A stretch of DNA of 64,000 bases from an uncultured Dehalococcoidia bacterium (GTDB lineage Bacteria; Chloroflexota; Dehalococcoidia; Bin125), in NCBI GenBank assembly GCA_958295515.1, contig CATQGW010000001.1, forward strand, positions 580,923 to 644,922, written 5' to 3'. The position numbers were made by a program, and so were the translations under genes. The notes under the pieces are model-generated. The model was not told where the DNA came from. It did no database searches and worked only from the letters and a program-made list of their open reading frames with translations. This document shows positions 1-64,000 of this stretch, piece by piece. Positions within the stretch are counted from its first letter, which is position 1. Every line of letters starts with the position of its first letter.

Positions 1-29
1 GCGCTGACCGCGCGCGCTACCATCCCCGC

Positions 30-407
30 ATGGTCACCTACGACAGACTCCCGATGCGCGATGTGCTCGTCAACCGTCTGGGCTGGACGGAGGAAGACGC
101 CTACGCATTCCTCGAAGCGCTCGCAGCCCCCACGGAGCACTTGGCCACGAAAGACGACATCGCCGCGCTCCGAGCAGAGATCGCTGTCGTGCGCGTCGAG
201 CTCAGGGAAGAATTGGGAACGGCGGTTGAGCAGCTCAAGGAGTACATCAACGAACGCCTGGCTGCTCTCGAACAGCTCCAGAATGAGCGCGATCACGGCA
301 TGCGCATGGAATTCCGAGCGGCGCTCCGCAGCCTCGAGCTGCGGATGGTCCTGTTTACCGCCGGCGTGGGCGGCGCGATCATCGGCGTGATCATCGCCCG
401 CACCTGA
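30..407 (+). CDS. hypothetical protein, coiled-coil with C-terminal hydrophobic anchor
   Basis: 125-aa ORF. Heptad-like charged helical region (AALRAEIAVVRVELREEL...). C-terminal TM-like segment VLFTAGVGGAIIGVIIA. No recognisable catalytic motif. Confidence 0.4.
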   Translation: MVTYDRLPMRDVLVNRLGWTEEDAYAFLEALAAPTEHLATKDDIAALRAEIAVVRVELREELGTAVEQLKEYINERLAALEQLQNERDHGMRMEFRAALRSLELRMVLFTAGVGGAIIGVIIART

Positions 408-418
408 GGACGCTCCCG

Positions 419-3400
419 CTAGTTCGTCAGCCGCAGCTCCCGGTTCAGCTCCAGGTTCAGATACCACCGCCAGGTCGCCAGCACCCCCAGCAACAGCACC
501 GCGATCAGCGCCCCGAAGGCGACCCCCAGAATCTGCCAATCGGTCTCGATCACGAACGGCGGCAGCACCTCCCGACCCGCCTCGTCGAACTCCAGATAGG
601 CCAGCAGCAACTGCGAGATGCGGTTGCCCAGCAGCACCCCCAGCGCCAGACCGCTGCCCACGATCAGCACGTACTCCAGCAGCACCTGCACCAGAATCGA
701 TAGGTTGCCCACCCCCACCGTGCGCAGCAGCGCCATCTCCAGCCGGCGTTGCCGCGCCGACACCGCCATCGAGACCAGGAAGGCCAGCGCCAGCAGCACG
801 CTGATCGCGATAAACGCCACCAGCAGAATCCCGCTGCCGCCCGCCGTCGTCAGCGGATCGCGCCCCTGCTCGTAGAGCCGCTCCTCCAAATCGCTCCAGT
901 CGCGCAGCGAATAGCGCGGCCGCTGCAGCTCCGCCATCGTCGCCGCCAGCTGCTCCGGATCGTCCGTCAGATCCAGCCAGACCTCCGTCGGTCCCACGCT
1001 GGGCCGCAGCGCCGTCACCGCGCTCAGATGGAACAGCGCGTCGTAATCGGCCACGATGAACGAATTCTCGTCCGGGCGCAGTGTCGGGAATAGCGCCACA
1101 ATCGCCGCCACCCGCCCGCGCACGATCATCGCGTCCATCCGCACCGTGAAACGATCCCCCACCTCCAGCAGCTGCCGCTCGGCAAAGTCCGCGCTGATGA
1201 TCATCGGCACCGTGCAGCGCTGGCCCGAGCAGATCGAGGGATCCGCGAAGTGCGCCGCGCGCAGCCCCGGACTCTGCCCGATGCCCGGCGTGAACTCCAT
1301 CACGTAAGCGCCGCTGACCGCGTCCTCCGCCTCGCTGAACACCAGCTGGTCGTCCGCCTCCCGCCGCTGCCGGAAGCGCGCCCAGCTGGCATCCTCGAAA
1401 TCCTCCACGATCAACTCGCGCCCGTCCGCCTGAATCGCCGTCACCGCGTCGAAGCGCACCACCGACGGCTCCGAGACGAACACCCCGAACGGCTCGCTCA
1501 TCACAATCGAATGCAGCGTGTAGGGCGCCACCGCGCCCGCCCCGACCACCTGCCGGCTGAACTCCACATCGATCGGCGTCCAGCCCAGCTCCGGCTCAGG
1601 CACCTCAATCTGCCCCGCCGTGAAATAGCGCCCGTTGCCGTCTCGGATCCGCACCCAGATCGTCTGATCACTCTCCCCCTCGGTCAGATCCACCCAGATG
1701 CGCAGCGTCTCCGTGTTGTCCGGAATGCCCACCCCCCGACCGGTCGGCGGCACATCGATCAGCCGGATCAGATCGTCGAAGGCCAACTCCGAGAGGTCGT
1801 CGCGGAACCAGAGCATCTCCCGCGCGTCGCGCGGCTCCACCGCCAGCAGGTTCACCGCCGAGGCTGTGCCCACGCTGCGCCCCGCCGCCACGCCCGAACG
1901 GTGCGTCACGCTGAGATGCTCAACCCCTTCAATCTCCCCCAGCCGACGATGCACCCCGCTCGGCGTGCTGTAGGCCCCGTCGCCCAGCTGCACGCGGTGC
2001 TCCACGCCGGAGTCGTACTGAATCCGTTCAGTCAGCGAGCGATCCACCGTATCCGCATAGGACGCCGCAAACGTGCCCAGCGCCGCGCCCAACATCAGCA
2101 AAATCGTCAGCCGCGCCGCCGGCCCCACCGTCCGCGAGACGTAGCGCAGCGTCGCCGCAATCGAGAGCGGGAAGCGGTCATACGTGACCCAGGCCACGAA
2201 GCGGTAGAGCCACGGCAAAATACGCAAAATCACCAGCGCCGCCGCCAGCGCGAACAGAATCGGCGTGCTCAGCAGCAGCGGATCCGCCGAGAGCCCGCCC
2301 ACGCTGTTGCGCTCGAACACCGTGCCCCGCAAATCCGCCTCAAAAATCAAACCCACCGCGACCAGCACCAGCGCCACATCGAGGTAGTAGCGCTGTAGCG
2401 CGTTCTGCGTGACCGGCCGCGTCAGCCCCCGCAGCCGCTCCGAGAGCACCCGCGTGCGGCTCGCCATAACCAACGGCACCAGCATGAAGACCACCGCCAC
2501 GATCGCCCCCGCCGCAGCCAGCAGGAAGGCGTCATCGGTCAGCGTCACGTTGATCGGCTTGCCGCCGGTCAGCGGCTCGAAGATGCCCGTGTAGCCCAGC
2601 AAGCTGATCACCCCCGCCGCGATCAGCGGTCCGATGATCGCCGAAACAATCGCCAGCACCAGCCCCTCGATCGCCGTCAGCCCCAGCACCTGCCCAAGCG
2701 ACGCCCCGCGGCTGCGCATCGAGAACAACTCCTCGCGCCGCTGCGCCACCAGCACCCCCGAGACCACCACGATGTAGAACAGCGCGATCCCCACAATCTG
2801 CGCCAGCAGCAGCAAAATCGGCGCGCGCGCAAACGAAAGATCGCGCGTGAACTCGTCCAGCCGCGGCTCGATCGGGCTCAGCACCGTGCCGCCCATCGTG
2901 CGCAGATCGGCGCGCAGCAGGTCGAACATCGCCTGCGTGTCCGCCAGCACCGCCACATTCAGCTGATCCGTATCGATCTCGCTGATCCAGGCAGTGCTGG
3001 CCGGATATTGCCCAATCAGGTCGACCAGATATTGATCGAAGGTGGTTGTCGAGACCAGCAGCGGAATCACCTGCGCGCGCGGTGTGCCGGTGTAGATCGG
3101 TCCGCTGATGCGGCGCGGCACCCGCGACCAGAAGGGACTCTCGTAATCATCGGGGCGCACGATCGCCGTGACCACGACCGGCATCACCCGCTCAACCTGC
3201 AGCGTCGGCTGGCAGGGTGGGCGCGGCGGCGGCGGCGGTCCGCCCGGCGGCGGATCCGGCTCGCGGTCGCATTCATCGAACCCGTCGCGGATGTTGAAGC
3301 GCTGCCCCGGTTCGATCCCGTAGGCCCGTGCCACCACCGCCGGCACCGCCACCTGTAGCGGCTCGCGCAGCTGCGCACCCCGCAGCCCCTCATTCTGCTC

Positions 3401-3853
3401 CAGCTGCGGCGGGAAGGGCAGCCGGCCCGCGATCACCTCCACCTGATCAAACGCTCCCTCCAGCGCGGCGAACATCCCGAACGGCTGCTCCTGCGTACCC
3501 GACCGCGGCGCCTGATCCGTCCCCATCGGAATCGTCGCGATATAGCGCCGCCGCCCCGACTCCAACTCGCCGAAGCGCTCCGAGACGCTCTGCTCGACGT
3601 ACTCCCGCGCCGCGAAATTCGCCCCGCCGCTCAGCGGCGTGTTGTTCAGAACCGCGAACGACTGGCGGCGATCCTCCAGCTGGTTGCGCAGCGTCACCGT
3701 CAACGACAGGTCCGACACCGCCCGCGTGTAAATCGAGGTCGCCGCCATCAGAATCGCGGCCACCAGAATGCCCGCCGCGATCACCAGCTGGAAACGCCAA
3801 CTGTCGCGCATCCGGCGATAGACGAACGCAAGCACCACCGCGGGGGTTTCCAC
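419..3853 (-). CDS. large FtsX-family ABC transporter permease (two FtsX 4-TM modules, MacB-like)
   Basis: 1144-aa ORF. N-terminal TM helix after an R-rich start. Two separated clusters of 3-4 TM helices typical of FtsX/MacB permeases, with large extracytoplasmic domains. Pro-rich segment PDPPPGGPPPPPRPP. Paralogous to the divergent downstream gene. Confidence 0.8.
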   Translation of the reverse strand: METPAVVLAFVYRRMRDSWRFQLVIAAGILVAAILMAATSIYTRAVSDLSLTVTLRNQLEDRRQSFAVLNNTPLSGGANFAAREYVEQSVSERFGELESGRRRYIATIPMGTDQAPRSGTQEQPFGMFAALEGAFDQVEVIAGRLPFPPQLEQNEGLRGAQLREPLQVAVPAVVARAYGIEPGQRFNIRDGFDECDREPDPPPGGPPPPPRPPCQPTLQVERVMPVVVTAIVRPDDYESPFWSRVPRRISGPIYTGTPRAQVIPLLVSTTTFDQYLVDLIGQYPASTAWISEIDTDQLNVAVLADTQAMFDLLRADLRTMGGTVLSPIEPRLDEFTRDLSFARAPILLLLAQIVGIALFYIVVVSGVLVAQRREELFSMRSRGASLGQVLGLTAIEGLVLAIVSAIIGPLIAAGVISLLGYTGIFEPLTGGKPINVTLTDDAFLLAAAGAIVAVVFMLVPLVMASRTRVLSERLRGLTRPVTQNALQRYYLDVALVLVAVGLIFEADLRGTVFERNSVGGLSADPLLLSTPILFALAAALVILRILPWLYRFVAWVTYDRFPLSIAATLRYVSRTVGPAARLTILLMLGAALGTFAASYADTVDRSLTERIQYDSGVEHRVQLGDGAYSTPSGVHRRLGEIEGVEHLSVTHRSGVAAGRSVGTASAVNLLAVEPRDAREMLWFRDDLSELAFDDLIRLIDVPPTGRGVGIPDNTETLRIWVDLTEGESDQTIWVRIRDGNGRYFTAGQIEVPEPELGWTPIDVEFSRQVVGAGAVAPYTLHSIVMSEPFGVFVSEPSVVRFDAVTAIQADGRELIVEDFEDASWARFRQRREADDQLVFSEAEDAVSGAYVMEFTPGIGQSPGLRAAHFADPSICSGQRCTVPMIISADFAERQLLEVGDRFTVRMDAMIVRGRVAAIVALFPTLRPDENSFIVADYDALFHLSAVTALRPSVGPTEVWLDLTDDPEQLAATMAELQRPRYSLRDWSDLEERLYEQGRDPLTTAGGSGILLVAFIAISVLLALAFLVSMAVSARQRRLEMALLRTVGVGNLSILVQVLLEYVLIVGSGLALGVLLGNRISQLLLAYLEFDEAGREVLPPFVIETDWQILGVAFGALIAVLLLGVLATWRWYLNLELNRELRLTN

Positions 3854-3983
3854 CTGGCTACGCTCCGCCCGCCGCCCCGTTGGTTCGGCTCATATTTCGG
3901 TGGGGCTTGTAGTCTACGTACAGCCTGCCCGACGATCATCGCTGCCGCCTCTGCGGCTGCGCTGTGTCTGTGAAACGCCGCCC

Positions 3984-6900
3984 ATGCTGAGTGCCTTCCC
4001 CACGGCGCTGCGGATCGCCATTCGCCGCCTCAACGGCAACCGCAGGCTCATGGCCGCCGTCGCCATCGGCGTCATCCTCGCCGTCGCCCTCATGGCCAGC
4101 ACCGTCATCTACCGCGGCGCGTTGCGCCAACTCGGCCTCCAGACCGACCTCAGCCGCGTGCCCGACGCCGAACTCGATGTGCGCATCCTCAACTCCGCCC
4201 ACGGCCTCGCCCGCGGGCTGGCCGACGAATCGTTCGACACCATCGACCGCCGCATGCGCCTCCCCCGCGAATACATCGGCGAAACCGTCCACTCGCTCAC
4301 CTCCGCCACCTTCTTCATGACCGAGGTGGGCCAAATTCCGCCCGAGCAGGACCCCCGCGACCGCGGGCGCGTCCTCTACTTCGAAGGCGTGCAGGACAAG
4401 ATCGAGCTGGTCGCCGGACGCTGGCCCAACTTCGGCGGCGCAGCCACCCCAGACGCGCCGCCCACGGTCGAGGTCGCGATCGGCCAACGCGCCGCCGAGT
4501 CCGGCGGCTTCGAGTTGGGCACCCGACGCGCCATCCACCCCTCCTGGCAGGACGACACCGAGCCAATCACGATCGAAGTGGTCGGCATCGTTACCCCCAT
4601 CGACTACACCGAACGCTATTGGGGCGTGCGCCGCGATCACTTCCATGTACCGACCGAGACGACCGACGCCTTCGCCTTCTTCGCCCCCCGCGAGACGCTG
4701 ATCGACACGATGGCCGGCTACCTGCCAACCCTGCGCGCACGCCTCGAAGTGCTCGCCATGGTCGACCGCCAGGCCTTCACCTCCGACATGGCCGGCGACG
4801 CCGCCCTGCGCTTCCGCGGCGCCTTCGAGGCGATCACCAAGGAAATCGACCGCACCCGCGTCGAAACCGAAATCGTCAAAACCCTGGACGCCTACGAAAC
4901 CAAAGAGTTCTTCTCCTCAATCCCCCTGCTGGTGCTCACCTTGCAGATCGTCGGCATCGTGCTCTTCTACCTCGTGCTTGTCTCAACGATGGTGGTCGAG
5001 CGCCAGTCGGCCGAGGTGGCGCTGCTCAAGAGCCGCGGCGCCGGCCTCTGGCACATCATGACCATCTCCGCCCTCGAAGGGCTGCTGCTCGTCGCGCTCG
5101 GACTCGGGCTGGGTCCACTGGTCGCCCAGGAGGCGATCGCCCTGCTCGGCTTCGCGCCCGCCTTCGACGGCCTCACCGGCGGCGCGCGCCTCAGCGTCGA
5201 ACTGACCGGCGAGACCTACATCTGGGCCGGCGGCGGCGCGCTGCTCTCCTTCATCGCCCTGCTCTGGCCCGCCTGGCGCTCCAACCGCGCCACCGTCGTC
5301 CACTACGTCCGCTCCACCTCCCGCCCACAGGACAAACCCGCCTTCCAGCGCTACTACCTCGACCTCGTCGTGGTCGGCGTCGGCGCGCTGCTCTTCTTCC
5401 AGCTGCAAGACTCCGGCTCGCTCGTCACCGAAGACCTCTTCGGCGGCCTCGACCAGGACCCGCTCCTCCTCATCGCTCCCGCCGTCTTCGTCGTCACCAT
5501 CGCCGTCCTCTTCCTCCGACTCTTCCCCATCATGCTCTCCGCCTTCGCCTGGATCGCCCGCCAGATCGGCGGCGCTTCAATGCAGATGGTGCTCTGGCAC
5601 CTGACCCGCGCCCCCGTACAACCCGGACGCCTCGCCCTCCTGCTGATCATGGCCACCAGCCTGGGCATGTTCGGCGGCACCTTCGGCGCAACCCTCGACC
5701 GCTCCTTTGACGACCGCGCCGCCTACGAGTCCGGCGCCGCCCTGCGCCTCGCCGACATCCGCTCCGGCGGCGCCTCCGCCCAGATGCTCGAAGCCGACCT
5801 CGCCGACGCCCCAGGCATCGCCGCCATGACACCCGTCGTCCGCGCCAACGGCAGCTACACCCGCGGCGTGCTCGATGTCACCGACGCCACCGTCCTTGCC
5901 GTCGACCCCGAATCGTTCGGCGATGTGCTCTGGTACCGCGACGACTTCGCCCTCGACGGGATCGACGATCTGCTCGCCAAGCTCGAAGCGCCGCAGGTCG
6001 AAATCCCCGAGTTGCTCGTCCCCGCCGACGCCCGCTACGTCGGCCTCTGGATGTGGCTGCCCGACTCGCGCGGCGCGCTCTCCCCCACCATCCGGATCAA
6101 GAACGCCGAAGGCCGCTACCGCGACCTCAACCTGGAGGGACTGCCGCGCGGGCGCGGCTTCGGCGGCGGACCGATTGAGCAGGGCTGGCGCTTCCTCGCC
6201 GGCGATCTGCAGAGCAGCCCCGGCGGCAGCGGTACGGGCCCCTGGCAGGTGCTCGCGATCGGCGTGCGCGCCTCCGGCTTCAGCGCCTTCTCCGGCAACA
6301 TCGTCTACGACGAACTGCAATACAGCGCCGCCACGGCGCTGCCCGAAGACTGGAGCGAAAACGGCTTCAGCGACGGCGTCGTAATCGAAGGCTTCGAGAC
6401 CCAGGGGCGCTGGACCGTCTTCTCCGACATCATCCGCGAGGACTGGCCAGACGACGCGCGGCTCGACGACTCCAACGTCTACGGCGGCGAAACGGCGATG
6501 CGCTACCGCTGGAGCCAGGACATTCGCGCCGGCATCCCGCGCGGTGTGCGCCTCGCCGGTCCCGAAATCCCCCTGCCCGTCGTCGTCAGCCTCGACTTCC
6601 TCGAAGAGGCGGCCCTGGAAGTCGGCTCGATCGTCAAGATCGGCGTCGCCAACATCTTCGTCCCCATCCAAATCGTCGGCTCCTTCGACCTCTTCCCCAC
6701 TTGGGACCCGGCCGGCGGACGTTCACTGCTCCTGGCCGACCGCGAGTATCTCGATTACCGCGTCAACCGCAACCCCACCAGCGGCGGCGCGCTCGCCCCC
6801 AGCGAAATCTGGGTCCGCCCCACCGACGACGACGGCCTCCAGGAGCTGCGCAGCTACCTCGAACTCTCCCCACCCTGGCTCCACACCCCCTGGGACGTCC

Positions 6901-7370
6901 AGGCAATCCGCAGCCTGCAGGACGAAGACCCGCTCGTCGCCGCCGGCTGGGAAGGCCTGCTCTTCATCACCTTCATCGCCATCGTCCTGCTCAGCGCCCT
7001 CGGCTTCCTCGTCGCCTCAGTACTCGTCGCCCAACAGCAGCAGGGCGAGTTCGCCGTCCTCCGCACCATGGGCTTCTCCACCCGCCAGGTCCTGATCGTC
7101 GTCGGCCTCGAAAAGCTCCTCATCATCTTCGTCTCCATGGCCATCGGCACCCTGCTCGGCCTCCAGCTGGGCGTGATGATGCTCGAATTCGTCGGCTTCG
7201 TCGAAACCGGCGAAGCCCTCCTCCCGCCCTTCGTCACCGTCACCGACTGGGCCACCATCGGCGGCGCCTACGGCGTGCTCGGGCTCGTCTTCCTCGGCGC
7301 AATCGCAATCATCGTCGGCATCTACATGCGCATGGCCATCGGCCAAATCCTCCGCATCGGCACCGAGTAA
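3984..7370 (+). CDS. large FtsX-family ABC transporter permease (paralog of 419-3853)
   Basis: ATG at 3984 (MLSAFPTALRIAIRRLNGNRR...) parallels the N-terminus of the divergent paralog. Two FtsX-like TM bundles (…LQIVGIVLFYLVLVSTMVVERQSAEVALLKSRGA… and C-terminal …FAVLRTMGFSTRQV…). Divergent arrangement, 130-bp shared upstream region. Confidence 0.8.
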   Translation: MLSAFPTALRIAIRRLNGNRRLMAAVAIGVILAVALMASTVIYRGALRQLGLQTDLSRVPDAELDVRILNSAHGLARGLADESFDTIDRRMRLPREYIGETVHSLTSATFFMTEVGQIPPEQDPRDRGRVLYFEGVQDKIELVAGRWPNFGGAATPDAPPTVEVAIGQRAAESGGFELGTRRAIHPSWQDDTEPITIEVVGIVTPIDYTERYWGVRRDHFHVPTETTDAFAFFAPRETLIDTMAGYLPTLRARLEVLAMVDRQAFTSDMAGDAALRFRGAFEAITKEIDRTRVETEIVKTLDAYETKEFFSSIPLLVLTLQIVGIVLFYLVLVSTMVVERQSAEVALLKSRGAGLWHIMTISALEGLLLVALGLGLGPLVAQEAIALLGFAPAFDGLTGGARLSVELTGETYIWAGGGALLSFIALLWPAWRSNRATVVHYVRSTSRPQDKPAFQRYYLDLVVVGVGALLFFQLQDSGSLVTEDLFGGLDQDPLLLIAPAVFVVTIAVLFLRLFPIMLSAFAWIARQIGGASMQMVLWHLTRAPVQPGRLALLLIMATSLGMFGGTFGATLDRSFDDRAAYESGAALRLADIRSGGASAQMLEADLADAPGIAAMTPVVRANGSYTRGVLDVTDATVLAVDPESFGDVLWYRDDFALDGIDDLLAKLEAPQVEIPELLVPADARYVGLWMWLPDSRGALSPTIRIKNAEGRYRDLNLEGLPRGRGFGGGPIEQGWRFLAGDLQSSPGGSGTGPWQVLAIGVRASGFSAFSGNIVYDELQYSAATALPEDWSENGFSDGVVIEGFETQGRWTVFSDIIREDWPDDARLDDSNVYGGETAMRYRWSQDIRAGIPRGVRLAGPEIPLPVVVSLDFLEEAALEVGSIVKIGVANIFVPIQIVGSFDLFPTWDPAGGRSLLLADREYLDYRVNRNPTSGGALAPSEIWVRPTDDDGLQELRSYLELSPPWLHTPWDVQAIRSLQDEDPLVAAGWEGLLFITFIAIVLLSALGFLVASVLVAQQQQGEFAVLRTMGFSTRQVLIVVGLEKLLIIFVSMAIGTLLGLQLGVMMLEFVGFVETGEALLPPFVTVTDWATIGGAYGVLGLVFLGAIAIIVGIYMRMAIGQILRIGTE

Positions 7371-7410
7371 GCGTCAGTCGCCGCTCATCCGACGCGGCTG
7401 AGGCGGCCGT

Positions 7411-8700
7411 TTACCTCGTCGCAACCAGCTCGCCGGCCTCTTCCATGGCCCCGCCCTCGCGGAAGACGGAGCGCAGCCGCGGCATCGCGCCCGCCCAGAG
7501 CAGCAGCGCAACCACGAAAATCACCCCCGGCACGGTGATCAGGACGCGCACCCCAATGAAGTCGGAGGCGAGGCCGTTGGCCAAAATCATCACCGCCATG
7601 ATCCCCCCGGCGACCATCGCGTAGATCGCAATGATCCGCCCACGAATCGCGTCCGGCACCACGGCCTGAATCATCACCGTCGTCAGCGCCATGAACATCG
7701 CCTGGCTGGCTCCGGCCAGCGCTGCGCCGGCGATCGCCACCCCCAGCGAGGGCGCCAGCCCCAAAATCGGCAGCACCGCCCCCGAGAGCAGCCCCGTGAT
7801 CAGCAACAGCCGCCCCCGAATCGGACCATCCGGCACCATCGACAGCGCCACCGTCGCCACCAGCGCCCCTCCGCCCACGCCCATCAGCAGAAAGCCGTAC
7901 TCCGATGAACCGCCGCCCAACTCAACCTTCGCGAACACCACCAGCATCGCATCGAAAGCCATCGTCAGCATGCACTGCAACGCCGCCAGGCCGATCAGCA
8001 GCAGCACCGAACGCGCCTGGCCGAGATACTGCAAACCCTCCCGCAGGTTCCTCACCGCGTCGGAGAGCACGCTCGCGTTGGTCCCCACGATGCCGCCAGT
8101 CGAGCGGGTCTTGATCCGACTCATCTGGACGATCGACAGCACGAGGAAGACGGCGGCGATCACGAACACCCACTTGGCCCCGTATTCGGCGAGGATCGGT
8201 CCCGCCACGGGGCCAATCACGCGCGAGCCGAACTGCATCATCGAGGCCAGCGTGATCGCGCTGAGCAGCGCCGCCGCCTTGATCGTGTTGGGCAGCAGCG
8301 CCGCCTGCGCCGGCATCTCCGCCGAGCGCACGATGCCGGAGCAGGCCGTGATCAGCACCAGGTTCCACAGCGTGATCGTCTCCGTGAAGGCCAGCGCGGC
8401 CAGCGCCAGCGCGCAGACCGCCGCCCCGCCGCGCGAGATCATCACCACCCGCGCCCGGTCGTAGCGATCCGCCAGCGCGCCGCCGATCGGGGCCAACACC
8501 CAGGGGCCAATCGCGGCGAAATAGACCAGCCCCACTGCCCAGCCGCTGTTCGTGAGCTCCCCGGCCAGCCAGCCGCGCGCTGTAATTAGTGCCCACAGCG
8601 AAACCGCCGACAACCCCGCCGCCCAGAACAGACGGCGATAATCACGCGACTCCATCGCCGGGAACAGGCGGCGCAGCGTGGTGGTTGAGCGTTCGGCCAT
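7411..8700 (-). CDS. MFS transporter
   Basis: 429 aa with ~12 predicted TM helices. MFS motif [11 protein letters not shown] after TM2. Paralog of the adjacent upstream gene. Confidence 0.8.
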   Translation of the reverse strand: MAERSTTTLRRLFPAMESRDYRRLFWAAGLSAVSLWALITARGWLAGELTNSGWAVGLVYFAAIGPWVLAPIGGALADRYDRARVVMISRGGAAVCALALAALAFTETITLWNLVLITACSGIVRSAEMPAQAALLPNTIKAAALLSAITLASMMQFGSRVIGPVAGPILAEYGAKWVFVIAAVFLVLSIVQMSRIKTRSTGGIVGTNASVLSDAVRNLREGLQYLGQARSVLLLIGLAALQCMLTMAFDAMLVVFAKVELGGGSSEYGFLLMGVGGGALVATVALSMVPDGPIRGRLLLITGLLSGAVLPILGLAPSLGVAIAGAALAGASQAMFMALTTVMIQAVVPDAIRGRIIAIYAMVAGGIMAVMILANGLASDFIGVRVLITVPGVIFVVALLLWAGAMPRLRSVFREGGAMEEAGELVATR

Positions 8701-8727
8701 TGCCCGCAGGCTAGCGCGTTCGCGCCC

Positions 8728-10032
8728 TCAGTCTCCGCCCCCGGCCGGAGCGGCCGCAGGCACGACCTCTGTGATCTCCCCATGGCGCACGATCGAGCGA
8801 ATCCGCGGCAGCCCGATCAGGAACAGGATCATCACACCGACGAAGATGACCCCCGGCACAACCGCGAACAGCCGCAGGTCCACATAGTCCGCCGCCAGAC
8901 TGCTCACCAATGCGCTCACCGACATGACCCCGCCGGCGAACATCGCATAGAGGCTCATCACCCGCCCGCGGATCGAATCGGGCACAACAGCCTGCACCAT
9001 CACGCTGGAGAGCGCCATGAACATCGCTGTGCTCGCCCCGGTGATCGCGCCCGTGGCGATCGCCAGCGGGAGCGTGCTGGTCAAGCCGAAGAGCGTGAGC
9101 GCCACACCCGACGTGAGCCCCACCACGAGCAGGATCCGTCCCCGAATCGCCCCACGGGGCACGGCCGAAAGCAAGACCGTCGCCACCAGCGCCCCGCCTC
9201 CGAAGCCCATCAGCAAGTATCCGAACTCGGTCGAGCCGCCGCCCAGCACCCGATCCGCGTAGGCCGGCAGCAGCGTCAGGTCGAACGCCATCGTCAGCAT
9301 GCAGTGCAGCGCCACCAGCCCAATCGTCAGCCGCACCATCGGCGCGCGCCCCAGGTACTGCAACCCGTCTCGAATGTTGTCCGCCGTCTCGCGCCAGATA
9401 CTCACGCCCGGGCGAGCTTCAATCCCTCCCGTCGATCGCACCGTCATCCGCATCATCTGCACGACCGAGAGCACGAGGATGATCGCCGCCCCAACGAAGA
9501 CCCAGCCCGCGCCGAGCTCGCTCAGCACCGGGCCCGCGACCGGCCCGATCACCTTCGAGCCGAACTGCATCATCGAGGCCAGCGTGATCGCGCTGAGCAG
9601 CGCTGCCCCCTTCACCGTGTTGGGCAGCAACGCGGCCTGCGCCGGCATCTCGCCGGAGCGGATGATGCCCGAAAGCACCGTGATCAGCACGAGATTCCAG
9701 AGCGCAATCGCCCCCGTGAACGCGAGAATCCCGAGTGCCAGTGCGGTGCAGGCCGCGCCGAGCCGGCAGATCATCACCACCCGCGCGCGGTCGTAGCGGT
9801 CCGCCAGCGCCCCGCCTAACGGCGCAAGCACCCACGGGCCGATCGCCGCGAACGTCACCACCCCGCTTGCCGATGCGCTGCCCGTCAGGTCGTAGGCGAT
9901 CCAGCCCCGCGCCGTGATCAGCGCCCACAGCGAAATCGCCGACAGCCCCGCCGCGTAGAACAGCTTGCGGTACTCCGACGACTCCATCGCCGGAAACAGC
10001 CGCCGCATCGTGCCGTCCCTTGTGCTGGCCAT
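8728..10032 (-). CDS. MFS transporter (tandem paralog)
   Basis: 434 aa. N-terminus RRLFPAMES(S/R)(E/D)YR(K/R)LF and [16 protein letters not shown] are nearly identical to the 7411-8700 product. Same strand, 27-bp spacing. Confidence 0.8.
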
Positions 10033-10124
10033 TGCGGCAGCCTACGGCTTTTCGCTGCCCAACGTTTGCGCGCGATACCCTGCGGGCGGTGGACAGCGCC
10101 GATCACACTCCGAGGAGGGACGCC

Positions 10125-11801
10125 ATGGCAAGCGATCTGCGGCAACGAAGTTCTGTGCTGGTCGACGGGCCCAACCGCGCCGCGGCCCGCTCCCAACTGC
10201 ACTCCGTCGGCTTTATGCCCGAAGACCTGCGCCGCCCCCTGGTGATGGTCGCCCACTCCTGGATCGGCACGATGCCCTGCAACTTCTCACACCGCGAACT
10301 CGCGCAGGACGTGATGCAGGGCGTCCGCGAGGCCGGCGGCACCCCCATGGAAGTCAACACCGTCTCCATCTCCGACGGCATCACGATGGGCACCGAGGGC
10401 ATGAAAGCCTCGCTGATCTCGCGCGAGCTGATCACCGACTCGATCGAGCTCTGCGGCGTCGGCTACGCCTTCGACGCCGCCGTCGTGATCTGCGGCTGCG
10501 ACAAAACCATCCCCGCCGCCGCCATGGCCATGGCCCGGCTCAACATCCCCGCCGTCGCCCTCTACAGCGGCTCGATCGCCCCCGGACGCCACCACGACGG
10601 ACGCGACCTCACCATTCAGGACGTGTTCGAAGCCGTCGGCCAGCACGCCGCGGGCGCCATCGACGACGACGAGCTGGCCGCGATTGAGATGAACGCCTGC
10701 CCCGGCGCGGGCGCCTGCGGCGCGCAGTACACCGCCAACACCATGGCCACCGTGCTCGAATTCCTCGGCCTCTCCCCGATGGGCAGCGCCACCGTCGGCG
10801 CGACCGATTCCCGCAAAGGCGAGGTTGGGCGCGCCGCCGGCCGACTGGTCATGGATGTGCTCGAGCGCGGCGTCCGCCCGCGCGACCTGCTCACCAAAGA
10901 AGCCTTCGAAAACGGCATCGCCTGCGCCGCCTCCACTGGCGGCTCCACCAACGTCGTGCTCCACCTGCTCGCGCTCGCCCGCGAAGCCGGCATCGACCTC
11001 AGCATCGACGATTTCGACCGCGTCTCCGAAGCCACCCCGCTGATCGGCGACCTGCGCCCCGGCGGGCGCTACGTCGCGCTCGATATGGACCGCGCCGGCG
11101 GCACCCCCCTGCTCGCCAGCCGCCTGCTCGAACACGGCAAGCTGCACGGCGACCAAATGACCGTGACCGGCAAAACCATCGCCGAAGCCTGCGCCGACGC
11201 CGAAGAAACACCCGGCCAGGAGGTCATCCTCCCCGTGGAGCGAGCGCTCAAGGACACCGGCGGCCTCGTCATCCTCAAAGGTTCGCTCGCGCCCAACGGC
11301 TGCGTCGTCAAAGTCGCCGGCTACGAGCGCCAGCTACAGAGCGGCCCCGCCCGCGTCTTCGAGCGCGAGGAGGACGCCATGGCCGCCGTCACCGCCGGCC
11401 AGATCGTCGCCGGCGACATCGTCGTGATCCGCTACGAAGGCCCCCGAGGCGGCCCCGGCATGCGCGAAATGCTCGGCGTCACCGCTGCCCTCGTCGGCGC
11501 CGGACTCGGCGAAAGCGTCGCCCTGCTCACCGACGGACGCTTCTCCGGCGCCACCCGCGGCCTGATGGCTGGCCACGTCGCCCCCGAGGCCTACATCGGC
11601 GGCCCCATCGCCCTCGTCCAAGAGGGCGACCAAATCACCCTCGACATCAACAGCCGCCGCCTCGACCTCAACGTCGAAGAAGCCGAACTCGCCCAACGCC
11701 GCGCCGCCTGGAGCCCCCCCTCCCCCAACTACGACCACGGCGTCTTCGCCAAATACGCCCAACTGGTCACTGGCGCCGAACGCGGCGCCGTCACCAGCTG
11801 A
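10125..11801 (+). CDS. ilvD: dihydroxy-acid dehydratase (IlvD/Edd family)
   Basis: ATG at 10125 preceded by GAGGAGGGA RBS. Motifs [17 protein letters not shown] and [11 protein letters not shown], and the C-terminal domain, are typical of IlvD. Confidence 0.9.
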
Positions 11802-11835
11802 CGGCGATAGACTGGCCTCGCACGGGAGTCCCGCC

Positions 11836-13197
11836 ATGATGGACAGCATCACCCTCGAAAATTTCCGCTGCTTCCGCGAACGCCAAACCGCCAGGCTCGC
11901 CCCCCTGACCCTGCTAGTCGGCGAAAACAGCACCGGCAAAACCTCGTTCCTGGCGCTTATCCGAGCACTGGCAGCATTCGCATACACGCAACGCCCCCCC
12001 AACTTCAAGGAGCCGCCGTACGATTTGGGAAGCTTCGACGAAATCGCGCACTATCGCGGCGGCCGAGGTGGACGCGCTGAATCGTTCGAGGCGGCGTTCA
12101 CTGCGCGACAGCTTCGCCGCCGTCGGTCGCAATCGAAAGATTTCTACGAATTCGCCGTCACGTTCGCCGAACGCGGTACCGCGCCTGCTCCGGTCCGCCG
12201 GCGCATAGCTGTAGGCGACGCTTGGGTCGAGGACGCACTGGATGCCGTAAGCGGTTACTCAGTTCGGTTTGGGACCAAAAGAGGCGCATGGGTGGCGACC
12301 GACTCCAATGATCTGCGAACGCCGATCGATCTCGGTGAGCAGATGTACATGTACCTTGCTCTCGATCGGGCGTTGGACCTGGTACCTCTCGACTCACATA
12401 ACCAAGACAGCATCGAGATCAAGCCTGTCGACGGATCGCCAGCGATGAATAGCGACGATCTGACACTACTAGAGCCGATCAGATCATACATTATCCGGTT
12501 GGTTGGTCCCCGACCGTTCGCGAGCGCACCTGTGCGTTCCAAACCGGAACGTACTTATAACCCTGCGCGTCTTGACCGTGACCCTGATGGTGACTATGTG
12601 CCGATGTACCTCGCGGACCTCCGGTGGCAACAGAAAGAAGCATGGGACACGCTGAAGAGCCGCATTGACGAGTTCGGCCGTACAGCTGGCCTCTTCGACG
12701 AACTCTCTATACGCCCGCTGGGAACCAAAGCAAGCGAGCCTTTCCAGGTCCAAGTACGGAAGGGCGACGGAAGCTTGAAAGGCCCTCGTCGCAATCTGCT
12801 GGACGTTGGCTATGGTGTGAGTCAGGTACTGCCTATAGTGACAGAGCTGCTTCGGCCGGACGCCGCAGATCAACACCTGCTCCAACAACCAGAGGTCCAC
12901 CTCCACCCCAGCGCTCAAGCCGCCTTGGGCACGTTGTTCTGCCAAGTCGCCGCCTCCGGTCGGCAACTCATCGTCGAAACGCACAGCGATCACCTGATCG
13001 ACCGCGTGCGGATGGACGTGCGGGACAGAACCACCAGCCTCAAACCCGAAGATGTCTCGCTGCTCTACTTCGAGCGAACCGGCTTGGACGTCTGCATCCA
13101 CTCCCTCCGCTTCGACAAACTGGGCAACGTCCTCAACGCCCCGCCGGGCTATCGCCAGTTCTTCCTCAAAGAGGTCAACAGATCATTGGGCCTCTGA
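11836..13197 (+). CDS. ABC/OLD-type AAA ATPase (AAA_21-like with DUF3696-like C-terminal tail)
   Basis: Walker A GENSTGKTS near the N-terminus. C-terminal ABC-ATPase D-loop/H-loop QLIVETHSDHLIDR. ~60-aa C-terminal extension. Lower GC than flanking genes. Confidence 0.75.
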   Translation: MMDSITLENFRCFRERQTARLAPLTLLVGENSTGKTSFLALIRALAAFAYTQRPPNFKEPPYDLGSFDEIAHYRGGRGGRAESFEAAFTARQLRRRRSQSKDFYEFAVTFAERGTAPAPVRRRIAVGDAWVEDALDAVSGYSVRFGTKRGAWVATDSNDLRTPIDLGEQMYMYLALDRALDLVPLDSHNQDSIEIKPVDGSPAMNSDDLTLLEPIRSYIIRLVGPRPFASAPVRSKPERTYNPARLDRDPDGDYVPMYLADLRWQQKEAWDTLKSRIDEFGRTAGLFDELSIRPLGTKASEPFQVQVRKGDGSLKGPRRNLLDVGYGVSQVLPIVTELLRPDAADQHLLQQPEVHLHPSAQAALGTLFCQVAASGRQLIVETHSDHLIDRVRMDVRDRTTSLKPEDVSLLYFERTGLDVCIHSLRFDKLGNVLNAPPGYRQFFLKEVNRSLGL

Positions 13198-13200
13198 CGA

Positions 13201-13686
13201 ATGTGCGCCATCGTAGACGCCGATAGTTCGGGAGAGATTGCCGCTGTGAACCCGTCAGCTGGCGCTCAAGCGTTCAAAGAGTGGATTGCAGGTGGTCAGT
13301 GTTGCTTGGTCATCGGCGGCAGCCGCCTGCGAAAAGAGCTTGGACGCGGCTTCACCGATCCCGAGCGTGCGAAGCAGACGACCGTCACGGAATGGATTTC
13401 GGGAGTTGCGCTCGCCGGGAAGCTGATCAGCGAAGATGACGCCGAGGTCGACGCCCGCGCTGATCAGATCGAGCAATCGGGATTGTGCGCGTCGAACGAC
13501 TTTCACATCATCGCGCTCGCTCAGGTCGCCGGCGCGCGGATGCTGTATTCCAGAGATGCAGAGTTGCATCAGGACTTCACGAATACCGCGCTTCTGTCCC
13601 AACCTTCCGGCAAGGTGTATCCACGAAACTTGAGCCTGTCGGCGAGCAAGCAGTGGCTCGCCCGCAATCGCAGGTTCTACAGCTGA
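13201..13686 (+). CDS. PIN-like domain protein (putative nuclease partner of the ATPase)
   Basis: 161 aa starting 4 bp after the ATPase stop. N-terminal AIVDADS (β1 with acidic residue). C-terminal SNDFHIIALAQVAGARMLYSRDAELHQDF resembles the PIN/VapC D-x-iaA-A-…-T-D-DF signature. Confidence 0.5.
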   Translation: MCAIVDADSSGEIAAVNPSAGAQAFKEWIAGGQCCLVIGGSRLRKELGRGFTDPERAKQTTVTEWISGVALAGKLISEDDAEVDARADQIEQSGLCASNDFHIIALAQVAGARMLYSRDAELHQDFTNTALLSQPSGKVYPRNLSLSASKQWLARNRRFYS

Positions 13687-15080
13687 CCGTCGCCGCCTAA
13701 CACCTCCGGACGCATCCGGCACCAATCCGTCGACTGCTCATACGCATGCGCCACCCGACACACCGTCGCCTCGTCGAAATGCCGACCACCGATCATCAAC
13801 CCAATCGGCAGACCATTCCGATCAAACCCGCACGGAATCGAAATCGCCGGAATCCCCGTCACATCATACGGAGCCGTCAGACGCGCCAACTCCGCGTCAT
13901 CGTCCCCCTCCTCGATCGTCGGCGCAGTGCGCGATGTCGTCGGCGACACCAACACATCCACCGTTTGCAGCACCTCCACCGTCTCATCGATGAACAGCCG
14001 ACGCAGCCGCTGATCATTGATGTAGTCCACCGCCGTCACCGCCAGCCCCGCCTCCACGCGCGGCAGAATATCGCCGTACTCCTCGCGCCGCTCACGCAGC
14101 CACTTCGCGTGATACGCCGCCGCCTCCGCGATAATCGTCATCCCCCGCCCGCGATCCGTCTGCAGCGGCAGCTCCACCTCCACGATCTCCGCACCCAGCC
14201 GCCGCAAATGATCCAGCGCCTCCTCGCAGTGCGACAGCACATCCTCCTCGCAGTTCTTCCACAGCATCTTGCGCGGAACCCCAACCCGCACGCCCTCAAC
14301 GCCTTCGCCCAGCATCCCCGTCGTATCGTCCACCGCCCGGTCCGCCGAGCCCGGATCGTGCGGATCGTAACCCGCGATCGTGTCCAGAAACAGCGCCGCA
14401 TCCTCCACCGTCCGCGCCAGCGGCCCCACGTGATCCAGCGTCCATGACAGCGGCAGCACCCCCGCCCGCGACACCCGCCCGTACGTTCCCATCAACCCCA
14501 CCACACCGCACAGCGACGCGGGAATCCGAATACTCCCGCCCGTATCGCTGCCAATCGCCCCCAGCGCCGAACCCACCGCCACCGCCGCCCCGCTGCCCCC
14601 GCTCGAACCGCCCGGCGAGCGCTCCGTATCCCACGGATTGCATACTGCCCCATAGTGCGGATTACGGCTCGTCGTGCCGAACGCAAACTCATGCAAGTTC
14701 AGCTTGCCCGGCAGCACCGCGCCCGCCTCTTGCAACTTCGTCCACACCGTCGCATCCCGCTCCGGCACCCGCTCGCGCAGAAATCCCGAACCCCCCGTCG
14801 TCGCGATCCCCGCCGTATCCACCAAGTCCTTCAGCCCAATCGGAATCCCGTGCAGCGGCCCTCGCTCGCGTCCATCGCGCAGCTCCTCATCCAGCCGCGC
14901 CGCCTGCTCCCGCGCCAACTCCGCCGTCACCGTGATGTAGGCGTTGAGCAGCGGCTCCGTCTCCTCCAGACGCTCCAGCACCGACTCCGTCAGCGCCGCG
15001 CAGGTCAGTGCGCCGCCCCGCAGCGCCGCACCCGCCTCCGCAATCGTCAGATCGTGCGGATGCCGTTCAAGCTCAGTCAT
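13677..15080 (-). CDS. amidase (amidase-signature family, GatA-like)
   Basis: GGSSGGSGAAVA amidase signature and a Ser-cisSer-Lys context. Start chosen at MTELERH (cat at 15078-15080). Confidence 0.85.
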   Translation of the reverse strand: MTELERHPHDLTIAEAGAALRGGALTCAALTESVLERLEETEPLLNAYITVTAELAREQAARLDEELRDGRERGPLHGIPIGLKDLVDTAGIATTGGSGFLRERVPERDATVWTKLQEAGAVLPGKLNLHEFAFGTTSRNPHYGAVCNPWDTERSPGGSSGGSGAAVAVGSALGAIGSDTGGSIRIPASLCGVVGLMGTYGRVSRAGVLPLSWTLDHVGPLARTVEDAALFLDTIAGYDPHDPGSADRAVDDTTGMLGEGVEGVRVGVPRKMLWKNCEEDVLSHCEEALDHLRRLGAEIVEVELPLQTDRGRGMTIIAEAAAYHAKWLRERREEYGDILPRVEAGLAVTAVDYINDQRLRRLFIDETVEVLQTVDVLVSPTTSRTAPTIEEGDDDAELARLTAPYDVTGIPAISIPCGFDRNGLPIGLMIGGRHFDEATVCRVAHAYEQSTDWCRMRPEVLGGDGQL

Positions 15081-15324
15081 CTGCGCCCCGCTCTCCGCGC
15101 GCCTCGCCCACATCGAAGCGCAGCCCGAACGCCGGCTCCGTCTCCCCCAAGTCGGGCAGCTCCGGGCGGTTCATCTCACTCCGCAGCGCCGCCGCCACGA
15201 CCGTCGCCGTTCGCTCCAGCTGCGCATATTTCGGCGACACCCCCAGCGCGTCCGCCGCCGCGCGCAGCGCATCCCGCAACGTATCCGTCTGAGCCATTGC
15301 CCCACTCCTCTCGCCGCGCGCCAA
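15073..15324 (-). CDS. small GatC/AtzG-like protein (DUF4089-like), translationally coupled to the amidase
   Basis: ~75-83 aa ORF whose TGA overlaps the amidase ATG (ATGA). Small soluble protein immediately upstream of an AS-family amidase, as for AtzG/GatC partners. Start ambiguous (15324 or 15297). Confidence 0.4.
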   Translation of the reverse strand: MARGERSGAMAQTDTLRDALRAAADALGVSPKYAQLERTATVVAAALRSEMNRPELPDLGETEPAFGLRFDVGEARGERGADD

Positions 15325-15432
15325 TTCTAGAGAGTGCCGAGCAGCCGCACACGCGGGCTATCCTGCCATCAGACAGTTCCACCAGACAGTCCCGGCGGGC
15401 ATGCCCGCCGAGACAGCCCGAAAGGCGAAACC

Positions 15433-16218
15433 ATGGCCGACGAAGTCCTCTTTGACGTCAACGAGCGGGTGGCCACCATCACCCTCAACCGCCCCGACAA
15501 ACTCAACGCCATTGACGCCGCGCTCGGCTCGCAGCTGATCGAGTCGCTCGTCGAAGTCCGCAACAACGACGACATCCGCGCCGCCGTGATCACCGGCGCC
15601 GGCCGCGCCTTCTGCGCTGGCGCCGACCTCACCCAGGGCGACGGCCCCGCCGCCTCCGCCGGACCCGCCGGACACTTCGAAACCTCGCAGCGCATCCGCT
15701 TCGACGAGTTCGACGCCAAAAAGCCCCTGATCGCCGCGATCAACGGACACGCCCTCGGCGGCGGCTTCGAAATCGCCCTGATCTGCGACCTGCGGATCGG
15801 CGCCGACAACGCCCGCGCGCGCCTCGGCCTGCCCGAAATCACCCTCGGCTTCTTCCCCCTCGCCGGCGGCCCCATGCGCCTCCCCCGCGCCATCCCCCAG
15901 GCCTACGCCAACGAAATGCTCTTCCTCGGACGCCGCCTCGACATGCAGACCGCCCTCCAGTGGGGCCTAATCTCCCGCCTCGTCCCGCCCGACGAGCTGC
16001 TCCCCACCGCCCAGGAAATGGCCGCCCAAATCGCCGGCTACGCCCCCATCGCCGTCCGCGCGCTCAAAGAACTCACCTACGCCCAGACCGACATGACGCT
16101 CGACCAGGCCAACCGCTTCGGCGCCTCCCTGCGCTGGATCGTCGGCCAAACCGCCGACTCCAAAGAAGGCCCCCGCGCCTTCGCCGAAGGTCGCCAACCC
16201 GAATTCAAAGGCGAGTAG
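15433..16218 (+). CDS. enoyl-CoA hydratase/isomerase (crotonase family)
   Basis: MADEVLFDVNERVATITLNRPDKLNA… with oxyanion-hole GAGRAFCAGADL. ATG at 15433. Confidence 0.85.
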   Translation: MADEVLFDVNERVATITLNRPDKLNAIDAALGSQLIESLVEVRNNDDIRAAVITGAGRAFCAGADLTQGDGPAASAGPAGHFETSQRIRFDEFDAKKPLIAAINGHALGGGFEIALICDLRIGADNARARLGLPEITLGFFPLAGGPMRLPRAIPQAYANEMLFLGRRLDMQTALQWGLISRLVPPDELLPTAQEMAAQIAGYAPIAVRALKELTYAQTDMTLDQANRFGASLRWIVGQTADSKEGPRAFAEGRQPEFKGE

Positions 16219-16222
16219 CGCA

Positions 16223-17413
16223 GTGCCCGCCGGCCTCCCCCTCAACGGCCTCTTCGTCCTCGACCTCACCCGCGCACGCGCCGGGCCCACCGCTACCCGC
16301 CAACTCGGCGACTGGGGCGCCGACGTGCTCAAAGTCGAAGCGCCCGCACCGCCCGGCTCCCCCGAAGGCGTCACCGGCGGACGCGAGTCCAGCGACTTCC
16401 TCAACCTGCACCGCAACAAACGCTCCCTCTCGCTCAACCTCAAAGAACCCGAAGCGCGCGACATCTTCCTCCGCCTCGCCGCCGACGCCGATGTCATCGT
16501 CGAAAACTACCGCCCCGACGTCAAATATCGGCTCGGCGTCGATTACGAAACCGTACGCGCAATCAACCCCCGCATCATCTACGGCAGCATCTCCGGCTTC
16601 GGGCAGGACGGACCATACGCAAAGCGCCCCGGCGTCGACCAGATCGCCCAGGGCTTGGGCGGCATCATGTCCGTCAACGGACTGCCCGGCGACGGCCCCG
16701 TGCGCGTCGGCATCCCCATCGCCGACCTCACCGCCGGCGGCTTCCTCGCCCAGGCCATCCTGCTCGCGCTCTACGAACGCGAACAGTCCGGCGAAGGCCA
16801 GTGGGTATACACCTCCCTGCTCGAAGCGCAGCTCGCCATGCTCGATCTACAGGCCACCCGCTGGCTGATCGACGGCGAAACACCCCCCCAGGCCGGCAAC
16901 GACCACCCCACCCTGATGCCCACCGGCGTCTACCAAACCGCCGACGGACACATCAACATCGCCGCCTCCGGCGGAGACATCTACGCCCGCCTCTGCCGCG
17001 CGCTCGACGCCCCCGAACTGATCGACCACCCCGACTACGCAACCTCCGCCCTGCGCTCCCGCAACCGCGCCGCGCTCAACGAAGAAATCGCCCGCCGCAC
17101 CCGCCGACGCTCCAGCGCCGAATGGATCGCCGCCCTCAACGACGCCGGCGTGCCCTGCGGACCGATCTACGACATCCCCGCCGCCTTCGCCGACCAACAG
17201 GTGCAACACCTCGCCATCGACCGCCCCGTCGCGCACCGCGAGCGCGGCGAAATCCGCGTCGTCGGCCAGCCCATCCACCTCCGGCGCACCCCGCAGCCCG
17301 AGCGCATGCGCCTGCCCACCCCACAACTCGGAGAACATACCGACGAAGTGCTCGCACAACTCGGTTACGACAACGACGCCATCGCCGACCTGCGCAAGCG
17401 CGGCGTAATCTGA
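16223..17413 (+). CDS. CoA transferase, family III (CaiB/BaiF)
   Basis: LNGLFVLDLTRARAGP…LGDWGADVLKVE N-terminal signature, ~396 aa. Confidence 0.85.
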   Translation: MPAGLPLNGLFVLDLTRARAGPTATRQLGDWGADVLKVEAPAPPGSPEGVTGGRESSDFLNLHRNKRSLSLNLKEPEARDIFLRLAADADVIVENYRPDVKYRLGVDYETVRAINPRIIYGSISGFGQDGPYAKRPGVDQIAQGLGGIMSVNGLPGDGPVRVGIPIADLTAGGFLAQAILLALYEREQSGEGQWVYTSLLEAQLAMLDLQATRWLIDGETPPQAGNDHPTLMPTGVYQTADGHINIAASGGDIYARLCRALDAPELIDHPDYATSALRSRNRAALNEEIARRTRRRSSAEWIAALNDAGVPCGPIYDIPAAFADQQVQHLAIDRPVAHRERGEIRVVGQPIHLRRTPQPERMRLPTPQLGEHTDEVLAQLGYDNDAIADLRKRGVI

Positions 17414-17423
17414 GGAGCATCGA

Positions 17424-18227
17424 ATGAACACCATCGAACTCGAAACCGAAAAAATGCTCGCCTGGAGCGAAGACGGCATCGGCTGGATGGTCTTCAACAA
17501 CCCCGAACGCCTCAACGCCATGGGCGTCGAAATGAACGCCGCCATCCCCACCATCCTGCACACCTTCCGCGACGACCCCGATGTGCGCGTCGTCGTCATG
17601 AAAGGCGCCGGCGAACGCGCCTTCGTCTCCGGCGCCGACATCTCCGAATTCGAATCGCGCCGCTCCGACCCTGAAACCATCAAACAGTACGACGAAATCG
17701 GCGCCGCCGCCGGTCGCGCCTACGGCGAACTCGACAAACCCCTGATCGCCATGATCCGCGGCTACTGCATGGGCGGCGGACTGCTCACCGCACTCCGCGC
17801 CGACCTCCGCATCGCCTCCGACAACTCCCAATTCGGCGTCCCCGCCGCACGCCTCGGCCTCGGCTACGGCTACGGCGGCGTCAAAACCCTCACCGACCTC
17901 GTCGGGCGCGCCGCCGCCCAGGAAATACTCATCACCGGCAAGCGCTTCCCCGCCGCCGACGCCATGCGCTGGGGCCTCGTCAACCGCGTCACCACCGTCG
18001 AAAACCTCGAAGCCGCCGTGCTCGAGCTCGCCGCCACCATCGCCGCCAACGCCCCCCTCACCATCCGCGCCATCCGCTACGCCATCGACCAGCTCGCCAA
18101 AGACCCCAATTCCCGCAACCTCCCCCACCTAGAAACTCTGGTCAACGCCTGCTTCAACAGCCAGGACTACAAAGAAGGCCGCACCGCCTTCATGCAAAAA
18201 CGCCCCCCCAACTTCACCGGCCGCTAG
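17424..18227 (+). CDS. enoyl-CoA hydratase/isomerase (crotonase family)
   Basis: …MVFNNPERLNAM… and GAGERAFVSGADI, 267 aa. Confidence 0.85.
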   Translation: MNTIELETEKMLAWSEDGIGWMVFNNPERLNAMGVEMNAAIPTILHTFRDDPDVRVVVMKGAGERAFVSGADISEFESRRSDPETIKQYDEIGAAAGRAYGELDKPLIAMIRGYCMGGGLLTALRADLRIASDNSQFGVPAARLGLGYGYGGVKTLTDLVGRAAAQEILITGKRFPAADAMRWGLVNRVTTVENLEAAVLELAATIAANAPLTIRAIRYAIDQLAKDPNSRNLPHLETLVNACFNSQDYKEGRTAFMQKRPPNFTGR

Positions 18228-18238
18228 AGGACGATCTG

Positions 18239-20236
18239 ATGACTCACCCTCCGCAATGGCGATTCCGTAAAATGTCACCCGCCGAGATCAACCAGGATCC
18301 GGTGCAGGGAGAGTTCTTCACCTCCACGTCTGATCTCGCTGAGCGCCTTGTCCGAGAGTCGATACAAAACTCGCTCGACGCTGCTCTCGGCGATGGTCCG
18401 GTCCGAGTTCGGTTCGCCTTCAGCGGTGCGGAACAGGCTTTGCCCGCTGAGCAAGCCGCACGCTACCTCGATGGCTTGAAGGCGCATCTCGAGGCAGTCG
18501 CGTTGTCGGATGCCGACAAGCCGTCAGTAGATGTCGATCACGAAGACGCTGCGGTTTATGACGCCTACGACTTGGTCGACCAACGGGTGCCAATGACCTA
18601 TTTGGTCGTCGAAGACTTGGGAACAAAGGGACTGACCGGCGACATCAGGAGCAACACCGAGTTCGAGAAAGGAAACCGCTTTTGGGGGTTCTTCCGCAGT
18701 GTCGGCATCTCACCCAACGTCGGCGGGACAGGCGGCTCGTGGGGCCTCGGCAAGTGGGTCTTCCCCGATGTCTCGCAGATCAATGCCTATCTCGGCATCA
18801 CCCGCCGTTCGGATGAGCAACGTGACCTGCTCATGGGCATGGCGATCCTCAAGACGCACCAAATCGACAACAAGAAGTACCCTCCCTACGGTCAGTTCGC
18901 GATTCGCTCTGATGAACAGGACGCCCGCTGGCTTCCATTGCCGATCGACTCCGACGAGGATCCTGACAACATCCTCGACACTGCGATCGACGATTTCCGC
19001 CTCCAGCGGCGCGACAGCTCTGGACTCTCAGTGGTCATCCCTTGGCCAAAAGAAGAACTGAACGCCAACGCGACCGTTCGCGCTGTATTGACGCAGTACT
19101 TCCTGCCGATTGTGTACGGCGATCTTGAAGTCGAGGTCGTCGCCGACGGCGAGACACAGCGAGTTAATCGTGAGTCAATCGTCGATGCGGCGCTCTGTAT
19201 CGACATATCGGAGCGCGACGACGAGTCTGCTCAGTCTTTGGTCAAAGCGATCGACCTTGCGTGCTGGGCAAGAGGTGAGGACGAGGAATCGCTGATTGAC
19301 GTCAAAGCCACGACGAGCCGCGACATTCTGGCAGGACAGGACATCGAATCACTGAGAGAACGCTTCGATCGCGGCGACCGTCTCGGTTTTCGCTTGTCGA
19401 CGAACGTGACTGACCGGAAGACAGGCGAGCCCGTAGTCAACACTTTCCGCGTCTATGTCGAGCAGGACGAGGATTTGACCCACGGCCACGACTATTTCGT
19501 GCGCGGCTACCTCCGCATACCTCACATGGATCACATCGGCTCGTTCCGCGCGCGAGCACTCGTGCTGGTTGATCGAGAGTCGAAGCTGGGCGATCTGCTG
19601 CGGGATGCCGAAGGTCCGGCTCACGTCTCGTGGGATCCTCACGCCGAGCGTCTCAAGAAGCGTTGGATCGGTGGATACGAACGTGTCCAGCAAGTTCGTC
19701 GCGCTGCTCTGCTGTTGCTCGGACCGCTCGCCGAAGTGCCGCGTGAGCGCCTCAAAAACCTACTCGCCGACCTCTTTCCCGCACCGTTGGGCGGAGGCGG
19801 CAATGGCCCACACCCGCCACCACCGCCGCCACCACCGCCACCACCGCCACCTGTAGTCAATCCCATCTCCATCAGTGAACTGAAGGATGGGTTTCGTATA
19901 CGCTCTGATTCGTCGAACCCTGCATCGCAGGCACTCGCTGGCACGAGTTGGCGTGTCGCGTTCGCGTACGATGTAGCGCGCGGCGGGCAGCGTGCCGCTT
20001 TCAACAGCTTTCGACAGGGCGTGAAGCAGGGCTCGCCCGACTTCAGCCTTTTCCGAGGCGCGCTCAGTATCACGTGTGAGGGATGCCTATACAAGATCAG
20101 GTCGGAGAACGAAATTGAGATCACAGTCACGAGGAACGACTTCCATCTCGGCGTACGCGGTCTTGATGCACGGGACGTGATCGTTGACCTACACCAACGA
20201 TCCGACGACGACGACACAGAGGATGATGAAGAATGA
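18239..20236 (+). CDS. GHKL (Bergerat-fold, HATPase_c/MORC-like) ATPase with C-terminal domain and poly-proline linker
   Basis: N-box ESIQNSLDAA, G1 box VEDLGTKGLTGD, G2-like GGTGGSWGLGKW. 665 aa. 13-Pro run. Acidic C-terminus. Lower GC than neighbours. First gene of a 3-gene overlapping operon. Confidence 0.7.
   Translation: MTHPPQWRFRKMSPAEINQDPVQGEFFTSTSDLAERLVRESIQNSLDAALGDGPVRVRFAFSGAEQALPAEQAARYLDGLKAHLEAVALSDADKPSVDVDHEDAAVYDAYDLVDQRVPMTYLVVEDLGTKGLTGDIRSNTEFEKGNRFWGFFRSVGISPNVGGTGGSWGLGKWVFPDVSQINAYLGITRRSDEQRDLLMGMAILKTHQIDNKKYPPYGQFAIRSDEQDARWLPLPIDSDEDPDNILDTAIDDFRLQRRDSSGLSVVIPWPKEELNANATVRAVLTQYFLPIVYGDLEVEVVADGETQRVNRESIVDAALCIDISERDDESAQSLVKAIDLACWARGEDEESLIDVKATTSRDILAGQDIESLRERFDRGDRLGFRLSTNVTDRKTGEPVVNTFRVYVEQDEDLTHGHDYFVRGYLRIPHMDHIGSFRARALVLVDRESKLGDLLRDAEGPAHVSWDPHAERLKKRWIGGYERVQQVRRAALLLLGPLAEVPRERLKNLLADLFPAPLGGGGNGPHPPPPPPPPPPPPPVVNPISISELKDGFRIRSDSSNPASQALAGTSWRVAFAYDVARGGQRAAFNSFRQGVKQGSPDFSLFRGALSITCEGCLYKIRSENEIEITVTRNDFHLGVRGLDARDVIVDLHQRSDDDDTEDDEE
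19814..19852 (+). repeat. CCR trinucleotide (poly-proline-encoding) tract inside GHKL ATPase gene
   Basis: 13 consecutive Pro codons (ccg/cca alternating, final cct), encoding HPPPPPPPPPPPPP between the two halves of the GHKL protein. Confidence 0.8.
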
Positions 20237-21033
20237 TCCGTCGATTTAACCGCACGGGCCGTAGGACGATTGCGCGTCAGCATGCTCAGGTCACACTGCG
20301 CAAACTGAACCCCGAGCAGACTTACTTTGAAATCGCGCTTGATTTGAATTCCTATGGTTTTCCGAAGGACGCGAAGGTTCGCGTCGAAGCTTGGCGTTCG
20401 AATGCCGTACAGCGCTGGGAATTCGGGATCGTTGACGACATCAACCCGCCGACGCGAGGCAATCGCGTCCTGCGCGACGTGCCTGAGACCGCCGCATTCC
20501 GCGTTGCCATTGTGGCGCCAGACGATTCGGGTTTGCTGTTCGGCTTGAGTGGCGACCTTCGTCCACGGCGAGAACTGACCAACGACGGCTCAGAGCCGAT
20601 AGCCGAATCGCTGCTTCACGTCGAGATCGCTAGCGATCTCGGGCAAGAGGTGTGGCGTCTCGATTTCGGAGACGACGAGCTGCCGGTGCTCCAGCTCAAT
20701 GGCTCAATCTCGGGCATCGCGCAGATTGTGGAGCACGACCCGACGTTTCGGTCCCTCGTCATTCCGGAGATTTTCAGAAGCATCTTGCAGCGAGCAATTC
20801 TCGTTACCCGGATCGACCCAGATGATCCTGACTCGAACGCTTGGACCGACTGGCTTGCTTTGGCTAAGAAGCAAGCCCCAAAGGCAGATGTGCCCACACT
20901 GACAGATTTGGCGGACACCGGCGAGCGAGACGCGGCCTTTTCATGGATCGAGATGGTGGTTGGCCGATTCGCGGCTCAAAGGGGCTTTGATGCTGCCACG
21001 ACGTACAGTAAGGCTATGGAGGCAGGGCGATGA
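20233..21033 (+). CDS. hypothetical protein (operon partner 2 of GHKL ATPase)
   Basis: 266-aa ORF. ATG overlaps the upstream stop (ATGA). No motif recognised by eye. Confidence 0.6.
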   Translation: MIRRFNRTGRRTIARQHAQVTLRKLNPEQTYFEIALDLNSYGFPKDAKVRVEAWRSNAVQRWEFGIVDDINPPTRGNRVLRDVPETAAFRVAIVAPDDSGLLFGLSGDLRPRRELTNDGSEPIAESLLHVEIASDLGQEVWRLDFGDDELPVLQLNGSISGIAQIVEHDPTFRSLVIPEIFRSILQRAILVTRIDPDDPDSNAWTDWLALAKKQAPKADVPTLTDLADTGERDAAFSWIEMVVGRFAAQRGFDAATTYSKAMEAGR

Positions 21034-21746
21034 CATACGCCAGAGCACTTACGACAGACGGCATTCGACGAGCTCAGGAGTTCGTCAGGGCGTTGGGCAG
21101 TGACCCGGCCATGCCGCTCACCCCGCCGGATGACATTCTGTTCGATGCTCGATACTCGCGGGAGATCGAGCGAGCACCGAGAGTCGAACATCGCAGTTTC
21201 ACCACACGACGCGAAGCTGCCGAATACTTGGTTTCTCTTTCGCCCCCTCTCGATCAGCGCTCCGTAGATGACTGGCCATTTTGGTCGTGGTTGGGCCTGT
21301 GGCACCTGCCGGACATATTGCACACCGATGAGCGGCGCACTCGCATGTCGAGCGAAGAAGAGACGTTCGTTGTCGACCGAATGGACGGCCGGTCGCGACA
21401 AAGCAGGTACCGGAACTACCTGTGGACATCGTGGCGTCTTTACCAAGCGTTCGGCGAAGAGGCAGCATATCTCCTCGATCTCGACATCATGGAGATCGGA
21501 CAAATCACGCGACGAATCATTAACTCGCCGCGAATCTTCAACTCCGTTGGTGTCGTTCAACTAATTCTACGGCTCTATACGCGGGAGAAAAGGGCGAAGC
21601 GCGGCCGCAGAAACCGCCCTGGTGGGCTGGATCACCTCTTTCGCGTCCTCCCACAGCTCGAACTGACGCACGATGTCTATGGCATGTCGCCCGACGCGCT
21701 GCTGCGCATCTTGCCACCAGAGATCCAAAAGTGGGATGAGCGCTGA
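21030..21746 (+). CDS. hypothetical protein (operon partner 3 of GHKL ATPase)
   Basis: 238-aa ORF. ATG overlaps the upstream stop (ATGA). Basic C-terminal region (REKRAKRGRRNRPGG). Confidence 0.6.
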   Translation: MTYARALTTDGIRRAQEFVRALGSDPAMPLTPPDDILFDARYSREIERAPRVEHRSFTTRREAAEYLVSLSPPLDQRSVDDWPFWSWLGLWHLPDILHTDERRTRMSSEEETFVVDRMDGRSRQSRYRNYLWTSWRLYQAFGEEAAYLLDLDIMEIGQITRRIINSPRIFNSVGVVQLILRLYTREKRAKRGRRNRPGGLDHLFRVLPQLELTHDVYGMSPDALLRILPPEIQKWDER

Positions 21747-21798
21747 CCCGCAGTCGCCTGAGACTGGCTACCATACCCACACACACAAGGAGGCACCC

Positions 21799-22905
21799 AT
21801 GCCCGTCGAATTCATCGGCATGATCGGCGTCAAGCCGTCCGAAGACAACGCCGCCGTCCACATCATCGGTGGCGGCATCTCCCGCGACTACCTCTGCGAC
21901 TTCACCCGCGCCCACGAGCAGGCCGGCTTCGACCAGGTGCTCGTCGGCTATACCTCCGCCGCCGCCGACGGCCTGCACGTCGCTCAGGCCGCCGCCGCCT
22001 GCACCGAGCGCATCAAATTCCTCATCGCCCACCGCCCCGGCTTCGTCCAGCCCACCCTCGCCGCACGCAAATTCGCCACCCTCGACTACTTCACCGGCGG
22101 GCGCGTCTCCGTCCACGTCATCTCCGGCGGACACGACACCGAGCAGCGCCGCGACGGCGACTGGGCCGACCACGACGCCCGCTACCGCCGCACCGACGAA
22201 TACCTCACCGTCATGCGCCGCACCCTCGCCGGCGGCGAACCATTCGACTTCCACGGCGAGTTCTACAACGTCGAAGGCGCCAACGCCGACGTCTGGCCCG
22301 TCCAGCACGGCGGCATCCCCATCTACTTCGGCGGCGCCTCCGACATCGCCTTCGAAACCGGCGTCAAGCACTGCGACGTCTACATGATGTGGGGCGAGCC
22401 CCGCGCCTCCATCGCCCGCACCATCGAGCGCGTCCGCGAAATGGCCGCCCGCCACAACCGCAGCCCCCGCCTCAGCGTCTCCTTCCGCCCCATCCTCGCC
22501 GCCACCGAAGAAGCCGCCTGGGAAAAAGCCGAGCGCTACCTCGCCAAAGTCAGCACCCTGTCCAAGCAGCCGCTCGACTTCCGCCCCCAGTCGCGCGGCT
22601 CCCAGCGCCTGCTCGAATGGGCCGCGCAGGGCGACATCCACGACGAGCGGCTCTGGATGCCCATCGCCGCCGCCACCGGCGCCGCAGGCAACACCTCCGC
22701 CCTCGTCGGCACCCCCGACCAGGTCGCCGAAGCCCTGCTCGCCTACTACGACCTCGGCGTCAGCACCATCCTCATCCGCGGCTTCGAGCCCCTGCCCGAC
22801 GCCGCCGACTACGGACGCGAACTCATCCCCACCGTCAAAGCCGAAGTCGCCAAACGCGACGCCGCCGCCGAGCAGCCCGCCCGCCAGACCGCGGCAGCCC
22901 GATGA
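21799..22905 (+). CDS. LLM-class flavin-dependent oxidoreductase (luciferase-like monooxygenase)
   Basis: ATG at 21799 after AAGGAGG. TIM-barrel LLM signatures: …DQVLVGYTSAAADG…, …FLIAHRPGF…, YFGGAS. GC-rich native codon usage. Confidence 0.8.
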   Translation: MPVEFIGMIGVKPSEDNAAVHIIGGGISRDYLCDFTRAHEQAGFDQVLVGYTSAAADGLHVAQAAAACTERIKFLIAHRPGFVQPTLAARKFATLDYFTGGRVSVHVISGGHDTEQRRDGDWADHDARYRRTDEYLTVMRRTLAGGEPFDFHGEFYNVEGANADVWPVQHGGIPIYFGGASDIAFETGVKHCDVYMMWGEPRASIARTIERVREMAARHNRSPRLSVSFRPILAATEEAAWEKAERYLAKVSTLSKQPLDFRPQSRGSQRLLEWAAQGDIHDERLWMPIAAATGAAGNTSALVGTPDQVAEALLAYYDLGVSTILIRGFEPLPDAADYGRELIPTVKAEVAKRDAAAEQPARQTAAAR

Positions 22906-24050
22906 GCGCCGCCGCCGACGCCGAGCGCCGCATCCGCGCCTTCGAGGAGATGGGCTGGCATCGCACCGGCTGGGAAGCCGACAACCAGGCAGCCGACTGG
23001 CTAATCGCCGAGCTCCAGACCGCCGGCATCGAAGCCCGCGCGCAACCCTTCCGCGCCCCCCGCTGGCACTGGAACAAGGCGGAAGTGCGGGTCGCGGGTC
23101 ACAGGATCATCGGTGAACCCATGAGCGACGGAGGTCCCGCGCCTGGAATGGGCGTAGTGGCCCCGCTTCTCCGCGAACCTCGCCACAACACCATGTCCAT
23201 CATCGTGTGGCAGCCCACGATCGACGATCCGCGTCGTCTCGGTCCTGAAATCTATGACCACCTTGACCATCTGGAGGCGCAGGGTGCGCAAGGCGTAGTG
23301 CTTTTGATGGACGACGAGGACGGATACGGCATCCTGCGCAACGCCGAACGGCCGTGGGATCCCATTCGCCTGCCGGTGCTCCAAATCGCACCGAAAGAGG
23401 CAGGCCCGCTCCTGGACAATGAGGGGGAAACCGCCGGGCTTGTGATCACAGGCCGCCGCGAAGAAGTCCAGGCGCTCAACGTCCTCGCCGAAATCCCCGG
23501 CGCCGACCTCAACGCCGCGCCCGTCACCCTCATGACGCCCAAATCCGGCTGGTTCACCTGCGCCGCCGAGCGCGGCGGCGGCATCGCCGTCTGGCTCGCC
23601 GTCGCCGAACGGATCGCCGCCCAGCGCCCCCGCCGCACTCTCCAACTCGTCGCCAGCAGCGGCCACGAACTGCACCACCTCGGCCTCGATGCCTACCTCG
23701 AATCGCTCGGCGACGCCGCCTCCAAAGTCTCCGCCTGGATCCACCTCGGCGCCGCAATCGGCGCAAAACGCGGCACCCCCAGCCTCGCCGCCTCCGACGA
23801 CGAACTGATGACCATTGCCCAATCCGCCCTCTCCGCCTCCGGCATCGAGCGCGACCCATTCCCCGTCGGACGCTCCGGCTACGGCGAAGCCCGCAACATC
23901 GCCGAAATCGGCGGCCGCTACATCTCCCTACTAGGCGGCCACCCCTACTTCCACAGCCCCCAGGACACCTTCGACAACGCCGTAGACCTCAACCTACTCA
24001 CCCGCCACATCAACGCCGTAGAAACAATGACGCGAGAACTGCTGGCCTGA
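22902..24050 (+). CDS. hypothetical protein, possible M28-like peptidase/hydrolase
   Basis: ATG overlaps the LLM stop (ATGA). Weak resemblance to the M28 metal-binding region (…AERGGGIAVWLAVAERIA…SSGHELHHLG). Function uncertain. Confidence 0.45.
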   Translation: MSAAADAERRIRAFEEMGWHRTGWEADNQAADWLIAELQTAGIEARAQPFRAPRWHWNKAEVRVAGHRIIGEPMSDGGPAPGMGVVAPLLREPRHNTMSIIVWQPTIDDPRRLGPEIYDHLDHLEAQGAQGVVLLMDDEDGYGILRNAERPWDPIRLPVLQIAPKEAGPLLDNEGETAGLVITGRREEVQALNVLAEIPGADLNAAPVTLMTPKSGWFTCAAERGGGIAVWLAVAERIAAQRPRRTLQLVASSGHELHHLGLDAYLESLGDAASKVSAWIHLGAAIGAKRGTPSLAASDDELMTIAQSALSASGIERDPFPVGRSGYGEARNIAEIGGRYISLLGGHPYFHSPQDTFDNAVDLNLLTRHINAVETMTRELLA

Positions 24051-24111
24051 TGCCGCCGGCAGGAGTGACCGAATAGACTGCAAGCGCACCAACGCGAAAG
24101 GCTGCCTCGAA

Positions 24112-26397
24112 GTGAAGAACGCGCCAAAGCCCGAAAATCTGTCGCTGCAGAGCCTGCTCTCGCGCCTCAGCGAGGGACGCTTCGTGATCCCCGACTTCCA
24201 GCGGGAATTCGAGTGGGAGCCCAAAGACATCCTCGAGCTGATGCGCTCCCTCTTCCTCGATTACTACATCGGAAGCTTGCTCCTCTGGCGCGGGCGCAAC
24301 GAGACGTTCGCGGCGCTGGCGTGTAAGCCGCTCGCGGTCTTCGCCGGCGACAACGGAGGCAGTCCGGAGCACATCGTGCTTGACGGGCAGCAGCGCCTCT
24401 CGGCGATGTACTACGCATTCATGGCGCCGTCGGTCCCCGCACCAAACCGGAAGGTCCGGTACTTGTACTTCATCCGCATCGATAAATGGGCGGACGACGA
24501 ACCTGACGAGGCTTTCGTCTACGACTGGACGCGCCGTGGCACAAACCTACTCGACGATCGCGAAGAGCAATTTGCCCGTCAGATGCTCCCACTCGCAACG
24601 ATCGGCAATGCCGGTCGGCGTGGGGTTTGGGACTGGTTCCGCGATTACGAGACATTCTGGGAGGAGAAGCGTGGCGCTGCCGATTCGACAGGTCGCACAG
24701 CAGAGCGCGGTCAAGCTCAGCGGTGCATCGAGCAAGGTAGCGAGTTTGCCGATCACCTTGATGAGATGCTGCGCGAATACCAAATCTCCTACATTGAGCT
24801 TGATCAAGAGCTCGAGATCGATAAGGTCTGCGACACCTTCACACGGATCAACAGCCGCGGCATCCGACTCGACATATTCGACCTGATGAACGCTCTCCTG
24901 CGACCGAAAGACCTCCGACTCAAGGACATGTGGCGAGAGGTTGCGCCTGATCTGGAGTTCATCAGCTCAAGTCGGTCCGATGTCTACGTACTGCAGGTGA
25001 TGTCGATCCTCGCGCAGAACTACTGCTCACCGAAGTACCTGTACCATCTCCTCCCCGGCGAGAAGCGCCGCATTCGCAAGCCGGATGGATCCAGCGCCGA
25101 TCAAGTGCTGGTGCCCGATGCCGAAGACTTTGAGCGCCGTTGGTTGGAAGCCGTGGCGATCATCAAGAGCGGCGTCGCGCGGCTGAGCCATCCTCAAGAC
25201 TTCGGAGCGATCTCCTCAGCCCTCCTCCCGTACGCCTCGATCCTCCCAGCGTTTTGCTCGGTGCTGCACATCGCAAATTCTGCGCCCGACGCTGAGCGAC
25301 TCACGGCTGCACGCAAGGTTCGCGATTGGTACTGGGCGAGCGTGTTCACGAATCGATACTCCGGGGCGGTTGAGTCCACGGCGGCGCGCGATGTCCTTGA
25401 CGTAAGGCAATGGATCAACAACGACGATGCCGTACCAGATGTGATCGCTGCACTTCCCGAACGCATGCGGACACTGGACCTACGAAGCGAAACGCGCCCT
25501 GCGGCATCGGTGTATAAAGGAGTGCTCAACCTGATCATTATGAACGGCGCCCGCGATTGGGCGTCCGACGCGCCACCGCAGCCGGACGACATCGATTCCT
25601 ATCACATCATTCCCAAGTCGTGGGGAAGAGCGAATCGTCTCGGCAAACGGATCGACACCGTTCTGAACCGCGTTCCCCTGTCCTCGGAAACCAATCGGGA
25701 CATCATCGGCAAGCAGCTCCCAAATCAGTACCTACGCGAGTGGATCGACAGAACAGGAGAAGCGTCCGTCCGCGAGACGCTGCGAACTCATCTGATCTCG
25801 GACACGGCATTCGACATTCTGTGCCGCGACCCGTTCGAGAAAGACGACTTCGAAGCATTTCTGTCGGAACGTCAACGAACCATCCAACAGGCGATTGAAG
25901 TGCTGTTGATCAAGGGGCGGCTCGATCTGACTCCGGACCTGAGGGAAATGGATAGGCGCGTTGAGGTCGTTGAGCTCGAACTGCGAAAGCTTGTTGTGGC
26001 TACTCTCAACAGCGACTCACAAAGAGTGCCTCAGAGCGTGCGCGTGAAATGGCAGCCGCGAATCGAAACGATCAAGCGCAAGCAGCCAGGACTCGCAGCC
26101 GACGCATTCGACACCCTGCGAGTGCAGCTGGAGTACGCCGACCTGAGCGAGCTTGGCGAGATCATTCTCAACAAGGCGCTGTGGCTAGACTTCCAACCGG
26201 TGTTCAACGCGAAGCCGCTCGTGCAGAGCCGCTTCGCACAGCTCGGCGAGCTGCGCAATGCGATCCGCCACACCCGCACCGTGACGCCCGTCGTCCAAAA
26301 AGACGGCGAAGCGGCACTGCTGTGGTTCGACCAGGCGCTGGGCATGGCGGGGCTTCGGAGGTCGGACGGAGAGATTCCCGCTCGGGGGCGGGAATGA
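24112..26397 (+). CDS. DUF262 (ParB-like NTPase) + DUF1524 (HNH-like) protein, GmrSD/SspE-like type IV restriction-type enzyme
   Basis: N-terminal IPDFQREFEWE and DGQQRLSAMY (DUF262 hallmark). C-terminal …DDIDSYHIIPKSW… (His-Me/DUF1524-like). 761 aa. Reduced GC. GTG start. Confidence 0.8.
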   Translation: MKNAPKPENLSLQSLLSRLSEGRFVIPDFQREFEWEPKDILELMRSLFLDYYIGSLLLWRGRNETFAALACKPLAVFAGDNGGSPEHIVLDGQQRLSAMYYAFMAPSVPAPNRKVRYLYFIRIDKWADDEPDEAFVYDWTRRGTNLLDDREEQFARQMLPLATIGNAGRRGVWDWFRDYETFWEEKRGAADSTGRTAERGQAQRCIEQGSEFADHLDEMLREYQISYIELDQELEIDKVCDTFTRINSRGIRLDIFDLMNALLRPKDLRLKDMWREVAPDLEFISSSRSDVYVLQVMSILAQNYCSPKYLYHLLPGEKRRIRKPDGSSADQVLVPDAEDFERRWLEAVAIIKSGVARLSHPQDFGAISSALLPYASILPAFCSVLHIANSAPDAERLTAARKVRDWYWASVFTNRYSGAVESTAARDVLDVRQWINNDDAVPDVIAALPERMRTLDLRSETRPAASVYKGVLNLIIMNGARDWASDAPPQPDDIDSYHIIPKSWGRANRLGKRIDTVLNRVPLSSETNRDIIGKQLPNQYLREWIDRTGEASVRETLRTHLISDTAFDILCRDPFEKDDFEAFLSERQRTIQQAIEVLLIKGRLDLTPDLREMDRRVEVVELELRKLVVATLNSDSQRVPQSVRVKWQPRIETIKRKQPGLAADAFDTLRVQLEYADLSELGEIILNKALWLDFQPVFNAKPLVQSRFAQLGELRNAIRHTRTVTPVVQKDGEAALLWFDQALGMAGLRRSDGEIPARGRE

Positions 26398-26440
26398 CGA
26401 GGAAGACCGCCCTTTCCAGCAGGCGCGATACGCTCCCCCT

Positions 26441-27388
26441 GTGCCGCCTCAGCTGATCGCCGCCATCAACATTCGGATCAACCCCGTCCTGATCGACGCG
26501 GGCGGCTTTGAGATCACCTGGCACGGATTGTTCACCGCCCTCGGCATCGCCGCCGGAGTCTGGCTCGCCATTCGGCTCGCGCGGCAGGCGCGGCTCAACG
26601 AGGACGACTCGATGAGCATCGCCGTCGTCTCCGTCGTCTCCGGCATCATCGGCGCTCGCGTCCTCTGGATCCTCGAACACACCGACCAGATTCAGAACGT
26701 CGGCGACCTCTTCGCCCTGACCGACGGCGGCATCTCGATCTACGGCGCAATGATCGGCGGCGTGCTCGGCGGCTTCATCTACGTCTCCCTCTTCAAACCC
26801 AAATTCCCCAAGTGGGTCGCGCTCGATGTCGCCGCCCCCGGCATGATCCTCGGCCAGGCCATCGGCCGCTTCGGCGACTTCGCCAACGGCGAACATTTCG
26901 CCTCCCAGACCAACCTGCCCTGGGCCTTCCGTTACACCCACCCCCAGACCGACGGGCCCTGGGCGATCTGGGAGAACGGCGAAACCGTCGGTGGCTGGTT
27001 CCGCGGCGCGCTCGACCGCGCCGGCGAAGCGCCGGTGCCCGTGCATCCCGTCGCCGGCGGCTACGAGCCGATCCTTGACTTCATCATCCTCGGCATTCTG
27101 CTCTGGATGCGGCGCTTCCCAATCGGCGACGGCTGGCGCTTCGTCGTCTACGTCCTCGCCTACGCCCTGGTGCGCGGCACACTCTCGATCATGCGCACCG
27201 ACGAAGCGCTGGCCATCGGCGCGCTCTCCGTACCCCAGATCACCGCAATCGTCACCGGCGCGGCCGCCCTGCTGATCGCCGCCTGGCTGCTCTACCGCTC
27301 CCGCGCCGGCGATCGCGGCTCCGGCGGCGGACGCGGCCCCGCCCCGCCCCGCGGCCGCCTGCGCCGCGGCGGTCTCGCCCGAGGCTGA
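26441..27388 (+). CDS. lgt: prolipoprotein diacylglyceryl transferase
   Basis: …FEITWHGLFTALGIAAGVWLA… and GRFGDFANGEHF (Lgt signature-like), multi-TM. GTG start. Confidence 0.75.
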   Translation: MPPQLIAAINIRINPVLIDAGGFEITWHGLFTALGIAAGVWLAIRLARQARLNEDDSMSIAVVSVVSGIIGARVLWILEHTDQIQNVGDLFALTDGGISIYGAMIGGVLGGFIYVSLFKPKFPKWVALDVAAPGMILGQAIGRFGDFANGEHFASQTNLPWAFRYTHPQTDGPWAIWENGETVGGWFRGALDRAGEAPVPVHPVAGGYEPILDFIILGILLWMRRFPIGDGWRFVVYVLAYALVRGTLSIMRTDEALAIGALSVPQITAIVTGAAALLIAAWLLYRSRAGDRGSGGGRGPAPPRGRLRRGGLARG

Positions 27389-27393
27389 CCCCG

Positions 27394-27675
27394 ATGAACC
27401 CCGAGCCGCGCATCCTGCTCTACCGTCGCGCCGAGTGCCACGCCTGCGACCGCGCCGCCGAGGCCATCCGCTCGATCGCCGCCGCCCTCAACCTGCCCTG
27501 GCAAACGCGCTGCATCGATGGCGACGAAGACCTCGAGGCGCGTCACGGCCGCCGCATCCCCGTCGTCTCCCTACAACGCGGCGACCAAGAACTCGAGCTG
27601 GCCGCCGAGCAGGTCAACGCCGCCGCGCTGGCCCGCCGCCTGCGCGCGGCCCTGACTACGCCTCGCCCAGATTGA
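27394..27675 (+). CDS. glutaredoxin-like (thioredoxin-fold) protein
   Basis: 93 aa with CHAC (CxxC) after a β1 strand ([15 protein letters not shown]). Confidence 0.6.
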
Positions 27676-28384
27676 TCGCGTGCAGCCCGCACTCCTTCTG
27701 CGTCGCCTCTTCCCACCACCAGCGCCCTGCCCGCTCGTGCTCGCCCGGATGCGTCGCCCGCGTACACGGCTCGCAGCCGATCGACTTAAATCCGCGGTCG
27801 TGCAGCGGGTTGTAGGGCACGCCGTAGGTCTGGATGTAATCCCAAACCTGCTGCGAGCGAAAGTTGGCCAAAGGGTTGAACTTCACCCGCATCCCGTCGT
27901 GCTGCACGACCGGCAGCTCCGCGCGCGTGCCCGGGCTCTGATCCTTGCGCTGCCCCGTCGCGAACGCCGCCACGCCCTCCAGCGCGCGCGCCAGCGGCTC
28001 AACCTTGCGAATGCCGCAGCACTCCCCGTGCCCGTCGCGCCGGAAGGAGAACAGCCCCTTCTCGCGCACCAGCGCCTCCACCGCCTCCGCCTGCGGGCTG
28101 AACGCCTCGATCGTGATCCCGTAGCGCTCGCGCACCGTCTCGATGTACGCCAACGTCTCGCCGTGCAAGCGCCCCGTGTCGAGCGAGAACACGCGGAATC
28201 CGTCGGGACCGACCGCGCGCTGCGCCATATCGATCAGCACCGCATCCTCCGCCCCGCTGAACGAGATGCTCAGTCCGGGAAAGCGATCCAGCGCCTCCGC
28301 GACGATGTCCGCGGGATGCGCGCGATCCAGCCGCACAGCGGCCTCCGCGATGTCGTATCCGCTGATCAACAGTTGGTGTGACAT
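27656..28384 (-). CDS. cysH: phosphoadenosine phosphosulfate/adenylylsulfate reductase
   Basis: …[15 protein letters not shown]…, the ECG(I/L)H motif ([11 protein letters not shown]… KECGLH), and a C-terminal CEPC. Start at MSHQLL (28384). Confidence 0.85.
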
Positions 28385-28490
28385 GCGACACTCACAAAGT
28401 CTGGGCGAAATCGGACCATTTCGGTTAGGATTGTCAGCATCGTAGCGCCGAGCCCCGCCTGGGGGCAGAGGAGCGGCTGGTGCAGCCCGC

Positions 28491-28925
28491 ATGATGAAGC
28501 TGTCGAGCAAGAGCGACTACGGCATCCGCGCGCTGGTCGACCTCGCCCAGCACGCCGGCGCCGGGCCGATCCCCAGCAGCGAGATCGCGCTGCGCCAGGC
28601 GATCCCCGCCTCGCTCGTCGGCCAGGTGCTCGGACGCCTGCGCACCGCCGGCTTCATCCGCTCCACGCGCGGCGCGCAGGGCGGACACCAACTCGCCGTC
28701 CCCGCCGACGCCATCCGCCTCGATGTCGTCGTCCAGTCCCTCGAAGGCCCCATCTCACCCGGCGCCTGCCTCGACGAAGCGCCGATCGAGCGCTGTACCG
28801 GGGCCGCCGCACAAGTCCGCCTCTGGGCGGATGTGCAGGCGGCCATCCTGGAGGTGCTCAACGGACGCACCGTCGAGGACCTCGCCCAACAACAGGCCGC
28901 GGCCGGCAGCCGCTACCAAATCTGA
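28491..28925 (+). CDS. Rrf2-family transcriptional regulator (IscR/CymR-like)
   Basis: [18 protein letters not shown]… is the canonical Rrf2 wHTH N-terminus. Confidence 0.8.
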
Positions 28926-28960
28926 CCGATGACCCGAGCAACGAAATCCCCGAGACGCCC

Positions 28961-29893
28961 GTGACCCTCCAGCGACCGCCCGTCGCCGACACCGTGCTCG
29001 ACCTGATCGGCGCGACCCCGATGCTGCGCCTGCGCCGCATCGCCCCGCCCGACGCCGCCGAAATCGTCGCCAAGCTCGAATCGCTCAATCCCGGCGGCTC
29101 GGTCAAAGACCGCATCGCGCGCGCGATGATCGAAGACGCCGAGTGCAGCGGCGCACTCAAACCCGGCGACACCATCGTCGAGCCCACCTCCGGCAACACC
29201 GGCGTCGGCCTCGCGCTCGTCGCCGCCGTCAAGGGCTACCGCCTGGTCCTAACCATGCCCGAAGACATGAGCCGCGAACGCCGCCGCCTGCTCGAACGCT
29301 TCGGCGCGGAAGTCCTGCTCACCCCCGCCATCGAGGGCATGACCGGCGCAGTCTTCGCCGCCGAGGAACTCTCCCGCGAACCCAACCACTTCATGCCCCA
29401 GCAGTTCCTCAACCTCTCCAACCCCGAAATCCACCGCCGCACCACCGCGCCCGAAATCTGGGCCGCGCTCGACGGCAAACTCGACGCCTTCGTGACCGGC
29501 GTGGGTACGGGCGGTACGATCACGGGCGTCGGCGAATGGCTGCGCGAGCGCATCCCCGACCTGCGAATCGTCGCCGTCGAACCCCTGCGCTCGCCCGTCC
29601 TCCAGGGCGGACGCTTCGCCGTTCATCAAATCCAGGGCATCGGCGCATCCTTCGTGCCCGGTGTGCTGAACCGCGAGGTCTACGACGAGGTGATCGGCGT
29701 GAGCGACGAAGACGCGATCGCAATGACCGCGCGTCTCACCCGCGAGGAAGGCGTGCTCGCTGGCATCTCCTCCGGCGCCAACGTCCACGCCGCCGTCGAA
29801 ATCGCTCGCCGACTCGGCCCCGGCCGGCGCGTCGTGACCACCATCTGCGACACCGGCGAGCGCTATCTGAGCATGCCCTTCGAGGGCGAATGA
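28961..29893 (+). CDS. cysK: cysteine synthase (O-acetylserine sulfhydrylase, PLP-dependent)
   Basis: PLP-lysine motif NPGGSVKDRIA, then TSGNTGVGLA and GTGGTITGVG. Confidence 0.85.
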   Translation: MTLQRPPVADTVLDLIGATPMLRLRRIAPPDAAEIVAKLESLNPGGSVKDRIARAMIEDAECSGALKPGDTIVEPTSGNTGVGLALVAAVKGYRLVLTMPEDMSRERRRLLERFGAEVLLTPAIEGMTGAVFAAEELSREPNHFMPQQFLNLSNPEIHRRTTAPEIWAALDGKLDAFVTGVGTGGTITGVGEWLRERIPDLRIVAVEPLRSPVLQGGRFAVHQIQGIGASFVPGVLNREVYDEVIGVSDEDAIAMTARLTREEGVLAGISSGANVHAAVEIARRLGPGRRVVTTICDTGERYLSMPFEGE

Positions 29894-29904
29894 GGGAACT
29901 ACCC

Positions 29905-31008
29905 ATGAGCGTCCGCGTCTACATCCCCACCCCCTTCCGCAAGATCACCGGCGACCGCACCTTCGTCGAGGCCGACGGCAGCGACGTCAACGGCGTCCTG
30001 CGCGATCTCGAACAGCGCTTCCCCGGCTTCGGCGAAATGGTCTTCAACGGCGAACAAGAGCTGCTGGAGCACGTCAACGTCTACCTCAACAGCCAGGAAA
30101 TTCGGGCGCTGCAGGGCGCGAGCACGTTGGTCAGCGACGGCGACGAGGTGGCCGTGATCCCCGCCCTCGCCGGCGGCGCGGCCATGACCCCCGAGATGGT
30201 CGAGCGCTACTCCCGCCACCTGATCATGGACCAGGTCGGGCCGGTCGGACAGCGCAAGCTGATCGACGGCAAAGTGCTCGCCGTCGGCGCGGGCGGCCTC
30301 GGCTCGCCTGTGCTCGTCTACCTCGCCGCCGCCGGCGTCGGCACCATCGGCATCGTCGATTTCGATGTCGTCGACCGCTCCAACCTCCAGCGCCAGATCA
30401 TCCACGGCAGCAGCGACCTCGGCCGCCCCAAGGTCGAGTCGGCGCGAGACCGCATCGCCGACATGAACCCCAATGTCGTCGTGCAAACCCACACCCAGCC
30501 GCTGACCTCCGAAAATGCGATGGAGATCATCCCCCAATACGACGTGATCATCAACGGCGCCGACAACTTCGCCACCCGCTACCTGGTCAACGACGCCGCC
30601 TTCCTCTCCGAAAAAATCCTCGTCGATGGCAGCATCTTCCTCTTCGAAGGGCAGGTCACGACATTCTTCCCCGGCCAGGGCTGCTACCGCTGCCTCTACC
30701 CCAGCCCGCCGCCGCCCGGCATGGTGCCCTCCTGCGCCGAGGCCGGCGTGCTCGGCGTGCTGCCCGGCACGATCGGCGCGATCCAGGCGACCGAAGCGAT
30801 CAAGGTGCTGCTCGAACAGGGCGATCCGCTCAAAAACCGCCTGCTGCTCTACGACGCCCTGGCGATGGACTTCCGCACGGTCAAAATCCGCCGCGATCCG
30901 GCCTGCCCGCTCTGCGGCGACGCCCCCAGCGTGACCGAGCTGATCGACTACGAAGAGTTCTGCGGCTCCCCCTTCCACGAGGGACCCGTCGCCGCCGCCG
31001 GCGGCTAA
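29905..31008 (+). CDS. MoaD/ThiS-like ubiquitin-fold domain fused to MoeB/ThiF-type E1 adenylyltransferase
   Basis: N-terminal ~90 aa end in …VAVIPALAGG, then run directly into the E1 Rossmann LAVGAGGLGSPV…D.D.V..SNL. C-terminal CxxC…CPLC zinc motif. Confidence 0.75.
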   Translation: MSVRVYIPTPFRKITGDRTFVEADGSDVNGVLRDLEQRFPGFGEMVFNGEQELLEHVNVYLNSQEIRALQGASTLVSDGDEVAVIPALAGGAAMTPEMVERYSRHLIMDQVGPVGQRKLIDGKVLAVGAGGLGSPVLVYLAAAGVGTIGIVDFDVVDRSNLQRQIIHGSSDLGRPKVESARDRIADMNPNVVVQTHTQPLTSENAMEIIPQYDVIINGADNFATRYLVNDAAFLSEKILVDGSIFLFEGQVTTFFPGQGCYRCLYPSPPPPGMVPSCAEAGVLGVLPGTIGAIQATEAIKVLLEQGDPLKNRLLLYDALAMDFRTVKIRRDPACPLCGDAPSVTELIDYEEFCGSPFHEGPVAAAGG

Positions 31009-31032
31009 CAGCACAGCAGGAGGAAGCGCCGC

Positions 31033-31311
31033 ATGTCCGTTGAAGTCCGCGTCCCCTCGATGCTCCAGAAGTTCACCGACGGCCAAAAGTTGGTGCAGCT
31101 GGAATCGCACAATGTCGGCCAACTGCTCGACTCGCTCGAACGCTCCTACCCCGGCATCGGCGATCAGCTGATGGAGCAGGGCGAACTGCGGCGCTTCGTC
31201 AACATCTTCCTCAACGACGAAGACATTCGCTTCCTCGACGGGCTGGACACCGCGCTCAACGACGGCGATGTGCTGGCGATCCTGCCGGCCCTGGCGGGCG
31301 GCGATCGATGA
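31033..31311 (+). CDS. MoaD/ThiS/CysO-type sulfur carrier protein with GG-DR C-terminal extension
   Basis: 92-aa β-grasp pattern ending …AILPALAGGDR. Stop overlaps the cysM start. Confidence 0.7.
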   Translation: MSVEVRVPSMLQKFTDGQKLVQLESHNVGQLLDSLERSYPGIGDQLMEQGELRRFVNIFLNDEDIRFLDGLDTALNDGDVLAILPALAGGDR

Positions 31312-32273
31312 CCACCGCCATCGCCGCTCCCGTCCGCTACCACTCGCTGCTCGAGACCATCGGCGACACCCCGCTGGTGCGCCTCAACCGACTCTCGCCC
31401 AATCCCGATGTGACCATCTGGGTCAAGCTCGAAGGCCAAAACCCGACCGGCTCGGTCAAGGACCGCATCGCCCGCTCGATGCTCGACGCCGCCCACGCCG
31501 ACGGCTCCCTCCAGCCCGGCCAGACGATCCTCGAGCCGACCAGCGGCAACACCGGCCTCGCGATCGCGATGATCGGACGGCTCAGCGGCCACCCCGTGCG
31601 CTGCGTGATGCCCGAAAGCGTCAGCGTCGAACGGCGCGACCTGCTCACCTTCTTCGGCGCAGAGGTGATCCTCTCGCCCGGCGAACAGGGCAGCAACGGC
31701 GCAGTGCGGATGGCCAAGCAGCTCTACGCGGAAGACCCCAGCGTCTTCATGCCGATGCAGTACGAAAACGCCGCCAACCCCAACGCCCACTACGAGACCA
31801 CCGGCCCCGAAATCCTGCGCGACTGCCCCGAAATCACCCACTTCGTCGCCGGCCTGGGCACCGGCGGCACCCTGACCGGCGTCGGGCGCTACCTCAAAGA
31901 ACAGCGCCCCGAGGTCAAAATCGTCGCCGCCGCGCCCCACCCCGGCGACCTCGTGCAGGGGCTGCGCAGCCTCGACGAGGGCTACATCCCGCCCGTGCTC
32001 GACGAGTCCGTGCTCGACGGCCGCATCGTGATCGACAGCCGCACCTCCTTCGCCGTCACCAAATCCCTGCTCGAAGAAGAAGGCGTCTTCGCCGGCATCT
32101 CCTGCGGCGCAGCCGTGCGCGCCGCCCAGCGCATCGCCGAACGCGCCGAGCGCGGCCACGTCGTCGTGCTGCTCGCCGACGGCGGCTGGAAATACCTCTC
32201 CACCGGCCTCTGGGCGCGCGACTACGAAGACATCGCCGGCGACGAAACAATCGAAGGCAAAATCTGGTGGTAA
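31308..32273 (+). CDS. cysM: cysteine synthase, CysM-like (sulfur-carrier-dependent)
   Basis: NPTGSVKDRIA PLP motif, then TSGNTGLAIA and GTGGTLTGVG. Translationally coupled to the CysO-like gene. Confidence 0.8.
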   Translation: MTTAIAAPVRYHSLLETIGDTPLVRLNRLSPNPDVTIWVKLEGQNPTGSVKDRIARSMLDAAHADGSLQPGQTILEPTSGNTGLAIAMIGRLSGHPVRCVMPESVSVERRDLLTFFGAEVILSPGEQGSNGAVRMAKQLYAEDPSVFMPMQYENAANPNAHYETTGPEILRDCPEITHFVAGLGTGGTLTGVGRYLKEQRPEVKIVAAAPHPGDLVQGLRSLDEGYIPPVLDESVLDGRIVIDSRTSFAVTKSLLEEEGVFAGISCGAAVRAAQRIAERAERGHVVVLLADGGWKYLSTGLWARDYEDIAGDETIEGKIWW

Positions 32274-32315
32274 CCCCCGCCAAACCACGCACACAGTCCG
32301 CGAAAGGACGAAACA

Positions 32316-33161
32316 ATGGCCGAATACGCACAGCCCGACAAGCTGGTCAGCACCGATTGGGTCGCCGAACACCTCGATGATCCCAACGTCTGCCTCATCG
32401 AGGTGGATGTCGACACCGGCGCCTACGACGAAGGCCACCCGCCCGGCGCGACCGCCTGGAACTGGACCAGCCAGCTGCAGGACCAGGTGCAGCGCGATGT
32501 CGCCAGCCGCGAGACGATCGAAGCGCTGCTGCGCAGCGCTGGCGCGAACGACGACTCGCGCATCATCCTCTTCGGCGACAACAACAACTGGTTCGCCGCC
32601 TACGCGCTCTGGATGCTCGAGATGTACGGCGTCTCCAACACCGCGCTGATGAACGGCGGGCGCGTCAAGTGGCTCGCCGAAGAGCGCCCCACCACCACCG
32701 AGGTCCCGGAACCGCGCAGCGGTTCGATCAGCGTCGCCGAGCGCGACGAGTCGATCCGCGCCAAGCTGCCCGAGGTGCTCGCGCACGTTGAGGCCGGCGG
32801 CCAGCTGGTCGACGTGCGCTCGCCCGACGAGTTCAACGGCGTGATCATGGCCCCGCCCGGTCTGCCCGAGACCGCGCAGCGCAAAGGCCACGTGCCCGGC
32901 GCGTCCAACATCCCCTGGGGCACCGCCGTGGCCGCGGACGGCACCTACAAGTCCGCCGACGAGCTGCGCGAGCTCTACAGCGGCCAGGGCATCAGCGGCG
33001 ACCAGCCGGTGATCGCCTACTGCCGCATCGGCGAGCGCTCCTCGCACAGCTGGTTCGCCCTGCGCTACTTGCTGGGCATCGAAGAGGTCGCCAACTACGA
33101 CGGCTCCTGGACCGAATACGGCAGCGTCGTCGGCGTCCCGATCGCCAACCCCTCCGCCTGA
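32316..33161 (+). CDS. thiosulfate/3-mercaptopyruvate sulfurtransferase (tandem rhodanese domains)
   Basis: Two rhodanese-like halves. Active-site Cys loop CRIGERSS in the second domain. Confidence 0.8.
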   Translation: MAEYAQPDKLVSTDWVAEHLDDPNVCLIEVDVDTGAYDEGHPPGATAWNWTSQLQDQVQRDVASRETIEALLRSAGANDDSRIILFGDNNNWFAAYALWMLEMYGVSNTALMNGGRVKWLAEERPTTTEVPEPRSGSISVAERDESIRAKLPEVLAHVEAGGQLVDVRSPDEFNGVIMAPPGLPETAQRKGHVPGASNIPWGTAVAADGTYKSADELRELYSGQGISGDQPVIAYCRIGERSSHSWFALRYLLGIEEVANYDGSWTEYGSVVGVPIANPSA

Positions 33162-33164
33162 GCA

Positions 33165-33551
33165 ATGCCCGCCGACCCGGCCTGGCGTCGCACCGTCGCG
33201 CGCGCCGTCGCCGGCGGCGACGCCGCCGCGCTGCCGCTGCGCTTCAGCGCCGCGGTGCTGGCGCGCTACCTCCAGCGCTCCGACAACCGGATCTTGCGCA
33301 GCGACACCATCGGGCGGCTGATCCAGCCCGGCAAGCCCGTGATCGACTTCGGCATCGTCGCCGACGACCGCGAAATCCACCTCCGCTTCGCCGACCTCCT
33401 GCAGCTCGTCCCCGAAGCGGAGCGCGATCACTGGCTCGACCACCTGATCGCCCCCGACCTCAGCCGCACCCTGCTCAAAATGCAGCTCACGCCCGGCGCC
33501 TGCCACGACGACGGCGAGCTGCGCGACTGGCGTCCGGAGCCGACATGCTGA
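33165..33551 (+). CDS. hypothetical protein
   Basis: 128-aa ORF. Stop overlaps the start of the downstream MT-A70 gene (ATGCTGA). Confidence 0.35.
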   Translation: MPADPAWRRTVARAVAGGDAAALPLRFSAAVLARYLQRSDNRILRSDTIGRLIQPGKPVIDFGIVADDREIHLRFADLLQLVPEAERDHWLDHLIAPDLSRTLLKMQLTPGACHDDGELRDWRPEPTC

Positions 33552-34150
33552 CGGAGTTTTCCTCGCTCCCGCAGCGCCGCTACGCGGTGATCTACGCCGA
33601 TCCGCCCTGGGACTACAAAGGGCAGCTGCAGCACGCCGGCCCCGGCAGCGGCGACAGCGGCGGCGCGGCGCGGCATTTTCCCACCGTGACCAGCCGCGAC
33701 CTCGCCCAACTGCCCGTACAGGAGATCGCCGCCGAAGACAGCCTGCTCTTCCTCTGGGCCACCTCCCCGCACCTCGATCAGGCCATCGAGCTCGGCAAAG
33801 CCTGGGGCTTCGCCTGGGCCACCGTCGCCTTCGTCTGGGACAAACAGCGCGTCAACCCCGGCCACTACACGCTCTCCCAATGCGAGCTCTGCCTCGTCTT
33901 CAAGCGCGGACGCATCCCCCAGCCGCGCGGACGGCGCGATGTCCGCCAGCTGCTCAGCGCCCCGCGCGGCCGCCACTCGGAAAAGCCCGAAGAAGTGCGC
34001 AACCGGATCGCGGCGATGTTCCCCGACCAGCCCAAAATCGAACTCTTCGCCCGTTCCCAAACCCCCGGCTGGGACAGCTGGGGCGAGGAAGTGCCCCACG
34101 GCGAAGCGCGCACATTCTGGTCGCGCAAAGAAACGGTGGCAGCCCAATGA
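33545..34150 (+). CDS. MT-A70 family N6-adenine methyltransferase
   Basis: RYAVIYADPPWDY (DPPW motif IV) and downstream …LFLWAT…, 201 aa. Translationally coupled to neighbours on both sides. Confidence 0.7.
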   Translation: MLTEFSSLPQRRYAVIYADPPWDYKGQLQHAGPGSGDSGGAARHFPTVTSRDLAQLPVQEIAAEDSLLFLWATSPHLDQAIELGKAWGFAWATVAFVWDKQRVNPGHYTLSQCELCLVFKRGRIPQPRGRRDVRQLLSAPRGRHSEKPEEVRNRIAAMFPDQPKIELFARSQTPGWDSWGEEVPHGEARTFWSRKETVAAQ

Positions 34151-34665
34151 CGCTCACACTGCCGCGAGAACTGGTGGATGAGATGGTCGCGCACGCCCGC
34201 GACGACCTGCCCAACGAGTGCTGCGGCGTCATCGCGCGCGCCCAGGATGGCGCGCTGACGCTGTACCGCACGACCAACGGCGCAGCCTCCCCCTACCGCT
34301 TCGACATTCCCGCCCAGGAGCTGCTCCACCTCTTCCGCAGCATCGAAGACGGCGGCGGCGACTTCCTCGTCATCTACCACTCCCACGTGGCCAGCCCGGC
34401 CCGGCCGTCCCCGACGGATCTCCGCATGGCCGTGCTGCATCGCGGACCCAACCCCTGGCCCTATTGGGTGCTGGTCTCGCTCCAGCACGACGCGCCGTCC
34501 GTCCGCGCCTGGCGGATCGACGACGGCGATGAGATCGAGGGCGTCGCGCCGACCGAAATCGAGCTGACGATCAGCGACGAGTCGGCCCGGCGGGTGCAGC
34601 TGGAAACAGTCGAGCTGGAGATTGACGGACGGGTGCGCCCGCGCGTCCGCGAGCGCGAGCTCTGA
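34147..34665 (+). CDS. JAMM/MPN+ metalloprotease (Mec+-like, CysO/MoaD C-terminal processing)
   Basis: E…HSHVASPARPSPTD is the JAMM H-x-H-x7-S-x2-D motif, with upstream E (NECCG). 172 aa. Confidence 0.75.
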   Translation: MTLTLPRELVDEMVAHARDDLPNECCGVIARAQDGALTLYRTTNGAASPYRFDIPAQELLHLFRSIEDGGGDFLVIYHSHVASPARPSPTDLRMAVLHRGPNPWPYWVLVSLQHDAPSVRAWRIDDGDEIEGVAPTEIELTISDESARRVQLETVELEIDGRVRPRVREREL

Positions 34666-34667
34666 GC

Positions 34668-35492
34668 GTGCCCGAACCCCTGACCATCGGCGGGCGCGAG
34701 TTTGTCTGGCGCGTGCGCACCTACATCGTCGGCATCCTCAACCTCTCGCCCGACTCCTTCGCCGGCGACGGCCTGAGCGATGTCGACGACGCCGTCGAGC
34801 GCGCCCTCGCCATGTGCCGCGCCGGCGCCGACCTGATCGATGTCGGCGGCGAATCCACCCGCCCCGGCTTTGAGCCGATCCCACTCGAAGTCGAGCTCGC
34901 CCGCGTCTGCCCCGTCATCGAAGCGCTGCTCGCCAACCGCGTCGCCGCCCCGCTGAGCATCGACACCACCAAGCCCGAAGTCGCCGAGGCCGCCCTCGCC
35001 GCCGGCGCGGCGGCGCTCAACGACATCCACGGGCTGCGCGGCGATCCCCGCCTCGCCGAGGTCGCCGCCCGCTACGGCGCGACCGTGATCGCCATGCACA
35101 ACCAGCGCGGACGCCCGCCCGCCGCCGATCCGGTCGCCGCCTTGCTCGACGGCTTCGCCGCCTCGCTCAACTGCGCCCGCGCCGCCGGCATCCCCGACCA
35201 GCGCCTCATCCTCGACCCCGGCTTCGGCTTTGGCTGGCCGCTGGAACAGAACTACGAAATCCTGCGCCGCCTGCCCGAATTGCGCGCCGCCGGCCGACCA
35301 TTGCAGGTCGGCCTCTCCCGCAAGCGCATGACTGGCCGACAGTTCGGCTGGTCCGCCCAGGAGCGTCTGGAAGGCACCGCCGCTGCAATCGCCATCGCCG
35401 CGGCCAACGGCGCGGACCTGGTCCGCGTCCACGATGTCTCCGAAATGAGCCGCGTCGTCAAACTCAGCGACGCCGTAACCCGCAATGCCTGA
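34668..35492 (+). CDS. folP: dihydropteroate synthase
   Basis: …GILNLSPDSFAGDG… and DIGGESTRPG. GTG start. Confidence 0.85.
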   Translation: MPEPLTIGGREFVWRVRTYIVGILNLSPDSFAGDGLSDVDDAVERALAMCRAGADLIDVGGESTRPGFEPIPLEVELARVCPVIEALLANRVAAPLSIDTTKPEVAEAALAAGAAALNDIHGLRGDPRLAEVAARYGATVIAMHNQRGRPPAADPVAALLDGFAASLNCARAAGIPDQRLILDPGFGFGWPLEQNYEILRRLPELRAAGRPLQVGLSRKRMTGRQFGWSAQERLEGTAAAIAIAAANGADLVRVHDVSEMSRVVKLSDAVTRNA

Positions 35493-35982
35493 TGTCTTTC
35501 TCGGCCTCGGCGCAAACCTCGGCGACCGCCGCGCAACCCTGCGCGCCGCCGTCGCCGAACTGCGCAGCCTGCTGAGCAACGTCCGCGTGTCCGCCCTCTA
35601 CGAAACCGCCCCCTGGGGCGACCAAGACCAACCCGCCTTCCTCAACGCCGCCCTGCGCGGAACCACCGAACTCCCTCCGCTCGACCTGCTCGACGCAACG
35701 CAAGACATCGAGCGCCGCCTCGGCCGCGTGCGCAGCGCGCGCCGTTGGGGACCCCGCGCCATCGACATCGACATCCTGCTCTACGGAACAGAAATCGTCT
35801 CCCACCCCCGCCTGACCATCCCCCACCGCCACCTCCGCGACCGCGGCTTCGTCCTCCGCCCCCTCGTCGACCTCGCCCCCGCCCGCACCATCCCGCCCGA
35901 CCACGCCCAAATCGCCGAGCTACTCACCATCATCAACGCCGACGACATCAAACAAATCGAACCCCCCACCTGGGCCGACTAA
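35485..35982 (+). CDS. folK: 2-amino-4-hydroxy-6-hydroxymethyldihydropteridine pyrophosphokinase
   Basis: …VFLGLGANLGDR… and RWGPRAIDIDILLYG (HPPK signatures). Overlaps the folP end. Confidence 0.85.
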   Translation: MPDVFLGLGANLGDRRATLRAAVAELRSLLSNVRVSALYETAPWGDQDQPAFLNAALRGTTELPPLDLLDATQDIERRLGRVRSARRWGPRAIDIDILLYGTEIVSHPRLTIPHRHLRDRGFVLRPLVDLAPARTIPPDHAQIAELLTIINADDIKQIEPPTWAD

Positions 35983-35998
35983 ATCCTCTCGCACACTC

Positions 35999-36240
35999 CT
36001 ACACGTCGTCGATCGGCTCCACCGCGAACTCCAGACCGTCCAGCTCGTCCTGCGCCTCCAGCAGCGTCCAGCCGACCCAGAAGGCGAGGGCGGAGATCAC
36101 GATCACCAGCAGCGCCGCCGGGATCGCCACCGCCGCGTAGCTGCCGCGCGACAGGCCGCGCAGAAACAGCAGCAGCTCCAGCACCGCCGCGCCCATCAAC
36201 ACCGCGCCGGTCAGCCGCGTGCGATCCATGCCCGCGAGCA
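35999..36240 (-). CDS. small membrane protein (two TM helices)
   Basis: Hydrophobic segments …AVLMGAAVLELLLFL… and …IPAALLVIVISALAFWVGW…. Start uncertain. Confidence 0.3.
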
Positions 36241-36276
36241 TATCCGCCCCTGCTCCGCGCTGATACGCTCCGCCAA

Positions 36277-36924
36277 GTGAGCGATGTTCTCCAACCTCAG
36301 CAGGCGCAGCCGGCGAGCCGCGAAACCCCCGCGGACCCGCTCGCACCGCGCACCCTCTACCTGCACCGTCGCGTGGTCGTGATTGCGCCTGAGCGGATCG
36401 AAATCCGGCCGCCGCGCTCCGCCGTGATCATGCCGGCGATCGGCGTCGCCGTCACCGCCGGACTGCTCGCGCTGGTCGGCACCTCGGTAGACAGCCTGCC
36501 GTTCTGGACCCTGCCCGTGATTCTGCTCGTCTCCGTGCTGCTACTGCCGCTTTCGGGCATGTCGCTGGTCTACGCGCTGCTGGGCGCGAGCATTGTCGCC
36601 AGCGGACCGGGCTCGAACGTCTCGCTGAAGCAGCGCTTTCTGGGACTCGGCATCGGCTCCAACGAGCTGATCCCTTTTTGGAAAATCCGCGAGCTGCGGA
36701 TTGAGGACGAAGGCCGCCCCGTTAGCCGCCCCGATGCAGAGCTTCCCTCTCAAGAGGTCGCCCAATGGGAGCTGATCCTCGTCAAAAAGAGCGGTACCCG
36801 CCACACCCTCGGCGGCCTCACCGTGCCCCGCGAGCGCGAAGAGGAAGGACTGGAGATCATCATGGAGGTCGCCGAAGCTTTTGCAGCGCTCAGCGCTGCT
36901 CCGATCCGAGGACCCATCTGGTGA
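36277..36924 (+). CDS. hypothetical membrane protein
   Basis: 215-aa ORF with two central TM helices. GTG start. Overlaps the next gene start by 4 bp. Confidence 0.4.
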   Translation: MSDVLQPQQAQPASRETPADPLAPRTLYLHRRVVVIAPERIEIRPPRSAVIMPAIGVAVTAGLLALVGTSVDSLPFWTLPVILLVSVLLLPLSGMSLVYALLGASIVASGPGSNVSLKQRFLGLGIGSNELIPFWKIRELRIEDEGRPVSRPDAELPSQEVAQWELILVKKSGTRHTLGGLTVPREREEEGLEIIMEVAEAFAALSAAPIRGPIW

Positions 36925-37376
36925 GCACCCCCGACAACCCACACAACGACCAGATCTGGCAGGCCGAAATCGAGCGCGCCGTCGCCGCGGCCCTGCCGCG
37001 CATGCGCAACATCGCCGTGATCGGCCTCTCCCCGCGCCCCGAGCGCGACAGCCACCACGTTTCCGCCTACATCCAGCAGGCCGGCTGCCGCGTCTTCCCC
37101 GTCAACCCGCCCCATGCCGACGCCCGCATCCTCGGTGAGCGCGTCTACGCGCAGCTTGCGGACATCCCCGAACCGATCGACACCGTGGTCGTCTTCCGCC
37201 GCTCCGAGCAGACCGACGAGCCGATCGACGCCGCGATCGCCGCCGGCGCGGAGACCGTCTGGCTCCAGCTGGGCATCGTCAACCCCGACGGCCTGCGCCG
37301 CGCCCGCGCCGCCGGACTGCGCGCCGTCGAAGATCGCTGCCTGATGGTCGAGCACCGACGGCGCGCCGGGTCATAA
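36921..37376 (+). CDS. CoA-binding domain protein (YccU-like)
   Basis: …IAVIGLSPRPERDSHHVSAYIQQAGCRVFPVNP… is the NAD(P)/CoA-binding Rossmann typical of CoA_binding_2. GTG at 36921. Confidence 0.65.
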   Translation: MSTPDNPHNDQIWQAEIERAVAAALPRMRNIAVIGLSPRPERDSHHVSAYIQQAGCRVFPVNPPHADARILGERVYAQLADIPEPIDTVVVFRRSEQTDEPIDAAIAAGAETVWLQLGIVNPDGLRRARAAGLRAVEDRCLMVEHRRRAGS

Positions 37377-37410
37377 TGCAGATGGCTGACGTCGGTCTGG
37401 AGTAGGCTAG

Positions 37411-38898
37411 ATGCCCCAGCCGACGGACCACGGAGCGCTGGTGACGCCGATGCCTCCGTTCGCCGACTCCCCGCGCGAAGCCTGTGGTGTCTTCGGCGTC
37501 TGGTCCCCCGCCGTTGATGTCGCGCGTCTCACCTTCTACGGCATCTACGCGCTCCAGCACCGCGGCCAGGAGAGCGCCGGCATCTGCGCCACCGACGGCC
37601 AAACCCTCCAGCTCCGAGCCGACATGGGGCTGGTCTCCCAAGTCTTCACCGAAGACCAGCTTGAACCGCTCGACGGCATCGCCGCGATTGGCCACACCCG
37701 CTACTCGACCACCGGCTCCAGCCGCTTCCGCAACTCCCAGCCGATCCTGCTCAAGGACCCCGCCGACGGCCAACCCGTCGGCATCGCGCACAACGGCAAC
37801 GTGGTCAACGCCGCCGCCGTGCGCGCCCAGCTGACCGAAAGCGGGCACAGCTTCGCCACCTCGACCGACACCGAAATCCTCGGCCTCTACCTGCTCGATC
37901 AGGACGGCGGCTGGGAGTCGCGCTTCACCGCTCTGATGCACCGCATTGAGGCGGCCTACTCGATCGTCCTGCTCACCCCCGACCGTCTGATGGCCGCGCG
38001 CGACCCGCTCGGCGTCCGCCCGCTCTGCATCGGCTCGATCGACGGCGGCTACGTGATCGCCTCCGAAACCTGCGCGCTCGACCACATCGGCGCCGAGTAC
38101 GTCCGCGACGTACGGCCTGGCGAACTGGTCACGATCGACCAGCATGGCCTGCGCAGCTGCCAGGTCGTCGAGCCGCGCGACCCCGCCGGCTGCATCTTCG
38201 AGCACATCTACTTCGCGCGCCCCGACTCCTTCCTCGATGGACACCTCGCCTGGCAGTCGCGCGTGCGCATGGGCCAGCAGCTCGCCCGCGAGCATCCCGC
38301 CGACGCCGACCTCGTGATCGGCGTGCCCGACTCGGCCACCGCCCACGCCGTCGGCTACGCCAACGAATCGGGCATCCCCTACTCCGAGGGACTCGTCAAA
38401 AATCGCTACGTCGGCCGCACCTTCATCGAGCCCGACCAGCGCATCCGCGACCTCGGCGCGCATCTCAAATACAACCCGCTCAAATCCGTCCTCGCCGGAC
38501 GCCGCATTGTCGTCGTCGACGACACCATCGTGCGCGGCACCACCACCCCGCGGATCGTCAAGCTGCTGCGCCAGGCTGGCGCCGCCGAAGTGCATATGCG
38601 CATCTCCGCGCCGCCGATCCGACATGCCTGCTTCTTCGGCGTCGATATGGCCACCCGCGCCGAACTGATCGCCGCCCGCCACAGCGTCGAGGAGATTCGC
38701 CAACACATCGGCGCAGACTCGCTCGGCTACCTCAGCATCGATGGCCTGATCGAGGCCGCCGACCTCGGCAAACCCTCCTGCATGGCCTGCTTCACCGGCG
38801 ATTACCCCGTGCCCGTCCAGCTGGGGATGGACAAGCTCGCGCTCGAACGCAACGGCGCGGCCGATGTCCAGCCGATCCAGCTGGCCGCCCCGCGCTGA
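37411..38898 (+). CDS. purF: amidophosphoribosyltransferase
   Basis: Propeptide followed by the Ntn Cys in CGVFGVW. C-terminal PRTase motif VVVDDTIVRGTT. Confidence 0.9.
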   Translation: MPQPTDHGALVTPMPPFADSPREACGVFGVWSPAVDVARLTFYGIYALQHRGQESAGICATDGQTLQLRADMGLVSQVFTEDQLEPLDGIAAIGHTRYSTTGSSRFRNSQPILLKDPADGQPVGIAHNGNVVNAAAVRAQLTESGHSFATSTDTEILGLYLLDQDGGWESRFTALMHRIEAAYSIVLLTPDRLMAARDPLGVRPLCIGSIDGGYVIASETCALDHIGAEYVRDVRPGELVTIDQHGLRSCQVVEPRDPAGCIFEHIYFARPDSFLDGHLAWQSRVRMGQQLAREHPADADLVIGVPDSATAHAVGYANESGIPYSEGLVKNRYVGRTFIEPDQRIRDLGAHLKYNPLKSVLAGRRIVVVDDTIVRGTTTPRIVKLLRQAGAAEVHMRISAPPIRHACFFGVDMATRAELIAARHSVEEIRQHIGADSLGYLSIDGLIEAADLGKPSCMACFTGDYPVPVQLGMDKLALERNGAADVQPIQLAAPR

Positions 38899-38900
38899 CG

Positions 38901-39968
38901 ATGAGCAACGCAGAAACCGCGCCCTCCAGCGCCCCCCGCTACAGCGCCACCGGCGTCGACGTCGACGCCAACGACCGCCTAATCGCCAGCTACCGCGAAC
39001 TGGCCGAGCGCGCCCGCCGCCCCGAACAGGTCGGCGCAGTCGGCGCGTTTAGCGGGCTCTTCGACCTCAGCGCTCATCCCAACCCCACACTCGTCGCCTC
39101 GACCGACGGCGTGGGCACCAAAGTGCTGATCGCCGGCCTCGCCGAGCGCTTCGACAGTGTCGGGCGCGACCTCGTCAACCACTGCGTCAACGACATCCTC
39201 ACCGCCGGCGCAAAGCCGCTCTTCTTCCTCGACTATCTGGCCGGCAACGGCCTCAGCGAGCAGCGCAAGATCCGGATCGTCTCAGGCGTCGCCGAGGCCT
39301 GCCGCGACGCCGGCGTCGCACTGCTCGGCGGTGAAACCGCCGACATGCCCGATGTTTACCAGTCCGGCGAATTCGACCTGGCCGGCACGATCGTCGGCGT
39401 CGTCGACCGCGAGCAGGCGATCAGCGGCGCAACGATCGCCGCCGGCGACCGCCTGCTCGCCCTGCCCGCCAACGGGCTGCACACCAACGGCTACTCGCTC
39501 GCGCGCCAGGCGCTGCGCCTGCGCCCCGCCGATGGCGAGCTTGCCGAGCGCCGCGCCCGTCTGACGGCTCACCTCCCCGAGCTCGGCGAATCGCTCGCCG
39601 ACGCCCTGCTTCGCCCCCACCCCGAATACCTCACCGACCTGCGTCCCGTCCTCGACTGCGTCAAGGGACTGGCGCACATCACCGGCGGCGGCGTCGCCGG
39701 CAACCTTGAGCGCATCCTGCCCGATGGTCTCGGTGCAGCGCTGGATCGCAGCGCCTGGAGCGAGCCGCCGATCTTCGACCTGATCCGGCGGCGCGGCGCG
39801 ATCGGCGACGCCGAAATGTTCCGCGTCTTCAACATGGGCGTGGGGATGATCATCGCCGTCGCACCGGAGGACGAACCGGCGCTGCTGGCTGAGCTCGACG
39901 GAGCGTCCGGCATCGGCGAGGTGCGCGCGCTGCAGAGCGGCGTCCGTGTGGAAATCAGCGGAGCATAA
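38901..39968 (+). CDS. purM: phosphoribosylformylglycinamidine cyclo-ligase (AIR synthetase)
   Basis: …YSATGVDVDANDRLI… and …VGAVGAFSGLFDL…, PurM family. Confidence 0.9.
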   Translation: MSNAETAPSSAPRYSATGVDVDANDRLIASYRELAERARRPEQVGAVGAFSGLFDLSAHPNPTLVASTDGVGTKVLIAGLAERFDSVGRDLVNHCVNDILTAGAKPLFFLDYLAGNGLSEQRKIRIVSGVAEACRDAGVALLGGETADMPDVYQSGEFDLAGTIVGVVDREQAISGATIAAGDRLLALPANGLHTNGYSLARQALRLRPADGELAERRARLTAHLPELGESLADALLRPHPEYLTDLRPVLDCVKGLAHITGGGVAGNLERILPDGLGAALDRSAWSEPPIFDLIRRRGAIGDAEMFRVFNMGVGMIIAVAPEDEPALLAELDGASGIGEVRALQSGVRVEISGA

Positions 39969-40265
39969 TCAGCGGCGCTTATTGACCGACCGCAGAGGCG
40001 CTCCTACATTCCGCTTGCGTCGCATTCGCTGGGGGACTGGGTGAGCGGGCGCTTGCCCGATGCCCGTGTGAGTGCGACGATACGCACGCTGCGCGCGGAA
40101 CGCGGAGCGCGATGCGAAAGGCCGATCGTGGACCTGCTGGAGTTCGCCCTCGTCACGATCCCGTTCCGGTCGGAGATCATGGAGCTGCCCCTCGTGGCGC
40201 TCACCATGCTCTTCTGCTTTGGCGCGCTCGTCGTCCTCGGGCGCTGGTGGGAGCGGTAGCCTCCC

Positions 40266-41021
40266 ATGGCCGAAATCGAACGCGCTCCCCGCAAGTCGCT
40301 CAACGAGCAGCTCTACGACCTGCTCTTCAAGAACTACGTCTGGCAGTCCATCTTCCGCACCGGCTACCCCAACACCCCGCGCAACCAGATGCTCGCGGTG
40401 GCCACCAACGTCTTCCTCCACCTCCACCCCACCCGCATCCACCGCACCCACGTCAAAATCACCCACACCTACTGCCTCGGCGGTCTCTCCTTCTTCATGT
40501 TCCTCGGCCTCACCGTCACCGGCGTGCTGCTGATGTTCTACTACGTGCCCTCCATCGAGCGCGCCTACCAGGACATCCAGGAGCTCGAAACCAATGTCCG
40601 CTTCGGGCAGCTGCTACGCAACATGCACCGCTGGATGGCGCACGCCATGATCATCCTCGTGCTCCTGCATATGATGCGCGTCTTCTACACCGGCGCCTAC
40701 AAGCCGCCCCGCGAGTTCAACTGGGTCGTCGGCGTCGTGCTGTTCATTCTCACCCTGCTGCTCTCCTTCACCGGCTACCTGCTCCCCTGGGACCAGCTCG
40801 CTTTCTGGGCAATCACGGTGGGCACAACAATGGTCGGCTCTGCGCCGGTGCTGGGCGACGAGAGCAAGTTCCTGCTGCTCGGCGGCTTCTCCGTCGGTCC
40901 CAACGCCCTGATCCGCTTCTACACCCTCCATGTGATCGGCTTGCCCTTGGTGATCTCGATCTTCATGGCGGTGCATTTCTGGCGAGTCCGCCGCGACGGC
41001 GGACTTGCGCGGCCGCTGTAG
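40266..41021 (+). CDS. cytochrome b (b6-like N-terminal subunit) of cytochrome bc complex
   Basis: Heme-ligand histidines in [28 protein letters not shown] and …[10 protein letters not shown]…, split b6-type. Confidence 0.85.
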
Positions 41022-41039
41022 CGGCGGGGGGAGCGACTC

Positions 41040-41939
41040 ATGGTCAGCCGCGCCGCCGCTGCGATCCGCACCCGCCCGCGCCGCGAACGCGAGTCGGAAG
41101 TACTCGTCTGGCCGGACCTCGTCTTCATCGAGTTCATCTCCGCCGTCCTCTTCTCGATCGCGCTGCTCGTCCTTTCCGCGATGGTCAACGCGCCGCTGCT
41201 CAACCGCGCCGACCCCGACACCACGCCCAACCCCTCCAAGGCGCCCTGGTACTTCCTCAACCTCCAGGAGCTGCTGCTGCACATGGAACCCGCCTGGGCC
41301 GGCGTGATCGTGCCCACCATCGCGCTCGTGCTGATCGCGGCGATCCCCTACTGGGACCGCGATACCGACGGCCAGGGCGTCTGGTTCGGCACCAAATTCG
41401 CCGGCCGGCTCGCCGTCTTCGGCTTCACCGCCTCCGTCATGGTCACCAGCCTGCTGATCATCTACGACGGCTCGCTGCACGTGATCTGGACCGAAAACAT
41501 CATCCGTGGCACCGGCCTCAACAGCGATTTCCAGTGGCCCGGCGGACTGGACTGGTTCCGCAACCTGCGCGGACTCGACACCGGCATCCCCTGGGAGTCG
41601 ATCGGTTTCACGATCGGCGGCTTTACGATGTTCGAGGACTGGCGCGCGATCCCGCTCGGCATACCCGGCACCACTACCGATCCATGGTTACTCAACCTCA
41701 ATTTCCCCTCATTCCTCTCCCAGCAGCTGGTGCCCGTCGCCACGATGGTCGGCCTGCCCGTGCTCTTCGTGCTCTTCTGCAAGATGCTCGGCTGGGTCCA
41801 CACCCGCCGCGACATCGCGCTGCTGATCTTCAGCGCCTTCATCGGCGTCTATCTCACAACCACCATCGTCGGCACCGCGTTCCGCGGCCAGGGCCAGGAC
41901 CTCAAGCCGCCCTGGGACATTGTGGTGCTGGAGGAGTAA
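41040..41939 (+). CDS. cytochrome bc complex subunit IV-like (cytochrome b C-terminal domain)
   Basis: …VWPDLVFIEF…PDTTPNPSKAPWYFLNLQELLLHM (PetD/cyt b C-terminal PEWY-region pattern), with extra C-terminal TM helices. Confidence 0.75.
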   Translation: MVSRAAAAIRTRPRRERESEVLVWPDLVFIEFISAVLFSIALLVLSAMVNAPLLNRADPDTTPNPSKAPWYFLNLQELLLHMEPAWAGVIVPTIALVLIAAIPYWDRDTDGQGVWFGTKFAGRLAVFGFTASVMVTSLLIIYDGSLHVIWTENIIRGTGLNSDFQWPGGLDWFRNLRGLDTGIPWESIGFTIGGFTMFEDWRAIPLGIPGTTTDPWLLNLNFPSFLSQQLVPVATMVGLPVLFVLFCKMLGWVHTRRDIALLIFSAFIGVYLTTTIVGTAFRGQGQDLKPPWDIVVLEE

Positions 41940-41945
41940 CGCGCC

Positions 41946-42671
41946 ATGAGTGAGCGTCGCCCCGGCACTGGTGAAGGCGGACCGCAGCGCCGCCTGCCCG
42001 CAGCCGCCGAACCCTCCGGCAGCTCGCGCCCCGCGCGCGCGCCGCACCTCGCGACCGGTGCGCGCGCCGGCGTCGTCCCCGACCAGCAGGGCGAGCGCGC
42101 GATCGTCACCCGCGCCCAGCGCCGCCGCGCCCGGGCCGGACAGATCACCCGCCGCCAGCTGCTCCGTGTCAGCTTCTGGGGCTTCTTCACCTTCAGCCTC
42201 ACCGGCGCGCTCGGCGCGTTCCTCTCCAACTTCTGGCCTCGCAACGTCACCGGCTTCGGCGGCAAAATCTCCGTCGCCGCCGCCGTCGTTCCCGAAGCCG
42301 GCGCCGACCCCTCCGCCGTGCCGATCGGCAAGTTCTACCTCTCCCACCTCAACGCCGGCGAGGGCACCCACGCCGGCTTTGGCGAAGAGGGCGACCAGGG
42401 CCTCCTCGCGCTCTGGTGGAAATGCCCGCACCTCGGCTGCACTATCCCCTGGCGCGCCGACTTCCCCTTCGAGGGCTCCTCCGGCTGGTTCCGTTGCCCC
42501 TGCCACGGCTCCACCTACACCAACGGCGGCATCCGTGTCTTCGGACCCGCCCCGCGGCCCATGGACACCATGGAAATCACCGTCAACCCCGACGGTTCTT
42601 TGACCGTTGACAGCGGTCGCATCACCAAGGGCGGGCAAGACAACCCTCGCCGCACAGTGCCCTACGCATAG
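41946..42671 (+). CDS. Rieske [2Fe-2S] iron-sulfur protein
   Basis: CPHLGC…(17)…CPCHGS Rieske boxes. Arg-rich N-terminus consistent with a Tat signal, then a TM helix. Confidence 0.85.
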   Translation: MSERRPGTGEGGPQRRLPAAAEPSGSSRPARAPHLATGARAGVVPDQQGERAIVTRAQRRRARAGQITRRQLLRVSFWGFFTFSLTGALGAFLSNFWPRNVTGFGGKISVAAAVVPEAGADPSAVPIGKFYLSHLNAGEGTHAGFGEEGDQGLLALWWKCPHLGCTIPWRADFPFEGSSGWFRCPCHGSTYTNGGIRVFGPAPRPMDTMEITVNPDGSLTVDSGRITKGGQDNPRRTVPYA

Positions 42672-42689
42672 CGCAGCGGACGGACGAGC

Positions 42690-43805
42690 ATGACTGGTCA
42701 GAACACCGAGAAGCAGATCCTTGCGATGGTCGTGCTGTTGGTGATCTCGGTCGCCGCACTGGGCGCCTACACCTGGTTCGACAACGGCCGCCGCACCGAG
42801 GCGGCCAGCGAAGTCTTCGAGCGCGACTCCGAGCGCGGCGCGCACATCTTCGCCCGCAACTGCCGCGTCTGCCACGGCAACGACGGCGCCGGGCGCGAGA
42901 GCAACTCCACGCTGGTCGGCCCCGCCCTCAACACCCCCTCCAACACCTTCGCCTGGCGCACCGAAAACGCCGGCCAACTCGAATCGCTGCAAAACCGCTA
43001 CCGCTTCACCATCGCCTGCGGGCGCAACGGCACCCCCATGCCACCCTGGGCGCTCACGCAGGGCGGCTCGCTCGATGACTTCAAGATCGACAACCTCGTC
43101 ACCCTGATCACGACCAACGCCGGCAACGCCTGGGAGATCGCCGTCGAAGCCGCCATCCACGAGGATGAACTGGCCATCGGAAACCTCGAAATCGCCCTGC
43201 ACGGCGCGGAGCGACTCCTCGAAGCCGGAGGCTGGAGCGCCGATCTTGAGGCCGCCCAGGCCGCCGTCAACGCCGCCGAAGCCGACGACGCACAACTCGC
43301 CCTCCTGCGTCGCGCCCTCGCCGACGCCTTGGCCGAAGCCGACGCGCTCGCTGAAGCGGGCGCGAGCGACGAGGAAATCGCCGACGCCGAAAGCGCCGTC
43401 GAAAATGCCGGCACCGCCCTCGACAACTACGAGCGCTCCTACACGCGGCTCGTGCTCGACGCGATCGAGGTCGCCACCGGAGACCCGGAGCAAGACAAAG
43501 AGCAGATCGCCGAAGCGCGCAGCCGGCTGAACGAAGCCGGCGGCGTGCTGCGCACAGTCGCGGAGCAACGCGCCTGGCTCAAAGTCGCAACCGACCTCGC
43601 CACCGCCCACTCCAACCTCGATGAGGCCGAAGAACGCTTCGCCATCGGCCTGCCGATTATGCTCCCGCCCGCTCAGGTCACCGCCAGCACCTGCGGCCAG
43701 CTGCAGCAGTACCACCAGTTCGGAACCGCCGAAACGCTGACCGCCGCGACCGAAGGCGACCAACTCGGCGGCTGGCTCGACTCGCTGGACACCGACGACA
43801 GCTAA
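42690..43805 (+). CDS. monoheme c-type cytochrome with long Ala/Glu-rich C-terminal extension
   Basis: N-terminal TM anchor. CRVCHG heme-binding site. ~250-aa low-complexity A/E-rich tail. Confidence 0.7.
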   Translation: MTGQNTEKQILAMVVLLVISVAALGAYTWFDNGRRTEAASEVFERDSERGAHIFARNCRVCHGNDGAGRESNSTLVGPALNTPSNTFAWRTENAGQLESLQNRYRFTIACGRNGTPMPPWALTQGGSLDDFKIDNLVTLITTNAGNAWEIAVEAAIHEDELAIGNLEIALHGAERLLEAGGWSADLEAAQAAVNAAEADDAQLALLRRALADALAEADALAEAGASDEEIADAESAVENAGTALDNYERSYTRLVLDAIEVATGDPEQDKEQIAEARSRLNEAGGVLRTVAEQRAWLKVATDLATAHSNLDEAEERFAIGLPIMLPPAQVTASTCGQLQQYHQFGTAETLTAATEGDQLGGWLDSLDTDDS

Positions 43806-43851
43806 CGCGCTAACCTGAAATTCCGCACCGTGCGGATCGAGGAGGAATGCA

Positions 43852-43974
43852 ATGGCAGCAGCCCAGACCGGCAAGCGCTACGTCTGCCCCAGCTGCGGCG
43901 CGGAGTTCATCGTCACCCGTGGCGGCGAGGCCGAGCTGAAGTGCGGCGGCAACGTGCTCGAAGAGAAAAAGTAG
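43852..43974 (+). CDS. small Cys-containing protein (40 aa)
   Basis: ATG 7 nt after GAGGAGGA. Product MAAAQTGKRYVCPSCGAEFIVTRGGEAELKCGGNVLEEKK (CPSC…KCGG). Below the ORF-track length cutoff. Confidence 0.35.
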   Translation: MAAAQTGKRYVCPSCGAEFIVTRGGEAELKCGGNVLEEKK

Positions 43975-44009
43975 CGAACGACGCTCAGCACTCCCAGGAG
44001 GCAAACCCG

Positions 44010-44150
44010 TGGCAGTCCAACTCGGCAAGCGCTACAAGGACGAACAGACCGGCATTGAGGTGCTCTGCATCAAGCCCGGCGATTGCGATCTCAAGGCCGA
44101 TGACCGCGAGATGGAACTGATGCAGCCCAAGGTGCTGCCTTCGGCGGACT
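44010..44150 (+). CDS. small protein (46 aa), paralog of preceding small ORF
   Basis: GTG 8 nt after AGGAGG. Product (M)AVQLGKRYKDEQTGIEVLCIKPGDCDL…. Shares the MAxQxGKRY N-terminus with the 43852 ORF. Confidence 0.3.
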
Positions 44151-44172
44151 GACCCCGCCCGCGGCAGCGCCA

Positions 44173-44634
44173 ATGCCCAGCCTGCGCGAACGCCTGCGCG
44201 ACGATCTCAAGGACGCCATGCGCGCCCGCGATGCCGTTCGCCGCGACACCATCCGCCTCGTCGAAGCCGCGATCAAGAACGCCGAAATCGAAAAACGCGG
44301 CGCCCAACTCTCCGATCAGGATGTGCAGGCCATCCTGCAACGCCAGGTCAAACAGCGCCACGACAGCATTGAGCAGTACGAACAGGTCAATCGCTCCGAC
44401 CTGGCCGACGCCGAGCGCGCCGAACTCGCCGTAATCGAGGCCTACCTTCCGCAGCAGATGTCGCGCGAAGAGATCGAAACCACCGCCCGCGCCGCCATCG
44501 AACAGCTCGGCGCATCCGGCCCCGGCGACCGCGGCAAAGTCATGGGCAAGCTCATGCCCCAACTCCGCGGCCAGGCCGACGGCGCAACCGTCAACGCCGT
44601 CGTCTCCGACCTCCTCTCCCCGCCCGACGCCTGA
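44173..44634 (+). CDS. GatB/YqeY domain-containing protein
   Basis: …LRERLRDDLKDAMRARDAVRRDTIRLVEAAIKNAEIE… is the typical YqeY family pattern. Confidence 0.8.
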   Translation: MPSLRERLRDDLKDAMRARDAVRRDTIRLVEAAIKNAEIEKRGAQLSDQDVQAILQRQVKQRHDSIEQYEQVNRSDLADAERAELAVIEAYLPQQMSREEIETTARAAIEQLGASGPGDRGKVMGKLMPQLRGQADGATVNAVVSDLLSPPDA

Positions 44635-44752
44635 CGCCTTTCCCTCTCCCCCTGCTGAAGGGGCAGTAGAAGAAATCCCCAACCGCCTGAACGCCCTCAC
44701 CCCGCCTGTATGATCACTCCCATCCCCTGAGCGTGGCGGCCGATGGCACCCG

Positions 44753-46954
44753 ATGCCCCGACAGCACTATTTCACTCCTCTCCGAGTCGGCGTCTTCAGC
44801 ATCGCCGTAGCAATCGGCATCGTGCTCGCGCTGACTCCGCTGCGCGGCGCTGAGCAATTCCCCCAACTCGGCGATGTCGCCGACCGCAGCTGGACAACCG
44901 ACCTGGAGATCACGTTCGACAGCGCGCATCTGACCGAGCAGGCGCGCGAAGAAGCGCGCGCAAGGGTCGAACAGCGCTTCATGTACGACGCGGACATCGC
45001 CCCCGCTCAGCTGGCGGCGCTGCAGGTGTATCTGGACGACCTGGTCTCCGCCAGAGCAGCCCGCGCGGAAGCCACCGCAGCGCTCGAACAGGAGGAGGTG
45101 GATGAGAGCCCGGTGCGGATCATGAGCAGCCGGGTCGATCCGGCCACGCAGGATGCGCTGCTGGAGATCGCAGAGCCCCAGTTCCGCGCCGTGCAGCGGG
45201 AGGCGCGCAATGTGCTCAACGCGCTGCTCCAGCGGCGCATCAACGAAGACGATCTCGCGCTGATTCGCCTCGACATCGCCGATCTGCTCGATCCCGAGAC
45301 ATCGGTCTTCCGGGCTGCGCTCGTCGATGATCTCGTCGCCGCCTACCTGCGCGCCACCCTCGTGCCCGACCCCACCGCCACCGCCGCCGCCCGCGACCGC
45401 GCCGCCGTCGCCGTAGCGCCCGTCACCGTCGCCTACCCGCAGGACGCGCTGCTTATCGCCGGCGGCGAAACCGTCGACGAAGTAACCGCCGAAGCGCTGA
45501 ACCAGCTCACGCCCCGCAGCGCCCGCGTGCCGCTCGAACCGCTCGCCGCCATGCTGTTGCTCGGCGTCGGCGCTTCCGCCGCCTGCGGCCTCTACCTCTT
45601 CCTTGCCAAGCCCGACGCCGCCGCGAGCGACCGGCGCATGCTGCTGCTCGGCTTCCTGATCGTCCTCGCCGTCCTCGCCGCCCGCGCCTGGTTCGAGTTC
45701 GCCCTGCCCGACTGGCGCACCGAATCGGTTGATCTGATGGTGCCCATCGCCGCCGGACCATTGCTGATCGCCGCCCTGCTCAGCACCGAACTCGGCGTCA
45801 TGTCCAGCGTGCTGATCGCCATGCTGGTCGGCGTCGCTGCTGTCGTGCTGCCCGACTACGGCGACGCAGCGCCGATGGGAGCGCAGGCCGTCCGTCCGGT
45901 CGTGGTCTTCTTGCTCGTCTCGCTCGCCGCCGTGCTCGCCTCAACCCGCGCCCAGGTGCTCTCGCAGTTCGGACTGACCGGCCTCGTCGCCGGCTTCACC
46001 GCGTTTATCGCCGGTCTTGCCTTCTGGCTCTTCGACGGCTCGCGCGAGACGGTCCAGATCGGCTGGCTCGGCCTCGCCGGCGTCGCCGTCGCCGTGGGCA
46101 CCGCGGTGATCACCATCGGCGCCTTCTCCCTGCTCGGCGCAGTCTTCGGAATCACCACCCGCATGCAGCTGATCGAGCTCGCCCAGCTCCAACGCCCGCT
46201 GCTGCGCCGCCTACAGGAAGAAGCGCCCGGCACCTTCCATCATTCGCTGCTGGTCGCCACACTCGGCGAGCGCGCCGCAGCCCAGATCAACGCCAACGCG
46301 CTGCTCGTCCGCGTCGGCGCGTATTACCACGACATCGGCAAGCTGCACAGCCCGGGCATGTTCATCGAGAACCAGGCTGAGGGACCCAACCCGCACGAGC
46401 AGCTCAACCCGCGCGAGAGCGCGCGCGTGATCATCGAGCACGTCCATCACGGCGACGCGCTCGCACGCGCCGCTCGTCTGCCGCGGCGCATCCGCGCCTT
46501 CATCTCCGAACATCACGGCTCGCGCCGTGTGACCTACTTCTACCGCAAGGCGGCGATGGCCGACCCTCGCGCCGAACCCGCTGAGTTCACCTACGCCGGT
46601 CCCCCGCCGCAGACGCGCGAAACCGCGATTGTGATGCTCGCCGACTCCTGCGAAGCCGTGGTCCGCGCCAGCCCCGAGCACGACGACCAGACCATTGGGC
46701 TGCTGATCGACAGCGTGATCGAAGAGCGTGTGCGCGAGCGCCAGCTGCACGAGTGCGACATCACGATGCGCGAGCTGCAGACCGTCGGCGAGTCGTTCAA
46801 ATCCACCTTGCGCGGCGTCTACCACGCGCGGATCGAATACCCCGAGCCCTCCGCGGCGGAGCGCGCCGAGATCGGCGTCCACTCCGTCGGCGCGACTGTC
46901 GCCGTCAGTCCGCCGCCGAGTGCGTCGGGCGGGAACCGCGATGCGCCGTCATAA
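44753..46954 (+). CDS. 7TM receptor with intracellular HD hydrolase domain (7TMR-HD, PgpH-like)
   Basis: Extracellular N-domain and a 7-TM block. C-terminal HD domain: …HHSLLVATLGERAA…YYHDIGK…. Confidence 0.75.
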   Translation: MPRQHYFTPLRVGVFSIAVAIGIVLALTPLRGAEQFPQLGDVADRSWTTDLEITFDSAHLTEQAREEARARVEQRFMYDADIAPAQLAALQVYLDDLVSARAARAEATAALEQEEVDESPVRIMSSRVDPATQDALLEIAEPQFRAVQREARNVLNALLQRRINEDDLALIRLDIADLLDPETSVFRAALVDDLVAAYLRATLVPDPTATAAARDRAAVAVAPVTVAYPQDALLIAGGETVDEVTAEALNQLTPRSARVPLEPLAAMLLLGVGASAACGLYLFLAKPDAAASDRRMLLLGFLIVLAVLAARAWFEFALPDWRTESVDLMVPIAAGPLLIAALLSTELGVMSSVLIAMLVGVAAVVLPDYGDAAPMGAQAVRPVVVFLLVSLAAVLASTRAQVLSQFGLTGLVAGFTAFIAGLAFWLFDGSRETVQIGWLGLAGVAVAVGTAVITIGAFSLLGAVFGITTRMQLIELAQLQRPLLRRLQEEAPGTFHHSLLVATLGERAAAQINANALLVRVGAYYHDIGKLHSPGMFIENQAEGPNPHEQLNPRESARVIIEHVHHGDALARAARLPRRIRAFISEHHGSRRVTYFYRKAAMADPRAEPAEFTYAGPPPQTRETAIVMLADSCEAVVRASPEHDDQTIGLLIDSVIEERVRERQLHECDITMRELQTVGESFKSTLRGVYHARIEYPEPSAAERAEIGVHSVGATVAVSPPPSASGGNRDAPS

Positions 46955-47020
46955 CGTTGCCGCCCGCGCTCGCCGGTTGTCCCATCCGTCGCCGGCGATA
47001 GCATCGAGACGCATCTTCCA

Positions 47021-47719
47021 ATGGAGGCCGCCGTGCGGTTTGCGGTAGTCGCGTTTCCCGGCACCTGGAGCGATTGGGACTGCATCCACGCGCTGAGGGA
47101 CCTGGGGCAGCAAGCCGAGCGTGTGTGGCACCGCGAGTCCGACCTCGACGGCTACGACGGGGTCATTCTGCCCGGCGGCTTCTCCTACGGGGACCACCTC
47201 CGCTGTGGGGCAATCGCTCGCTTCTCACCGGTCATGCAGGCGGTCAGCCGCCTGGCGGAGCGCGGCCGGCCGGTCTTCGGCTCCTGCAACGGCTTTCAGA
47301 TTTTGTGCGAGGCCGGCCTGTTGCCCGGCGCGCTGCTGCGCAACCACTCGCTGCAATTCCGCTGCCAGCCGCAGTATGTCCGCGTCGAGCGCGCCGACAA
47401 CGGCTTCACCGCGGCCTGCGAGGGCGGCCAGGTGCTGCAACTGCCGATCTCCCACGGCGAAGGCGCGTATCACGCTGCCCCGGATGTGTTGCGCGAACTC
47501 GAGGAGACGGGCCGCATCCTGTTCCGCTATTGCGACGAAACGGGCGCGCTGAGCGACGATGCCAACCCCAACGGCTCGCTGCACGACATCGCGGGCGTGC
47601 TCAACGCGCAGGGCAACGTGCTGGGGATGATGCCGCACCCGGAGCGTGCCTCCGACCCGCTGCTCGGCGGCACTGACGGCAACCTGTTGTGGCGCTCGAT
47701 CATCGAGCGCTGGGGCTGA
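47021..47719 (+). CDS. purQ: phosphoribosylformylglycinamidine synthase subunit PurQ (glutaminase)
   Basis: …VILPGGFSYGD… and catalytic FGSCNGFQIL of the triad GATase. Confidence 0.85.
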   Translation: MEAAVRFAVVAFPGTWSDWDCIHALRDLGQQAERVWHRESDLDGYDGVILPGGFSYGDHLRCGAIARFSPVMQAVSRLAERGRPVFGSCNGFQILCEAGLLPGALLRNHSLQFRCQPQYVRVERADNGFTAACEGGQVLQLPISHGEGAYHAAPDVLRELEETGRILFRYCDETGALSDDANPNGSLHDIAGVLNAQGNVLGMMPHPERASDPLLGGTDGNLLWRSIIERWG

Positions 47720-47730
47720 TCGTGCCCGAT

Positions 47731-49965
47731 ATGACTGATGCGGACCGCTGGCCGCAGATCGACGACGAGACGCTGGCGCAGATCGCGCTTAGCCGCGATG
47801 AGTACATCCGCGCCTGCGAGCTGCTCGACCGCGCACCGACCGATGTCGAGCTGGGGATGATCGGCGCGCTCTGGAGCGAGCACTGCGGCTATAAACACAC
47901 GCGCCCGCTCTTCCACCACTTCCCGACCGAGGGCGAGCGCATCCTCACCGCGTTGGGCGATGAGAACGCGGGCGCGATCGACATCGGCGGCGGCTGGGTC
48001 GCGGTGATGAAGATCGAGTCGCACAATCACCCCAGCGCGATTGAGCCGTACGAGGGCGCGGCGACCGGCGTGGGCGGGATCGTGCGCGACATCTTCGCGA
48101 TGGGCGCGCAGCCCGTCGCGCTGCTGGATTCGCTGCGCTTCGGTCCGCTCGACGACGCGCGGAATCGACGGCTCTGCGTGGGCGTCGTCGCCGGCATCGG
48201 CGGCTATGGCAACTGCCTCGGCATCCCCACTGTCGGCGGCGAACTCGTCGTCGCCCCCGAATACGCCGGCAATCCGCTGGTCAACGCGATGTGCCTCGGC
48301 GTAGCGCGTCGCGAACAGCTGATATCAGCCACCGCCGGTCCCGCCGGCAGCAAGCTGATGCTGGTCGGCGCGGACACCGGGCGCGATGGTCTGCACGGCG
48401 CAACGTTCGCCAGCGTCGAACTGGACGAGTCCAGCGCCGAGCGGCGCCCCGCCGTGCAGGTCGGCAACCCCTTCCTCGAAAAGCTGCTGATGGACGCCTG
48501 CGTTGGCCTCGTCCGCGAGCACCGCGACTGGCTCGAGGGTCTACAGGACTGCGGCGCGGCCGGCCTGACCAGCTCGACCGTCGAGATGGCCGAGCGCGCC
48601 AGCGCGGGCATCATCATCCACACCGAGCGCGTCCCACGCCGCGAGCGCGGCATGACCCCCTACGAGGTGATGCTCTCCGAATCCCAGGAGCGCATGGTCG
48701 TCTCCGTCAAACCCGATCACGTGGAGGATGTCGCGGCCTGGTTCGCGCAATGGGAACTCGATGCAACCGTGATCGGCGAGGTCACGTCCGACGGGCTCGC
48801 CCGCGTAATGGATCACGATGTCAAAGTCGCTGCCGCGCCTGTTCGCATGCTGACTGACGCGCCAACCTACGAACCTGCATCGGCGCGCGACCCCGATGCC
48901 GCTGCGCGCGTGGCGTTCGATCCAGCAACCCTCCCCGACCTCGCGCCCGCCGCCGCGAACGCCGCGCTGCTGGAGCTGCTCGCCTCGCCCAACATCGCTT
49001 CCAAGCGCTGGGTTTGGCGGCAGTACGACCACCAGGTCGGCACAAACACCGTCGTGACGCCCGGCGCGGACGCGGCGGTGCTGCGCATCCGCGGCGTTGA
49101 GCAGGCGTTGGCTGTCTGCACCGACGGCCCTGGCCGCGCGGTCGAGTTGGACCCATGGGCCGGCGCTGTGCGCGCCGTCGCGGAGGCGGCGCGCAATGTC
49201 GGCTGCGTTGGTGCGCGACCAATCGCCGTCACCGACTGCCTCAACTTCGCCAACCCCGAGCGCCCCGCCATCTATCACCAGCTGCGCGAGTCCATTCGCG
49301 GCATGGCCGACGCCTGCCGCGCCTTTGACGCGCCCGTGGTCAGCGGCAACGCATCGCTGTACAACGAGTCCGACGACGGCCCCGTGCTGCCCACGCCCGT
49401 GGTGGGGATGCTCGGCCTGCTTGCGCGCCCCGAGCTGGCCGTCCGTTCCGCCTTCCGCAACGAGGGCGATGTAGTGCTGCTGCTCGGCGCAGGCCTGCCG
49501 CAGCCCGCGTCGTCGCTGGGCGCGAGCGAGTACCTCGCCGTTCAGCACGGGCTGAGCGCAGGGCCTGTTGACGTGGATCTGGAGGCCGAGCGGGCGATCG
49601 TGAATTGTCTCGTGGATGCGGTCGAAACCGAGCTGCTGCAGTCGGCGCACGATTGCAGCGACGGCGGCCTCGCCGTCGCGCTCGCCGAGTCCGCCATCGG
49701 CGGCGGGGTTGGCGTCCATGTTCGCGGCGACGTCGGCGAGCGTCTGGACGCCGCCCTCTTCGGCGAAGCCGGCGCGCGAGCAGTGGTCAGCGCGTCGCGC
49801 GATGTCGTCGCCGAACTCAGCGCTCTCGCCGAGAAACACGGCGTACCGTGTACCGAAATCGGGGTGGTCGGCAGCGACCGTCTGATCATCGCGGACGTGA
49901 TCAACGTCACCCTCGCCGAAGCATCCGACGCCTGGGAGAACACGCTCCCCAAGCTGCTCGATTGA
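47731..49965 (+). CDS. purL: phosphoribosylformylglycinamidine synthase subunit PurL
   Basis: …LWSEHCGYKHT… and …ESHNHPSAIEPYEGAATGVGGIVRD… (PurL signatures). ATG at 47731. Confidence 0.9.
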   Translation: MTDADRWPQIDDETLAQIALSRDEYIRACELLDRAPTDVELGMIGALWSEHCGYKHTRPLFHHFPTEGERILTALGDENAGAIDIGGGWVAVMKIESHNHPSAIEPYEGAATGVGGIVRDIFAMGAQPVALLDSLRFGPLDDARNRRLCVGVVAGIGGYGNCLGIPTVGGELVVAPEYAGNPLVNAMCLGVARREQLISATAGPAGSKLMLVGADTGRDGLHGATFASVELDESSAERRPAVQVGNPFLEKLLMDACVGLVREHRDWLEGLQDCGAAGLTSSTVEMAERASAGIIIHTERVPRRERGMTPYEVMLSESQERMVVSVKPDHVEDVAAWFAQWELDATVIGEVTSDGLARVMDHDVKVAAAPVRMLTDAPTYEPASARDPDAAARVAFDPATLPDLAPAAANAALLELLASPNIASKRWVWRQYDHQVGTNTVVTPGADAAVLRIRGVEQALAVCTDGPGRAVELDPWAGAVRAVAEAARNVGCVGARPIAVTDCLNFANPERPAIYHQLRESIRGMADACRAFDAPVVSGNASLYNESDDGPVLPTPVVGMLGLLARPELAVRSAFRNEGDVVLLLGAGLPQPASSLGASEYLAVQHGLSAGPVDVDLEAERAIVNCLVDAVETELLQSAHDCSDGGLAVALAESAIGGGVGVHVRGDVGERLDAALFGEAGARAVVSASRDVVAELSALAEKHGVPCTEIGVVGSDRLIIADVINVTLAEASDAWENTLPKLLD

Positions 49966-50023
49966 CATCTGCGCTTCGCCTGTCCCGCTACGATGACCTC
50001 AACCGAGCGCGAGAGGATCCGAG

Positions 50024-50425
50024 ATGGTCGCCGAAGATCAGATGACGCGCGAACAACTGCGCGAAATCGACCGCCAGCAGCGCATCGACAGGGCGCTCGC
50101 CGCCGGCAATCACAAGTTCGCCGAGTGGATCCGGACGATGGAGTACGACGACGATTCGACCCCCGAGGAGGACGCCGAAGACGCCCGCATCTCCGCCGAG
50201 CGAGTCGCCCAAGGTAAATTCACCACGCTCGAGGAGTTCGAGCGCCAGATGGACGAGGAGTTTCCCGAAGACGCCGAGTTCTTCCGCCGCTTGGACGAGG
50301 AGTTTGCCGGTTGGGAGCAGTACGTGTACAACACCTCGCCCGACTCACCGGATGGCGTTGCGTTTTTTCGCCGACTCCGGGCGGAGTTCCCCGACGCGCT
50401 CCACCTCTTCCCCTCGCACCGCTAA
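50024..50425 (+). CDS. acidic hypothetical protein, candidate antitoxin
   Basis: 133 aa, highly acidic, internal repeat (…EFPEDAEFFRRLDEEF… and …GVAFFRRLRAEFPD…). Stop 4 bp before the RelE/ParE-like ORF. Confidence 0.4.
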   Translation: MVAEDQMTREQLREIDRQQRIDRALAAGNHKFAEWIRTMEYDDDSTPEEDAEDARISAERVAQGKFTTLEEFERQMDEEFPEDAEFFRRLDEEFAGWEQYVYNTSPDSPDGVAFFRRLRAEFPDALHLFPSHR

Positions 50426-50429
50426 CCCC

Positions 50430-50723
50430 GTGCCCTTGCCCTATCGCGTCATCCTCACCGACGAGGCGAAAGAGGAGCGTCGGGCGCTGAGCCCGCGGCC
50501 CCGGCGCGACGTGAAGTTCGAGCTTCGTAAGCTGAGCGAGGGCACGGAGCGTCCGAATGTGGTGCCGCTCGAGGGCATCCCCGACACTTGGCGCGTCCGC
50601 GTTAACAGGCTTCGCATCATCTTCGAGCTGGAGGAAGCCGAGCGCATCATCCGCGTCACCCGCATCCGCCCACGCAAAACCGCCTACGAGGGAATCGAGC
50701 GCCCGCCGCGAGGCGGCCGATAG
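50430..50723 (+). CDS. RelE/ParE-family toxin-like protein
   Basis: GTG start. YRVILTDEAKEE…L…KL…G…WRVRVNRLRIIFELEEAERIIRVTRIRPRKTAY matches the RelE/ParE fold pattern (Y-v-…-yRi.y.v.…-v.ri.hRk..Y). Confidence 0.55.
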   Translation: MPLPYRVILTDEAKEERRALSPRPRRDVKFELRKLSEGTERPNVVPLEGIPDTWRVRVNRLRIIFELEEAERIIRVTRIRPRKTAYEGIERPPRGGR

Positions 50724-50728
50724 CTTCT

Positions 50729-51952
50729 CTAGTCCCCCGCGGCGGCGGAGTCTGCTCGCCTGACGGCTGTGACGCCGGCGTCGTGGAAGCGCTCGATGTC
50801 GCTCCAGTCGTAACCGAGATCGAGTAGCACTTGCTCCGTGTTTTGGCCCAGCTCGGGAGCGGCGGACTGCACTTTGGTCGCCGTTTCTGAGAATGAGACC
50901 GGTACGCCTACCACGCGGTGCTGATCGAAGTGGGCGTGCGGCACTTCCTGGAGGTACCCGTTGATCCAGAAGTGTTCGTCCGCAGCGACCTGCGCGTAGT
51001 CGTAGACAGGGCCGCAAGGGATGCGTCCGGCGACCAGCCGCTCCAGCCATTCGTCGCGCGTGCGCGTGCGGAAAATCTGCTCCAACTCGCTGCGCAGCCA
51101 CTCTTCGTTATCGCGCCGCGTGAACGGATCGACGGTACGTTCGTCGGCCATCAGGTCAGGGCGGCCGATGGCCTCGCAGAGCGCCGGCCAGGACTTGGGA
51201 TCGAGCAGACCCATCGTGAACCATTCGCCGTCGCCGGCCTGATACCAGGCGAACGTGGCGCTGAACGCGCGGCCCGGCTTGAGCACCGGCTGCACGTTGC
51301 TGTGCAGGAAGGCCTGTAGCGAGAGCACCTGCAGGGTCAGCATCGCGCCCAGCTGCGAGACATCGATCTTCTGTCCCACGCCGTGCTGCGCGCGGGCGAA
51401 CAGCGCGGTCATGATGCCGTAGGCGAAGACGATTGAGCCGGTTTGGTCCGCCAATCCCCAGGGCGCGGTGAAGGGCCGCTCGCCCGGGCCGCCGCCAAGC
51501 GCAACCATCGCGCCCGACATGCCCTGCGCGACGACATCGAACGATCCCCGCGTGGCCCAGTCGCCGTTGGGTCCGAAACCGGAGTTGGTCGCGTAGATCA
51601 GCTGCGGGTTGATCTTGCGCAGGTCCTCGTACCCCAGCCCGATCGAGTCGAGGTAGCCGGGGCGGAAGTTCTCGGCCAGCACATCGGCTTCTTCGACCAG
51701 CTTGTAGACCACCTCGAGCGCGCCCTCGGCGCGCAGATCGAGGGTCATGCTGCGCTTGCCGCGGTTGAGGCTCTCGAAGTAGGAGCAGAAGCCGTCGGCG
51801 CCGACGCCCAGCTGGCGGCCGGGATCGCCGTTGCCGGGCATCTCCACCTTCAGCACATCCGCGCCCATGTCGGCGAGCATCGCCGTGGCGTGCGGACCGT
51901 TCTGGTAGCGGGTGAAATCGACGACCTTGATTCCCTCAAGCGGCGCGGGCAT
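50729..51952 (-). CDS. CoA transferase, family III (CaiB/BaiF)
   Basis: MPAPLEGIKVVDFTRYQNGPHATAMLADMGADVLKVE… at the N-terminus. Confidence 0.85.
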   Translation of the reverse strand: MPAPLEGIKVVDFTRYQNGPHATAMLADMGADVLKVEMPGNGDPGRQLGVGADGFCSYFESLNRGKRSMTLDLRAEGALEVVYKLVEEADVLAENFRPGYLDSIGLGYEDLRKINPQLIYATNSGFGPNGDWATRGSFDVVAQGMSGAMVALGGGPGERPFTAPWGLADQTGSIVFAYGIMTALFARAQHGVGQKIDVSQLGAMLTLQVLSLQAFLHSNVQPVLKPGRAFSATFAWYQAGDGEWFTMGLLDPKSWPALCEAIGRPDLMADERTVDPFTRRDNEEWLRSELEQIFRTRTRDEWLERLVAGRIPCGPVYDYAQVAADEHFWINGYLQEVPHAHFDQHRVVGVPVSFSETATKVQSAAPELGQNTEQVLLDLGYDWSDIERFHDAGVTAVRRADSAAAGD

Positions 51953-52065
51953 AGCGGACCCTCTCTGCTGGCTGGCGTGCGTGTGCAACCTCAGGATATC
52001 CAATGCCGCGTCGGCTCTGTCGGCAGCGATGCGCTGTGCCTGTGATCGCCCGCTACGATCCGCGC

Positions 52066-52758
52066 ATGGTTGCGCAGGTCTTCGCGACGCCCGACGCGGC
52101 GGTGGCCGGGATTGGAGACGGCGCGACCGTGATGGTCGGCGGCTTCATCTCGGCCGGCTCGCCCTCGAACCTGATTCGCGCGCTGGTGCGCAGCGGCCCG
52201 ACCGGGCTCACCGCCGTCGCCAACAACATCGGGCTCGGCGACCTGCTCGACGAGCTCTGCGAGCATCGCCAGCTGGCGCGCGTGATCGCCACGTTCGCGA
52301 TTCGCGCCTCCGGCGGGCGCACGAGCCGCTTCGAGCAGCAGTACCGCGCCGGCGAAGTGGAGCTGGAGCTGGTTCCGCAAGGGACGCTGATCGAGCGCAT
52401 CCGCGCGGGCGGGGCGGGACTCGGCGGCGTGCTCACGCGCACCGGTCTCGGCACGATTGTCGCGGAGGACAAACGGATCATTGAGATCGACGGCGAACAG
52501 TGGCTGCTCGAACGCCCGCTGCGCGCGGATGTTGCGCTGCTCAAGGCGTCCCGCGCCGACACCCTGGGCAATCTCGAATATCGCCTCGCCGGGATCAATT
52601 TCAACCCGGTCATGGCCACCGCAGCGGACCTGGTGATTGCCGAAGTTGAGGAGATCGTCGAAGCGGGCGAGATCACGCCGGAGCGGGTGGGCACGCCGGC
52701 CGTGTTCGTGGACCGAATCGTGGCCTGCCCGCCGATTCCGGTGCGCTGGGAGGGTTGA
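52066..52758 (+). CDS. 3-oxoacid CoA-transferase subunit A
   Basis: …IGDGATVMVGGF…G.P (ScoA/AtoD N-terminal motif). ATG at 52066. Confidence 0.8.
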   Translation: MVAQVFATPDAAVAGIGDGATVMVGGFISAGSPSNLIRALVRSGPTGLTAVANNIGLGDLLDELCEHRQLARVIATFAIRASGGRTSRFEQQYRAGEVELELVPQGTLIERIRAGGAGLGGVLTRTGLGTIVAEDKRIIEIDGEQWLLERPLRADVALLKASRADTLGNLEYRLAGINFNPVMATAADLVIAEVEEIVEAGEITPERVGTPAVFVDRIVACPPIPVRWEG

Positions 52759-52759
52759 G

Positions 52760-53416
52760 ATGCCGGCACTGACCCGCGAACTGATCGCGCTCCGCGTCGC
52801 CCGCGAGCTCGAGCCGCGCACGGTGGTCAACCTGGGCATCGGGCTGCCCACGCTCGTCGCCGGCTTCGTCGATCCCGCCGACCAGATCCTCTTTCAGGCC
52901 GAAAACGGCATCCTCGGCTACGCGGGCGTGAGCGACGCCGACTACGACCCCGATCTGATCAACGCCGGCGGCCAGCCGGTCGATCTCGTGCCGGGTGCGA
53001 GCTTTTTCGACACCGCGACTTCGTTCGCCATGATTCGTGGCGGTCACGTTGATGTCGCGGTGCTCGGCGGCCTGCAGGTCTCGGCGCACGGCGATCTGGC
53101 GAACTGGTTCGTGCCTGAGCGGGGCGGCGGCAGCGTGGGCGGCGCGATGGACCTCGCGGTCGGCGCGCGCAAGTTGATCGTGGCGATGGCACACGTCACC
53201 CGCGACGGCGCGTCGCGCATCGTCGCCGAGTGCGATTACCCGCTCACTGCCGCGCGCTGCGTCGATGTGATCATCACCGACCTCGCCGTAATCGATGTCA
53301 GCGCCAACGGGCTGACGCTGCGCGAAACCGCGCCCGGCGTCAGCGCCGATGAGATCGTGGCAGCCACCGGCGCACCGCTCGCGGTCCCCGCCGATATCCC
53401 CGAAATGCGGCTGTGA
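52760..53416 (+). CDS. 3-oxoacid CoA-transferase subunit B
   Basis: …VVNLGIGLPTLVA… and catalytic Glu region …GAMDLAVGARK… (ScoB/AtoA). Confidence 0.8.
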   Translation: MPALTRELIALRVARELEPRTVVNLGIGLPTLVAGFVDPADQILFQAENGILGYAGVSDADYDPDLINAGGQPVDLVPGASFFDTATSFAMIRGGHVDVAVLGGLQVSAHGDLANWFVPERGGGSVGGAMDLAVGARKLIVAMAHVTRDGASRIVAECDYPLTAARCVDVIITDLAVIDVSANGLTLRETAPGVSADEIVAATGAPLAVPADIPEMRL

Positions 53417-53450
53417 GCTATCCTGTGATGCGCAACGGAAAGTCGGCGCG

Positions 53451-53993
53451 ATGCGCGGTGTGCTCAAAGTCATCAGTCGTGGTGCCCAGGTCGTCGCTCG
53501 CGGCCCGGTCACCGTCCACTACCCCTACGAGAAGAAGCAGCTGCCGAAGCGCGCGCGCACCTTCCCTTACCTGATCTGGCACCACGACCTCAACGAGCCC
53601 AACTGCACCGGCTGCGGCAAGTGCGCCGCCGCCTGCCCGGTCGACTGCATGAGCACCACGCTGACCAAGAACCCCGCCCACGCGGCCGGCACCAGCAACC
53701 ACAAGTCGGTGATCAAGGATTTCTACATCGACTTCGGGCGCTGCATGCGCTGCAACATCTGCGTGGAGGTTTGCCCGTTCGACGCGATCGCGATGCTGCC
53801 GCTCTGGGAGGGCCACGAGCAGACCAAGTACGACCGCCGCGAGCTGGTGATGGACCTCGACGACCTGCTCGCGCCCAGCCGCGCCGATGTCGAGCTGCCC
53901 TTCTGGATCCCCGAAACGATCCTCGAGAAGACCGAGAAGGAGCGCGTCAACCGCGCCGAGTTCGCGCGTCAGCTGGCCGGCGGCGGCGACTGA
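53451..53993 (+). CDS. NuoI-like 2x[4Fe-4S] ferredoxin-type protein
   Basis: …VTVHYPYEKK…R…CTGCGKCAAACPVDC…CMRCNICVEVCP…, two CxxCxxCxxxCP clusters with the NuoI-type N-terminus. No other nuo genes adjacent. Confidence 0.7.
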   Translation: MRGVLKVISRGAQVVARGPVTVHYPYEKKQLPKRARTFPYLIWHHDLNEPNCTGCGKCAAACPVDCMSTTLTKNPAHAAGTSNHKSVIKDFYIDFGRCMRCNICVEVCPFDAIAMLPLWEGHEQTKYDRRELVMDLDDLLAPSRADVELPFWIPETILEKTEKERVNRAEFARQLAGGGD

Positions 53994-54022
53994 GGCCGCA
54001 TCCCCTCCCGCCGCACGCGCGC

Positions 54023-54925
54023 CTAGACTTGCTCGCCCTGGGCGCGGCGGCTGACCAGATCCTCGAAATCGATCTCGATCGGGGTCTCGCGGGCGACGAT
54101 CTGTTCGACGCGGTTGCGCACCACATCGTCCCAGCCGGCGTGAGGGAGGATGTAGCAGCGTTCTTCGACGATCGAGTTGAAGACCAGCTCCGCCACATCG
54201 TCGGGATCCATCCCGCCGCCCAGAATCGCTGCGACCGCCTGCGTCTGCTCATCCGACATCTCGGTGAGCTTCTCGCCGAACTCGGCCGGGCGGTTGCGCT
54301 CGGCCTCCGCGATCTTGGTATTGACGAAGCCGGGGCAGAGCACCGACGCGCCGATCTTCGAGTTGAGCAGCTTGAGCTGGCCGTGCAGTCCCTCGGTCAG
54401 CGTGAGCACGCCGTGCTTGCTCACGCTGTAGGCGCTGCCGCCGGGGATCAGGCCGGCGACCGAGGCGGTATTGACGATGTGCCCCTCCTCACCGTGTCCG
54501 TGCATGTGCGGCATGAACACCTGTAGGCCGTAGAGCACGCCCCAGAAGTTGACGCCCATCACCCAGTCCCAGGTGCTGTCGGGCACCTCCCAGACGGTGC
54601 GCAGGCCGTTGCCTGCGCCCAGCCCCGCGTCTTCGCGGCTGGTCACGCCGGCGTTGTTGCAGAGGATGTGGATGTTGCCGAACTCGGCGATGGTGCGGTC
54701 GCGCAAGTCTTCCAGCGCTTCGCGGCGCATCGTGTTGACGGTCACGCCGAGCACGTTGCGCTCCTCCTGCTGAAGCTGCTGCACCTGCACATCAAGCGCG
54801 TCCTGCTCGATGTCGGCCAGCACGACATTCATGCCTTCGGCGGCGAAGCGGCGCGCGAAGGCCAAGCCCATGCCCGACGCCGCGCCCGTGACCACCGCCG
54901 TCTTACCCGAGAACTCACGCATCAT
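54023..54925 (-). CDS. SDR family oxidoreductase
   Basis: TGAASGMG Rossmann, NNAG, and the YSVSKHG catalytic Y-x3-K. Confidence 0.8.
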   Translation of the reverse strand: MMREFSGKTAVVTGAASGMGLAFARRFAAEGMNVVLADIEQDALDVQVQQLQQEERNVLGVTVNTMRREALEDLRDRTIAEFGNIHILCNNAGVTSREDAGLGAGNGLRTVWEVPDSTWDWVMGVNFWGVLYGLQVFMPHMHGHGEEGHIVNTASVAGLIPGGSAYSVSKHGVLTLTEGLHGQLKLLNSKIGASVLCPGFVNTKIAEAERNRPAEFGEKLTEMSDEQTQAVAAILGGGMDPDDVAELVFNSIVEERCYILPHAGWDDVVRNRVEQIVARETPIEIDFEDLVSRRAQGEQV

Positions 54926-55014
54926 TCTGCTCCTTCCAGCAGTTCTGGTCATCCTGATGATACGTTCCCGCCACGCCCGTTTGGCTCCCCCTGGCAGAAA
55001 CCTTTGCGTAAGTC

Positions 55015-55240
55015 CCGCTCGTCATTCCAGACTCGACTCCTCGTCATTCGCGGCGCGACCTCTCGTCATTCCTGGCTTGACCAGGAATCCCGCCGTGTCG
55101 CTGGCATCCTGTCCGGGCACGGCGAGATTCCCGCGTTCGCGGGAATGACGGAGTATTCGCGGGAATGACGGAGTATTCGTGGGAATGACGGAGCGTTCGT
55201 GGGAATGACGGAGCATTCGCGGGAATGACGGATTCGGGGG
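55015..55240. repeat. tandem/inverted short-repeat array with GGAATGACG core
   Basis: Five abutting 20-bp direct repeats (GCGGGAATGACGGAGTATTC and variants) at 55139-55238. Three inverted-orientation copies (CGTCATTCC…) at ~55021-55090 with 22-bp phasing. Embedded palindromes ATTCCTGG-N5-CCAGGAAT and TTCCCGCG-TT-CGCGGGAA. Confidence 0.85.
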
Positions 55241-55305
55241 GGTGCCAGGGTTACGCAACAGGCTCGTCAAGGGGCAGCAGGAAGGGTCTCCGGGGTCGGT
55301 CGCCC

Positions 55306-56210
55306 CTACACCAGCTCCCCGGCCGCCCGACGACGCATCATCTCCTCCAAATCCAGCTCGATCCGCAGCGGCGCGCCGCGCGCCAGCACCTGCTCCGTGC
55401 GGCCTCGCACGATCTCGTCCAGCCCCGTATGGGGCAGGACGTAGCAGCGTTGTTCGACAATCGCCTCCAGCACCAACTCCGCCACATCCTCCGGCGACAT
55501 CGCACCCGAGAACGCCGCCGACAGCATCGTCCGCTGCTCCTCGCCCAGCTCCAGCGCCGCGCCGAACTCATCGGGGCGGTTGCGCTCCGCCTCCATAATC
55601 TTGGTCTGCACCACGCCGGGACAGAGCGCCGAAGCGCTCAGCTTTGAGCCGCGCGCTTCCAGGTCCTGGTAAAGATTCTCGGTCAGTGCCAGAACTGCAT
55701 GCTTGGAAACGCCGTAAGCGCCGCCGCCCGGCATCAGCCCGGCCAGCGAGGCCGTGTTGACGATGTGCCCCTCCTCGCCGTGCGCCAGCATGTGCGGCAC
55801 GAACGCTTGCAGCCCATACAGGACGCCGCGAAAGTTCACGCCCATCACCCAGTCCCATGTGCTGTCGGGAATCTCCCAGACCCCGCGCTACCCGGCCGGC
55901 AGCCCCATCGTGTCTTCGAGGCTGGCCACCCCTGCGTTGTTGCAAAGGATGTGGATGTTGCCGAAGCGCTCGATCGTGCGCTCGCGCAGGTCTTCCAGCG
56001 TTTCGCGGCGCATCGTGTTCACGATCACCCCGAGCACGTTGCGCTCCTCCTGCTGGAGCTGCTGCACCTGCGCGTCGAGCGCCTCCTGCTCGATATCGGC
56101 CAGCACCACGTTCATCCCCTCCGCCGCAAAGCGGCGGGCGAAGGCCAATCCCATACCCGAAGCCGCCCCCGTCACCACCGCCGTCTTGCCTGAGAACTCG
56201 CGCATCATTC
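55306..56210 (-). pseudogene. SDR family oxidoreductase paralog interrupted by in-frame TAG
   Basis: N-terminal (MMREFSGKTAVVTGAASGMG…NNAGVASLEDTMGLPAG) and C-terminal (…WDWVMGVNFRGVLYGLQ…) parts are in the same frame, separated by an amber codon near 55880. Otherwise highly similar to 54023-54925. Confidence 0.5.
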
Positions 56211-56381
56211 CGCTCCCCTCATCTGTTCGACGCTGGGCCGAATGATAGAAACTCCCACGCGCCAGAGAATTCCCCTCTCCCCCCTCACAAAGGGGGGATG
56301 CAGAGGCAGCCTTGCCCCACGCACACGGGGAAGGGTTCGGCTGCCGTCGCGCGGGGATGGAGATCGTGCAGAGGACCCCGC

Positions 56382-57176
56382 TTACGCGTTGTCGAAGCGC
56401 GCCTCGAGGATGTTGAAGCCGGGCGGCAGCTCGTTGACCGTGATTCCGCCGTCGGCGTAGAAGGCCTGGCCGGAGACCCACTCACTGGCGTCACCGGCCA
56501 GGTAGAGCGCGAGCTGCGCGATGTCCTCCGGCTCGCCCAGCCGGCCTAGCGGCGTCGCGCCGATCATCGCTTCGTCGAAGCCCGGCACGTTCCGCGCCCG
56601 CGCCGTCAGCGGAGTCTTGGTGTGCCCCGGGCCGATCGCATTGACGCGGATGCCGTGCTGGCCCAACTCCAGCGCCGATACCTTCGTCAGCATCACCACC
56701 CCGGCCTTCGCCGCGCAGTATGCCGACAGCCCCGCCGTGGCCTGCGTGGCGTTGATGCTGGCGGTGTTGATCAGCGAGCCGCCCTCGCCTTGCGCGATCA
56801 GCTGCTTGGCTTCGTGCTTGAGGCAGAGGAACACGCCCAGCAGGCAGACATCGATCACCCGCCGGAAGGCGGCCAGCGGGTAGTCCTGAATTGCGGCGTT
56901 CCCGGCGATGCCGGCGTTGTTGAAGGCGATGTCGAGCCTGCCGAAGCGTTCAACGCAGGCGGCGACCACCGCCGCGACATCCTCCTCGTTGGTCACGTCC
57001 GCGGTGATCGAGAAGGCGTTGCCGCCGATCTCGCGCGCCGCCTCAGCCGCGCCGTCGGCGTCGCGGTCGACCACCGCGACTCGCGCGCCCTCCGCTGCGA
57101 ACAGCTGCGCCGAGGCCAGCCCGATTCCCGAGGCCGCGCCCGTCACCAGCGCCGCCTTGCCGTCCAGTGCTCCCAT
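56382..57176 (-). CDS. SDR family oxidoreductase (FabG-like)
   Basis: GKAALVTGAASGIG, NNAGI, Y-x3-K (YCAAKAG). Confidence 0.8.
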   Translation of the reverse strand: MGALDGKAALVTGAASGIGLASAQLFAAEGARVAVVDRDADGAAEAAREIGGNAFSITADVTNEEDVAAVVAACVERFGRLDIAFNNAGIAGNAAIQDYPLAAFRRVIDVCLLGVFLCLKHEAKQLIAQGEGGSLINTASINATQATAGLSAYCAAKAGVVMLTKVSALELGQHGIRVNAIGPGHTKTPLTARARNVPGFDEAMIGATPLGRLGEPEDIAQLALYLAGDASEWVSGQAFYADGGITVNELPPGFNILEARFDNA

Positions 57177-57286
57177 AATCCGCTCCTCTCAGCTGCGCCG
57201 CTATGTCGGCTGTTTCACGTCCGCTCACACTCCACGCTCCGCCGTTTCCTACAGTGTCGCTATTGACCGCAACGGAGGAGCGAACT

Positions 57287-58111
57287 GTGTCGCAGCTCGA
57301 ACGCTACATCCAGGATCCCGTTGGCGCGCTGCGCGGCCTTTGGGACGACATCGGCTGGCGCACCGTGCTCATCGCCGGCTTCCTGATCTTCTGGCTCGAA
57401 ACCTCCGTGGCGCTGGCCGGATCGTCAGTCATCAACGATTCGGTCGTCTGGTTGGGGATGGAACTCACGCTGGTGCTGATCGTCCGCATCGCTGTCGGGC
57501 GTTCCTACAGCGGCGACCTGCGCGACCCCGCCAACATGACCGTGCTGCTGGCGATCGTCACGCTCGCGATGGCCGAAGTCGCCGCCGCGTTGAGCGGCGG
57601 CGGCGACTGGCTGGCCGCCCAGACCATCTCCTGGCCCTACTCGCTGATCGCGATCTTCTGCCTCGTCGTCTCGCGGCTGCTGGCGCCGGTGATCAGCCAG
57701 CCGGCCAATGTCTTCACCATGCTCTTCATCTTCTTCACGTTCTGGCTGGAAACGGCCGACTGGCTGGCCGGCGCCTCGGTGCCGGCCTCGGCCGGCTACG
57801 TGCGCTGGGCGGTGGCGATGGTCGCGCTCGCGCTGATCGCGCGCGGCATCGTCGGGCGCGGCTTCAGCGGCTCGATCACCAGCCCGCTCAACCTCGCCGC
57901 GTTGTTCACCATCGTCGGCATCCTCTGGGTTGAGATCGGCATGTACTTCGCCGGCGGCGGCGGCGGGTTCGCCGCCAAAGCGCTGGCCTGGCCCTGGCAG
58001 CTGCTGTTCATCGGCACCGCGTTGATCGCTCGTGTCGCCGCCGGATACCTCTCCAGCTACATTGCTGCGCGCAGCCCCAGCGGGGAACCGCAGGATGCCG
58101 CCCGCGCCTGA
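57287..58111 (+). CDS. integral membrane protein with internal duplication
   Basis: GTG at 57287 after GGAGGAG. LWDDIGWRTVLIA… N-terminus. Repeated …(I/V)(A/V)GRG(Y/F)SG…P(A/L)N… segments between TM helix pairs. Confidence 0.55.
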   Translation: MSQLERYIQDPVGALRGLWDDIGWRTVLIAGFLIFWLETSVALAGSSVINDSVVWLGMELTLVLIVRIAVGRSYSGDLRDPANMTVLLAIVTLAMAEVAAALSGGGDWLAAQTISWPYSLIAIFCLVVSRLLAPVISQPANVFTMLFIFFTFWLETADWLAGASVPASAGYVRWAVAMVALALIARGIVGRGFSGSITSPLNLAALFTIVGILWVEIGMYFAGGGGGFAAKALAWPWQLLFIGTALIARVAAGYLSSYIAARSPSGEPQDAARA

Positions 58112-58124
58112 AAGGAGCCGCACG

Positions 58125-58880
58125 ATGACCGACCTCGCCCGCCAGCTGTGGGACGACACGGGCTGGCGCACGATCCTCATTGCCCTGGCGCCGGTGTTCC
58201 TACTCCAGACGGGGATGGAGCTCGGCGGCAATCCCGGCGGGACGGGTCTGCTCTGGACGGCGATGCTGATCACCCTGCTGCTGGTCTGCCGCGCGCTGAC
58301 CTTGCGCCGGCTCAGCGGCGGCCCCACCGACCCCGAAAACCTCTTCCTGTTTCTCTCAATCGGCGGGATCATCCTCACACAGGTGCTCTACGCCTTCACC
58401 AGCGTCGGTGCGACTTTGCTCGACCAGCCGATCTTCTGGCCGTTCACCCTGATCATCTACGGGATCCTGATCGGATCGCGGCTGGCCGCGCCGTACCTGA
58501 CCAACCCCCTCAACGTCTGGATTCTCGTCCTGCTCTTCCCGTACTACTGGATGCTGGTGGTGACCTGGCGGTTCAACGCGACCTTCCCTGAGCCGCCGTT
58601 CGTCTGGAGCGTCGCGCTGGTGGCGTTCGCGATCCTCGCCCGAGCCGTCGCCGGGCGCGGCTTGGGCGGACCGCTGATGAGTCCGCTCAACGTGCTGACC
58701 GGGCTCTTCATCGTGCTGATGCTGTGGGTGGAGTACGCCTTCCAGATCAGCGGCGTAGGCGCGGATCCGTTCGGCGAACAGGAGATGTACTGGCCGTGGT
58801 TCTTGATCATCGCCGGTCTGGCCGTGGGCTGCCGCATCGCAGCCCCGCGCCTCGCCGCGCTGTGCCCGCTCTCGAAGTAG
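58125..58880 (+). CDS. integral membrane protein (tandem paralog of 57287-58111)
   Basis: ATG after AAAGGAG. LWDDTGWRTILIA… N-terminus homologous to the upstream gene. Same internal repeat architecture. Confidence 0.6.
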   Translation: MTDLARQLWDDTGWRTILIALAPVFLLQTGMELGGNPGGTGLLWTAMLITLLLVCRALTLRRLSGGPTDPENLFLFLSIGGIILTQVLYAFTSVGATLLDQPIFWPFTLIIYGILIGSRLAAPYLTNPLNVWILVLLFPYYWMLVVTWRFNATFPEPPFVWSVALVAFAILARAVAGRGLGGPLMSPLNVLTGLFIVLMLWVEYAFQISGVGADPFGEQEMYWPWFLIIAGLAVGCRIAAPRLAALCPLSK

Positions 58881-58885
58881 AGCGG

Positions 58886-59671
58886 CTATTGCCCAACGCC
58901 GAAGAACTCGAACAGCGGCGGGTAGCGGTTGATGTTCGCGCCGCCGTCGATGAAGAGCGTCTGTCCCGTCATCAGCGACGAGGCGTCGCTGGCCAGGTAG
59001 AGCGCCAGCTGGGCGATGTCCTCCGGCTCGCCGATTCGCCCGATTGGGGCTTCGTTGACGAAGGCCTCTTCGAGGCCGGGTACATCGCGCAGGCCCTGCG
59101 TGAGCGGGGTGCTGATCAGACCTGGTCCGATGGCATTGACGCGGATGTCGTGGCGTCCGAGTTCGAGCGCGGCGACTTTGGTGAGCATGGCGACACCGGC
59201 TTTGGCGGAGCAGTAGGCGGAGAGTCCCTCGGTGGCCTGCATTGCGTTGAGGCTGGCGGTGTTGATCAGGCTGCCGCCGCCGCCCTGCGCGATTAACTGC
59301 TTCGCCTCGTGCTTAATGCAGAGGAACACTCCGGTCAGACAGACATCGAGCACGCGGCGGAATGCGTCCAGATCGTAATCCTGGATCGGCGCGAAGCCGC
59401 CGATGCCGGCGTTGTTGAAGGCGATGTCGAGCCGTCCGAAGTGCTGGACGCAGGCATTGACCATCGCCGCCGCGTCGTCCTCGTTGGTCACGTCGCCGCC
59501 GACCGCCGCAGCGCCGGGGCCGATCTCTCGCGCGGCTTCGGCGACGCCGTCGGCGTTGCGGTCGGCCAGGACCACGCTCGCGCCTGCTTCGGCGAAGATC
59601 TGCGCGGCGCGGAGGCCGATGCCCGACGCGCCGCCGGTGACCAGCGCGACTTTGCCGTCGAGAGCAGCCAT
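58886..59671 (-). CDS. SDR family oxidoreductase (paralog of 56382-57176)
   Basis: GKVALVTGGASGIG…NNAGIGG…YCSAKAG. Highly similar to the 56382 gene. Confidence 0.8.
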   Translation of the reverse strand: MAALDGKVALVTGGASGIGLRAAQIFAEAGASVVLADRNADGVAEAAREIGPGAAAVGGDVTNEDDAAAMVNACVQHFGRLDIAFNNAGIGGFAPIQDYDLDAFRRVLDVCLTGVFLCIKHEAKQLIAQGGGGSLINTASLNAMQATEGLSAYCSAKAGVAMLTKVAALELGRHDIRVNAIGPGLISTPLTQGLRDVPGLEEAFVNEAPIGRIGEPEDIAQLALYLASDASSLMTGQTLFIDGGANINRYPPLFEFFGVGQ

Positions 59672-59688
59672 GTGCGTTGCCTTCCCTA

Positions 59689-60678
59689 TCAGCCGCCGCG
59701 CGCGCCGGCGGCGACAGCGGCTCGATTCTCGTGCGTGGTATGCGGCGGGATCGAGCAGCCGCCGGTGACGAAGACGCGGCTCGGGCCGATCGCGGCCGCT
59801 TCGCGCGCCTGCGCGCCGACTTGCTCAGCGCCTAGTTCGCCGAGCCCGGTGCGGCTCACGCCGCCCATCACCGCCTTGTCGGTTTCGGCCCAGACATCGG
59901 CAAGGTTGGCGTTGGTTTCGTGGCGGTCGTCCCAGTTGATCGCGGCGACCGGGTAGTCGAGCAGGTCTGCCAGCATGTTGTTGCTGTGACAGACATGCAG
60001 CACGTTGAAGGGCGCGTCGGAGATCGCGTCCAGCACCTGCATGTCGTAGGGGCGGCCGAACTCGCGGTAGAAGTCGGGGGTGGCGTTGTCGTGGCTGGCC
60101 CACTGCAACGGCGCGTAGAAGACGCCGCTCGCGCCCACGTTCAGGTTTGCGCGGCTGTAGTTGATGATCGTCTCAGTGATCCGGCCGATCGCGCCGTGTA
60201 CCGCGGCCGGCGCTTCCGCCGCGGCCTGCTTGAGCGCGCGCGGGTGGCCGAACATCAAGCCCAGCACCGACATCGGCGAAAAGACGGTCTGGATCACGTC
60301 TACTTCTCCGCCGGTTCCCTCAACGACCAGCCGCGTGGACTCGACATGCTCGCCCAGCACGCCGCGCTCGGCATGCACCGAGGCCACATCGGCCAGCTGG
60401 TCGAGCGTCTCCAGCGCCGCCGTGACCAGCGTCTGGTTGGTCTGCTCCGTGGGCGGTTCGTAGACCGCGCCCCAGGCTTCGGGGAACATCGACCAGCGCG
60501 GGTTGATCTTGATGAAGTCCCAGTCGTAGCGCTCGTACTGCTCGAGCGTCTCGCCGACCAGCTCGTCGTTGCCCCACTCGCGCAGGAAGTTGTGGCCCCA
60601 GAGGGAGGCGGGCGCGCGGTCCACCGGCTCGCCGCTCGCCGCCGCGGCGACGCGCTCGCGCTTGCTCATCGTGGTCAT
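59689..60678 (-). CDS. uroporphyrinogen decarboxylase (URO-D) family protein
   Basis: URO-D/methyltransferase-MtaA-like TIM barrel pattern (…DFIKINPRW…, …VIQTVFSPMSVL…, …GGCSIPPHT…). Confidence 0.65.
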   Translation of the reverse strand: MTTMSKRERVAAAASGEPVDRAPASLWGHNFLREWGNDELVGETLEQYERYDWDFIKINPRWSMFPEAWGAVYEPPTEQTNQTLVTAALETLDQLADVASVHAERGVLGEHVESTRLVVEGTGGEVDVIQTVFSPMSVLGLMFGHPRALKQAAAEAPAAVHGAIGRITETIINYSRANLNVGASGVFYAPLQWASHDNATPDFYREFGRPYDMQVLDAISDAPFNVLHVCHSNNMLADLLDYPVAAINWDDRHETNANLADVWAETDKAVMGGVSRTGLGELGAEQVGAQAREAAAIGPSRVFVTGGCSIPPHTTHENRAAVAAGARGG

Positions 60679-60694
60679 CTCTACGTTCCTTCCG

Positions 60695-62074
60695 CTACTC
60701 GCTCAATTCGGTTGTGCTGCGCCAGTCGAGCGCAAACAGCCGCTGCGGCTCCTCGATGCCGCGCAGCCGATGTTCTCCCCGCTCCTGGAAACGATAACCC
60801 CGCCCCTGCACCAGTCCGCGCACCAGGTCCGAGACCAGGATGTCGTGGCCCTCGGCCTGGGCCATAATCCGCGCCGCGCGATTGACTGTCACGCCGTAGA
60901 GATCGTCGGCCTCCTCGATCGGCTCGCCGGCGTTGACGCCGATGCGCACGCGCACATCGCGGCTCTCCGCGGCGAACTCGCGCTCCACCGACTGCTCAAT
61001 CCGAATCGCCGCGTCGAGCGCGCTGGACGCCAGCCGGAACCAGGCCATGAAGCCGTCGCCCATCGTCTTCACCTCAACGCCGCCGTGGGCGCGCAGCGCC
61101 TCGCGCGTCAGCTGCTCCACGCGCCGCACAATTTCCCGCGCCGCCTGGTCGCCCAGTCGGTCCGCCAGGTCCGTCGAACCCTCGATATCCGTGAAGATCA
61201 CCGTGCGCGTGGCCTCGATTGTGCGCGTTCGCTCGCGCCGATCGCCCTGCACGAAGCGATCCACCGTGTCGGCCAGCTCGTCGATCGAGGGCGCGCCCGA
61301 GCGCAGCAGCGAGGCGCCGCTGCGCTGCACCGAGAGCTGCGCCTGCGGGATCGCCTGCGCCCACGCGCGCCCGCCTCCGTGCGCGCCCTCCTCCGGCGTC
61401 ACCGCGATCAGCGTCGGCGTCTGGATGCGCTGCAGGTCGCGCACGAATTCGAGTGAACGCATCTCCGGCATCAGCTGCAGCAGGCGCTCCACGCTCACGT
61501 AGTCGTGCATGCTCTCCGACAGATCGCGCAGCGTGTTCGTATCGAGGTCCGGCGCAATCAAGGTCAGCAGCGCGCGGCGGGCCGGCGCCCGATGGTGCCG
61601 CCAGCCCAGCCGCAGCAGATGGTCGACGACTTCATCCGACAGCTCGTGCTCCTCGCGGTGCTCTTGCGAGTCCGAGCGCGGGCCTGAAGGCGTGGGGCTG
61701 TGCAGGATCAGATGGCTGAAGCGCTCCGGGTCGTTGAGCACGCTGATCACTGCGGCCGGCGTGCCGATGTAGATGCCGAGCAGGGAGACCTGCGGCGCGC
61801 CCAGCGCATTGACCACCGCTTCGAGGTCGCGCGCTTCGTCGTGGAACGAGCCGTGGATGTTGCCGCGGTCCGAAAGCCCGCAGCCGCGCGGATCGAAGCG
61901 CACGACCTGGAAGTGCTCGGCCAGCCGCGACCAGAGCCCGCCCTCGCTCCAGCCCAAGCCGAGCGGCACCATCGGGCCGGTCGAGACGACCAGCGGCGGA
62001 CCGTCGCCCTGCGCGGTGTAGGCGATCGCCACGCCGTCGTCGGAGCGCGCATATCGGATCGGCGGCGCGAGCAT
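60695..62074 (-). CDS. alpha/beta-hydrolase domain fused to class III adenylate/guanylate cyclase domain
   Basis: N-terminal α/β-hydrolase fold. C-terminal …VIFTDIEGSTDLADRLGD…VKTMGDGFMAWF… cyclase catalytic core. Confidence 0.7.
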   Translation of the reverse strand: MLAPPIRYARSDDGVAIAYTAQGDGPPLVVSTGPMVPLGLGWSEGGLWSRLAEHFQVVRFDPRGCGLSDRGNIHGSFHDEARDLEAVVNALGAPQVSLLGIYIGTPAAVISVLNDPERFSHLILHSPTPSGPRSDSQEHREEHELSDEVVDHLLRLGWRHHRAPARRALLTLIAPDLDTNTLRDLSESMHDYVSVERLLQLMPEMRSLEFVRDLQRIQTPTLIAVTPEEGAHGGGRAWAQAIPQAQLSVQRSGASLLRSGAPSIDELADTVDRFVQGDRRERTRTIEATRTVIFTDIEGSTDLADRLGDQAAREIVRRVEQLTREALRAHGGVEVKTMGDGFMAWFRLASSALDAAIRIEQSVEREFAAESRDVRVRIGVNAGEPIEEADDLYGVTVNRAARIMAQAEGHDILVSDLVRGLVQGRGYRFQERGEHRLRGIEEPQRLFALDWRSTTELSE

Positions 62075-62111
62075 GGATGCAGTCTAGGCAAGCCGCCGCC
62101 GCGGCGACCGC

Positions 62112-62861
62112 TCAGAGGCCCTGGGTCATGCCGCCGTCGATGACGAACTCGGCGCCGTTGCAGTATTCGCTGTCGTCGGAGACGAGGAAGAGCGCCAGCT
62201 TGGCGACCTCGACCGCCTCTGCGACGCGGCCATAGGGGATCCGCCGCACGATCTGGCCGAGCTGGCCGGCCTCGACGCCGGGCAGTTGTTGCAGCATCGG
62301 CGTGTCGATCAGGCCGGGGTGGATCGAGTTGACGCGCACGCCGGAGGGTGCGAACTCGGACATCGCCACCTTGGTCATGCCGCGCACGGCCCACTTGCTG
62401 GCGCTGTAGGCGAGCGAACCGGCGCCGCCGCGCGTGCCGGCGATCGAGGAGATGTTGACGATCGCGCCCGAGCCGGCCGCGGCCATCACCGGTCCGACAT
62501 GCTTGAGGCCGAGGAAGACGCCGACCTGGTTGATGTCGATCACCAGCCGGTATTCCTCGAGCGTGGTCTGGGCGATGGGCGTCGAGCGGAAGATGCCGGC
62601 GTTGTTGATGAAGGCGTCGATTTTGCCGTGGTCTTCGAGCACTTCGGCGACGACCGACTGCCACTCGCCCTCCTGCGTCACGTCGTGGTGCAGGTAGGAG
62701 ACGCCGTCGGCGCTCTCGGCGAGGGACTGGCCGTCGTCGTCAAGCACATCGGTGATCACGACGCGCGCGCCCTCGGAAGCGAAGAGCAGCGCCTCGGCCG
62801 CCCCCTGCCCGCGCGCGCCGCCGGTGATCAGCGCCACTTTGCCGTCAAGTCGTCCAGCCAT
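62112..62861 (-). CDS. SDR family oxidoreductase
   Basis: GKVALITGGARGQG, NNAG, YSASKWA (Y-x3-K). Confidence 0.8.
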   Translation of the reverse strand: MAGRLDGKVALITGGARGQGAAEALLFASEGARVVITDVLDDDGQSLAESADGVSYLHHDVTQEGEWQSVVAEVLEDHGKIDAFINNAGIFRSTPIAQTTLEEYRLVIDINQVGVFLGLKHVGPVMAAAGSGAIVNISSIAGTRGGAGSLAYSASKWAVRGMTKVAMSEFAPSGVRVNSIHPGLIDTPMLQQLPGVEAGQLGQIVRRIPYGRVAEAVEVAKLALFLVSDDSEYCNGAEFVIDGGMTQGL

Positions 62862-62987
62862 TTTGCGCTCCGTTCTCAAGCTCAGGTTCAGTGCGCGCAG
62901 GCTAACGGCACGGCCATTTCATTGCGCCTCGCTGGGCGGGTAGGCGGTGTTCAGGTTGGTTGAGGATGATGGTTGGGGCAGCTTGGA

Positions 62988-63425
62988 TTAGCTGTTCGGC
63001 TCTGGGGGGAGCACGACGTAGGTGCCGTTGCCGTGGGCGATGTGGCGGTCTTGGGCGTCGTAGAGGTCGACGGAGCAGTGGCTGAGTGTGCGGCCGCGGC
63101 GGATGACCTGGGCGCGGGCGCGGATGGTGTCGCCTTCGAGACCGCGCAGCCAGCGGAACTCGGATTGGGCGGTGATCACCCGCTCACCCGCAGCCTGGAC
63201 GGTGCCGAGCGCGCCGCCCATCGCCGAGTCGGCGACGAGCAGCCAGACGCCGCCGTGGACGATGCCGTAGAGGTTGTGGGTGCGCTCGGTGGCGGTGAGG
63301 GTGATTTCGCACCAGCCGTCGCCAGCGTCCGTGAAGCGGTAGCCGAGGTCGCCGAAGAGGGCGACGGCCTGCATTTCGCGCTGGGCGGGGTAGCGCTCCA
63401 GGATGTCGTCGTTGGACACGGACAC
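62988..63425 (-). CDS. PaaI-family hotdog-fold thioesterase
   Basis: …NLYGIVHGGVWLLVADSAMG…, typical PaaI/4HBT core. GTG at 63425. Confidence 0.65.
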   Translation of the reverse strand: MSVSNDDILERYPAQREMQAVALFGDLGYRFTDAGDGWCEITLTATERTHNLYGIVHGGVWLLVADSAMGGALGTVQAAGERVITAQSEFRWLRGLEGDTIRARAQVIRRGRTLSHCSVDLYDAQDRHIAHGNGTYVVLPPEPNS

Positions 63426-63430
63426 GGGCG

Positions 63431-63916
63431 CTAGCGCTGCGAGCGCTGGATCGTGCCGCGGTGCTCCTCGAAGTGCTCGCGCATATAGCGGAACGAGTCC
63501 TCTACGGTGCGGTCTTCGCCCAGGTGCCGCGCGCCGTTGGTCCACTCGTCGTCGCCCACCTGCTCAAGCATCGCCAGCGCGGCCTTGTGGCCCTCGTCGT
63601 AGAGGTCGCGCACCGAATCGCGCGTCGCGCCGCGGCTGCGCACGCGTATGAACGTGGCCGCGGCCACATCCAGCACCGGCATCAGGAAGCCCGGCGGGTT
63701 CACGCCCTTGCCTTGCCGCAGCCGGCCGACGCTTTGCGTGATCAGCGTCATGCCCAGCGCCATGTGGTAGCAGAGCTGGCCGTTGCTCCAGGACTGGCCG
63801 CGCGACTTGCGCCGCCAGTCGGCGTCGCTCATGCCCGCGATCAGCTCGTGGTAGTCGCTGCGGGTGGTCTCCAGCAGCGCCTGAATTTCGCTCCGTTTGG
63901 TCGTCTCGGTGGTCAT
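63431..63916 (-). CDS. DinB-family (DinB_2/MDMPI-like) protein
   Basis: 161 aa, four-helix-bundle pattern with conserved His residues (…CYHMALG…, …HFEEH…). Confidence 0.6.
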   Translation of the reverse strand: MTTETTKRSEIQALLETTRSDYHELIAGMSDADWRRKSRGQSWSNGQLCYHMALGMTLITQSVGRLRQGKGVNPPGFLMPVLDVAAATFIRVRSRGATRDSVRDLYDEGHKAALAMLEQVGDDEWTNGARHLGEDRTVEDSFRYMREHFEEHRGTIQRSQR

Positions 63917-64000
63917 CTCGGTCGCCTCCGCGTTCCCCGGTCGGGCGGGTGGGTCGGCTCAGATCGCGGTGTACCAGTCGCGGATCGCCTGCCCGATTTC

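Follow-up and report, generated by a model that had tools for sequence, protein, structure and literature searches.

Results

A repeat cluster between two short-chain dehydrogenase genes

In the 64-kb stretch of DNA that we analyzed (the window), we found a cluster of short repeats in the spacer between two co-oriented genes in a chromosomal setting. Both genes are on the minus strand and encode short-chain dehydrogenases: SDR-B (55306–56208) is upstream of the cluster and its tandem paralogue SDR-A (54023–54925) is downstream. SDR-A and SDR-B are old paralogues that share 76.6% DNA identity, and in the window strain SDR-B is interrupted by a CAG-to-TAG change at 55888–55890. The flanking genes are SDRs, CoA-transferases, ferredoxin, purL/purQ and lgt. 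When we scanned the 19 ORFs from 42.7 to 63.9 kb (~12 kb upstream to ~9 kb downstream of the array), we found no Rep, Par, replication initiator, HTH or Rrf2 regulator; the nearest Rrf2 gene (28491–28925) is 26 kb from the array and belongs to a conserved cluster of sulphur/cysteine genes. The annotated parts of the window showed no recombinase gene.

The strongest tandem repeat that Tandem Repeats Finder detected in the window is at 55136–55232 (period 20, 4.8 copies, 93% matches) and has a score of 159, as compared to 74 for the next-best repeat, so the 20-bp tandem array noted in a preliminary description of this DNA is real. In register, the array spans 55136–55235 and has five units: units 1 and 2 (55136–55155 and 55156–55175) are both TTCGCGGGAATGACGGAGTA, and units 3 (55176–55195), 4 (55196–55215) and 5 (55216–55235) are TTCGTGGGAATGACGGAGCG, TTCGTGGGAATGACGGAGCA and TTCGCGGGAATGACGGATTC. 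The preliminary description gave the variant at position 2 of the unit as G/T; in the register used there, it is actually C/T (GCGGG vs GTGGG). As that description also reported, three copies in reverse orientation are present with 22-bp spacing at 55015–55081, with cores at 55020 (CGTCATTCC), 55042 (CGTCATTCG) and 55064 (CGTCATTCC), and there are two perfect palindromes with 8-bp stems, one at 55068–55088 (ATTCCTGG-cttga-CCAGGAAT) and one at 55127–55146 (ATTCCCGC-gttc-GCGGGAAT). The palindromes had been taken for separate features lying between the arrays; instead, each palindrome is the innermost complete member of its own array.

To quantify how unusual these sequences are, we counted GGAATGACG in the window and found nine occurrences against 0.86 expected, a count of at least nine being reached in 0 of 100 shuffles. 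One GGAATGACG site, at 20757, is within a coding region and has no hairpin, and it was therefore counted as chance. Only three perfect AT-initiated 8-bp hairpins are present in the window (55068 on the plus strand, 55146 and 26395 on the minus strand); their loops are 4, 5 or 6 nt long, and all three carry a CGTC tag. The 20-mer units are head-to-tail with no spacers between them, in agreement with the earlier view that the array is not CRISPR-like, and no Rfam family was found in the whole window at gathering thresholds. Because spacers are absent and there is no Rfam match, we rejected both a CRISPR and a riboswitch/sRNA reading. Promoter and terminator consensus scans of 54800–55450 gave no site.

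The element is an inverted doublet of CGTC-tagged REPs flanked by half-REP arrays

CGTC REPs are defined by an unpaired CGTC (or TGTC/CCTC) at one foot of a hairpin; the stem is 8–9 bp long and its first two positions are A and T, the loop is 4 nt in family 1 and 5 nt in families 2–4, and the unpaired 3-nt tail is mostly CCA (Di Nocera, De Gregorio and Rocco, 2013; PMC3733652). We found two complete REPs in the cluster. REP-1 (55064–55091, plus strand) has the tag CGTC (55064–55067), the stem arm ATTCCTGG (55068–55075), the loop CTTGA (55076–55080), the stem arm CCAGGAAT (55081–55088) and the tail CCC; its 8-bp stem and 5-nt loop are of the CGTC-2 type. REP-2 (55124–55150, minus strand) reads CGTC ATTCCCGC GAAC GCGGGAAT CTC, and its 8-bp stem and 4-nt loop are of the CGTC-1 type. 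On the plus strand, 55127–55146 reads ATTCCCGCGTTCGCGGGAAT, that is, ATTCCC-GCGTTCGC-GGGAAT, which is an exact fit to the consensus of dRS3, the 20-bp inverted repeat ATTCCC-N8-GGGAAT of Neisseria (Bentley et al., 2007; PMC1797815). The two REPs are separated by a 32-bp spacer (55092–55123) and their tags face outward, the arrangement known as an HH dimer. An additional 14-nt pairing within the doublet (55084–55097 with 55118–55131, 93% complementary) is predicted to turn it into a REPIN-like composite hairpin. The predicted fold of the 96-nt doublet core as single-stranded DNA has an energy of –28.7 kcal/mol (z = –4.67), and that of the intergenic spacer as RNA has an energy of –163.5 kcal/mol (z = –3.6).

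Outside each complete REP, we found shorter units that repeat only part of it. Outside REP-2, there are four half-REP units of 20 bp (55151–55235, minus strand; CGTC ATTCCC(G/A)C GAA(C/T) nnTC), each made of the tag, the tag-side arm and the loop without the distal arm, so that the five 20-mers are REP-2 plus four half-REP units. Outside REP-1, there are two half-REP units of 22 bp (55015–55063, plus strand; the copies at 55020 and 55042), made of the tag, the tag-side arm and a loop-like ...GAC, again without the distal arm. A pair of imperfect inverted arms (28 nt, 71% complementary) is found further out: the left arm (54984–55011) has the module GAAACCTTTGCGTAA, related to the consensus GAGACCTTTGCGTAA, and its partner, the right arm (55251–55278), contains TTACGCAAC-AGGCTCGTCAAGGGG. 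The left-arm module also follows REPs at Chloroflexota MAG loci L012, L032, L043, L044 and L062. The whole element is ~280 bp long (55003–55286, edges within ~3 nt) as defined by its absence from strain L125.

Repeat content differs between strains while the flanking genes are conserved

To identify how the cluster varies, we compared strains from one sample whose SDR-A and SDR-B genes are ~98.2–98.6% identical. The window has five 20-mers and three 22-mers. In L124, there are six 20-mers and two 22-mers; in L126, there are four of each; and in L121, there are two of each. In L123, there are four 22-mers and the contig stops before the 20-mer array. In L125, there are no 20-mers and no 22-mers, and the whole ~280-bp element is absent. 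The aligned strains differ in their arrays by whole units only. The flanking genes at the SDR locus are syntenic and ~98% identical in all strains, and repeat content alone differs. When we aligned the window to L125, we found no direct repeat or target-site duplication at the junctions (55003 and 55286). The "empty" site of L125 retains the outer half of one inverted arm, and the boundaries of the element therefore do not match the 28-nt arms. At loci with more distant orthologues of SDR-A (86–90% identical), the element is absent. Conservation is limited to the ~100 bp immediately upstream of the SDR-A start, which include the RBS GGAAGGAG and are near-identical in six of six aligned sequences. 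Thus, the element is dispensable, fast-evolving DNA and not a conserved array of binding sites.

The preliminary description placed the repeats exactly at the junction of a gene duplication. They do lie between tandem SDR paralogues; however, the association is only positional. The paralogues are only 76.6% identical and one strain has both genes without the array, and the array is therefore no by-product of the duplication.

A sister REP upstream of lgt marks a recombination breakpoint

The preliminary description allowed that the motif might be unique to the SDR locus; instead, we found a third complete REP at 26371–26399 on the minus strand (CGTC ATTCCCGC CCCCGA GCGGGAAT CTC, with a 6-nt loop), so that the window contains three complete and six half REP copies at two intergenic sites. 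The third REP is upstream of lgt and overlaps a GmrSD-type gene at its stop codon. L130 lacks a REP at this locus; L131 carries a 65-bp "half-unit + REP" here, between 5-bp direct repeats (CCGCC). The third REP marks a strain-specific recombination breakpoint: the homology of the window to L131 begins inside this REP, the loop is inverted relative to L131, and to the left of the REP the window has the low-GC GmrSD gene in place of ResB. We found no second REP at 23780–24140, where the GmrSD island has its left edge.

Related REPs are dispersed across many phyla

We searched other genomes for the 18-mer TTCGNGGGAATGACGGAG and found it at more than 119 loci in many phyla, mostly in Dehalococcoidia MAGs, one of which (CBDHCU01) has at least 11 exact matches. 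The matches listed include Sphingobium chlorophenolicum, which the 2013 survey had reported as a carrier of CGTC families (PMC3733652). The complementary arm, which is outside the 18-mer search pattern, is present with a 4-nt loop in 93 of the 131 matches listed, and 71 of these 93 hairpin-bearing matches have a TGG (= CCA) tail. Two or more tag-side copies are chained, with periods of 18–27 nt, in 27 of the 131 matches listed. In a Ramlibacter MAG (locus L120), six half-units, a hairpin pair and two half-units at a 21-bp period have the same layout as in the window. At REP-2, a 46-nt stretch is 91% identical to repeats of Neisseria gonorrhoeae, and in the gonococcal copies, too, the tag-side arm is copied once more in direct orientation after the hairpin. 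In a plasmid collection searched with blastn, there were no iteron-like relatives, and the only matches were chromosomal sequences of Neisseria listed as plasmids. In JGI metagenomes, the exact 20-bp tandem pattern of two units had no match, and GGGAATGACG appeared in full-text papers only in unrelated primer sequences. When we clustered all ORFs at 119 loci by all-against-all BLASTP, we found no gene family that consistently adjoins the REP, and therefore there is no candidate transposase.

Discussion

Identity of the cluster

Taken together, these data make it very probable that the region is a mosaic cluster of CGTC-tagged REPs of the CGTC-1/-2 (Neisseria dRS3) type, a dispensable and fast-changing part of a Chloroflexota (Dehalococcoidia-like) chromosome. 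The cluster shares with published CGTC-1/-2 REPs the unpaired CGTC tag, the AT-initiated 8-bp stem, the 4- or 5-nt loop and the 3-nt tail, as well as an exact 18-mer common to the window and S. chlorophenolicum. Published CGTC REPs have many dispersed, mostly extragenic copies per genome and are predominantly HH dimers (PMC3733652), and the doublet described here is likewise inverted and extragenic between co-oriented ORFs. In contrast, the host belongs to Chloroflexota, outside the five phyla given for CGTC repeats in 2013, the tails are CCC in REP-1 and CTC in REP-2 and in the sister copy rather than the usual CCA, and tandem half-REP arrays flank the doublet. In the 2013 survey, head-to-tail CGTC REPs were negligible and clusters were rare outside Neisseria and Wolbachia (PMC3733652), and the tandem half-REP arrays therefore fall outside the published description.

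By analogy, the cluster is similar to BIME or NIME arrays. As in Neisseria, the repeat number is strain-variable, one hairpin is an exact dRS3, gonococcal copies carry an extra direct tag-side arm, and the window's sister copy is at the boundary of a variable region. NIMEs, however, are dRS3 pairs enclosing RS elements of 50–150 bp that belong to many families (PMC1797815), whereas the window has a 32-bp spacer with half-sites repeated at 20–22 bp, and we saw neither an Nf-type phage nor a Piv-type recombinase here. E. coli REP/BIME and Pseudomonas REPINs also consist of tagged hairpins and of inverted doublets that form a longer hairpin, in intergenic tandem clusters of strain-variable copy number; unlike the CGTC-tagged elements of the window, they have a GTAG tag and are RAYT-associated. 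We know of no RAYT for CGTC REPs.

The core of the cluster is the inverted doublet of complete hairpin REPs with CGTC tags outward. Outside each hairpin, a "short flank + CGTC tag + tag-side arm + loop" has been duplicated in tandem in place, producing the 20-bp array on one side and the 22-bp array on the other. Both arrays stop at the hairpin apex, which suggests that the hairpin itself would promote the first duplication. The whole-unit copy differences between strains suggest that units are then gained and lost by slipped-strand mispairing or unequal recombination.

Alternative explanations

The preliminary description offered two further readings of the repeats, a MITE-like small mobile element and an iteron/operator array. 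A dispersed palindromic repeat family, with a second site in the window and copies in many genomes, agrees with part of the MITE idea; however, the region is not a classical MITE but a REP cluster, as the arms are only 71% complementary and there is no target-site duplication. In a wider form, the ~280-bp block (55003–55286) would be a non-autonomous mobile element of composite structure (MITE-, REPIN- or PATE-like), inserted whole between SDR-B and SDR-A, with L125 as the empty site and an enzyme encoded elsewhere that recognizes CGTC-tagged hairpins and moves the block. This is compatible with the REP identity and differs only in how the block arrived; we consider it possible, though on balance doubtful. 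Clean presence or absence among ~98% identical strains fits an insertion, as do the inverted arms that bracket the block and contain the module TTACGCAAAGGTCTC, which accompanies REPs in other Chloroflexota genomes, and the presence or absence at lgt of the 65-bp "half-unit + REP" bounded by a 5-bp direct repeat. However, a slippage deletion at a microhomology would explain that repeat just as well, and at the SDR locus, where a target-site duplication is missing, L125 keeps the outer half of one arm, so that deletion of an unstable quasi-palindrome fits equally well. In addition, no transposase-like family recurs beside REPs at the 119 loci, and a dedicated transposase for CGTC REPs is not reported in the literature (PMC3733652). 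It is unlikely that the cluster is chiefly a recombination substrate like the Neisseria NIME arrays, at which a site-specific recombinase (e.g., IS110/Piv-type) or hairpin-provoked breaks would promote exchange and the integration of foreign DNA. The window ceases to match other strains exactly at the REP at 26371–26399, with GmrSD in place of ResB and an inverted loop; in Neisseria, filamentous prophages integrate at dRS3 repeats and the NIME arrays are strain-variable (PMC1797815), and several genera have REPs that are targeted by IS elements (PMC3733652). However, this breakpoint is a single case, the flanks of the SDR locus are syntenic and ~98% identical in all strains, and the annotated parts of the window showed no gene for a recombinase.

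The iteron/operator reading, in which a replication initiator or a TetR/Rrf2-type factor that controls SDR-A would bind the direct repeats cooperatively (with GGGAATGACGG as the putative protein target), is very improbable. Like plasmid and chromosomal iterons, the units are ~20-bp direct repeats with periods (20 and 22 bp) close to two helical turns, the array is upstream of SDR-A, and the window does have an Rrf2 gene. However, that gene is far from the array in its own conserved cluster, and the check for a TetR/Rrf2-type regulator that the preliminary description had proposed found none in the 19 ORFs. The surroundings are those of chromosomal metabolism and housekeeping, with no origin context and no initiator; the copy number is unstable (0 to 6 among strains), orthologous promoters have no array, conservation is confined to the ~100 bp nearest SDR-A, and the same sequence belongs to a dispersed repeat family found in unrelated contexts in many phyla. 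There is next to no probability that the array arose as an isolated slippage event or an assembly error and belongs to no repeat family: although the exact 20-bp tandem pattern is absent from JGI metagenomes, arrays with differing copy numbers are found in four independent long contigs besides the window (the 20-bp array in three of the four), each unit corresponds to one half of a REP that is dispersed across phyla, and the Ramlibacter MAG shows the same layout.

Implications of the REP cluster

As a mosaic REP cluster, the array belongs to a known class of selfish or structural DNA, and neither a regulatory site nor an origin should be annotated here. Its likeliest local effect, judging from the modeled fold, is that when transcribed in the SDR-B to SDR-A spacer, the very stable structure could modulate read-through or mRNA decay. 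Because the sister copy is at a recombination breakpoint, the CGTC REP family may also act as a hot spot for recombination or insertion. REPs of the dRS3/CGTC type were previously described mainly in Alphaproteobacteria and Neisseria; we find them to be common in uncultured Dehalococcoidia-like Chloroflexota and in many phyla, with a near-identical 27-nt consensus. Few sites change faster than these REPs in the strain-resolved long-read metagenome studied here: units are gained and lost, the element as a whole is present or absent, and one copy is at an island breakpoint, which makes them useful strain markers. Such strain-variable copies also provide a natural system in which to study the spread of CGTC REPs.

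Next to inverted CGTC-REP doublets of Chloroflexota, Ramlibacter and Neisseria, we repeatedly see arrays of "tag + tag-side arm", and the break is always at the hairpin apex. We regard it as a long shot that these outward arrays could be the footprint of an enzyme that recognizes the CGTC-tagged hairpin (e.g., a nicking HUH-type or an IS110/Piv-type enzyme). If there were such an enzyme, repeated nicking and re-synthesis would spread REPs across phyla and build the arrays, and the enzyme would be the "missing transposase" of CGTC REPs.

Organization of the repeat cluster

In the spacer between the short-chain dehydrogenase paralogues SDR-A and SDR-B, we found a period-20 array at 55136-55232 (4.8 copies, 93% matches) whose Tandem Repeats Finder score of 159 is by far the highest of any tandem repeat in the 64-kb window (runner-up, 74), and a second array of period 22 at 55018-55082. 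Five GGAATGACG cores were located by repeat search from 55142 to 55222, and three CGTCATTC(C/G) cores lie in the opposite orientation at 55020, 55042 and 55064. GGAATGACG is present 9 times in the window as compared to 0.86 expected, and none of 100 shuffles reached 9; the copy at 20757, inside a low-GC block, is a chance occurrence. Two perfect hairpins were present, ATTCCTGG-cttga-CCAGGAAT (55068-55088) and ATTCCCGC-gttc-GCGGGAAT (55127-55146). Sequence, Tandem Repeats Finder and repeat search thus confirm the dense 20-bp array with inverted copies and two perfect palindromes reported in the preliminary description, although the variable second base is C/T rather than G/T and each palindrome is the complete unit at the inner end of an array, not a separate feature.

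On its own strand, each complete hairpin consists of CGTC, an 8-bp stem beginning with AT, a 4- or 5-nt loop, the returning stem and a 3-nt tail. REP-1 (55064-55091, plus strand) and REP-2 (55124-55150, minus strand) face each other 32 bp apart with their tags outward; the doublet has an additional 14-nt pairing that is 93% complementary (I3), and its 96-nt core folds with z = -4.67. The whole window contains just three perfect AT-initiated 8-bp hairpins, the third being a complete REP at 26371-26399, and CGTC precedes all three. The repeated units outside each hairpin are half-REPs, which keep the tag, tag-side arm and loop and lack the distal arm. Four of them, 20 bp long and reading CGTC ATTCCC(G/A)C GAA(C/T) nnTC on the minus strand, lie to the right of REP-2, and two of 22 bp lie to the left of REP-1. 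Duplicating four flank bases plus tag, arm and loop in tandem yields exactly the 20-mer, and the same logic holds for the 22-mers; therefore, the hairpin apex is where both arrays stop. Outside them are imperfect 28-nt inverted arms (I1) that carry the module GAGACCTTTGCGTAA / TTACGCAAAGGTCTC.

The cluster belongs to the CGTC-tagged REPs

CGTC-tagged REPs, as described by Di Nocera et al. in their 2013 survey, have an unpaired CGTC tag, 8-9-bp stems whose first two bases are nearly always A and T, a loop that measures 4 nt in family 1 and 5 nt in families 2-4, and 3-nt tails, mostly CCA; they occur mostly as inverted 'HH' doublets, and no associated or dedicated transposase was reported (PMC3733652). 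The two hairpins of the cluster have this geometry, with tails that read CCC and CTC (PMC3733652), and the cluster consists of CGTC-tagged REPs. CGTC-1 in Neisseria was equated with the repeat dRS3 (PMC3733652), and 55127-55146 is an exact fit to the dRS3 consensus ATTCCC-N8-GGGAAT (PMC1797815). Independent support comes from blastn against a plasmid collection, where only N. gonorrhoeae chromosomes matched (91% identity over 46 nt); there, as in the window, an additional direct copy of the tag-side arm follows a hairpin. The element is thus of a known kind, and Chloroflexota is a host phylum absent from the CGTC list of the 2013 survey. Tandem half-REP arrays beside an inverted doublet are also absent from that survey, yet they recur in distant bacteria.

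When we scanned one genome per species for TTCGNGGGAATGACGGAG, we found at least 119 loci. Among the matches listed, most are in metagenome-assembled genomes (MAGs) of Dehalococcoidia and other Chloroflexota; others are in Binatia, Alpha-, Beta-, Gamma- and Deltaproteobacteria, Nitrospirota, Acidimicrobiia, Myxococcota, Planctomycetota, Ignavibacteria, Saccharibacteria and Endomicrobiia, and one species, Sphingobium chlorophenolicum, is also in the 2013 survey. A 17-base pattern is expected about 70 times by chance in 596 Gb, estimated with equal base frequencies; however, the matches are not chance, because in 93 of the 131 listed a 4-nt loop and the complementary arm are present, although the arm lay outside the search pattern, and 71 of these 93 have the TGG (= CCA) tail. 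The consensus among the matches listed is TGGATTCCCGC-YTTC-GCGGGAATGACGGAG, and 27/131 have at least two chained tag-side half copies with periods of 18-27 nt. A Ramlibacter locus (L120) has the layout of the window, with six half-units, a hairpin pair and two half-units at a 21-bp period. At Chloroflexota loci, REPs sit in mosaics with other small modules, including TTACGCAAAGGTCTC, which is found at both edges of the window cluster; no recurring neighbour gene family was found among the 119 loci listed.

Some Dehalococcoidia MAGs (L006, L011, L046, L054, L067, L091, L113, L117) carry a variant with a GC-rich hairpin, for example CCCCCGACTGCTCGGGGG, nested in the loop between the two arms and a conserved GGTGGGGGATTTGGG after it, with many repeats per genome. 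In the Ramlibacter MAG (L120:3190-3300), a complete REP follows a (CCGCCT)n hexanucleotide run, apparently in or at the edge of a long opposite-strand ORF, and may be an intragenic insertion.

Genomic setting and variation between strains

The cluster region is a 380-bp spacer between two minus-strand genes, SDR-A (54023-54925, with RBS GGAAGGAG and a typical TGxxxGxG motif) and its tandem paralogue SDR-B (55306-56208). The array does lie at a gene duplication, as had been suggested; however, with 76.6% DNA identity between the paralogues and no alignment of their upstream regions, the duplication is old and does not include the spacer. Nearby genes encode further SDRs, CoA-transferases, ferredoxin, purL/purQ, a 7TM-HD protein and a cyclase; farther away are lgt, PAPS reductase, an Rrf2 regulator in a sulphur/cysteine cluster, enoyl-CoA hydratases and an amidase. 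Chloroflexota MAGs carry close SDR-A homologues, and near-identical copies are on circular long-read contigs of ~3.0 Mb from one metagenome.

Four other long contigs of this metagenome have both genes (98.1-98.6% DNA identity), and a fifth, L123, covers SDR-A only. The window has five 20-mer and three 22-mer copies, as compared to six and two in L124, four and four in L126, and two and two in L121; L123 has four 22-mers and stops short of the 20-mer array. L125 has neither: the whole ~280-bp block (window 55003-55286) is missing, and its spacer measures 102 bp. Copy number always changes by whole units, which also bear point differences, while ~100 bp adjoining the SDR-A start are nearly identical in all six aligned sequences. 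Loci with 86-90% identical SDR-A have neither SDR-B nor REP. Taken together, these data indicate that the element is dispensable, not being needed for the locus, and evolves much faster than its flanks. L125 retains the outer half of one inverted arm and the alignments reveal no direct repeat at the block boundaries, a state that would fit insertion or deletion of the block alike.

In SDR-B, an in-frame TAG at 55888-55890 (minus strand) is CAG (Gln) in four other strains; it reflects a sequencing error or else a nonsense mutation specific to this strain, which would make SDR-B a fresh pseudogene.

A third REP marks a breakpoint at lgt

The REP at 26371-26399 is upstream of lgt and overlaps a low-GC GmrSD-type gene at its stop codon. 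In one strain (L130:3925-4005), ResB is followed by lgt with no REP; in another (L131:3855-4005), a 65-bp half-unit plus REP is present at the same point with the 5-bp direct repeat CCGCC on either side. The match between the window and L131 runs only rightwards from the left arm of the REP, the loop (TCGGGG) is the reverse complement of that in L131 (CCCCGA), and the DNA to the left is unrelated to that of other strains. Thus, this REP is polymorphic for presence between strains and also forms the breakpoint of a strain-specific region, which recalls the role proposed for Neisseria dRS3 and NIME arrays (PMC1797815).

The GmrSD-type gene (24112-26397; ~59% GC vs ~68% for the window) encodes a protein of 761 aa that has a GmrSD_N restriction-endonuclease domain; other strains have ResB at this position, and so the gene probably belongs to a variable defence island. 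At 11836-13686, a low-GC pair encoding an AAA_15/AAA_21 (AbiEii-like) ATPase (453 aa) and a 161-aa protein whose PIN-domain match is weak (20.8 bits, below the Pfam cut-off of 23.6) resembles a defence or toxin-antitoxin module that was inserted. The low-GC block at 18239-21746 (~58-61% GC) comprises three ORFs (665, 266 and 238 aa), none of which had a Pfam match.

Origin of the arrays and possible effect on transcripts

We propose that the arrays arose in place, through tandem duplications that stopped at the hairpin apex, and may now grow and shrink by slipped-strand mispairing or unequal recombination. Insertion of the cluster as one composite mobile element is compatible with the REP identity, and we regard it as possible but somewhat unlikely. 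A role as a recombination substrate, as in NIMEs, draws its sole support from the sister copy at lgt and appears unlikely. That half-REP arrays are footprints of a putative hairpin-specific enzyme mobilising CGTC REPs is quite doubtful.

The iteron or operator array first envisaged is highly improbable, as it is contradicted by gene context, strain variability and cross-phylum distribution: the genes scanned around the array, 19 ORFs between 42.7 and 63.9 kb, show no plasmid, origin or local-regulator signs, and the suggested Rrf2-type regulator, while present (28491-28925), is 26 kb away in another conserved cluster (lgt / glutaredoxin-like / PAPS-reductase / cysteine-synthase / ThiS-ThiF). 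An artefact or one-off slippage, which a motif unique to this locus and not bound by protein was to indicate, has a close to negligible probability given four independent contigs and the family behind the repeat unit; the REP at lgt and the many loci elsewhere show that the motif is not unique.

The cluster is probably transcribed within the SDR-B to SDR-A spacer, because both genes point the same way and a consensus scan of 54800-55450 detected no promoter-like or terminator-like site. The spacer RNA has a predicted fold of -163.5 kcal/mol (z = -3.6) and could alter read-through or decay, effects proposed for REPs in general (PMC3733652). Upstream of SDR-B, at 56270-56300, the small palindromic module CCCCCC-tcacaaa-GGGGGG within TTCCCCTCTCCCCCCTCACAAAGGGGGGATG resembles the REP-adjoining CCCTCCCCCATCAAGGGGGAGGGG module of other Chloroflexota loci (L015, L116).
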